From the NCBI RefSeq assembly GCF_902459465.1, contig NC_047076.1, positions 13,764,001 to 13,828,000 on the forward strand: a DNA stretch of 64,000 nucleotides, in the 5' to 3' direction. Below, in pieces: positions 1 to 64,000 of this stretch. Numbering within the stretch: position 1 is the first letter of the stretch; each line of letters opens with the position of its first letter. Source of the stretch: Asterias rubens. Its lineage: Eukaryota. The notes below the pieces were generated by a model. That model was not told the DNA's origin, made no database searches, and was given only the letters and a program-made list of their open reading frames with translations. A program made the position numbers and the translations under genes.

Positions 1-1516
1 CTCACGAATACCCGAACATCTACTCTGCGGTAGTAGAACAAAGCAAGACAGTTCTCTAAGAACAAACTCTACCTGGCAAGTGGTGTTACCGCAAACCAAA
101 TATATATACATATAGGACGTTTAAAAAGAACTTCGACATATAGCCATACCTAAGTTATTTGTACACAATCCTCAATATCGTCACTGCTTAGCAAGGTTTA
201 GGTGCTAAGCACATAAACTACAAGTTGAGGTTGGGCGATATACAGGTGTAGAATTTAAGGATCGTATGTATTCACTGATTGGAGGATATTGAAATCCAAA
301 TTCATTTCATTTGTTTTGTCAAATGTTTACTGTATTCGGAAAGATATTGTATGATACCATGGGTCAAAGTTACACAGGTTTTAGTATCTTATCTGACAAG
401 AAAAAAATAATTTTCCTTGTGAGTTCTCAAAGGAAAACCATTATTAATTGTGTTTCGAAACCCAAACATAATTTAAAATTTGTTCTTGCTGACCTCTCGA
501 GAGCTCTTCTTCTGTGTTGTATAATAAGTTTAAGTTTTGTTATTGTTGTACAATACAGTACGATACAATACAATGCAATTATTATTATTATTAATGCATC
601 CATTATTTGCAAAATATTGCGTGTAGTTATTTAAATGCCTCGTAGTTTTAATAGCAACTGTACGAAATTAAATTGCAATTGAATAAGGTTGAATCTGTGT
701 TTCATGTTTTCTCTTTCATTATTGTTGTGCAAAGCCTTTAACGTAAAATCAAACTTCAAAACTGTGCACCCTCAATATTGGAAAACATCACAAGGGGTAG
801 TAAGTCCAGGATTTTTATCCATTACGGGCCCGAAATTAAACAAAATCACATTAAAAACAAAACAAAAGAGGTCGTGATTCCAGCATTTTCATCAAAAAAA
901 GACCTAAGTGTAAATTTTAAGGAACAAACATTTTTCATCATCAGAAGCCAAGCATTTTAGTCGTTTTTTAAAATGATTTCAGTGATGAAAATGCTGGACT
1001 TACCCCTTGCCTTTCTTCAATTTTAGGAGATTTTTTGATGAGAATGCAGCTGGACGTCTTTTTTTTCAGTTTATAAAAAGAAAGATAATTTGAATACACA
1101 TAATTGTCCAGAAGAAAAAACTTCCGAGGTCAAATAAATAAAACAAAAACTACGTCTTTAATGGTGTGGTTAGTTGGGTTCATTTAATTAATTGTACTAA
1201 ATCTCATAGCTTGATAGGTGGCGCCGTAGCTACACTAACTACGTATGGGACTGGGAGCCACGAGACCCTGGTTCAACTCTACTGGGTGTATGTTTCTTTT
1301 TCTTTGTTGCTTGAGTGGACGCAGTGAATTATTATAAGTAGTATAAACCCCCCCCCCCCCCAGACACACCAACAGCGTGTTCTACCGAGAGCTGGTACAC
1401 CCGGTTCGAATCCTGTACCCGTACATTATATAGACTTGATTTTACTGCTTGTCGCGGGAATGAATTTGGGGTAGGTCATACCCAAACTAGGTTGGATTAT
1501 TTGGCCAGGTGGTAGA

Positions 1517-3520
1517 GTAAAAGACAGTCTCCAAGTTACAGGTTGCTGGAACAATAGGATGGGTCTCGAACACTCATTTTAACCTTGATTTTAAACCGTC
1601 GTACTATCCGAAATGAGGCATTATCTCAAAAAGTAGCAATCGTAGACGACTAAAACCAAGATTTTCCTGCTCCTCGCCCTCTAATACACCTAGGTATGAA
1701 ATTTCAGGCGATTTGGAAGACAAAAATTTTGGCCGATTTCTGAAAAAAACGACAAGGGGGTAAGCTTGACGTTTTTTCAGCCTCGGAAACATTTTCTCTC
1801 CGAATTGCCTCAAAATTTAACCAAAGGAAGTTCGTCATATGTAAAAGACAGTTTCCAAGTTACAGAAAGCTGGAACAATAGGATGGGTCTCAAATATTCA
1901 TTTTAATCTGGATTTTAAACCGTCGTACTATCCGAAATGAGGCATTATCTCAAAAAGTAGCAATCGTAGACGACTAAAACCAAGATTTTCTTGCTCCTCG
2001 CCCCCAATTACACCTAAGTATGAAATTTCAGTCGATTTGGAAGACACAAATTTCGGCCGATTTTTGAAAAAACGACAAGGGGGTACTGACGTTTTTTCAG
2101 CCTCGAAAACGTTTTCTCTCCGAATTGCCTCAAAATTTAACCAAAGGAAGTTCGTCATGTGTAAAAGACAGTCTCCAAGTTACAGGTTGCTGGAACAATA
2201 GAATGGGTCTCAAACACTCATTTTAATCTGGATTTTAAACCGTCGTACTATCCGAAATGAGGCATTATCTCAAAAAGTAGCCATCGTAGACGACTAAAAC
2301 CAAGATTTTCCTGCTCCTCGCCCTCTAATACACCTAGGTATGAAATTTCAGGCGATTTGGAAGACAAAAATTTCGGCCGATTTTTGAAAAAACGACAAGG
2401 GGGTAAGCTTGACGTTTTTTCAGCCTCGGAAACATTTTCTCTCCGAATTGCCTCAAAATTTAACCAAAGGAAGTTCGTCATGTGTAAAAGACAGTCTCCA
2501 AGTTACAGAAAGCTGGAACAATAGGATGGGTCTCAAATATTCATTTTAATCTGGATTTTAAACCGTCGTACAATCCGAAATGAGGCACTATCTCAAAAAG
2601 TAGCAATCGTAGACGACTAAAACCAAGATTTTCTTGCTCCTCGCCCCCAATTACATCTAAGTATGAAATTTCAGTCGATTTGGAAGACAAAAATTTCGGC
2701 CGATTTTTGAAAAAACGACAAGGGGGTAAGCTTGACGTTTTTTAAGCCTCGAAAACGTTTTCTCTCCGAATTGCCTCAAAATTTAACCAAAGGAAGTTCG
2801 TCATGTGTAAAAGACAGTCTCCAAGTTACAGGTTGCTGGAACAATAGAATGGGTCTCAAACACTCATTTTAACCTTGATTTTAAACCGTCGTACTATCCG
2901 AAATGAGGCATTATCTCAAAAAGTAGCAATCGTAGACGACTAAAACCAAGATTTTCCTGCTCCTCGCCCTCTAATACACCTAGGTATGAAATTTCAGGCG
3001 ATTTGGAAGACACAAATTTCGGCCGATTTTTGAAAAAACGACAAGGGGGTAAGCTTGACGTTTTTTCAGCCTCGGAAACGTTTTCTCTCCGAATTGCCTC
3101 AAAATTTAACCAAAGGAAATTCGTCATGTGTAAAATACAGTCTCCAAGTTACAGGCTGCTGGAACAATAGAATGGGTCTCAAACACTCATTTTAACCTTG
3201 ATTTTAAACCGTCGTACTATCCGAAATGAGGCATTATCTCAAAAAGTAGCAATCGTAGACGACTAAAACCAAGATTTTCTTGCTCCTCGCCCTTAATTAC
3301 ACCTAAGTATGAAATTTCAGTCGATTTGGAAGACAAAAATTTCGGCCGATTTTTGAAAAAACGACAAGGGGGTAAGCTTGACGTTTTTTTCAGCCTCGGA
3401 AACATTTTTTTCTCCGAATTGCCTCAAAATTTAACCAAAGGAAGTTCGTCATGTGTAAAAGACAGTCTACAAGTTACAGGTTGCTGGAACAATAGGATGG
3501 GTCTCAAATATTTATTTTAA
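1517..3520. repeat. Tandem satellite, about 6.2 copies of a ~323-bp monomer
   Basis: The unit start gtaaaagacagtctccaagttacag recurs at about 1517, 1841, 2161, 2484, 2807, 3130 and 3455. The repeated minus-strand ORFs ending LLFEIMPHFG are by-products of this repeat. Confidence 0.95.
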
Positions 3521-4045
3521 CCTCTCTTTTTGGAGTCACTGCTATATCAACAAGTAAGCGACATTGCGACAAGAACACGAATAGTCGGGTACCCTATAGT
3601 TGGTCTTATAACCCATGCTTCGTACCCAGTAATTTACCGCGTACACATGTATTCAAAATGATCTCCAACCATGCAGTTGACTCTGGCTGTCTCCGTGGAC
3701 GATATTTAGAGCCTTTTTGATGTAGTTTTAATCTTCAGGGAACTGTTCAGGCAAGACTAATGTGTACTCGTTTATTCTGATTCAATATGAAGTCGTTCAA
3801 ACCCATGGTAAAAGCAATGTTTGTGATTTTGTTTGTTTCTATTAGCTATAGGTCTACACTACGTTAGCTGGTATGCTGGTATGCTGTGCACAACACAATG
3901 GGTATGGTGTGTTATTGCTCAATATAATTCTCTGTTATAGTTAGTAGGCCTGTAGGTTGCTGTTTTCCCGTTGATTATTCGGAGATTAAAACAAAACGGC
4001 CAGAAATTGGTGGTGAGGTCGTAAAATTGTTCCAATCTAATTATT

Positions 4046-4177
4046 GGATAACTTTCCGTATGGCGCCACCACTTTTTCACTCATTTTTACAAAAAGGGAT
4101 ATCTCATTGAGGTAAATAAGATACTATATTATTTTATATCGAATGAAAAAGTGGTGGCGCCATACGGAAACTTTTCC
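4046..4177. mobile_element. Short MITE with ~30-bp terminal inverted repeats
   Basis: ttccgtatggcgccaccactttttca ... tgaaaaagtggtggcgccatacggaa. A near-identical copy with different flanks lies at 15896-16027. Confidence 0.85.
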
Positions 4178-4819
4178 ATACGATATGGACAGGTTTGCGG
4201 TAACACCATGCAATGACTATCATCTCTAAATATGGGGTGGTTCTGAAAATAACCGTTGGTTTCAATTGACGTTTCGGTCAGTATTCTCTGATCGCCTTTG
4301 GAGAAAAACAAAATTCTTTTACGATGCACAAACACTTGACGTTTAAATTTTAAGTTTAATGATTTAAATTATTTAAATAAATAAAAATAAATAAAAAATT
4401 GCTGCTTAAAATAAATTTGAATGTGTATGTCAATTATTGTCTGAATTCTTTTTATATTGATTTAAAGAGCAGTCATGTGAAATGTAGAAACTCAAACATT
4501 AAACAATATTGAATTAAAACATAAAGAATACTCCGTCCCGTGTCTTATTTAGAGTTCAATTTCCTTAGACTATCAAATATTACATTATATTATATTATAT
4601 TACATATAATAATAAATGGTTTTGTTGGTCACATTGTTACGCCCCCTGTTTGAATATGCCCCCCCCCCCCCATTCGCCCGATTTGCCCGGCTTCTAGAGA
4701 CTTTTTCAATTGCTGATATTATTTTCTCAGTTAGATAGACCCGTTTTAGTCCCGTGCATTTTATTTATCTCAAACACCGTCGAATTTGTGCATGCATCAA
4801 CTCTGTTGTACCCAGTCCC

Positions 4820-6720
4820 AATCTTTACATTACCTGGGGTACTATGGCATCGGGAAATCCTTGTAAAACACGCGAGTGGAAGGCACTCGCTATATACGTT
4901 TTGATTAAAAGTTGTCCACTCTAAGGTTTATAATTAAACTCGAACTCATTGTTCATAAGAAGAGCGGTTGCCCAGTGGTAGAGCTCCGGATTCTGAGCGC
5001 AAAGATACTGAGTTCGAGCCACGGCGCGTGTCTTTTTCTACGCGTAAGAACATTGGTTTAAGCGGAACCCTATGGCATAGGGAAACCCTTGCTTTATACC
5101 TAATAAATAACATGCGAGTGGAAGGCACCCGCTATTACGTTTTGATTTAAAGTTGAGTTCATTCTAAGGTTTATATTTAAACTCGAACCTTTTGTTATGA
5201 AGAAGGACAGTGGCACAGTGGTAGGGCTCTGGACTCTGAAGCCAAAGGTGCTGGGTTCGAACCCCGGTGTGTGTTCTTTTTCTGCGTTGAAGAACATTGG
5301 TTTACGCGGTACCCTACGGCCTAGGGAAATCCTTGCTTAACCCTTAATCAATAATTAATGCGAGTGGAAGGCATAAGCTATAATACGTTTTGATTTAAAA
5401 TTGTTCATTCTAGGGTATAACATTAAACTCGAACACAAATGATGTAAGAGTAGTAGTGGCCCAATGGAAGGGCTCCCGATTCTACACCCAATGGTACGGG
5501 GTTCGATTCCCGATCTGTGTTCTTTTACTACGTTTTGATTTAAAGTTGTTCATTCTAGGGTATAACATTACACTCGAACGCAAATGAAGTAAGAGTAGTA
5601 GTGGCCTAATGGAAGGGCTCCGGGCTCTACAACCGATGGTACGGGGTTCCATTCCCGATCTGTGTTCTTTTAGTATGCTTGAGAACATTGGTTTGCGCGG
5701 TACCCTATGGCATAGGGAAATCCTTGCTTTACACTTAATAAATAAATTGCTAGTGGAAGGCATAAGCTATAATACGTTTTGATTTAAAATTGTTCATTCT
5801 AGGGTATAACATTAAACTCGAACGCAAATGAAGTAAGATGAGTAGTGGCCCAATGGAAGGGCTCCGGGCTCTACACCCAATGGTACAGGGTTCGATTCCC
5901 GGGTGTTCTTTTACTACGTTTTGATTTAAAGTTGTTCACTCTAGGGTTCAACATTAAACTCGAACGCAAATGAAGTTAGAGTAGTAGTGGCCTAATGGAA
6001 GGGCTCCGGGCTCTACACCCGATGGTACGGGGTTCGATTCCCGATCTGTGTTCTTTTAGTATGCTTGAGAACATTGGTTTGCGCGGTACCCTATGGCATA
6101 GGGAAATCCTTGCTTTACACTTAATAAATAATTTGCGAGTGGAAGGCATAAGCTATAATACGTTTTGATTTAAAGTTGTTCATTCTAAGGTATAACATTA
6201 AACTCGAACGCAAATGAAGTAAGATGAGTAGTGGCCCAATGGAAGGGCTCCGGGCTCTACACCCAATGGTACGGGGTTCGATTCCCGTGTGTTCTTTTAC
6301 TACGTTTTGATTTAAAGTTGTTCATTCTAGGGTATAACATTAAACTCGAACGCAAATGAAGTAAGAGTAGTAGTGGCCTAATGGAAGGGCTCCGGGCTCT
6401 ACACCCAATGGTACGGAGTTCGATTCCCGGGTGTTCTTTTACTACGTTTTAATTTAAAGTTGTTCATACCAAGGTTTAAAATTAAACTCGAACGCCATAA
6501 AAGTAAGAGGAGACGTGGCTCAATGGAAGGGCTCCGGACTCTACACCCAATGGTGCGGAGTTCGATTCCCGAGTGTTCTTTTACTACGTTTTAATTAAAA
6601 GTTTGTCATACGAAGGTTTAAAATAAAACTCGAACGCATATTAGTAAGAAGGAGCAGTGGCCCAGTGGAAGGGCTCTGGTCTCTGGACCGGAGGGTCCCG
6701 GGATCGAATCCAGCTTCAGA
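4820..6720 (+). repeat. Tandem array of ten tRNA-like (tRNA-Gln-related) pseudogene units with AT-rich spacers
   Basis: Heads start at about 4961, 5204, 5450, 5595, 5839, 5981, 6225, 6367, 6509 and 6651. Each has an A box (tggcccaatgg-type) and a B box (ggttcgattcc-type), and nine are followed directly by TTTT. The anticodon arm ctggactCTGaagcca (unit 2) resembles tRNA-Gln(CTG). Acceptor stems do not pair. Confidence 0.8.
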
Positions 6721-6829
6721 AAAGTTGGAGACGTTTTAAAAATGTTTTATTTTTAATTTTTTTTTTAACTTATATAAAAAAGAGCATAGGTTCGTTTTAA
6801 GTTTTAAGTTTAAAGTTTCTTTCCTCAGC

Positions 6830-6985
6830 GAGTGCTAGCGGTGAGTGCCACTGCGCGGTGTGTGCCACTGTCTGGTGGGTCGAGACTTCTCGGACGGCAA
6901 CCGCGCTGCCACCACCGGGGTTCGAACCGGGGACCCTTTGCTTGGGAGGCCGACACCTACCCACGACACCCACTTGGGTCCCCCC
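6830..6985 (-). mobile_element. tRNA(Gly-CCC)-like head with a GC-rich body, probable SINE, convergent on the tRNA-like array
   Basis: Minus strand reads ggcctCCCaagcaaagggtccccggttcgaaccccgg, with a clear B box. The A box and acceptor stem are degenerate. Confidence 0.5.
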
Positions 6986-7039
6986 CAGGATAATTCGCAT
7001 TTTAGACCTGATAAACCTTCGGTTCATACTTTACACAGA

Positions 7040-7760
7040 GAGCTATGGCATGGGATTTCAGTGCTTTATACTTAGTATATAATTGAATACTCATCATAGG
7101 ATACTATGGTATGGGAATATCAATGCTTTATACTTGGTGTATAATTTGCGAGTTGAATACTTTTCATAGGATACTATGGTATGGGAATATCAATGCTTTA
7201 TACTTAATTTCGAGTGAAATGCACAAGTTGTGGGCTGGTTACATAGGCATGGGAAACTTATTGGTTCGGACTTAAAACATATTTGAGTTAAAATCTACAC
7301 ACTGTATAGTTTAAAATGGGAAAAGGGGTACGCATGGTACTATGGCATAGGGAAATCCTTGCTTTGGACTTGGTAAATAATTTGCGAGTGGAAGGCATAA
7401 TACGCTTTTACTGACGGGTATTGGTAGTAGATATGGGACTCTTGTGTTCAGACTTAAAAAGTATTCGACGAGTTGAAGGCACACGCTGTAGGCATAAAGA
7501 TAGACAATTAGTTTAATTAATGGGGAAATGGTACGCATGGTACAATGGCATAGGGAAATCCTTGCTTTGGACTAGGTAAATAATTTGAGAGTGGAAGGCA
7601 TACGCTTTACTGACGGGTAGACAGGGGACTCTTTGGTTGTGATTTAAAAAATTGGTGAGTGGATGGAAGGTACACGCTGTAAGTATGGCGCATTGGTTTA
7701 CAAGGAAACATAGGCATAATAGGGGACTTACAAAATAATTATTTGAGTCGAAGGCACACG
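7040..7760 (+). repeat. Degenerate tandem copies of the array spacer module without tRNA-like heads
   Basis: ctatggcatagggaaatccttgc and gcgagtggaaggca motifs recur at about 7044, 7103, 7173, 7243, 7339 and 7542. Confidence 0.7.
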
Positions 7761-8029
7761 ATGTAGGTATAGAAAATTAGTTCACAGGGGAAGTTGGTCT
7801 GGCATTTCGATGGGAATTGGGGATTGTCGGTCGCTGTGGAAAGGGTAGCGGGGTACACTGGGGTTGGGTGGCTGAGTCTTTAGTAGGCTAGCTGGGATCA
7901 ACATGACGGCGGGAATATAACTTCTTTGAATTTCCACCAGTGTTCTTGGTGGGTACTCGCCGTGATGGTACAATTGGTTTTATTGAGTTTGATACAATAA
8001 TTATTTGAGACATTGTTATATCGAAAATC

Positions 8030-8400
8030 AGGCAATAAAAACAATTACATCAAAAAGTTACTAAGGTAGACGACTAAACCCAAGTTTTCAGGCGATTTTG
8101 AAAAACACAACTTTTTTCGGCAGATTTTTGAGAAAACGGCATGGGGTATAACTTGACGTTTTTTTCACCCTCAAAAAAAATGTTACTCAGATTTGCCTCA
8201 AAATTTAACCAAAGAAAGTTCTTTATGTGCAAAAGACGCTCTACGGATACAGATTGCTGGAACAATTGGAAGGGCCTCAAATTAATATTAATTTTAATCT
8301 TGATTTGGGGGCATCGAAAACTAGACAATATCTCAAAAAGGTGGCAAACCAGTTTTAGATTTACAACTTGATATGAGAAAGGCAATCTGCAAAGGCTTAA
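8030..8400. repeat. Diverged solitary monomer of the 323-bp satellite
   Basis: Shares gtagacgactaaa, acttgacgttttttt, ttgcctcaaaatttaaccaaag and gctggaacaat with the 1517-3520 array, in the same orientation. Confidence 0.8.
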
Positions 8401-10118
8401 ACATGATGTATCAATTCTTTTGGATGGTAGGCCTACGACTCCGAATGTCAGACCACCGGTCATTTTGGTTGGTAAACAGTTTACGGCAGCTCAGTGTTAC
8501 ATAACATGTAAACAAAAACTGACATAGAAACACGTAGGAGTGGCCGACACGAATTGAAGTAGATAATCTATAGAAACTACACAGAAAAGTCGATTGTTTC
8601 ATCAGATCATGAAGGAATTCTTCATCCAGTATCTGATTGACGGCAAATTGGCAATGACAATGCAATGACCTATGCTCTAACGTTACAGCTACTTCCGGAT
8701 TGCCGTTGTTTATGTTGAGCATGAAGGTGGAATAAAGTTGCGACAAGAATTGCCCGTTTTATGACAAACTAGGTGGTTACACGCCTTCCACGAGGACTTC
8801 ATCCTATTCTACATTATGAACTTGAATAAACTACATGATAAAGCTTACCCATAGAGACATTAAATCACATCAAATCATCCTAAGTATATCCATGGTGTTG
8901 ATAAAATAAAGCATGGCTGGTGGCCATTTTGAATATGGCGTCACGGTATCAAGCCGTCGAGTACCCAGACCTCTACTACTCTGTTGGTGTTCATTTCGCG
9001 TAGCGTGGAAATCGGGTACCTGTCGGTTGCTTTAGCTGGTTCCAATCACCGGTGCCTGTCCAAGATCAAAGGGGCAAACTGGCTCCCGCAAGATCTCGCG
9101 GAATGATTCGAAATGCGAGAATCGAAGGCTTGAATCATATTAAAAGTGATGAATAAACGCTTACACTGTAACTAATTGTGGTAATTAAACCAAGTAGCCT
9201 TACATTTGTTTAACTTGAAATGATTTAGCGCAAAGTTGAAAGAACTAAAGGTAATATATGAGGTCTATTTTTTGTTCGTTTCTCAGCTTATTATTAATGT
9301 AGGAACAAATAACTTGTAGGTAGATTATTAAAAAGTGACCTTATTTCGTTGTTGAAAATATCTCACTCAAATTTGCGCCACCAAATAATCTAACTTTTAA
9401 AGCCTTCGGTACACTTCAACCCCCCCCCAAAAAAAAAAAAAAAATAATAATAATAATAATAATATTAATAACAAAATATGGCCATCTTATGCATGTTGTT
9501 GTGTTAGAAAATTGCAAGGATTTTACTAAAACGCAAGGCTTACCATTTGAATTTTTGTAACAAAAAATGCAAGGCTTTGAATATCCATTTTTTGTAGGGT
9601 AAACCGTTTTTGTTTACTGAAAAAGTTTAAAGAGATGAGCCTTGTGCCTCAAAATAAATACATCAATAAAAAAAAATAAAAAAATACAAACAAAACAAGG
9701 GGTAGATGTCCTACAGTTTATCAAACTTTGGGCCATAAATTTAAGAAAACACAAAGAGTTGTTTTTATTCTCTAAAATAATGCGATAGGTACCTCTGACT
9801 CTGATGTGTGTTTAACTTGAGGAATAACTTTTATAAATAATATTTTCAACTTGAGGAATGGTTTTAGATATAGATTGGTCAACATCAAATCTCAATCTTA
9901 GAAAAAAATGAAAGGTACATGCCATCACTGAAGAAACCAGCTTCATTTTAATGCATACAAATCGAACTTCATAAAATGTGGTCAAATAATACAAATAAAT
10001 AAAATCACAAGGCATAAGTCAAGCATTTTTTATCAATGTTTTGTAATTTTGTTTATTGGAATAGTACAATATAACACATTTGGCTTGATCAGAAATGTAT
10101 AAGGTTAAATCACAATAG

Positions 10119-10488
10119 TTAAAGGCAGTGGACACTATTGGTAATTAGCATAAAACCTTTCTTGGTGACGAGTAATGGGGAGAGGTTGATAGTATAAAAC
10201 ATTGTGAGAAACGACTCCCTCTGAAGTGCCATAGTTTTCGAGAAAGAAGTAATTTTCCCTAAATTTGATTTCGAGACCTCAGATTTAGAACTTGAGGTCT
10301 CGAAATCAACCATCTGAACGCACACAACTTCGTGTGACAAGGGTGTTTTTTTCTTCATTATTATCTCGCAACTTCGATGACCGTTTGAGCTCAAATTTTC
10401 ACAGGTTAGTTATTTTATGCATATGTTGAGATACACCAACTGTGAAGGCTAGTCCTTGACAATTACCAATAGTGTCGTATGCCATTAA
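10119..10488 (-). mobile_element. TTAA-flanked non-autonomous DNA transposon (Kolobok- or piggyBac-type MITE)
   Basis: Terminal repeat ttaaaggcagtggacactattggtaatt. The same family occurs at 10509-10932, 12362-13080, 22956-23340 and as fragments near 14986, 35680 and 47750. Confidence 0.8.
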
Positions 10489-10508
10489 ACCTGCAATTGT
10501 ATGTTGAT

Positions 10509-10932
10509 TTAAAGACACTGGACATGTTTGGTAATTGTCAAAGACCAGTATTCACTCTTGATGTATCTCAAAATATGCATAACATAACAAACCTGTAAAA
10601 ATTTGAGCTCAGTTGGTCGTCAAATTTGCAATTAAAGAACAATGAAAGCAAAAACGCCCTTGTTGCACAAGTTGTGTGCTTTCAGATGCTTGATTTCGAG
10701 ACCTCAAATTCTAATTCTGAGGTCTCGAAATCAAATTCAAATATTTTAGTGAGAAATCGCTTCTGTCTTAAAAACTATGTTACTTCACAGGGAGCTGTTT
10801 CTCATAATGTTTTATACTATCTCCAGCTCTCCAGTTTTATACTATCTCCAGCTCTCCATTGCTCGTTACCAAGTAAGTTTTTAATGATAACAATTGTTTT
10901 GAGTAATTACCAATTGTGTCCAGTGCCTTCAA
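10509..10932 (+). mobile_element. TTAA-flanked MITE, same family, opposite orientation
   Basis: ttaaagacactggacatgtttggtaatt ... aattaccaattgtgtccagtgcc, with the internal gatttcgagacctc...gaggtctcgaaatc palindrome typical of the family. Confidence 0.75.
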
Positions 10933-11489
10933 AGGAATTGTATAATGCTGAACCACGGTTCTATAAGGTTATATCGCAAATTGTATAAATTTATATCGCA
11001 ATTGTATCAGGGAAATATTGCAATAGTTCAAGATTATATCACAATCATATAAGGTTATATCGCAAATGTAAAAGGTTATATCGCAATCGTATAAAGGTAA
11101 TATCGTAACTGTATATACAGTTATATTGCAATTGTATAAGGTTTTATATTCAAGGAATAATGACCCAGGATTCTGTGTTGTTTTTGTCTTGGAATTTTGA
11201 CATTAAATTTGCTTTGACACCGTTGCCCATATTGAAGTTTTAAGTAAAATAGTCTTTTACGTTTTGCATAATTTGTATTGAACATTAGGAAAGCTCTTTA
11301 AAAGAATTTCCAAGTGTGGCCTTTGAATTACTTGGCTCATAAAAATTAATGGATGAGCAGTTAATATGACATGGGTAGTCAGCCCAGTGATCTCCATGAC
11401 CCCTCCTAAAATTCCAGCCCGGACGCCCACGATTATGAATTGTAAATCAAGAACTTGTGGTTCAGTAACTAGACGCTTGTCATTTTTAA

Positions 11490-12215
11490 AATAGCGGTTA
11501 GCTTGGTAGCATTTGAACTCACAACCTTGTCATTGCAAGTCCTGTAGTCTAACCACTGAACCATCACAAAATTGTCATTGTAAAATTAGCAGTTAGCTGG
11601 TAGATTTCGAACCAACAACATTCTGATTGCAAGTCCTGCAGTCTAACCACTGGACCACCATTAGCTTGGTAGGATTCGAACCCACAACCTTGTGATTGTA
11701 AGTCCTGCAGTCTAACCACTTGATCACAGTTTGATTGGTAGGATTCGATCCCACAACCTTGTGATTGTAAGTCCTGCAGTCCAACCACTGGACCACAGTT
11801 AGCTGGGTAGGATTCGAACCCACAACCTTGTGATTGCAAGTCCTGCAGTCTAACCACTGAACCACAGTTAGCTTGGTAGGATTCAAACCAACAACCTTGT
11901 AACTGCAAGTCCTGCAGTCGAACCACTGGACCACAGTTAGCTTGGTAGGATTCGAACCTACAATCCTGTGATTGTAAGTCCTGCAGTCTAACCACTGAAA
12001 CACAGTTAGCTTGGTAGGATTCAAACCTTTAATCTTGTGATTGCAAGTCCTGCAGTCTGACCACTGAACCACAGTTAGCTTGGTAGGATTCAAACCAACA
12101 AACTTGTAACTGCAAGTCCTGCAGTCTAACCACTGGACCACAGTTAGCTTAGTAGGATTTAAACCTACAACCTTGTGATTGCAAATCCTGCAGTCTAACC
12201 ACTGGACCAAGTTGA
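11490..12215 (-). repeat. Tandem array of 69-nt tRNA-derived SINE heads
   Basis: The gtctaaccact anchor occurs at 11641, 11710, 11779, 11848, 11917, 11986, 12055, 12124 and 12193 (period 69). The minus-strand unit has an A box (tggtccagtggttag) and a B box (ggttcgaatcc). Confidence 0.9.
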
Positions 12216-12361
12216 CCACCATCCTGGAATAGTTTCATTACTTCTGTTGATGAGTTGTGGATTGCACTATCATTCATGAGGTCAAAGTGCAAAAAAAGAC
12301 ATCTGGAGATGCTGCATGTTGTTCCGAGCTAAACAAAAAAGGGAGACAAACAAGTAACCTG

Positions 12362-13080
12362 TTAAAGGCAGTGGACACTATTGGTAATTGTCAAAGACTA
12401 GCCTTCACAGTTGGTGAACCTGTGGGGTGTCGTGGCCGAGTGGATAAGAGCACCGAACTCAAGCTCTGATGCTTCTGTTCAGCAGAGTGTGGGTTCGAAT
12501 CCAGGTCGTGACACTTGTGTCCCTGAGCAAGACACTTAACTATAATTGCTTCTCTCTACCCAGGGGTAAATGGGTACCTGTGAGGGCAGAGATGGTTCTT
12601 GTGATTGGTTTAGCCATGTAGCGCATATAATTGTCGCACAGGCTGTATACTCCCCAGGGAGCTGAGATGGTTTAAGGAATGATTTAAGGCCCAGTGACCA
12701 GGGGTAATAATGTCGGAAGCGCTTTGAGACACCCTGTGAAAAAGCGCTATATAAAAACCATATATTATCATTGTTATTAACCTGTGAAAATTTGAACTCA
12801 ATTGGTCATCGAAGTTGCGAGATAATAACAAAAGAAAAAAACACCCTTGTCACATGAAGTTGTGTGCGTTTAGATGGTTGATTTTGAGACCTCAAGTTCT
12901 AAATCTGAGGTCTCGAAATCAAATTCGTGGAAAATTACTTCTTTCTTGAAAACTACATCACTTCAGCGGGAGCCGTTTCTCACAATGTTTTATACTATCA
13001 ACCTCTCCCCATTACTCGTCACCAAGAAGAGTTTTATGCCAATAACTATTTTGAGTAATTACCAAAAGTGTCCACTTTTA
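12362..13080 (+). mobile_element. TTAA MITE interrupted by a tRNA/CORE-like SINE (about 12424-12775)
   Basis: The MITE left end (ttaaaggcagtggacactattgg) is broken after cacagttggtg by ggtgtcgtggccgagtggataagagc...gtgtccctgagcaagacacttaac... The MITE resumes at aacctgtgaaaattt. Confidence 0.8.
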
Positions 13081-13119
13081 TGTGTATGGTGAAAACAAAA
13101 TACTGTGAATATTGTTTAC

Positions 13120-13230
13120 CGTCAAAATAAGTGGTGTCCGTTCTGTCATCTGGGGCTGGGATGAAAGGGGCTTCTGTCTCCCTGATTCGCTTCCAGTCGA
13201 TTGCATGGAATAGTGGATGGGACTTCAGGT
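13120..13230 (-). pseudogene. Isolated exon encoding an AGC-kinase C-terminal tail resembling Greatwall/MASTL
   Basis: ttcttcag|ac ctg aag ... ttt gac g|gtaaac, 111 nt, phase 1-1. It translates as (D)LKSHPLFHAIDWKRIRETEAPFIPAPDDRTDTTYFD, compared with recalled human MASTL [36 protein letters not shown]. I found no other kinase exon in the window. Confidence 0.65.
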
Positions 13231-13944
13231 CTGAAGAAAGCAAGATAATATATTTGAGAAAATTATGGGAAAGCGTCATTAAAGAAAATGGTAAATGTGA
13301 ACATCCTTTTTATCTGAAAGTTACCAACCTAACACACAAGACAAGAACATAAACAAAAACAAAAACAACAACAATAAACTGTCAGTGTCTTCATTCCCAT
13401 TTTAGCATTCGACCGGAAGTCGCATGTCTGGCTTGATCCCCAAAATGTGGATGATAACAAACAACAACAACCACATGAAACCGCGACCAAAATGGTGGTC
13501 TCTTTTAATTTGCGTAGACTACCGACGGAGAGAGCAAAAAAATCCCCATCGGATTGCTTCAGAAAGAAAAAAAACGGACCTAAAACATCCATCAAAAACC
13601 TCCATGTTCCCCCTTCCCAAATGACCTAAAAAACATGCTCAAAACTTACCTTTAAATATTGAAAATGCTTGAAAAATGCGAGTTCTAGTGGTTGTGTTTT
13701 TGTTAACCACCGTCCTAGCTACACGACGTACACACACGCATCACGGCAATAACCAACGGAACTTTCGCAATGCTTTCTGAAAAAACAATAAAATGGAAGT
13801 TTATTTAAAGGTGACGCAATGGGGTGGCACTACTAATAGTAGTACTATTATTGAAATACTATCTAAATCACCAAACTATCTTTTTGAATTGTACAAACAG
13901 AGCCAAAATATTCGTTGATATTTTCACAAACTTACCCGCAAAAA

Positions 13945-15720
13945 CGCCCTTGTTGCACAAGTTGTGTGCTTTCAGATGCTTGATTTCGAGACCTCAAATT
14001 CTAATTCTGAGGTCTCGAAATCAAATTCAAATATTTTAGTGAGAAATCACTTCTGTCTTAAAAACTATGTTACTTCACAGAGAGCTGTTTCTCATAATGT
14101 TTTATACTATCTCCAGCTCTCCAGTTTTATACTATCTCCAGCTCTCCATTGCTCCCTTGTGATTGCAAGTCCTGACGGTTAGCTTGGTAGGATTCGAACC
14201 CACAAACTTGTGATTGCAAGTCCTGACGGTTAGCTTGGTATGATTCGAACCCACAACATTTTGATTGCAAGTCTAGAGTCTAACCACTGAAACACAGTTG
14301 GCTTGGTAGGATTCAAACCCACAACTTTGTGATTGTAAGTCCTGCTGTCTAACCACTGACCACCATTAGCTTGGTAGGATTTGAACCTACAACCTTTTGA
14401 GTGCAAGTCCTGCAGTCTAACCAATGGGCAAATAGTGATTCAGTAACAATAGCGGACAATATTTATTTTAGTCATTATAAAATTGGTGGTTAGCTAGGTA
14501 GGATTCGAACCCACAACCTTGTGATTGCAAGTCCTGCAGTCTAACCACTGAACCACAGTTAGCTTGGTAGGATTCAAACCAACAACCTTGTAACTGCAAG
14601 TCCTGCAGTCGAACCACTGGACCACAGTTAGCTTGGTAGGATTCGAACCTACAATCCTGTGATTGTAAGTCCTGCAGTCTAACCACTGAAACACAGTTAG
14701 CTTGGTAGGATTCAAACCTTTAATCTTGTGATTGCAAGTCCTGCAGTCTAACCACTGAACCACAGTTAGCTTGGTAGTATTCAAACCAACAACCTTGTAA
14801 TTGCAAGTCCTGCAGTCTAACCACTGGACCAAGTTGACCACCATCCTGGAATAGTTTCATTACTTCTGTTGATGAGTTGTGGATTGCACTATCATTCAAG
14901 AGGTCAAAGTGCAAAAGAAGACATCTGGAGATGCTGCATGTTGTTCCGAGCTAAACAAAAAAAGGGAGACGGACAAGTAACCTGTTAAAGGCAGTGGACA
15001 CTATTGGTAATTGTCAAAGACTAGCCTTCACAGTTGGTGAACCTGTGGGGTGTCGTGGCCGAGTGGATAAGAGCACCGAACTCAAGCTCTGATGCTTCTG
15101 TTCAGCAGAGTGTGGGTTCGAATCCAGGTCGTGACACTTGTGTCCCTGAGCAAGACACTTAACTATAATTGCTTCTCTCCACCCAGGGGTAAATGGGTAA
15201 CTGTGAAGGCTAGTCTTTGACAATTACCAATAGTGTCCACTGTTCTTGTGATTGGTTTAGCCATGTAGCGCATATAATTGTCGCACAGGCTGTATACTCC
15301 CCAGGGAGCTGAGATGGTTTAAGGAATGATTTAAGGCCCAGTGACCAGGGGTAATAATGTCGGAAGCGCTTTGAGACACCCCGTGAAAAAGCGCTATATA
15401 AAAACCGTGTATTATCATTATTATTAACCTGTGAAAATTTGAACTCAATTGGTCATCGAAGTTGCGAGATAATAATAAAAGAAAAAAACACCCTTGTCAC
15501 ATGAAGTTGTGTGCGTTTAGACACAGTTAGCTTAGTAGGATTCAAACCTACAACCTTGTGATTGCAAGTCCTGCAGTCTAACCACTGGACCAAGTTGACC
15601 ACCATCCTGGAATAGTTTCATTACTTCTGTTGATGAGTTGTGGATTGCACTATCATTCAAGAGGTCAAAGTGCAAAAGAAGACATCTGGAGATGCTGCAT
15701 GTTGTTCCGAGCTAAGCAAA
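13945..15720 (+). repeat. Local segmental duplication of the 10655-12870 block, with deletions and a third partial copy
   Basis: 13945-14150 matches 10655-10860, 14500-15520 matches 11800-12870 (including diagnostic variants of the 69-nt units), and 15520-15720 repeats 12140-12330. Confidence 0.85.
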
Positions 15721-15895
15721 AAAAGAGTGTTGATTATAAACTTAAAGTTAAAGTAAAACATGGAGAAAGCAAAATGCTACAAAGTACATTCATAATTTCG
15801 ACAACACTCACTCACTATTAAGTTGGTGTCCACTAGTTGACCCAGCTAACTGAGCTAGTAATTGAGCTGAGTAACTGATGCTCTGCACTCATTTT

Positions 15896-16027
15896 GGATA
15901 ACTTTCCATATGGCGCCACCACTTTTTCACTCATTTTTACAAAAAGGGATATATTAATCAGGTAAATTAGATACTATATTATTTTATTTCGAATGAAAAA
16001 GTGGTGGCGCCATACGGAAACTTTTCC
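15896..16027. mobile_element. Second copy of the 132-bp MITE
   Basis: Same termini and core as 4046-4177. Confidence 0.85.
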
Positions 16028-16314
16028 CTGCAGGGGTCTTGGTAGTACAACACAGTACAGTACACTTCACAATCAATCAGATGGAACCGACTTTCACTTC
16101 CATAGTGTTCAGTGTTTGTTGTTGTAATTAAATGAATGATAATGATATGGAAGTCTTATATAGCGCACGTATCTACTAAACAAGGTACTCAAGGCGCTGA
16201 GTATATACATGGAGCAATAGTTTATTGCTCCATGGTATATACAAACTATCAGAAAGATGGTTATTGCAGTGATGAATTCTGAGACCCAATTATTTAGCAG
16301 CCACAACCAGGAAC

Positions 16315-16812
16315 ACCGGTGTGGCAGTTTCAACTTTCCGCTGTGTTCAGTTTTCCGAATGACCAAATACGGTAGCATTACGTCATGCGATGCCTGCGCA
16401 CAGCAAGCGAAAGTAGTCCATTTTTAGTGCCGTATTGAGTCATCCGTTACCCTCTGGTAGCTGTCATGGCGACGTCCACGAGTCGAGTACAACTATGCGG
16501 CAAACGCGTGGATCGTATGAGGTTTTTTTATGCAAGCAGAGTGTGACCTGCCTAAAGTTGTACCCATGAATACATGTAAAGATGGGGCAAGAGATTATGT
16601 GACTACACAGAAAAGAATCGTAATATAAACAATTTGGGGGTCACTGCTGAGAGAACTACAGTACTCGCCAGGGTACTCGCGGCGGTATCTGACAGGTCAC
16701 CCGTAAAACTGAACACGCCGGAAAGCTAAAACCGTTCGAACAACATGTTATGTTCGACTACGTCACCCGGAAAACTGAACACGGCGGATAACTGAATGAA
16801 ACCGCCACACCT
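16315..16812. mobile_element. ~490-bp MITE with long TIRs
   Basis: ccggtgtggcagtttcaactttccgctgtgttcagttttccg ... cggaaaactgaacacggcgg...gaaaccgccacacc. A closely similar copy lies at 22230-22721. Confidence 0.85.
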
Positions 16813-17479
16813 GGGCGAACCCTAGCCCTGGTAGGACGTCAGTCAGTGCCACTGCACTGACGTCCTGGGTATAAAGGTTCTTTACAATAAGTCAATGCGA
16901 ACACAAGTTTGACTACAGTTTTCTTTATTTTTTACCTGATTTGAGAAGCTGAAATTCCGTTCATATATTCAGAGTGTCCCTCACTATATTCTCAACGAGT
17001 TCACAGCTAACAAATATCCATGGAAGAAATTATATCCGAAAAAATGTCGAAGTCCTGCACTGGCGATGTTGATCATCGTGTACCACTTGATATAGTGTGA
17101 GCCCAAGTGCGCATGGCTTTGAGTACAGTGCATTGTCTTGCCGCTATTCACTGTCAAACTCCTCCAATATACATTTTAAAATCCAGGAGGCATAAAATAT
17201 TCCAGCTCAAATGGAATTTTCATAAATTTCCGGTTGAATTTCGGTTACAAATGTCAAGTTTTTTTTCTTGTAAAAAAAAAAACCAATTCTAAGCGCGCAG
17301 CAAAATCGTCTGCCGCCGTCTTGCTTTTTCACAGTGCTTCTTGTACATGTGCGGACAACAGAGGGCGCTTTCCTGCGCGCGTATATTTTTTTTTCTTGGG
17401 ACGGTTAGCATGCGCAAATTTATGGTAAAAATTTGCCTCATTTGTCCTAGGGAAAAAAAAAACGCTTCCGACTCATGAA

Positions 17480-17641
17480 GTCTTAGCACAAGACGTCAAT
17501 GCTCGGTATCGCATAGTTCTGCGCTTTGTGTAAATTGCTCACCGACTATTATCCATCTGCTTACTCGTACATTTCGTTCGGCGCGGTAGATTTCATCTCT
17601 TCAAAAACCCTGTTCGATATCCTTTATCGTTAGGTTTTGAG
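17480..17641 (+). promoter_or_regulatory. Probable promoter and non-coding first exon of the CYTH gene
   Basis: CpG-richer stretch ending in a strong donor ttttgag|gtgagt at 17641/17642. The acceptor cacacag near 18927 precedes the ATG exon. This is inference only, with no transcript evidence. Confidence 0.5.
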
Positions 17642-18970
17642 GTGAGTAGCTACTTCATATAATTATTCTATTGCAAAACATACGAAATGTTATGTTTTGG
17701 AGACTCTTTTAAACCACAGTTTGCCATATATTTGAGTTTGTGTAGGGCCTAATTAAAATTATTAAAAAGCATGGAGGCTAAATTTAAAGGGGAGAGTACG
17801 TTGCCACTCACCATTGCTCACGTGACTGTGTACGTGACCGTACGTATGGGAGTGTCGTCTGCTAGTGCTAGCCTACTTCTAGAAACTACAACGCCCGCTG
17901 CATACTTCATGCAATAGAATACAAATGTTGACGTCAAAAAGTCGAAACGAATTAATCGCATGGGTTGAGTTGTGCCCAACTTACGAATATTGCAGGGAAG
18001 ACAGGAAGTAAGAACCTGGCTTAATTAAGTTAATAAGGCTCCTCTATGACATGAGCCAGATCCCATGAGCCTATAGTATAGAGATCTAACATTTTGGGCC
18101 TCCTTAAACTAAAGCCATTATTATACACTTTCGGAGCAGAAACGAAAATAAAAGTTCACAGATTTATAAATAACGTACACAGGGTTTACAGAAGGTAATA
18201 GTGAAAGACTTCTCTGGAAATATTAATCATGAAATGCTTTACTTTTTGAAAACTACATTAAAACAATTATCAATTCTTGATACGATATCGAGAATTAAAG
18301 ATTTATTTTAAACATCAATATGTCATGACACGGCGAAACGTGCGGAAACAAGGGTGGGTTTTCCCGATATTTTCTCCTGACTTCGATGATCGATTGAGCC
18401 TAAATTTTCACAGGGTTAAAATTTTATATTTAAGTTGTGATACACAAAGTGTGGGCCTTTGGACAGTACTGTTTACCGAAAGTGTCCAATGGCTTTTTCG
18501 CTTTATACTACATATACGTTTTCAAAATCGTCGTTGATATAGGTGAACATTTTACTTTCGTTGCTATCAAAAACTCCAGTCCAGTTTCCTTTGCGAACCC
18601 CCAAAAAATTAATCTAAATAAAATTTTAGAAATGTGTTAATATTAATAATGTTAATGTAACTGAAATACCATGACATGTGTACAGGATGTTACAGAGACT
18701 TCCCCTTTTCATCTGGAAAATGAAACTACACTTCCTTCCTTCCTCCATGCTCTTTAAGTCTTAGTTATTAATTAAACTCAGTGTGGGGTTATGGAATTCC
18801 AGATATTATATCTTGTCTTGTCTTGTCTGTTTTGTACTGCACAAAACGTGCAGGCCACCATGTTGAAATAGTTCCTCGACACTCGTTACTCATTCTGGAC
18901 ACTTTATATTTCTTTCCTCACACACAGGTCTTGCAACAGCAGCTCACTCTCCATAAACGTCTTTCTGATC

Positions 18971-21585
18971 ATGCCGTCTAATATCGAAATCAAAGCCCAT
19001 CTTAGAAGTCCAGAGTATGTAAGAAAGAAAGCTTTGGAGCTAAGTGGGAGTGACAAGGTGGAAATTCTGCATCAATGCGACACGTTCTTTCATTGTCCCA
19101 ATGGTCGACTAAAACTCCGGGAATTTAAGGTACTTTTATCATCACACAAACAAAACATACCCAAACACAGTTTTGCACAACAAATTAACACTTGTTTATT
19201 TTGAAGGTGTGGGGTGTCGTGGCCGAGCGGTCTAGGGCGGCGGATGTCAGTTCTGTAAGTTTCAAAATGTGGATTCAAATCCTGGTCCGGCGCGACACTT
19301 GTGTCCTTGAGCAAGGCACTCTATCATAATTGCTTCACTCCACCCAGGAGTACAAATGGGTAGCGGTGAGAGCTGGGGAGTAACCTGCAATGGACTGGCA
19401 TTCTGTCCAGGGGGAATTGAAATAATCTCAGTCATTTAATGGCAAGTACACCAGATATAAACACCTGCCTGTGATCCATACAGGCTCGAACAGTCTGGCT
19501 CGAGACTTTACTTACTTTTGTTTTGAAGGTGTCAATTATTTGGACACAATGTCTTGACATTTGAATGTTGTTTTTGTTTTCTTCAGGAAGATCCTACAAA
19601 GTTATCTCAGCTGGTTTTCTACGACCGGCCGGATACTACCGGACCAAAACTTTCAAAATTTTCAAAGACAGAATCTCATCATCCAGACCAACTCAAGGTA
19701 AAACAAAGATTCCACCAATTATAATCTCTTCTTCTCCTCATGAAACCGGATTGAACTTGAATTGTTATCTTTTGATAGCCGTTTTCCTCTGACACAAATC
19801 TTCTTCGAGATTCAAACTGAGAACGCAAACCTACCTTACATTCACGAATGAACTGGAAACTCTTTTCTTTCCCTAGGATGGTCCACCGTCTGTTATTTTG
19901 TGTAATAATGTCTTCTCAGATAAGTGTAGGCAATATTTTCTGCACCAGCAGTGTCATTGTGTGGCAGACATGGTGCATGGCAAGTGTTTGTTATTATTGT
20001 TGACTAAATGCTGCAGAGAAATAGAGTACGCAACTTAAATTAGTTCTTGGATATTTTTAGAGAACTTTAGAAAGCACTTTGTTTCTGTCCTACAGATTAC
20101 GCTGACACAAGCATTGGGTGTTCAAGGCATTGTCAAGAAAACCAGAACACTGATAATGATTGGTCAGACCAGGGTACATATTGATGAAGTAGATGAACTG
20201 GGAAGCTTTATGGAACTTGAGGTTTGTGTTAACACTTTATACCAGCTCCCCCCCCCCCCCACAGCACTGCGTAATATAATCATTCAGTCGTCTACCCAGG
20301 AAGGAGAATATCACTGCACTAGTTGGACTACAACTAACCATAGAGCAAAGACCATGCTCTATGTCAGTCTCCTGACGATGACTCGAGCAAGACCAATTCA
20401 GAACTGACTCCGCGGCAGTACAGTTAATTACGATCCTATAAGCTAAAGTAGTAGTCCAGTCTATTTCCTATAATATCCGCCCTGGTAATAGTTAAAAAGC
20501 AAGACAGTTCTTTTCAGAACTGAGTAGTCTCCCGAACCTCCGATTATCTACTCCGCGGCAGTAGAATAAAGCAAGACAGTTCTCTAAGAACAACTCTACC
20601 TGGCAAGTAGATACACACATGGTGTTACCGCAAACCAAATATACAATGCTCTATCAACTAACCTACTTACTACATCCTTAAAATAACCCAAGGCATCCAA
20701 GGCAATAGACCGATCCATTAGGCTCTGCCCACGGCACATGTGTGAGCAAGAACGCGTGAGCCTCTCAAATGCAGTTATGCACAACTCTGCCGCGCACGCC
20801 AAGCATATGCGCACGCATCTCGGGTCTTAATTTGTCTGACTTTTGGTTGTGCTATGGGTTGTGATTAGTCAATACGCAATGGGGCTGAGCTTAATGGATC
20901 CCACAATGGGGTGAGGGGGGCTACCATGCCTCATAAAAAGCATCAAATGTAACAGTGGTAAGACTCAAAGACTTGTGATTACAAGGTTGCGGGTTAGAAT
21001 TCTACCAAGCTAACTGCTGATTTCACATAGACTAAAATAAATATTGTCGCAGAGTTACTGAATCACAATTTCTTGACTTGTGCAATTCATAATCGTAGAC
21101 GTTAAACCAATCTTTGTATGAGAGAGATTGGCTGTTGCCAGCTTGGTGTCAGTTTATATCCCCTTTTTGGAGCTTTGTGGAGTTCCTTCAACAGGAAAAT
21201 CATCTTAACAAAGAAAGAAACAAACAATGGTTCCATGCTAGTTTGCTTGGTCGACCAAGTTGATCGAACCAGGGACTTCCTTTAGAAGTACACAGTATAC
21301 ATTTATGTCCCCTTTTTGGGGGAGTTTTCTGAGTCCATTGACGGGAAAATCATCTATAAACAAACAAAAGCTAATACTGATTTGTATGTTGATGTTTAGA
21401 ATATCATTTGAGTAATACAACTCTTTTTTCATGTACAGGTTGTGATGAAGCAAGACCAATCAATAGAAGAGGGAACCAAAATAGCAGACAATTTAATGGA
21501 AGAGCTCGGCATCCAGCCCAGTGATCTAATCTCAGGAGCTTACATGGATCTCATACTGCAGCGGAATGTAGACGGAGATTCTTGA
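18971..21585 (+). CDS. CYTH-domain protein, class IV adenylate cyclase (CyaB)-like, 180 aa, 4 coding exons
   Basis: Exons 18971-19129, 19587-19697, 20096-20221 and 21439-21585, all phase 0 with GT-AG. Motifs: MPSNIEIKA, Q.DTFF, GRLKLRE, LVFYDRPD..GPK, GQTRVHIDEVDELGSFMELEV, GAYMDL. Confidence 0.9.
19211..19520 (+). mobile_element. tRNA/CORE-like SINE with a target-site duplication, in CYTH intron 1
   Basis: TSD ttttgaaggtgt at 19199-19210 and 19521-19532. It has A/B boxes, gtgtccttgagcaaggcact (similar to the MIR CORE GTGACCTTGGGCAAGTCACTT) and an (ACTT)n tail. Confidence 0.85.
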
Positions 21586-22127
21586 CTCAAAGTGACTTTC
21601 AAAACGACAGAAATTCATTCTTAAAGGAATGTTACAGAATTGGTAAGAAAAACACTTGTCTAAGATCACAGATTTACATTAAACTTACACGGTGAGCAGA
21701 AAAGATCCCTTGAAATATTTCTGACTGGCACCCCTGAACAAAGATATTGATATAATAGGGACACTGCCAACATAGGACTGGATAGCTCAGTTGGTAGAGC
21801 TCCGGCACGTTAATCCAGAGGCCGTTGGTTTGAATCTCACTCTAGTCAATAAATTCTTGGTTAAAACCCCAAAATAATTTGAAATATTTCTGTCTGAAAT
21901 GTCATACAAATAAATCGGTGAATGTTTTTTTAATCTCTGTCATGCAAAAGGTGTAATCGGTTTTTCACTATTTTCTTGTGACCGAGATGGCCGATCAATC
22001 TCAAAACCAACTCTGTAATGTTCCTTTAATCATCCATTTTATCTTCTACAAATGTAGTTACAGGTTAGTCTGTGTAAATTTCCCCCCCCCCCCCAACCCC
22101 AAATATATACTACTTAATTATAAACAT

Positions 22128-22866
22128 GGGTGCGTTCGTTTAGCTTCCCTGGGTCATCCCTGGTCTGCCCCGGTGCGTTCGAATAACTTTTGACTTCATT
22201 CCAGGGGCTCACCAAGGTCAGCCCCCAGTACCGGTGTGGCGGTTTCAACTTTCCGCTGTGTTCAGTTTTCCGAATGACCAAATACGGTAACATTACGTCA
22301 TGCGATGCCTGCGCACATCAAGCGAAAGTGGTCAATTTGTAGTGCCGTATTGAGTCATCCGTTACCCTCCGGTAGCTGTCATGGCGGCGTCCACGAGTCG
22401 AGTACAACTAGCGACAAATCGTATGAGTTGTCTTTTTATGCAAGCAGAGTGTGACCTGCCTAAAGTTGTACCCATGAATACATGTACAGATGGGGCAAGA
22501 GATTATGTGACTACACAGAAAAGAATCTTAATATAAACAATTTGGGGTCACTGCTGCGAGAACTACAGTACTCACTCGCCAGGGTACTCGCGGCGGTCTG
22601 ACAGGTCACCCGGAAAACTGAACACGCCGGAAAGCTAAAACCGTTCGAACAACGTGCTAATACGTCCGACTACGTCATCCAGAAAACTGAACACGGTGGA
22701 AGACTGAAACCGCCACACCGGCTTGTGGAGTGGGTCACTTGGGGGCTGGCCCCAGGTAAACGACATCACTACGAGAGCGGTGAGTGGTCGTTCGTTTAGC
22801 TCTTGTCAGGGGCTCACCAGAGTGAGCACCGCGAGGTAAACCCAGGAAAGCTAAACGAACGCACCC
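22128..22866. mobile_element. MITE (gggtgcgttcg termini) with a nested ~490-bp MITE at 22230-22721
   Basis: gggtgcgttcgtttagctt ... aagctaaacgaacgcaccc. An uninterrupted relative lies at about 45568-45815. Confidence 0.8.
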
Positions 22867-22955
22867 TTTATATGTATCTGTATGAAATCTTTAGAGTTTT
22901 CTTTAGATGTTGTTCCACCACCCGAAAAACCCCAATGAACATTTGATTTCTTGTT

Positions 22956-23340
22956 TTAAAGACACTGGACACTATTGGTAATTGTCAAAGGCTAGTCTTC
23001 TCACTTGGTGTATCTCAACATATGCATAAAATAACAAACCTGTGAAAATTTGAGCTCAATCGGTCGAGTTTGCGAGATAATAATGAAAGAAAAAACACCC
23101 GTCACACGAAGTTGTGTGCTTTCTGATGCTTGATTTCGAGACCTCAAATTCTAAACTGGAGGTCTCGAAATCAAATTAGTGAAAAATTACTTCTTTCTCG
23201 AAAACTACGTCACTTCAGAGGGAGTCATTTCTCACAATGTTTTATACCATCAACAACCCCTCCCCATTACTCGTAGTCAAGAAATGGTTTAATGATGATA
23301 ACTATTTTGAGTAATTACCAATAGTGTCCACTGCCTTTAA
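22956..23340 (+). mobile_element. Full-length TTAA MITE
   Basis: ttaaagacactggacactattggtaatt ... aattaccaatagtgtccactgcctttaa. Confidence 0.85.
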
Positions 23341-23481
23341 ATGCAATTAATAGATAAGAAGTGAAACCATTTTTAAAATGTTCTTGCCAACTTCACTCTT
23401 CAAGATCAAAGAAAACCTGACCATGCAATGGAAACAAATGCTGCAAAAAAGATCCAAAATAATTAAAAAAATATTATTTTA

Positions 23482-23743
23482 ATTAGACCAAGTGTTTAGT
23501 TTGGCCTATTTATAATTAGACCAAGTGTTTAGTTTGGCCTATTTATAATTAGACCAAGTGTTTAGTTTGGCCTATTTATAATTAGACCAAGTGTTTAGTT
23601 TGGCCTATTTATAATTAGACCAAGTGTTTAGTTTGGCCTATTTATAATTAGACCAAGTGTTTAGTTTGGCCTATTTATAATTAGACCAAGTGTTTAGTTT
23701 GGCCTATTTATAATTAGACCAAGTGTTTAGTTTGGCCTATTTA
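23482..23743. repeat. 33-nt minisatellite, 8 copies
   Basis: attagaccaagtgtttagtttggcctatttata at 23482, 23515, ... 23713. Confidence 0.95.
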
Positions 23744-24595
23744 TTGTGTAAGTTTGCTACTTTTTTTTATGCCCATATTGATTATACAAAAATAAATATA
23801 CACACCACACGTGAATCAATGTCAAATTTACTTTATTATCAAATAATAGTTATAAGCCATGACATACATGCTACTCAAAAGTTGAGGTATTTTACCCTGA
23901 ATTTTTAATTACATGTAAATTAATATCTGTATTTCATTTTGAAGCACTGGATAGAAACATGCTATAGAGTGAACCATTGCCATGCTTCCAATGTACACCA
24001 GCTCATATTAAGGGTAACTGATACAAATTTATTAAATTTGTAATACATAAAAGCTGGTCTTTTGCATCAATGATTTAGTGTGGTTTAAGGAAGACCTTCC
24101 ACTTAGGAGGTTAACTTTGTGAAAATCAATGCCCAAGCAATCCAAGCCAGATGATCAAAAACTCAGTGCATGCATGTCTTCATTTAAAATGGATCTGTTT
24201 TATAACCAAGTCATGTAAATGTATGTAATGGCTGACAAAAATGAACACTATCGTTAGAGCCATGTTACATCAGGCAGTTTCCAGGCATGCAGTTTCAGGC
24301 AGTCTCCAAGAAGAAAAGCAAATCACGTTTCAACGTTCATCATCTTGTGGTTTGTAAGACAATGTTGAGAAAATGACTCATGTGCTACCAAAGTGGTCCT
24401 AGAATGCACTGCAGTTGGTTGCCTCTAAGTTGCCTCATGTGACAAGGCCCTCAGATTTTCCTAGAATTGTCAAGTTTTATAATCAGTGTTGTAGCGTTGT
24501 CCAGTGTCTATTTCCGTGGTTTTAGCCCGTATACAAGGTTCTAAACCTTATTGAAGGCAACAATGTCCATAGATTGAACCATATCCTCCAAGGTT

Positions 24596-27500
24596 TTAAA
24601 CCTTATTGAAGGCAACAATGTCCATAGATTGAACCATATCCTCAAAGGATGTGATCTTCTCTTCCAGGTCATCTGTACCGACCTGTAAACAAAGAACAAA
24701 CAAACTAAGCAAGTTGTTCTTAATCAAGTGGATACAAACCTATTGATTGTTCATGTAATGAGATTGTGTCGTGGCCGTGCGGATAAAAATACCGAACTGT
24801 TTTTTTCTGATCTGCATATTGCGCCACAGCTCCTTGTAAGAGCACCAAATTCAAACTCTGGTGTTTCTGATCAGTAGAGTGTGGGTTCGAATCCCCCAGC
24901 TGTGACACTTGTGTCCTTAAGCAATACACTTAACCATTGCTTCGTCCTTCAGGTAGACTTACAGCTGTTGGTCCCATGGTTGTGTTACGTATACAAAAGA
25001 ACCCAATGCAATGGCTGTGGCTGCTGAATGCGCCATAGCACCTTGTAAACCCTTATAAGGTGCAGCATAGTTGGGTCTCAGAATCCATAACTTAAAAACC
25101 CTATCATTCTGTATAAATGTGTAAACTAAGCGCCTTGAGTGTGCTGTAAGACTTTGATATTGTTATTATTATTACATGGTGCTATGTGAAGGAATAGGTC
25201 TCATAAATGTAGCTCCACAAACCTTGCAGGAAATAATACTGAATGCTTTGATACACCCCTAGGGGTGTGGTTAAGCGCGGTATAAGAAACTAGTTCAATT
25301 ATTATTACGTACCTTGTCATCTTCAACTACGCAGCTGATCTGAAGCTTCTTGATTCCGTATCCAACGGGGATTAGTTTAGCTGTTGGCAGAAAACAAATA
25401 ATTTACAAGAAATATGAATAGTACAATAGCTTGGACAGTGTTAATAAATAAGAACACAACTGTAGTTAATTTGCTAGTAAGGTTGAATCTAAGATCTCTT
25501 TTAATTGATTTCCAGTCATTCCACTTACATGCGTTCCATCGGAGCCCATCCATAGTGATGCCACGAACCAATTTCTCTACTTCGGCCATGTCGGTCTCAT
25601 CGTCCCATGGTTTCACATCAAGAATTATGGTGGACTTTGCAATAACAACTTTCTCTGGAAAAAAAAAGAAGGAAAATAACATTAAGTAGGCATATTTGCT
25701 CTAGCAAATTGCTCTAGCAATGCAAAGGTTATGGGTTCAATTCCCACCAGGGTGATTTGCCTGTGGATTTCAAACTATATTCCCTGACTGTTGTAGCTTT
25801 TATCATAATAACTTATTTTTTAGATGTCAAGTCTATTCTCCAGTATGTTTTTTTTATGTACTTGTAAAAATTAAGCTTGGGCAATATCAATTTATTTTAT
25901 TCACGATATATCGCCGACAATATATCGCGATATTCGATATAATCGCGATTAATGAAATTTGACATCATCAGTCTTACAACTCCAAGTGAAAGTTGTAGAA
26001 GAGACAGTCCTAGCATAAGAGAGGTGTTCTAATGACCTATTCTTCTGGTTGTACTCCAAACCTATGGGGTGCAAGATGTCTCAGCTAGCAAATACATCGC
26101 GATATTTAATCGATATATCGATATATCGCGATTCGATATTTCGATTAAAACCAAATCCATCCGATATCAAAATCATGTCCAAATTAATATCGCGATATTC
26201 CATAATATTGTGATATCGTCCAAGCTTAGTAAAAATTCTTATGTTTAATTGTGGCTGCTGGGCACCTCTAAATAGCAGTGTTTTGCTGAGAGGTCTCCCC
26301 AGAGTGAATCAGAAATAAATAAACAAACAAATAAATAACAACCTGAGGAAATGAAGTGGTAAATTGCAGAAAGACCACCAAAACTATTATGACAATTTTA
26401 ATGCTACCTTTCTAACTAAATTCAAATGATGTTTGGATGTTTTGCTGATATGCTTTGAACGCTTCTTACCAACTCAAGTGCTGAAAGACCACACAAACTG
26501 TTCTGACAATATTTATACCAAATTAGTAATTCTGAACAAAAATTCCACTGATATTTGAATGTTTCGCAGAATGTATTTATGTTTCTTACTCTTCTTGGAT
26601 GCTGCTGCTGCTGCCGCCTTCTTCTGCTCTTGCATTGCCTTCAAGTCGGCTTCATCGTCGTCATCATCACCAAACAGATCAACGTCACTATCATCATCGT
26701 CGTCATCATCTGCTGCTGCTGCTGCTGCTGGCTTGGCAGCTACAGCGGGCCCGTACTCAGTCACAGGTTTCTTTACTCCAGGTAAACTAAAAACAAGAAA
26801 ACAACAAAATTAACACAAATCTTTCTGCATGGCACCCACAGTTATTGCTGTGGAATTGTGTGGTGCCCTGTGCTTTTGCTGTGGTGGCCTTTGCAAAGTT
26901 AAAATATAAATTAACATTTTCCTCACATAAAGAAAGTGCCCCTGAGGCCTTTGTTAACCACTATACCAGTGGAAAATTGTTGTGCCCCTCTTTTAGAGCG
27001 AAAACTAAAGGCCTGTTTCCGAATGACTCAAATCTTACAAGACTGCAGTGACTCTTAAAATTACTTATACGATTCAAAATTCTTGACTGGGTAGTTCTAA
27101 TTTGCTTCTCACCTCTTGAATTGGGAGTTGTATGACTTGACCTGGTTGTACCATCTGAGAGCGTTGCAGAGGTCAGCACTGGGGGCGCCAGACATGGCCT
27201 GAAATACAACCACATCGGCTTGCGATACAGTGTACCTGAATATTTGTTGAGAAAACATTAATAAATATGTACATTGACAAATAGGCAGGTTTTAATCAAT
27301 GTGGAGGAAAGAAAATAGCCTTCACACACTGTGACTGAATATACTGAATATGCATTTAAAATTAAACCTCATCCACAGAGTCCCACAGCACAGACACACC
27401 ACTGAAAAATAAATAATAATTAGTTTTCATTCTATTTCATTATTATAATAAAAAATATAAAAAAATATAATAACTAAGCAAACCCGATTCACTTTTGGCC

Positions 27501-27837
27501 AGCAATAGCTCCTCCATGGTTATCCCATTCATGGTTATATTTTGTTATGCAACACGTTATAAAATAAAAGACAGACACTAGATAGAGAGTCGGAGACAAA
27601 CAGTTATATTTAAATTCCATTATGCAGTGTACACATTGTAATGCTAATATATACATGTACATACACACGTGTGTGTGGGCACAGTGCTTTACTTCAGAAA
27701 ACTTGATAAAAATGAGAATTACAATCCCCTAAAATAACATTTTAAAGGTGAATTTACCCTTCAATAAAACTACGGTCAGCAAGGTAGGCATTCAGGGCAC
27801 TCAGGCCTGCTGGCTTTTTCAAATCGCCGAATCCCAT
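24596..27837 (-). CDS. EEF1B2: Elongation factor 1-beta (EEF1B2 orthologue), 226 aa, 6 coding exons
   Basis: Exons 27837-27758, 27235-27113, 26786-26590, 25654-25529, 25380-25313 and 24682-24596 (681 nt). Sequence: [34 protein letters not shown]...[11 protein letters not shown]...DVDLFG...[18 protein letters not shown]...[26 protein letters not shown]...DIVAFNKV*. Confidence 0.97.
24765..25165 (+). mobile_element. tRNA/CORE-like SINE in the last EEF1B intron
   Basis: gtgtcgtggcc...gagtgtgggttcgaatccc...gtgacacttgtgtccttaagcaatacacttaacc. Family members lie at about 29051-29455, 30478-30975, 37095-37470 and 44229-44607. Confidence 0.8.
25872..26228. mobile_element. hAT-superfamily MITE
   Basis: TIRs taagcttgggcaatatc / gatatcgtccaagctta with an 8-bp TSD gtaaaaat (25864-25871 and 26229-26236). 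The 8-bp TSD is characteristic of hAT elements. Confidence 0.9.
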
Positions 27838-28112
27838 TTTCAGAAAATGTCAAAAGAGTCACAGAGAATGAAAACTGCCGACTGGTTTTTATGCTGACCA
27901 AGATCGAAAAAGGAAGGACCTAAAAATAAAATCGGCCACGCGTAAATCGGTTAGGGCGCCCCCATTCGGTCATTTTCGTCTATGCGATGATTTTGCTTGG
28001 TACCCGTGTTTCACATGATTTGATGTAAGTTTACCAGCTAGATTGAACACCGGTTTTTATCGAAGCGAAGTTATGTATTCAGCGTGAAAGCATCCCATTT
28101 TTTGTCGTCTAG
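27838..28112. promoter_or_regulatory. Bidirectional promoter for EEF1B and NDUFS1, with a TCT/5'TOP tract and the NDUFS1 non-coding exon donor
   Basis: Minus-strand ccttcctttttc at 27917-27906 lies upstream of the EEF1B ATG. The plus-strand donor gtctag|gtaagc is at 28112/28113, and the acceptor gcacag at 28844 precedes the NDUFS1 ATG. Confidence 0.7.
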
Positions 28113-28859
28113 GTAAGCATTTTATGCATGATTGTGTAATATTTTGATGAGTGAAATATATTCTTAAAAGAAGGAAGAATAATACTTTGTAATTACGCTT
28201 CACGTTTAGTTTGTAAGAAGGGATTCTCTACTACTTTCTGTAAAAAACAAAAATCAAAAAGTTATTCAAAAATAAGTACAAACTCGTCCTAAATTTTATT
28301 GAGCCTTGATGATTCGACCTTCAATGAGTCGAGTTGTTCAAAACAAATGAAGGACACCAACCATGCCAACACGACCAACTTTCATTTGCAAAGTAAAGAA
28401 ACTTTGTTCTCGAGATTAGCAGGCCTAAATAATAATATAACATTAACATTAATCAAAGATTTCGAGGGAAATGGGAAAGTTCACACTCACTAACAGTACA
28501 CTGCATCAAGTACGATAGCTACAGAGCATGTAGTCCAGAGTTCAAACAATTTTAATATAATAACAACAGTGTTAACACACTTACTGCACAGGGCAGATTG
28601 ATTTCAATTATTATGGCACATATTTAAACATGAGCAGGCCTTTTTCACTTTTGAGCTTGATTTGATCAAAATTAGGAATAGGCCTTTTTTGCAGAATACC
28701 CAGCAACTCAAGACCTTAGATGCAGAATTAATTTGAGGAGTGACTTAGTTAAACAAATGTCTTAACCCTATTATTTTGTGTTGGTTAGCTTACTCAAACT
28801 AAAGGTTGACTTATCATCAATATTTTTTGTTCAGTTTTGCACAGACCTCAGTAGTCGCC

Positions 28860-41578
<12,719 letters not shown>

Positions 41579-43820
41579 AAACCAAGGCAAGTAATTAAGC
41601 ACTAAAGAAGTTGACAGGAATAACAAGTTTCCTGTATGAGTGTTATATATGATATGAAGTAAAAAGGTTTTAATCGATGGCCATAATATAAGGGCCCAAT
41701 TTATAGAGCTGCTTAAGCAAAAATATTTGCTTAAGCAAAAAAATCCTTGCTTCGTTAAACCAGATTACCTGCAAAGACTTCACTCAATGTGTATGCTAAG
41801 TAAACAACAGCGAAATACCAGTCACAAGCAATGCATATGGCATGACATTTGGCCAGTAATATGTGTCAAATAACCGAGCTGTTTTTGTGCTTAAGCACAT
41901 TTTTTGCATGAGCATCTCTATGAAATTGGCCCCTGGTCCCAATTTCATGGCTCCGCTTACAGTAAGCACATAATCGCTGCTTGCTGAAGCAGGGAATTTG
42001 CAATTATCGATTATGTCAAGTGTATTTTACGGTTTAGCAGGGAATTTATTGCCTGTGCGCAAGGATAATTACTAGGCATTCTTCGCTTACACAGGTAGCG
42101 CAGGAGTTTGCCGCTTGCGCAGTTAGTGGAGAACGGTGAATGCAAGCGCAGAAATCGGCAGTAAGCAGAGCCATGAAATTGGGCCCTATTCATACCAGCA
42201 ACATTGAAGTGACAAAATATACGCGAGCATACTCCATAAATCTAGGCATTCTTCGCATACACAGCTAGCACAGAAGTTTGGCGCTTGCACAGTTAGTGGA
42301 GAACGGTGATTACAAGCGCAGAAATCGGCAGTAAGCAGAGCCATGAAATTGGGCCCTGTTCAAACAAGCAACATTAAAGTGACAAGTTATAATTTCATGT
42401 CGGTGGTTGGATAATTCCAAGACTGTTTTGAAACTTGGTTTCCAGTTTTAAGTAGTCAAATGAGGAGAAATGTTTAAACAATGACAAGGAAGTCTGTCCA
42501 AACAAACAATGATAAATTTGCAAGTTACAGTTTCAAAATAGTGGTTGGATTTTGATAATTCCGAGACTGATTTGAAACTGTGTTTCGGGTGTTTGCAGAG
42601 TAATGTAAAAAAACCATGATGGAACTATATGAAGACTTCAATGTCAGTGTTGTATGACGCACAATACTCAACTTTAAAGATCAACTTGTACATAAATAAT
42701 GACAATGTACTTTTGTGATAGAAAGCTAATTGAGTGTGTAATGAATACATATAATTGGGTAAAACTTTAATTAATACAAATGGTTTAAATTGGGGACAAA
42801 CCTCATTTACAAATATCCACAAAAAATAGTCAAATTTGTTTGAGTGACTTTGTTCAAGTTGATCTTTAAAAACAATAATTTTGGCATGTGGAGTTCAATG
42901 CCTGCATTTCCTATATTATAAGTCACCGCGTTTCATGATCATATTTTATTCTCTAACTGATTTAAAGATCAGGTCAATTACATTGAATTAAAATACCAAG
43001 ACGTGTGATTTTGATCCATATTTATTGGTTCCAGCTTCCAGTTAAGTAAAAACACTTTTAATGAAATTCATAGCATTACATTCAGTAGTTGCTGTGCAAA
43101 GATTACAAATGCTATTAATAATAATGTGGTCCATCAAGAATATCCTATTTTGAAGTTTCTTCACCAAATTTTATTTTATTTCCAAGTGTAATTTCTAGAA
43201 CAAACGGTTTGAAAAACAAGCGACCGGTAGCAATAAGAATGAAAAAAACTTGTACAAATATCTTCGTCACAATAAAAGTAGCAATGTTTGAAGTAAAGAA
43301 CTAAGTTTAATTAAGTTGGACCGCTTGGCATGTCAACTGTACATACACATTGTGATTGTTTTCCAATAAATATTTGTTGGATTGAAAACGAAAAAGTCTA
43401 ATCTGTGTTTTCAGTTTGTCCATAATTCCTTTATGGTTTTACTTCATAAGGCATACAAGTCTACTGTTGAAACTTGCTTTTGATTTTTACCATTATTTTG
43501 ATTCCCAACTAATTTATTGATTTTTTCCAATTTTGTTGCAGTTGAACTGACTTTCAAAGTTGATGATTTTCTCAACTATTTCTTCATTCACTTTAATAGA
43601 CTTTTATGATTCTTTATAGTTTATGTTTCCATTTTTTTAATTTTTTTATCCGGATCAGTTCTTGCAGGGTTGAATTGACTTTCAAAAATGTTGATTCCAA
43701 TAATTCTTTCAATTATTTCTTGATTCACTTGGAATTGATTCTCTATAATTTATGATGTTTAAATTTTTTTAATTTCTTGCAGTTCATTCCTGTTATTAAG
43801 TTATTGATTCCTAATAAGTG

Positions 43821-44050
43821 CATTGATTACCTTGATTTGATTACATTGATTACCTTGATTTGATTACACTGATTACCTTGATTTGATTACATTGATTACC
43901 TTGATTTGATTACATTGATTACCTTGATTTGATTACATTGATTACCTTGCTTTGATTACATTGATTACCTTGATTTGATTACATTGATTACCTTGATTTG
44001 ATTACATTGATTACATTAACTTGATTGCATTGATTACATTAACTTGATTG
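43821..44050. repeat. 23-nt minisatellite (about 7.5 copies plus variants) at the start of the HCN 3' UTR
   Basis: cattgattaccttgatttgatta at 43821, 43844, ... 43982. Confidence 0.9.
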
Positions 44051-44061
44051 CTTGATAACCC

Positions 44062-47000
44062 TCAGTCTTCAGCAGATTCAAAGAGGTCTTCTGTACTTTC
44101 TTCAGAATTACTTTGCAGAATTTTCTGCAGTCGTTCCTTGGCTACATCTGCCATCATTCCTCGCACGTCGGGATGCTCGTCTAAGACTGATCAGAATATA
44201 CAGGGGGAAAAAATCAAAAAGATTTACGTAAGTGTCGTGGCCGAGCGGTGTAGAGCACCGAATTTAAACTCTGGCGTTTCTGATCAGCAGAATGTGGATT
44301 CGAATCCCTGGTCGTGACACTTGTGTCCTTAAAGCAAGACACTGAACCATTGCTAACGTAAAGCCGTTAGTTCCATGTGTAAACGCATGTAAAAAAAACC
44401 AGTGCACTTATCGAAAAGAGAAGGGGTTCGCCCCGGTGTTCCTCGCTGGATTGGCATTATTATTGCGCCACAGCACCTTGTAAACCATTACATGGTGCTT
44501 AAAAATTAGGTCTTTTACTCAAAATTCGCCCCACTCCTTGCAGTAATAATATCTGGCGCTTTGTATCCTTTGGCAAAAGGCGCGTTATAAATACGGTTAT
44601 TATTATAAATTAAATGGTTGAAATGATGATCATAAGTCAAACAATATGAATTTAATAGAGAGATAGAAGGACAAGTATGTCATTGCAGAACCCACTGCTA
44701 AAAATTCAAAGTACAGGATTCAGACCTGCCTCTAGCTACTGGGCAATCTCGGTGGTCTAGTTGGTAAGACACTGCTTCAGATTGGCAAGGGTTTGGGTTT
44801 GAATCCCACCCGAGTAATTTACCTGTGATTTTATTCACTGAACTTGAGAAAGTACTGAGTATACAGTGCTACCAGGCATCGGTGTAGGGGTTAAACCAAA
44901 GTTCATATTCTTAAACCTCGATGCAAGTTTAACATCTATTAAATCACTGCGGTAACTGCTGCTAAAATATAGGATTGGAACTGCCTCTGTTAGCTACTGG
45001 GCAATCTCGGTGGTCTAGTTGGTAAGACATCTGCTCTAGATTGATTGTGGGTTAAAATCCCACCCAATTAGTATGCCTGTGATTCTCACAGAACTCGGTG
45101 GAAACTCTAGTATACAGTGCTTACACACATCGGTGTTGGAGTCAAACCAAATAATGGTCTTTATTCCCGATGCATATTGAACAATTTTTTATTTATTTTA
45201 GTTTTATTTATTTTTACTCAACATCCAATAGCGCAAGCGCCACTCACAGGAGGGATAAAAATATTAATATTAAACATTATAAAAACAGTAAAATGTAACA
45301 ATCAATTAAGGAAGTGAACAAAACATAAATATTGAACATCTACTAGATAAGTACCTTGATTAAAGCTCTCTCTGTTGAGGCGGTATATGTCACAGGTAGT
45401 TGTTGTTACAACGGATGCAACGCGGCGTTCATCAATCAACAAAGCAATCTCTGCAATAAATCCACAATTATTCAATTCACATTTATGTCCCTACTGTCAA
45501 CTACACAGCATTACAGAATGATCCATATACAATTTAATAGCAAACAGAGGGGTGTAATGTTTATACAGGGTGCGTTCAATTAGCTTTCCTGTGTCGACCC
45601 CGTGATCAATCGGGTGAGCCCCTGACAAGAGCTAATTGGACGATCACTCACTCTCTCGTGGTGATGTCATGCACCATGGGCCAGCCCAGAGTGACCTCTT
45701 CCACAAGCAAGGCACTTGGAGCTGACCAGGGTGAGCGCTGCATATGTTGTCAAAGCTATTCAAACGTACTGGGTGCAGATCATGGTCGACCCAGGGAAGC
45801 TAATCGAGCGCACCCAAAGTCAATAAAAAGGAAAAGTATGGAGGCAGATTTGATAAACCAAGGATGTAGACAAGAGACAGAGACAGAAAATAAGAGGACG
45901 TACGAAAATGATCAAAACAATAACAACAACACTAAATCAACTAAAATGAAAATATGATGTTGTATATGAAAATAACAAATGATGATAAACCTGGCAAAGC
46001 AGTCAATGGATTATAGTTAACAACACAACAAATCTAAGACCAAATAGAAAAAAAATAAAACATTTCTGCAAACTTCTTATCAAAAATTCTCACCACCAAA
46101 ATGGTCTCCATCCTGAAGTTTGCCAACCACCCGGCCTTCGACTTCAATTTGTACATTTCCATGCTCAATGAAATACATGCTGTTGCCTTTACGACCAGCC
46201 TTTATGATGGTGTCACCCTTCAAGTAGACTTCAAATGTTAGTTTCTCGATGACATCGACGACGTAGTCCGGACTTCCTTTGTTGAGAAATTCTACTTTGC
46301 TGACGAGAGAGCGAAGACTATGTTGTATGATCTCCTTTTTTTGGAGAAAAACAATTTAAATTATGGCAAACCAAGAAAACATGTTAATTTTATGTCCCAG
46401 TCGGATGGGATGTAAAGCCGTTGGTCCCGTGTGTTGTGTATTGCACGAGAAGGGGTTCGCCTCGGTGTTCCTGGTTTGATTGGCAGCATATTGCGCCACA
46501 GCACCTTGTAATCCAATAGGTGCTTTAAAAAGTAGGTCTTATACTTGAAATCGTAGCTCTTCAAACCTTGCAGAAAAACTACTGTGCACTTTGATACGGC
46601 CCTTTAGGGGTGTGTTAAAGCGCTATATACGAACCAAGTATTATTATATCATAAACCTCAAGGGTTGTGGTTTATTATTTGATATCTGAAATAAAAATTT
46701 GCACCCCCTTAAGGTGATCCCCTGGCTGCCGCTTCCAAAGTTGTATCGAAAACTTGGGTGTGATCCCTGGTTACACGGCAGTTAACGGTTGTATGGCTTC
46801 TGACTGGTACCCTGAACAAAGATATTGACTAATAGGGAGACCCTCAACATATGGCTTGTCAGAAACCTCAGTTGGTAGAGCGCCGGTACGCTAACCCAAA
46901 GGTCGTTGGTTCAAGTCCTGCTCCAGTAAATTTTTCTTTGTTCAAACCAATAACTTCTATATCATCTTAATTTTGCAATCAACTGCTATAAATACCATTG

Positions 47001-49173
47001 AAACGATTTCTGTATCATTTGAAAATTCATGATCAATAAATATTTGAATAGGAATTGGCTTTTGTGGTTATTCTTCATCCGATTGATTGCTGTAATATAT
47101 TGATTATTTCTTCTCCTGAAGACGATCAGAGCATACTGATCGAAACTTTGAGTTGTCAACCACTGGTTCTTTTCAGAACCAACACTACTCAAAAGAGATT
47201 TACACATGGTGTTACCACGTAAACCTCTCTTTCCACCATGCAAAGTTTCAAATCCTGTTTATTGATTATTGACTAATTAATTGACATTACTCACCCTTCT
47301 TATTGGATCATTCTGCTCCTGAAGAATCTCATCCTCATCAAAAAATTTCCGCTGGTAACGATGATCGTAGTAATCCAATACGCGCTTCTGTGTCTGCCCT
47401 GGTATTTTGCGATAACGCATGTATTCCTTGACTTGGTTGATCTATGCAAATAAGTTAATAGTAAAAAACAAATATCTCTAGTTAGAAAACACTTTCATCA
47501 TAGGCTTGTGCACACAAATTTTACAGTGTTAGCACATTAACATTGACAAAATTGTTGAAGTCATTTGTTAATAGATTTTAAATTTTTATTGGGGATAAAG
47601 AATTTTAATTTGGGGTTATGGGTTAAACCATTTTTTGGTCAAACTCACTCTTCAACATCTGGAATGGTTATTAGCTTTTCAAAAATTAAGAAATCAATAT
47701 TCATAATAAGTTGTACAAATTTCCCGACGGTCTACTGGCTGCAGTATAAATTGTCAAAGGCCAGTCTTCTTACTTGGTGTATCCCAACATATGCACAAAA
47801 TAACAAACCTGTGAAATTTGAACTTAATTGGTCGTCAAAGTTGCGAGATAATAATGGATGAAAAAACTTTCTTGTCACACAAAGTTGTGTGCTTTAAGAT
47901 GCTTGATTTCGACGCCATGATTTACTTAGAAACTAATAATAAATAATAATAAAAAGACTTGTAATGCGCACATATCCACCCTGCGGGGTGTTCAAGGCGC
48001 AGTAAAAAAAAAATGCAAAGCATTTGAATCCCTTTGTATGTGGTTAGAAAGATGTTTTCAAAGTAGAATATAATGATCCACACAAATATGCCTAGAAATT
48101 GCATGGCTTTCCTTATATGTCATGAACTAACACGGCACGCAATTTTGTACAGTCAAGTTTTTGAGTCCATAAAATGGCCGACCGTGTTAGTTTATTGCAA
48201 AGTATAAGGAAAACCATGCACTTTCGAGGCATATTTGTGTGGATCATTATATTCTACTTTTAAAAAATCTTCAATTGCTTTTCATGGACCATCTCGCCCG
48301 ATCCAAGGCAACGTGTTCCTTAAATAAGTTTACCTTTTCATTGTAGATTCTGCCTGATGCACCTATAGATAGAAGCAAAGTGGCCATTTGGCCAACAAAG
48401 CCGGCATAAAACGAAGCACCTAGTGTGATACTTATAGTAGCAGCCCACATCTCGATCAGGTTTTGTGGTGTATGACGACCAAATCCAATACCAAGCATGT
48501 GACTGATGGCTGTGAAGAAAGCCCAGGAATATTGATCCCATTTATCAGCATTCTGGAGATATTAAACAAAAGTATTACTTATTCATGCATTTTGCTTTTA
48601 AGGTGAAAACATTTAATTAGAAAGGACCGATGGTATAAATAAATGCGCAAATTGTTTTATGGCCTGACGTTTTAACCCTAGCAGATTCTTTCTTGAAGGC
48701 TAAAATGTTTCTAATGTGGTTAGACCTTGCCAAAAAGGACTATAATTCAAATATGTTCAAAATACTGAATCCAAGGTTTATTTTATTGCATGCACATTCT
48801 TAAAAAGGGTTTCTTGTTTTCAAAAACCAAACGATTGTATTACTTTGTTAAAAATCTATTACTTTGTTAAAAATCTTCATTTTCAACCGAAGGGCTCAGT
48901 TTTTACCTCAAGACCACTAAGAGTCACCCAACTGTCCGGCGGGAAATCTTGAGCGAATGCGATGAAGAATTGAATACAACTATTCCAATGAATCACAACC
49001 AGCATGACCAGACTCAAGTTGATTATCCGGATCACTGCTCCTTCTACACTGAAGATCTGACAAGATTGAACAAAAAACGTGAACGATATCGATTTAAAAA
49101 GTTTTTTCCCGTTTGCTTACTTATCATTTATATTTGCTTAGTTTTAGTATAAAGCGCTATATAAATGTAACTA

Positions 49174-49247
<74 letters not shown>

Positions 49248-51628
49248 TCATTTTATCACAGCATGCAAAAGAAAGATCTCATTTTCCTTTGTGCCGGTAA
49301 CTCCTCAAGCCGGGCTACGTCCCGTAGCCTTAGATCTCAAGGGTCTTTCTCAGNNNNNNNNNNNNNNNNNNNNNNNNNNNNNNNNNNNNNNNNNNNNNNN
49401 NNNNNNNNNNNNNNNNNNNNNNNNNNNNNNNNNNNNNNNNNNNNNNNNNNNNNNNNNNNNNNNNNNNNNNNNNNNNNNNNNNNNNNNNNNNNNNNNNNNN
49501 NNNNNNNNNNNNNNNNNNNNNNNNNNNNNNNNNNNNNNNNNNNNNNNNNNNNNNNNNNNNNNNNNNNNNNNNNNNNNNNNNNNNNNNNNNNNNNNNNNNN
49601 NNNNNNNNNNNNNNNNNNNNNNNNNNNNNNNNNNNNNNNNNNNNNNNNNNNNNNNNNNNNNNNNNNNNNNNNNNNNNNNNNNNNNNNNNNNNNNNNNNNN
49701 NNNNNNNNNNNNNNNNNNNNNNNNNNNNNNNNNNNNNNNNNNNNNNNNNNNNNNNGCCTTTGTACAAATCAAACGCTGGAAATATCCATCACAATGTTAA
49801 CTCACCTCTTCGAGTTTGTTGACATATCTCATGAGTCGAGCAAGACGCAGCAGTCTTAGAATCCCTAAGATCTTGGCCAATCTAATTAGACAACAATAAG
49901 AAACTTATAAGTAGGATTTTAAACTTGGTGCATGGTGGAAGTATAACTAAGAGAGATTTGCAGTAACACCATGTGGAAATCTCTTTTGAGTAGTGTTGGT
50001 TCTGAAAAGAACCAGTGGTTAACGACTCAACGTTTCGATCAGTATACTCTGATTGACTTCAGGAGATAATAAATTCACTTCTAATCATTAATTTAAAAAG
50101 TTTGTAATTTGGCAAGAGGAGGTGGTAGAGGGACAGAGCAGCATGCTGTGAAATATAGTTTAGTACAACTGTCTCTACACCAGGGCAAAGTTGTATAAAG
50201 CTGTTAGGCAGAAAATACTGCTTAGTATTTTATTTGCTAAGCCAGAAATGACTGTATAATGACGGTATAACTGTCTCTCCACCAGGGCCCAATTTATAAA
50301 ACTGTTTAGCAGCAAAAACTGCTTAGCAATTTGTTTGCTAAGCCAGAAATGATGGTGTTATGACGGTATAATCATCTTTACACCAGGGTCATATTGTATG
50401 AAGCTGCTAGGCAGAAAATACTGCTAATCAAATTATTTTCCCAGCCAGAAATTTGTTTGGCACCAGTCGCAACAATGAAAACTTTATGGAATGCTGGCTG
50501 GTAACCTGTTTCTGCTGAAAGATTTTCCTGTGCTTAGCATTTTTTTGTGCTTTCAGGCTTATTGAAATAAGGCTCATGGCTCAATTGTATAAATCTTTGT
50601 AGCAGAAAGTGCTGCTTAACAAATTTCTTCGCTAAGCCAAAATTGAGTGGGGCACCAATCGCAACAATGTAAACTTTGGGATTGTTGGCTGGTGTTTTTG
50701 CTAAGCAAGATTTGATTGTGCTTAGCAGGGTTTTGTGCTTACAGGCTTTACGGGGGTGGGGGGGGGGGGGAGGATAACCTACCGGAATACGCGGAGTGTT
50801 AGTGCAGTGGAGTCCGATGTATATCCCTCAGTACCATTTATGAAGATGTAGATGTAATCAAATGGAAACGATGAGATCAAATCAGGAAGGAACCAAGCTT
50901 TTAAATATTTGCCAGCGATTTTTCTTCGTATTATGATCACCTTGAGTAGACAACAAAACAAAAACATCAAGTTACATTTGATTGAACTATGATAGTAATG
51001 ATGATGATGATGATGATTATTGTTATTATTATTATCATTATTTCTAATTAATGTTTTTCTTTTGTACACCAAGCCTACATACCCGTTCGTTCTTTTGATC
51101 GATAATTCCAGTAAAGAAATTAAGACAAATATCAATCATGAAGAAACTGTCCGTGAAGCAGTTTGCTACGGTCCAAGATGCTGAGAATTGATCACTGTAG
51201 AAAGCGATGTTGATTGGTAGAATAATCAACGTGATGCACATCAATAGAACCATCCACATGTCCCAACACCAACTGAAATAACAAATGGATTGTATTCATT
51301 AATGTCACGAAAATATGTTATACATGCTTACAATAATTTTTTGTGGCTTGTTACTCATTTCTCAAAAACTCCAGCGCCACAGCAAGCTTTCTCTACCATC
51401 ATTATTTTCAGACTGTGTGAGTTTAATGTGTAGCTGCTAAGCACGAAATGGGTGGGGCACCAATCACAAGAATGCAAACTTTATGGAATTTTTTTCTTGT
51501 AACCCGTTTCTGCTAAGCGATAGTTTTTCTGTGCTTGTTTTTGTGCTTACTTTATGAAATTGGGCCCTGTATGTGTGTTACAGTTCCTTGAATGAAGAGA
51601 AGGTGTTTTAATTGTTTTTACTACAACT

Positions 51629-51667
<39 letters not shown>

Positions 51668-52409
51668 TAATCAACACCATCAATAGTATTTACGAACCGA
51701 AAAATACTGAGTGGATGAATGACAAAATGGCGGAATTTCTGCTGCCGAAGTTGCTCATCTTTGAGTGCTTTATCGCTACGGTAAATTCTCTTGACAAATC
51801 CTTGGTTTGAGGCACGGAATAAAGTCCATTTACGGGGTTTGTTCATGGGTTTCATCTTGACTCCCATAGCGGCCAGGACGTCACTCGCAAGACCTGAGTC
51901 ATATCAAGGATTTTAATAATGGAAAATAAGTTTACTGTTTAGACATTTATTCCAATATTGGCAACAACAAACAAAAGCATCAAATGCAATTCAAGCATTA
52001 TACATTCTCCATCATCAATTGAAACACAATTAAAACATGGCTAACTACCAACATGAAGGGAAAATTTGAAGTTACCCTGGGACAGACTAGACAAAAACAG
52101 ACTGACAGATGAGACCAGCCAGATAAGTCAATAGGTTCATGAGTATTTTATTTTTGCATTTCCAAATATATTGGCAAAACAGGGAGACTGCTAACATAGG
52201 CGTAGATAGCTCAGTTGGTAGACCGCCGGTGGGAAATTTAAAAGCGCGTTAGTTCAAATCTCGCTCTGGTAATTTTTCTATTGGTTCAACCCCAAATAAT
52301 TTCATTACAAAATCTTTCTGATATAAATTTCCAGATAAATATTCCTCAACAACTAACCCGCTGATTTTCTGTCCGATATCACATTGACTGCCTTCAATTC
52401 CTCCGCCAT
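44062..52409 (-). CDS. Hyperpolarization-activated cyclic nucleotide-gated (HCN)-family channel, divergent GFG-filter type, 549 aa, 11 coding exons
   Basis: Exons 52409-52358, 51893-51698, 51272-51083, 50940-50783, 49881-49806, 49056-48907, 48552-48334, 47441-47295, 46334-46094, 45450-45355 and 44186-44062 (1650 nt, all phases fit). Motifs: IHPLSIFR, S4 KILGILRLLRLARLMRY, pore AISHMLGIGFG, C-linker QVKEYM, CNBD FGEIALL...RRVASV. The first exon is the least certain. Confidence 0.92.
49178..49246. repeat. (ATT)n microsatellite, probably a SINE tail
   Basis: Follows aaagcgctatataaatg, the 3' motif seen on other SINE copies in the window. Confidence 0.9.
49354..49755. other. Assembly gap (402 N) inside HCN intron 5
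   Basis: Run of N. The flanking exons (…KLEE | IFSVEG…) join in frame, so no coding exon appears to be lost. Confidence 0.99.
51622..51666. repeat. (AAC)n microsatellite in HCN intron 2
   Basis: Directly visible. Confidence 0.95.
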
Positions 52410-52725
52410 CGTGAATCGGAATAAAAGCTACCTCAGATCAAAGTTACTTCAAATCACTTGCTCCCATTATGGAAGGTTTGAGTCAAAAAATCTAGAAGTT
52501 GACCATAAATGATGCCTTGTTTGAACGGGAAAACCACTGCCGTCCGCACCAGCAGTGTGACCCAAAAGAATTGTAGCCGTAGTGCACAAACAAACACCTT
52601 ATAAACTATGCAACGCACAGACTTTATGTCGACAAACAAAGTAAACGAACATTCACGCAACCGCGCGTTGCTACCAACTCAGACGCGCATCACTGAAATA
52701 CCATTCATGACGACATACATATTAA

Positions 52726-52733
52726 TGACGTCA
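52726..52733. promoter_or_regulatory. Perfect CRE palindrome upstream of the HCN start codon
   Basis: TGACGTCA inside aATGACGTCATa, about 320 bp upstream of the ATG at 52409. Function is not shown. Confidence 0.4.
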
Positions 52734-55700
52734 TAATGGAAAGACTGAGTCGCATTTTTCTAAAGATTTGGGGAATAACTTTGGACTGTTAACATAAAAT
52801 GAATGAAAACATTTGTTGAAATTGAAACTCGAGTTAGCAAGCGGTAATGCCGGCATGTCACATGCCGGCATGCGTCCAAAACCGGCATTTTGACGAGACA
52901 AAATATGACATTTAATTGAAATCGTTTGAAGAAGGGTTATGGTCAAATAGGTTTTTCTCAAGTTATGTTCATTTTGACGCAGGATAAAACGAATGAACTT
53001 TGAATGGATTTTGTTAATTCATTGTTGTTCCTTCCTCTATGCATGTCCTTAATAAACCACGGACGAAGGAGGAATTTAAGCTCTCGTCAGCGCAATGCCT
53101 TTCCGAACTTCGCTTCATCAATACACTACAGCACCTTAACTCTCTACTTATCTCGTTCGTGGGTTCATAGCCTGGAGCATGGAGTAGAGCAGGTTGGGGG
53201 TAGAAATCTATACCTCCATGATTGGATTAAACACGGTAGAAAGCTTATCTTCAACCGAAAACACAGCCATAGAACGAACGACCCTTGAAATTTGATTTAG
53301 TAGTCTGATTACACGCTATTTATTTATGAAAAATTACCGATTATTTTCGAAAGTCAGTCACCGAGTCGGTCCATACAATGCGGTAGAACCCCATCTGGTC
53401 AATATTAATAGACGAGATTTCAGCTGAACACTACCACGGTCTGACCGTGAAGGTGACCGTGAAGGTAATCTTTTTTTCACAGGAATCGGGTAAGTACTGA
53501 GTACACAATGTGCTAACACAGAATGAAACGCACATCGAAGCACGGGTAAAGAAATGTTTTTATTAATATTTATTTCAGAAAACTCGGTTCATGGGTTGTT
53601 GTAAAGTTGTGTGTATAACTCCCAAGTTTAATGTTATAAACCCATCGCTCAGACAAGTTCCTTATCGGTTTCAAAGTCTAAAAGGTCCTAAGCTATCCGG
53701 AAGCATCTAAATCACTTAACCAGATCGTCGAATTCTTAGCATGGCGTTGGTAGCTCATTAGCAATTCCCAGTATCCCCAGTCTGTACGGGAACTCCACAC
53801 AGTGACTACAGCTAGCAATAGGCGTGACCTAATCATCTGTTTATCTCTGACGTCAGCAGCTACTTTAACCAATCAGATACCTCTGGGTGAAAGTGGTCAC
53901 CAACTAAGTCCTTGAGGGTTTTGAAGTCCCTGTGGATAGTTGTGTTAATTTCATTATATTGGCAAAGGATGTGGGTATAGCATTAGAAGTAAGCTCCATG
54001 GTGGTAGTTTATAGCATCATTGCTTGGTGGTGAAAGCGTCTTGCTCAGCATTGATTAGTGAATTGAAAACAAGACAAAGTGACGAACGATCCTTCAACTG
54101 GAACAACTGAAGTAAAGGAGAAGAAAAGGGTCTACGTTTCATTGTACAAGGTAATGAAACTTATTTTTGTACTATACTAATTACACATACTTGCACCGCT
54201 GCCTTGAAGTTTATTGTTTTGCAAAGGGGTTTTTTTTTCGGAGTGAATAATTCGACTGCCTTGAGCAAGGATACGGATATTGTGGAAAACACAGTTTTTG
54301 CTCCCATTTACAACAATATAAGTATACGTATGTATAAGCCTGTTGCCGGCCTGTAGATGCTATTTTTTCAAAGTGAAAGGTTTTCATAATTCCTAATTAT
54401 TTAGGCAACACTTTATTTGTTCTTTTAACCTTCCGATTCAGAAAAACAAACGCAATGGTTTTATACCTATGTCCATACTGTGTGTATTATCGCTCCATGG
54501 TATTATAATCTAAGAGTGTAGGCCTATGTTATGATGACACAGTAAACTGTTAGTGTTAGTTATAATTTCATATTCAGCATGCAAGGATTTGGTTATTTGC
54601 ACCACGTGACACGCTAAAAGGGTCGAGAGGGGTGTTATTATATGATTTCATGACTGGCAAAGGTCCAGAGTAAACTAGTTTCCAGTCTGTTCATTATTTA
54701 TAGCACACACAGAGCACCGACCGATCCCATCTCTGTGCCGGCCGGCACTCCGCCGTGCCCTGTCGGTGCCTCGCTCGGGGCGTTACGGCCCCATCACCCA
54801 CCCCCGAAACAACTCTGTCAAATCCATTACCCTTTCTCGGTAAATCTGATGATGATGACGATTTGACGATAGGTCTCGTGTTTTCCTTGAACCTTGTAAG
54901 GTCATGTAGAAATATCCTCGAGCAAAAGGTTAGCAAAATGGTTACACTTAATTCCAGACGTCCCTAAAACCATGGAGGTAGAAAACATTGTTTTGCTGCG
55001 GCCAGAGGCACGAGTGGTTTTAGATATCAATTCCCGACAAATTTCCTTTGTTAATTTAGTTGGTTTGCCATCATTTTCATACCACTACATGATTTCAGAC
55101 AGATTCAACCATGATTCAAATGTGCTTCCAAATAAACGGATGTAACTTTTGATGGACACGGCTCATGTTGTTAACATAGCAGGGATGCTACCCACCTGTT
55201 GTCATGTGACAAAACACCTGTTGTTGTTTAGTTTAATTTAACTCAGTTTATTGACGTGTAAAAAGACTTTTGATTATCAGCTATTGTATCTGCTTCGATG
55301 GGTTTGTTAATTGTTTTAAAAAGGGAGTTGTTTTCTGGGCGATTATCTAATCAGTGGGTGAATTGGTTTTTGTCATCACACCAGAGTAAATGAAGCATGT
55401 ACTTGAGAGTAACGACTTGGGACGTCTTAAGATAATAGCTCGTTACCATACCTTCTTACGCCTTGGTCCGCTGGCTGTATTTTTTGTTCGGTATGCCATG
55501 ATGCTTACATTGGCAGTCTCACTAATTTGGCCCAAAACCGGCTGCGCCCACCACACTACAGACTAGGCCCCTGTATTTATCCTCCAGGTGTGACGTCAGA
55601 TGTTCAGGCTACGCCCACACCGGCTTTATTGTTCCATTCTTACACCCGACACAAATCCATTATAAACGCTTGGAAATAATTATAACATTTGAATTTTATT

Positions 55701-57682
55701 TTTATTTTATTTGATTGAATTCATCATCATGCGTTTGTGATTATTAAAAATCTTTAAACAATAACCTGATGTTTATTAGGCCTTATCATTTCTTCCTCCA
55801 TGGCCTAATATTTTTAAGAATCAAAGCAAAACATGCATTGATTTACTAATACAACCTCTGAAAGCAAACTGTTTACAAGGGAAAACTTTTAAAACGAAAG
55901 TAGTTGGTCCACCGAGATGTTCATAATGTATTGTTTCTTTCATTTGAATCTAAACGCATTGCTGGTTGCGAGAGTGTACCAGCCTCCGATATCACTGGCA
56001 GCCAGAGTCGTTGGCGAAATGGCGACGATAATGGGCGGTCATGGACCCCCGGATTGTAATTTAACGCTTGGGGACAATCTTCGCTTATCTTCATACCGTG
56101 GACACACTTTGAAAACAAATAATTGTCATCAGAGGTACTATCCAGTAACCGTTGTGTAACATCCCCCGAAGCGGAAGATTGTGCTGGGTGATGAGGGTGA
56201 AGATGATGGGTCGAGATGGAGAGTTGGCGTGACAAGTTTTCCTCCACCAGCGGCAATTTTTAGTTTAGTCATGGTGTCACCGTTGAGGAACTTAGTTTGG
56301 AGTCGTAGCTGCTCACTGTCTGTCGCCAGTTCATAAAAACTTCGTGGTTGTGCTTAATTTGTGATTATTTGGCGGGAACATTAATCTGTCCGCTCAATGG
56401 AGGCGAAAAGTTCAGCAGACGTTACTTTTAGAATTGACACTTTTGGGTGGAAGGGGATTTTAAATTCGAAAAGAAACAGAGGTTAATTGTGCAGCGACTG
56501 CCTTTACTGTCGTGATCATTTCAGGTATAAAAGTCTTGCCTTGTCTTTCGTAAACCTTGTCAAAGTTAAACGGGGAAAAAACACCACTTTATGCTCCCGT
56601 TCCATCCAACAAGGAGCCAAAACTTGGTAAAAACGCCCTCTATCGGCTTCACACACGAAGGCTTAACTTGGACGATCTCAAAAAAACATGTGGTAAAGTA
56701 TCTTTCCGCGTCTTCGCATCACTTGATTTGAGCATTTTGAGCGTCACTTTTAACTCTAAACAAGCTGCAGTGATGTTATTATAACTTATATTTTACCTTT
56801 TTATTATTATCTGCGTCATTTAAAGAGGTTGCAAAATACATTTTTGTGTGTGCTGTTTGTTCAAAGTTCTTTGAATTTTACCTGCACTGCTCTGTTTACG
56901 ACAGGTGGTACAATTAACCCCTACTTATAAAATGGTATAATCCGTTTAACCACAACTGACGAATGGATGTCGGAAGTTTGGTTTCCTCGCAAAAGGGTTC
57001 GTTACCTAGCCACATTTACCACTGTTTTAACATACTTTGGGATTTGCAGTTACTGGTTTCCTCTTCATATGGATCTTTGTAACATTTTGGAATAAGATGG
57101 AGGATAGAGTCGAAGTGTTTCAGTCAGAATTCTGGTGAGTTTGACGTGCATATGTGTGAACGAAGATGTGATTTTTGTGTTGTCTTAAAAATACAATTCT
57201 ACACACACCGACTGTTTAGCTCATTGACGCAACGAATTTTTGTAGGAATTCGTTTTTCCTTACTACGAATAGTGATTATTTGAATGAATGGCCGTGCTTA
57301 ATTGTTTGACCATCCAATGTAAACCTATTTTGAGCTCTTCACAGAAACACCTCATTCATAATTTGTGTGCAAATTGAGTGATTTATTTTGTGTTTTTCTT
57401 GGTAGACACACCGACTGATTGTGAAACTGGCTGGACCGGGTACAAAAGTACAAGGACTTATTGTCCGTGAAAAAGGAGCAACCCGTGTGTGTGACTCAGC
57501 GGTAAAGAACGCCTGAACAACCCACCAGCTTCGTTCATCAAACCATGATCAAACATTCCATCGTGGGACATTAAAAATCAAGTTTATTGTTTTAACTGAA
57601 ACTATGCAGCAGATTAAACATTTCAACCGATGAAACATCAAGACTTTTTGTGAATGTGTTGAGATAGTTTTCCCAAGCCAAG

Positions 57683-57802
57683 ATGAAGGTGACAGTAAGT
57701 TTTGGAGCGGTGCGAGTGGTGGTTCCGTGTGGGAGTGGAGACATTACTGTGACTGAATTGATGGACAAATCGGTACAAAGGTACCGAAAAGCAACAGGCA
57801 GG
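57683..57802 (+). CDS. PARD3: Partitioning-defective 3 (Par-3) first coding exon; the gene continues beyond the window
   Basis: MKVTVSFGAVRVVVPCGSGDITVTELMDKSVQRYRKATGR|gtaagt, compared with recalled human [40 protein letters not shown] (N-terminal CR1 oligomerization domain). Confidence 0.95.
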
Positions 57803-59399
57803 GTAAGTGAAATAGTTTTCAATTAATTACCATAGTTTTCCTGTAAACCACACCCAATAATACAATATTTTTTATATACTTACAATCACTATTTTGAGTA
57901 TCCTCACCATTTGATCGAATTGGAAAGAAAAGAGCTTGTCATATAATTATTGAATTCCACCAAGTTACCCCCAGTCCCTACTCCCAACTTCCGTTGTCAT
58001 CTCCATGTTCGTAGAAACGATAGGCGAGCAAACCTTGGAGTTCTGGAAAAGTACCCACAACTACTATTATTTTAGTAATAGTTAATACTATTATTACCCA
58101 GTCCCCAACAAATATAGCTACCCAAATTTATACAACAGTTCTGCAACCTCGGAATACAGAGTTAGTTTCCTCAAGTCATGGTTTCCTCAAAGGCATTTTG
58201 GCGGGTAAAAATTGCCCCTACCTAATCATGGAGGTAAATTAAGCAAGACCACCAAATACCTTGCTACTGAGGTATGAAGAATATTTTATTGGGCATTGAA
58301 CTTGTACCTTGGGTATTTGCAACCTTAATCTCCTCCATTAAATCCATCCCATGTCTGGGATTGAAAGGTTAAAGGTGACTCGGAAGATTGACTGGATACA
58401 AGTTATGGTAATTGAGAGATCACAGGTCAATTGAATAAGTAACTGCCCAACAAAGGTTTAGGTGAAATTACATGAATTGTTTCTATGGCTATTAATATCC
58501 TCTGGATTTACTCCTAGAACTATGATTATGAGAGGTTCGTTCTGTCGTCTCAACCTCAAGGAAGCATAGTAATCTGGATTGACCTTAATAATACTGTGAA
58601 GTCATTTGGTGACTGAGTCAATTTTGCAGTAACTGTTTCCAATTTCCATCCGGAATTCCTAAAATGTTTTGTCAAATTTTGGAGATTCAGCAAGCCCCTA
58701 GGACTGTCTACAAAAGTTCAAAAGATACTCTATTTAAAGTTGTAACCTACCCTGTAACTTTCAGTAGTGGCTTTGCACATACACACATGTATAGAAAACA
58801 AAAATAGCTCAATCAAAGACTTTATTTGTCAATGAAATAAAATCTGAGTTTTTTTAAATTCTAGCTTATAATACAAAAATTCAGAGCGCAATATGGTTGG
58901 GAGTTGGAACCAAGTTGGTCCTGAAGGTTTCACAGTTGCGTTTTAGAGAGCATTTGGACTATAAAAACTAGCCTATGAGTGTGTAGGGCCCCATAGGTCT
59001 TGTCTTCATTTCTTTGCAAACTTAATGACAACGTTTTCTCATTAGTTTATACTGCAAACCAATATAATAACCAGAAATTTTACTGACCAACAAGTTGATG
59101 TGAGTCTATTATGCATTGACCAGGGGTCAAAGTTAAGCTGTGAGTATGGTTGATTAGAACAGAGGTTGTTTGTTTCCACATTCAGACTAGACTAAAACTC
59201 CCTTGTGACATCAGGCTAAGTGGATCTATTAACAAGCAAAGTCTACTTTATTCCATAATCTGGAGCCAATTTCACTCAAATTTAACAGCGATTGGCTTAC
59301 AATTTGGCAGAAAATTTTACTCTAAAGGGAAATTTCCTATTGTAGTAACATAGGCCTACAGTATGTTGAACAGCCTTGTACATTTTGTTTTCTAACATC

Positions 59400-59858
59400 T
59401 GGTCCAAATTTCATGGCTCTGCTTACCGGGTCGCGGTGTAAGCAAATAATCTGGTCCAAATTTCATGGCTCTGCTTACCGTCAAATTTTGTGCTGACGAT
59501 CACAATTCCCTGCTTACACGCAAGCGCTGAATTTCTGCGCTAGCCTTGTAGGCCACTTACCCGCGAAATACGCTTGTAGTAAGCACAGAATTCCCTGCTT
59601 CTGTAAGTGCCGATTCTGTGCTTACTGTAAGCAGATCCATGAAGTTGGGCCAAGCTCTTACAGAAGCAGGGAATTCTGCATTATACCAAGCGTTTTTCGC
59701 GAGTTTGCAGCAATTTTTGCTTTTGCGTGCGTAGTCCACATTATTACTAGGCATTCTTAACTCACATACCAAGCTGGCATGAAACTTTGCGCTCGCCCTG
59801 TAAGCGAAGAATGACGATTGCAGAATTAAACGGTAAGCAGAGCCATGAAATTGGGCCC
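59400..59858. mobile_element. Harbinger-type MITE (ggcccaatttcatggctctgcttacc family) with a duplicated left TIR
   Basis: TIRs gtccaaatttcatggctctgcttaccg / cggtaagcagagccatgaaattgggcc, flanked by ctg. The left TIR is repeated about 52 nt apart. Confidence 0.75.
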
Positions 59859-62800
59859 TGCTGTATCCACTGGTGTCATTTTATGCACTATTGAGCTTCA
59901 ACTTAATAAACCAAATGAGTACAACCTCCACCATTCAGTGTACTTTTTGATTACATTTTGCATGGTACATGTAACACATGTGTCTGATATTTTTTTAGTT
60001 GGGAACACAAAATAATAAGGAGTAGGTTCTGCTTGAGCAGTGTTCACAGTTCAGTGGAAGGATCTCGTGAGAAATCGTTCCTCATGAAATTACTCTCGGC
60101 AGGAATAAGAATTTTATTAAATCCTGTCTGCTGGATGCACAAACACCGTCAAGCATTTAGGTTATTTCTTTTTAGCTTTCCTGTTATTTCTGAGTATGTA
60201 CATGTTATAGAAACTTAAGGTAAATAATGTAAAAAATAGGCTAGTTGTACCAGGTTTTCATTGCCAGTACATATCCAACATGTTAAAACCAGGGCCTAAT
60301 TTCATAGAGCTGCTTTGAAATAAAGCAGATAATATTGCTTAACAATTGTCTGCTAAGCAGAAATGAGCAGTATACCAGTCACAAGTTGTACTTGCGACAT
60401 TTTAGTAAAACTGGTAACCGTATTCTGGTTAGCATAATTTTGTTATGCTTAGCTACTTTTTGTGCTTAAGCAGCTCTATGAAATTGGGCACAGGGCCCTT
60501 TTTCATAGAGCTGCTAAAAGCATACTTGAAGCTAAGCAAAACAAAATGATGCTAACTAGAACAATGTTACCAGCCAAAGTACAATGTCACATGCACAATT
60601 TGTGACTGGTATCATACTCAATATTGCTAAGCAGGGAAATTTAAAGCAGCTCTACAAAATTGGGCCCAGAATTTGGAAACTAATCATTCAACTAAACCAA
60701 TGGACTGTACAGATATTATTAGTTGTGAAAGATTTTAACCGGCTGCAAGCAAGTATGAATACCTGGATGAATGAAAAGAAGACATTCCTTGTTTTGGATG
60801 AAAAGTTGAATTGTTCAAAGGAATCAAAATCTTAAACCATGGTTGGTTGCGGGTAAATGCTTGCTTCCAGACTAAACAGCATTCTGCAACAACTGTGTTT
60901 TTTCCCACACTTTTGCAGTTTGTCTCAGAACATCGACAACAAAGAAATGTAAACATAAAGAATTATTCTTAGGAATTTTTGTAAACAAAGTCACCAAGGT
61001 TATGTGAGGTCATTATTGGTGTACACTACAAAGTATGCAGAGCTTGTTAGTCGATGGTCCATTGTACAGCAACTGTACATGTGGCACTACACATAATTGT
61101 GTAGGCTTGAGTGTACATAAATCTGAACTAGTGTAGTGAAAACAAAAAAACAGTCATTGTTGGTTGCATTCCTCCATAGGTGTACCAGTGAACGCAATTA
61201 AAATCCATGTGTACTCAAAACATATTTTATCTGTTTTAAAAATGATAAAACACATAAAGGCTGATCTTGATATTTTGTAAAGATTTGTACTTAATGCACA
61301 CAATAAAGAACCAACACACACACACACACACAAAGAGTACATCAACTGAGTAATTTGCAAGGCAAGACACATTTCATGTCTTGGGCCTTCTAGGATGAAG
61401 TTGTGAACGTCAAATTGTTCACACATCTTAAACATGTAACAACAGGGTTCCTGAATACTATAAGCAGCTTTCCAATTACTTGCTACACCTTTTGGTCGAT
61501 GATCAACCAAGCATTGCACCATCCCCAGGGTGTGTCCCATCCCATATCATGAGTCATCCAACCGAAGATGACTTATTAACATTTAACATCTTCCTCCCTA
61601 CGCTGTGTACAAGAAGAGGCTAGTTTACCATCTGTGGTTACTGGGCGTATGATGTGATCTCACCATGAGCTTGAGACATGTGCCAAGTCATTTGTCCTTC
61701 AGTGTTGCAAATTAATAGGTGATGCAATATTGAGAGGTTCCGTTGTCAAAGCATCATCATTCATACAGACCTTGAGTTTCGTTCTTGAAGGAGCGCAGCA
61801 ATTTTTTATCTGGTAAGGGGTACTCTTTGTGAGGAAAATGTAATTTGTATTGGAACTTTGCAAAGGGCACCACAGCAAGGACACAAGGCACCATAGCCCT
61901 TTTTTCCAAATACCAATTACCCCGTGTTAACTGTTGTAATAGGTGCATACTGGTCTAGCTAGCGTCTTAACTTGAGTGCAACATGTAGCTAGACCAGCAT
62001 GCGCTCATTCATTGCCTACAGCAGGCATACCGAGTATTTGCGATAAATGTCTACGGCAATGCTGTTGGTGCTGTGGGTTAATATCGAGGCAATTTTTAGC
62101 AGATTCTTGAGAAACCTTGAATATATGATGGTTGAGACTGTTGCTTAGTCCTTTCTTATTCAAAACTACCTGTTTTTTTTTAAGACTAAAGATTAAATGT
62201 GTTTTTAAAAACCTTTAAGTTTATATTCCTACTGGTAGCCATTCCCAAGGTTGCCACTTATCAGGGCAGGACCAGCATTTTATTTCATCTCATCTCAATT
62301 TCAATAGTGTTGGATGTAGATAATTACCATGTGGAACTGATACAATATTACTATCCATGTACGTGTAGGTTAGACCATAGTGGTCCTTTCTGTATCATGG
62401 TTTCATGGTTTGACTTGACTCGCGTACCGTAGTGGTTTCCTGTTATTGGTACACAGCTGGCTGTGTGAAACTACAACTCTCTGTAAATGCTAATAATTAA
62501 ATGGCTAAGTACTGTACAAAACGATGTTATGAAATTGACATTTACTGTACAGTTTATATATTATTAGAATACTTAAAAGTTTATTCCTTGAAACGATGAC
62601 CCGACACAGTTACACAAGTAGTAGACAACGTAGTTATTTTTCAACCAGGCTTTTTAGAATTGGACTTGCCAACTGACCTTGCATTGTTTTGTTTTTGTTG
62701 AGTTAGTGCGGTTTATGAAAATGAGCACAATATTCTTTTGTGTTTGCGTTGGGTTGGCGAGATTAGAATTGAATGTTTCTTTGTTATTTGAATCAATGGA

Positions 62801-63587
62801 TATTGGAACAAATCTATAGAATGCACCTGCTGTGTTTGCCTTCACCGGGCTGGGAACGTCAAAGTTGTACGTGGGTCACAGTCAAACTACTGCTCTAATT
62901 TTTTATTCTTTCTTACTTGGTCTAGACTATAAGGGCTGCCAACATAGGGCTACTAGTATTACTACATTAGATTATAGATAGCTCAGTTGGTTACGCGCCG
63001 ACACGTTAAACCAGAGCTCGTGTGTTCAAGCCCCTCCCAAGTAAATTTGTCTTTAGTTCAAACCCAAATCATTCAAAATTTACCCAGTCAGTTTTTCCTT
63101 GTGGTTTATTATTTGATATCTAGGTGTAGACTTCTTTACAATTTGTTCAAGAATATGAATCAATATTGTATGGGCATTAAGAAGAGAAAGGATCTGGAGA
63201 GAAACAGGCATGCAACTCTTCCGCGGAATTCCACGTTTAAAAAAGAATGACATTCAAAAATAAATTTAAAAAACATAATAAACCTCAACATTTTCTAGGG
63301 TACCATTGTGGGTCTCATGTCCCGTGGCGTTTCGGCTGCCTCGCTCCGCACTTGTGTTTTGCCTTTGAAGATTTTCCTCTCTTTTTTTTAACAGGCAGTT
63401 GCATGCCTGGAGAAGTCTCAATTTGGTCCAAGAAAAATAATATTTTGTTTTAATATCCCTGGCCTTTAACTTTGAACGCTCAACGACATGCTTATAGGAA
63501 AATGTCAAGTTGTATTTGATTTTTGCAAAGGGCACCTAAGCAAAAGCACAGGCTGGGCACCACAGCAATGGGGGCTCAGCAGTGCTG

Positions 63588-63833
63588 GGCCCAATTTCGT
63601 GGCTCTGCTTACCGCCAAATTCTGCGCTCATGATCACGATTCCACGCTTACGTGCAAGCGCCGAATTTCTGCGCTAGCCTTGTAAGCCTAGAATGCCTAG
63701 TAACGGGGAGTACGCACGCGCAGAAGCCAAAATTTGCCGCTTACCCGTTAGCCGTGTGCCATAAGCACAGAATTCCCTGCTTCCGTATGCGCCAATTCTG
63801 TGCTTACGGTAAGCAGAGCCATGAAATTGGGCC
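63588..63833. mobile_element. Harbinger-type MITE with CTG TSD
   Basis: ctg|ggcccaatttcgtggctctgcttacc ... ggtaagcagagccatgaaattgggcc|ctg. Confidence 0.85.
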
Positions 63834-64000
63834 CTGGTGCTCGGGGTTAATTGAAGGCTTGATAGGGCAGTTGATGTGAATGCTTAAATTTACATCAGTT
63901 GAAATGGTTTGCTGCTTGGTGTACATAATAAGCCCCCTAAGCCTCTAATGGTTAGAGCTACACCAGGAAACAAGAAGCAATTCAGGATGCAGTTGGCTTT

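What the first reader, a model, noticed from the sequence alone, without database searches (positions are those of the whole stretch)
4961..6720. Tandem array of Pol III-type tRNA-like genes in which an amber (CTA) anticodon variant has expanded
Seen in sequence: ten ~72-nt heads with A and B boxes, a paired D-stem in most (gccc/gggc) and, in nine, an immediate TTTT terminator. A TATA-like tataa sits about 30 nt upstream of several. Units 1, 2 and 10 have CTG in the anticodon position, and unit 2 (ctggactCTGaagcca) matches the tRNA-Gln arm. The seven central units (CTA at 5482, 5627, 5871, 6013, 6257, 6399, 6541) read ct/tt-CTA-ca, the amber-suppressor anticodon, one substitution from Gln-CTG. 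Unlike SINEs, the heads stop at a terminator. Unlike tRNAs, the acceptor stems do not pair and base 37 is C. Inference: a Gln-derived unit lost chargeability and was amplified by unequal crossover, homogenizing the centre and leaving diverged edges. It may produce an uncharged tRNA-like small RNA or serve as a TFIIIC-binding or insulator cluster. I know of no description of such an array, but could not search.
Basis: partly seen in the sequence, partly recalled or inferred. Interest (0 to 1): 0.72.

Follow-up and report, generated by a model that had tools for sequence, protein, structure and literature searches.

The report
Decayed tRNA-like repeats inside dispersed repeat
The ten "amber suppressor" units are worn-out tRNA-like copies forming a variable-length tandem repeat inside a large non-coding repeat that occurs about 58 times in this animal genome; it is an ordinary kind of repetitive DNA, not a set of working tRNA genes.

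Summary
Window 4835-6726 holds ten head-to-tail units, each with a tRNA-like head, A and B boxes and (in nine) a T-run. Seven carry CTA at the stated coordinates.

The array is not a local curiosity. It is the internal variable-number tandem repeat of a non-coding composite repeat of at least 12-15 kb:
- About 58 copies exist, and 24 of them form 12 inverted pairs.
- Every copy examined has the same architecture: fixed, diverged edge units (U1, U2, U9, U10) around 4 to 21 or more CTA units.
- About 491 CTA units exist genome-wide, so CTA is one old substitution copied many times.

The heads are not working tRNAs:
- They score 20-26 bits on Rfam tRNA. The family threshold is 29 bits, and the genome's real tRNAs score 55-74.
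- The anticodon stem has 3 base pairs, position 37 is C, and the acceptor stem is poor.
- Among 116 units there are no compensatory changes.
- Heads and promoter boxes vary as much as the spacer and the flanks.

A Gln origin is not supported for the CTA heads, which resemble the one real tRNA-Arg in a small panel more than real tRNA-Gln.

The scan found the same family before, on other DNA (s1-150640), and read it the same way. Interest is low.

The parts
4835..6726 (+). Whole tandem array: ten units of 142 bp (upstream box, head, T-run) or about 244 bp (the same plus a roughly 100-bp spacer module). Order: 244, 246, 145, 244, 142, 244, 142, 142, 142, then the terminal unit.
4961..5035 (+). 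U1 head. Fixed left-edge unit; most decayed, with no B-box match; CTG is not in a pairable arm.
   Evidence: orthologous unit seen in the C6 copies
5204..5277 (+). U2 head. Fixed edge unit with loop CU-CUG-AA (A37); 23.4 bits on Rfam tRNA.
5450..6580 (+). Seven CTA units (U3-U9; heads at 5450-5521, 5595-5666, 5839-5910, 5981-6052, 6225-6296, 6367-6438, 6509-6580). U3-U8 form the variable centre. U9 (head starts GGAGACG) is a fixed penultimate unit present in the other copies.
6651..6720 (+). U10 head. Fixed right-edge unit with the best acceptor stem (6 of 7 pairs), a 6-nt anticodon loop with CTG and no immediate T-run; 20.5 bits.
   Evidence: its junction with the flank is found 58 times
6059..6158 (+). 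Spacer module of the 244-bp units (also about 5042-5135, 5284-5383 and 5673-5772). It is related to the decayed repeats at 7040-7800.
   Evidence: query 620-688 hits the spacer modules of the C6 arrays
4178..4834 (+). Conserved left flank of the array, part of the composite repeat.
   Evidence: 92-96% identity at 38 or more loci
6727..7820 (+). Conserved right flank. It holds an AT-rich stretch, another tRNA-like piece on the minus strand (about 6830-6990; 49 copies, all inside the element) and decayed spacer-module repeats (7040-7800).
1517..3523 (+). 323-bp tandem array (6.2 copies) of the same composite repeat. In the 12 inverted pairs it is the inner side, where orientation flips.
1..15521 (+). 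Extent of the composite non-coding repeat in this solo copy. It is collinear with the copy at C16:13.966-13.986 Mb (minus strand) from before window 1 to 15521. Many copies reach at least 12213.
   Evidence: no Pfam match in 10 ORFs of 75 aa or more
11590..12213 (-). Second tRNA-like tandem array of the same element: 69-bp units head to tail, 9 copies. A sister array lies at 14489-14835.
   Evidence: Rfam tRNA 25-27 bits, below threshold

Best explanation
This is a tandem array of decayed tRNA-like pseudogene units. It is the variable-number internal repeat of a large (at least 12-15 kb), non-coding composite repeat present in about 58 copies, mostly in the terminal few megabases of a handful of chromosomes. 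Twenty-four of the copies sit as 12 head-to-head inverted pairs.

Proposed history, in three steps:
1. Inferred: a unit made of about 70 bp of upstream sequence, a tRNA-like head and a T-run, with or without a 100-bp spacer module, was duplicated in tandem.
2. Shown: one lineage of units acquired CTA at the anticodon place, C at position 37 and a weakened anticodon stem before the composite repeat spread. All copies therefore share the order U1, U2, CTA units, U9, U10.
3. Shown: after the spread, the centre of each array kept expanding and contracting by unequal exchange or slippage. Arrays range from 7 to at least about 66 units and carry local higher-order repeats of 386 or 480 bp, while the edge units stayed fixed.

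The units are not suppressor tRNAs. Their intact-looking A and B boxes and T-runs reflect youth (about 3% divergence among copies), not selection. I infer that they have no function of their own. Occasional Pol III transcription or TFIIIC binding is possible but untested.
For: - Flanks: both flanks recur at 92-98% identity at 40 or more loci, in the same order around an array.
- Census: exhaustive pattern counts give 491 CTA-unit cores and 58 U10/flank junctions. The long arrays on C7 and C103 also end in the same junction.
- Architecture: the six paralogous arrays besides the window's that were read end to end show the same fixed-edge, variable-centre layout; eight further fetched arrays (some only partly in hand) were used for the unit statistics. 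Copy number differs between the arms of one palindrome: 24 vs 8, 14 vs 7 and 10 vs 7 units.
- tRNA score: the heads score 20.5-25.6 bits on Rfam tRNA against a threshold of 29. Real tRNAs of the genome score 55-74. ARAGORN accepts only 1 of the 10.
- Structure: 0 double-compensated changes in 14 stem pairs over 116 units, with frequent pair-breaking variants. CTA is present in 110 of 116 units and C37 in 114 of 116.
- Constraint: variability of the head equals that of the upstream spacer (0.065 vs 0.056; p = 0.74). A and B boxes are not more conserved (p = 0.27). Diversity among paralogous fixed units (0.01-0.03) is no lower than in the flanks (mean 0.03).
- Local amplification: a unit's nearest neighbour is in its own array 0.33 of the time against 0.09 by chance. 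The central super-units are 96.6% alike.
Against: - Transcription and factor binding are therefore open.
- With only about 3% divergence among copies, the tests for constraint have little power to detect weak selection.
The rest are known by coordinates only.
- The class of the carrier repeat (mobile element or segmental duplication) is unresolved.
Confidence: 0.85

Rival explanations
1. The array is a working Pol III cluster. Each unit is transcribed into an uncharged tRNA-like small RNA, or the cluster binds TFIIIC and acts as a chromatin boundary.
For: A-box (10 of 11) and B-box (11 of 11) consensus, T4 terminators 9-12 nt after the B box, and TATA-like motifs at about -34 to -30 in 7 of 10 units. 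Real tRNA genes of this genome also have AT-rich upstream regions and stand in tandem arrays.
Against: The boxes and heads vary as much as the spacer and flanks. There is no covariation. The array is a passenger in about 58 copies of a repeat, and its copy number varies 7 to at least 66, which is not what a dosage-sensitive or positional function predicts. No expression data are available.
Confidence: 0.08
2. The CTA units are functional amber-suppressor tRNA genes.
For: CTA sits at positions 34-36 of a tRNA-like alignment with U33. ARAGORN calls the unit at 5838-5911 'tRNA-Pyl(cta)'.
Against: All units fall below the Rfam threshold. The anticodon stem has 3 bp, position 37 is a pyrimidine, and the T stem is bulged. 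The acceptor stem has at best 5 of 7 pairs including two G-U, and it overlaps the terminator. Pair-breaking variants are common. Real tRNAs in this genome score 55-74 bits.
Confidence: 0.01
3. The array is a multimeric retroposon insertion. It would be a head-to-tail multimer of a tRNA-bearing short element pasted in by reverse transcription, as earlier agents proposed for other families in this genome (s1-178626, s1-180019), and it would spread as such.
For: The unit design (tRNA-like gene inside a short repeat, in multimers) resembles those families. The array starts mid-unit at about 4835.
Against: Every array located carries the same flanks and the same fixed edge units, so the family's present distribution is explained by copying of the carrier, not by independent insertions. 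No target-site duplication is visible at the array ends. A single ancient insertion that founded the array cannot be excluded.
Confidence: 0.05

Closest known systems
SINE- or tRNA-derived satellite DNA (squamate sSats, PMC10702118; plant tandem repeats traced to a tRNA gene ancestor, Benslimane et al. 1986, as cited in PMC4411372)
   Same: The tandem repeat unit contains a tRNA-related Pol III-type segment. Copy number is modest. Arrays lie toward chromosome ends, and higher-order repeats and local homogenisation are present.
   Different: Here each unit keeps a complete head plus T-run and about 70 bp of upstream sequence, so it looks like a tRNA pseudogene cassette rather than a SINE fragment. 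No dispersed SINE parent was found. All arrays sit inside one carrier repeat.
Tandem repeats inside mobile elements that seed satellite arrays (Tetris foldback element of Drosophila virilis, PMC4079207; Galileo, PMC3573991; the tandem-repeat-containing MITE DTC84 of the clam Donax, PMC3879986; sea-urchin TU foldback element, Liebermann 1983, as cited in PMC4079207)
   Same: An internal array of variable copy number is carried by a dispersed element. Inverted arms contain tandem repeats. Some copies have expanded to kb-size satellite-like arrays (C7 about 5.4 kb; C103 at least 9.5 kb).
   Different: No transposase, no defined termini and no target-site duplications were found. The outer ends of the arms differ between copies and even between the two arms of a pair. 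The arms are far longer (7-12 kb), and 34 of 58 copies are solo.
Genuine tandem tRNA gene arrays of this same genome (for example tRNA-Gln arrays on C1)
   Same: Head-to-tail units, AT-rich upstream region, T-run terminators, and occasional anticodon-mutated members.
   Different: In the real arrays nearly all members fold as ARAGORN-accepted cloverleaves with a paired acceptor stem, and their spacing is 350-1150 bp. The heads studied here fail the tRNA model.

Membership tests
Functional tRNA gene (Rfam RF00005) | Covariance-model score at or above the gathering threshold of 29 bits | tested here: not met
   Four units were reported, at 25.6, 23.7, 23.4 and 20.5 bits; the other units gave no separately listed match at E <= 10 (five lower-scoring overlapping clan matches were left out). 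Real tRNAs of the genome score 55-74 bits.
Functional tRNA gene (Rfam RF00005) | 7-bp acceptor stem, 5-bp anticodon stem and a purine at position 37 | tested here: not met
   The acceptor stem has at best 5 of 7 pairs, including 2 G-U. The anticodon stem has 3 standard pairs. Position 37 is C in 114 of 116 units.
Functional tRNA gene (Rfam RF00005) | Stems maintained by compensatory change across copies | tested here: not met
   0 double-compensated changes in 14 pairs over 116 units. Pair-breaking variants occur in 15-31 units each.
tRNA/SINE-derived tandem repeat (satellite-like DNA) | Head-to-tail arrays whose unit contains a tRNA-related segment | tested here: met
   TRF periods of 142, 244 and 386 bp. 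Sub-threshold tRNA matches with A and B boxes.
tRNA/SINE-derived tandem repeat (satellite-like DNA) | Copy-number variation, higher-order repeats and local homogenisation between arrays | tested here: met
   7 to 24 units in the arrays read, and at least 37 and at least 66 units by coordinates on C7 and C103. Higher-order repeats of 386 and 480 bp. Nearest neighbour in the same array 0.33 vs 0.09 by chance.
SINE | Dispersed solitary copies with their own flanks, tail and target-site duplications | tested here: not met
   All listed CTA-unit matches lie in arrays at the loci that also hold the U10/flank junction. Only 100 of the 491 places were listed, so rare solitary copies cannot be excluded.
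Foldback-type DNA transposon (FB, Galileo, Tetris, TU) | Long inverted arms containing internal tandem repeats | tested here: met
   12 inverted pairs, always minus then plus. Arms are 96-98% alike, with the 323-bp array at the centre.
Foldback-type DNA transposon (FB, Galileo, Tetris, TU) | Defined termini with target-site duplications | tested here: inconclusive
   Outer ends fall at window-equivalent positions 9122-15521 and differ between copies and between arms. Too few complete copies could be fetched.
Foldback-type DNA transposon (FB, Galileo, Tetris, TU) | Associated transposase in autonomous copies | tested here: not met
   No ORF of 110 aa or more apart from repeat-run ORFs. No Pfam match in 10 ORFs of 75 aa or more in window 1-16500. 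Other copies were not examined.

The most novel reading that the evidence does not exclude
The carrier may be a giant foldback-type mobile or recombinogenic element. It would be assembled almost wholly from tRNA-like modules: the 142/244-bp array, a minus-strand tRNA-like piece, and two 69-bp tRNA-like arrays. Its still-intact Pol III boxes would be occupied by TFIIIC or Pol III, giving the element a chromatin-boundary or recombination-hotspot role near chromosome ends.
Probability: 0.06. Interest if true: 0.55.

Novelty: new member of a known kind. Interest (0 to 1): 0.2.

Why it matters
Mostly as a caution. In this genome a first look finds about 77,000 tRNA-like candidates, and tidy arrays of "Pol III cassettes" with a stop-codon anticodon can be plain repetitive DNA. 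The locus is a clean example of how a tRNA-like cassette becomes a variable tandem repeat and, in some copies, a kb-size satellite while riding in a larger repeat. The carrier repeat itself has about 58 copies and 12 palindromic pairs and is built of several tRNA-like arrays. It may be worth describing for sea-star repeat annotation and for studies of rearrangement near chromosome ends.

Tried and rejected
Those arrays are known from coordinates only.
A degenerate pattern then found the real Gln genes.
- Minimum-free-energy folding of the heads: no cloverleaf, z-scores from -1.2 to +0.4. A real tRNA-Gln also failed to fold as a cloverleaf (z -0.85), so the test does not discriminate.
- Hammerhead or any other Rfam family in the unit: none at E up to 10.
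- Target-site duplications at the array ends: none seen.
- The right-flank tRNA-like piece as a high-copy SINE: rejected, since it has only 49 copies, all inside the carrier.
- Findings search by sequence: blank.
- Species identity was not tested. "Sea-star-like" comes from earlier agents. The 417.6 Mb size fits my memory of Asterias rubens, no more than that.

Full report
**1.

Reading window 4700-7000 and anchoring on the conserved upstream box gives ten head-to-tail units starting at 4936, 5179, 5425, 5570, 5814, 5956, 6200, 6342, 6484 and 6626.
- Tandem Repeats Finder reports periods of 142, about 244 and 386 bp, with scores of 700-2000.
- A unit is about 70 bp of upstream sequence, a roughly 72-nt tRNA-like head and a T-run (142 bp). 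The 244-bp form adds a spacer module of about 100 bp.
- The alternation 142 + 244 makes the 386-bp super-repeat.
- A-box-like motifs occur in 10 of 10 units and B-box-like motifs in 9 of 10.
- A T4-T5 run lies 9-12 nt after the B box in eight units. U1, which has no B-box match, carries its T5 directly after the head; in U10 the first TTTT comes only 22 nt on.
- TATAA or TATAT lies at about -34 to -30 in 7 of 10 units.
- The array really begins at about 4835, inside a spacer module.

**2. The heads are not tRNAs**

- Rfam's tRNA model reports four units, at 25.6, 23.7, 23.4 and 20.5 bits, against a gathering score of 29.
- Real tRNAs of this genome score 55-74 bits.
- ARAGORN accepts one unit, which it labels tRNA-Pyl only because of the CTA.
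- In the Infernal alignment the CTA units have a 3-bp anticodon stem, loop CU-CUA-CA with C at position 37, and a bulged T stem.
- The acceptor stem has at best 5 of 7 pairs, two of them G-U, and its 3' strand runs into the terminator.
- Minimum-free-energy folding was uninformative. A real tRNA-Gln of this genome also failed to fold as a cloverleaf.

**3. The array is a passenger in a large dispersed repeat**

- A search of the window's own genome (417.6 Mb, 150 contigs) with one 386-bp super-unit gave at least 414 matches. They lie in arrays on C16, C6, C7, C9, C15, C21, C2, C10, C30 and C103.
- Both flanks of the array also recur. The left flank (window 4178-4830) matches at 92-96% identity at 38 or more loci.
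- The right flank (6721-7820) matches at 91-97% at 40 or more loci, in the same order around an array.
- Stitched 20-40-kb regions from five other loci are collinear with the window from before position 1 to as far as 15521. They differ mainly in the length of internal tandem arrays.
- Exhaustive pattern counts give 491 CTA-unit cores (35 nt, up to 3 mismatches) and 58 junctions between U10 and the right flank.
- The long arrays on C7 (about 5.4 kb) and C103 (at least 9.5 kb, limited by the contig) end in the same junction. I found no array outside the carrier.
- Fifty-one of the 58 junctions lie in C6 17.5-22.3 Mb (contig 22.6 Mb), C16 11.5-14.1 Mb (contig 14.5 Mb), C15 0.8-3.4 Mb, C21 0.3-4.1 Mb and C9 0.2-1.4 Mb. 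They therefore sit toward chromosome ends.
- Twenty-four copies form 12 inverted pairs, always minus then plus. The 323-bp array (window 1517-3523) is on the inner side, and the arms are 96-98% alike.
- The copy in this window is solo. Its nearest relatives on C16 are 145 kb and 204 kb away.
- No ORF of 110 aa or more exists apart from ORFs that run through repeats. Ten ORFs of 75 aa or more have no Pfam match.

**4. Every copy has the same architecture**

- The six paralogous arrays besides the window's that I could read end to end share one order: U1, U2 (CTG, A37), a variable run of CTA units, U9 (CTA, head starting GGAGACG) and U10 (CTG in a 6-nt loop). Eight further fetched arrays, some only partly in hand, were used for the unit statistics.
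- Total unit counts range from 7 to 24. The two arms of a single palindrome differ: 24 vs 8, 14 vs 7 and 10 vs 7.
- CTA is therefore one substitution that predates the spread of the carrier. It was copied about 490 times and was not selected at this locus.
- After the spread the centres kept turning over. The C6 plus-strand array is built of an alternating 238 + 242-bp pair with locus-specific variants.
- A unit's nearest neighbour lies in its own array 0.33 of the time, against 0.09 expected by chance.
- In the window, the two central 386-bp super-units are 96.6% alike. The edge units are 73-79% alike to their neighbours.
It is a property of the whole family, though, not of this locus.

**5. 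There is no sign of constraint**

- Among paralogous copies, nucleotide diversity in the fixed heads (U1, U2, U10) is 0.01-0.03, the same as in the non-tRNA flanks, whose mean is about 0.03.
- Among 116 CTA units from 14 arrays, the mean non-consensus frequency is 0.065 in the head and 0.056 in the upstream spacer (Mann-Whitney p = 0.74).
- The A and B boxes are not more conserved than the rest (p = 0.27).
- Over the 14 stem pairs there is no double-compensated change. Pair-breaking variants are common: G31 to A in 31 units, G52 to A in 29, G29 to C in 17 and G50 to A in 15.
- The family is young, at about 3% divergence, so these tests cannot exclude weak selection.

**6. The parent tRNA is uncertain**

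- The genome's real tRNA-Gln(CTG/TTG) genes were found with a degenerate pattern and read with ARAGORN.
- They stand in true tandem arrays on C1, are accepted by ARAGORN as cloverleaves, and have AT-rich upstream regions and T-runs.
- I aligned the heads to a small panel of seven tRNAs or tRNA-like sequences. The CTA heads are closest to a real tRNA-Arg(TCG), at z 6.6-8.5, with which they share a 13-nt D-arm stretch.
- They are not close to tRNA-Gln (z 1.2-3.4).
- U2 is about equally close to one Gln(TTG) gene (z 9.1) and to Arg (z 6.8).
"Gln-derived" is therefore not established.

**7. What could not be done**

- The class of the carrier is open. Its inverted pairs with internally repetitive arms resemble foldback-type elements, namely Tetris (PMC4079207), Galileo (PMC3573991) and the sea-urchin TU element as cited in PMC4079207.
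- However, the outer ends of the arms differ between copies and even between the arms of one pair, and no transposase was seen.
- Independent retroposition of the array, as earlier agents proposed for other tRNA-bearing families of this genome, does not fit. Every array shares the same flanks and the same edge units.

**8. Comparison with what is known, and verdict**

- Tandem repeats derived from tRNA-related sequences are known. Examples are the squamate SINE-derived satellites, which are also subtelomeric and of modest copy number (PMC10702118), and the plant repeats attributed to a tRNA gene ancestor (Benslimane 1986, as cited in PMC4411372).
- Tandem repeats carried inside mobile elements that seed satellite arrays are also known (PMC4079207, PMC3879986).
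- The same family was already met by this scan on other DNA of this genome (s1-150640) and read in the same way.
- My work agrees and adds four things: the genome-wide census, the fixed-edge architecture, the tests for constraint and the doubt about the Gln origin.
- This is a new member of a known kind and of low interest. The carrier repeat is the more interesting object.

Noticed in passing
window 11590-12213 and 14489-14835 (minus strand): Two further tandem arrays of the same carrier repeat. They are made of 69-bp tRNA-like units joined head to tail with no spacer (9 and 5 copies). They score 25-27 bits on Rfam tRNA, below threshold. The repeat-run ORFs of 116-209 aa there are artefacts of the periodicity.
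   Followed up: partly
window 6830-6990 (minus strand): A tRNA-like, SINE-looking piece in the conserved right flank. An exhaustive 35-nt pattern count finds only 49 copies, all inside the carrier repeat, so it is not a high-copy SINE.
   Followed up: yes
window 4046-4177: A 132-bp hairpin-like insertion with inverted ends of about 24 nt, looking like a MITE. It is present in this copy of the left flank but absent from most paralogous copies. The first-look candidate count of 2564 hints that it belongs to a high-copy family.
   Followed up: no
window 1517-3523: A 323-bp tandem array (6.2 copies, 93% matches). It forms the centre of the 12 inverted pairs of the carrier repeat. The junction phases in the C21 and C6 palindromes are the same pair (about 253-259 and 314-316 within the unit) on swapped strands, which suggests one palindrome was copied as a whole.
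   Followed up: partly
L030:2565-2636 and L032 (minus strand, about 2335-2406); C1 tRNA-Gln arrays: Inside genuine tandem arrays of tRNA-Gln genes there are Gln-bodied members with anticodon TTA (ochre-like, with a damaged anticodon stem) and CAG. Anticodon-mutated array members are thus not confined to the decayed family.
   Followed up: no
window 21776-21848, 31772-31844, 44746-44817 (plus) and 34738-34809 (minus): Four further Rfam tRNA matches above threshold (31-44 bits), with mismatched stems in at least the two whose alignments were shown. They are probably more tRNA-derived repeats or pseudogenes. The genome yields about 77,000 tRNA-like first-look candidates.
   Followed up: no
window 37670-37714: A match to the histone 3' UTR stem-loop family (39 bits, threshold 34) that lies inside a 124-aa ORF. 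Nearby ORFs look like exons of an NDUFS1-like gene, so the match may be spurious.
   Followed up: no
G000:C2:1563704-1566850: Matches to the 244-bp unit recur every 1450 bp on C2. This suggests a larger higher-order repeat that includes the unit. Letters could not be fetched.
   Followed up: no
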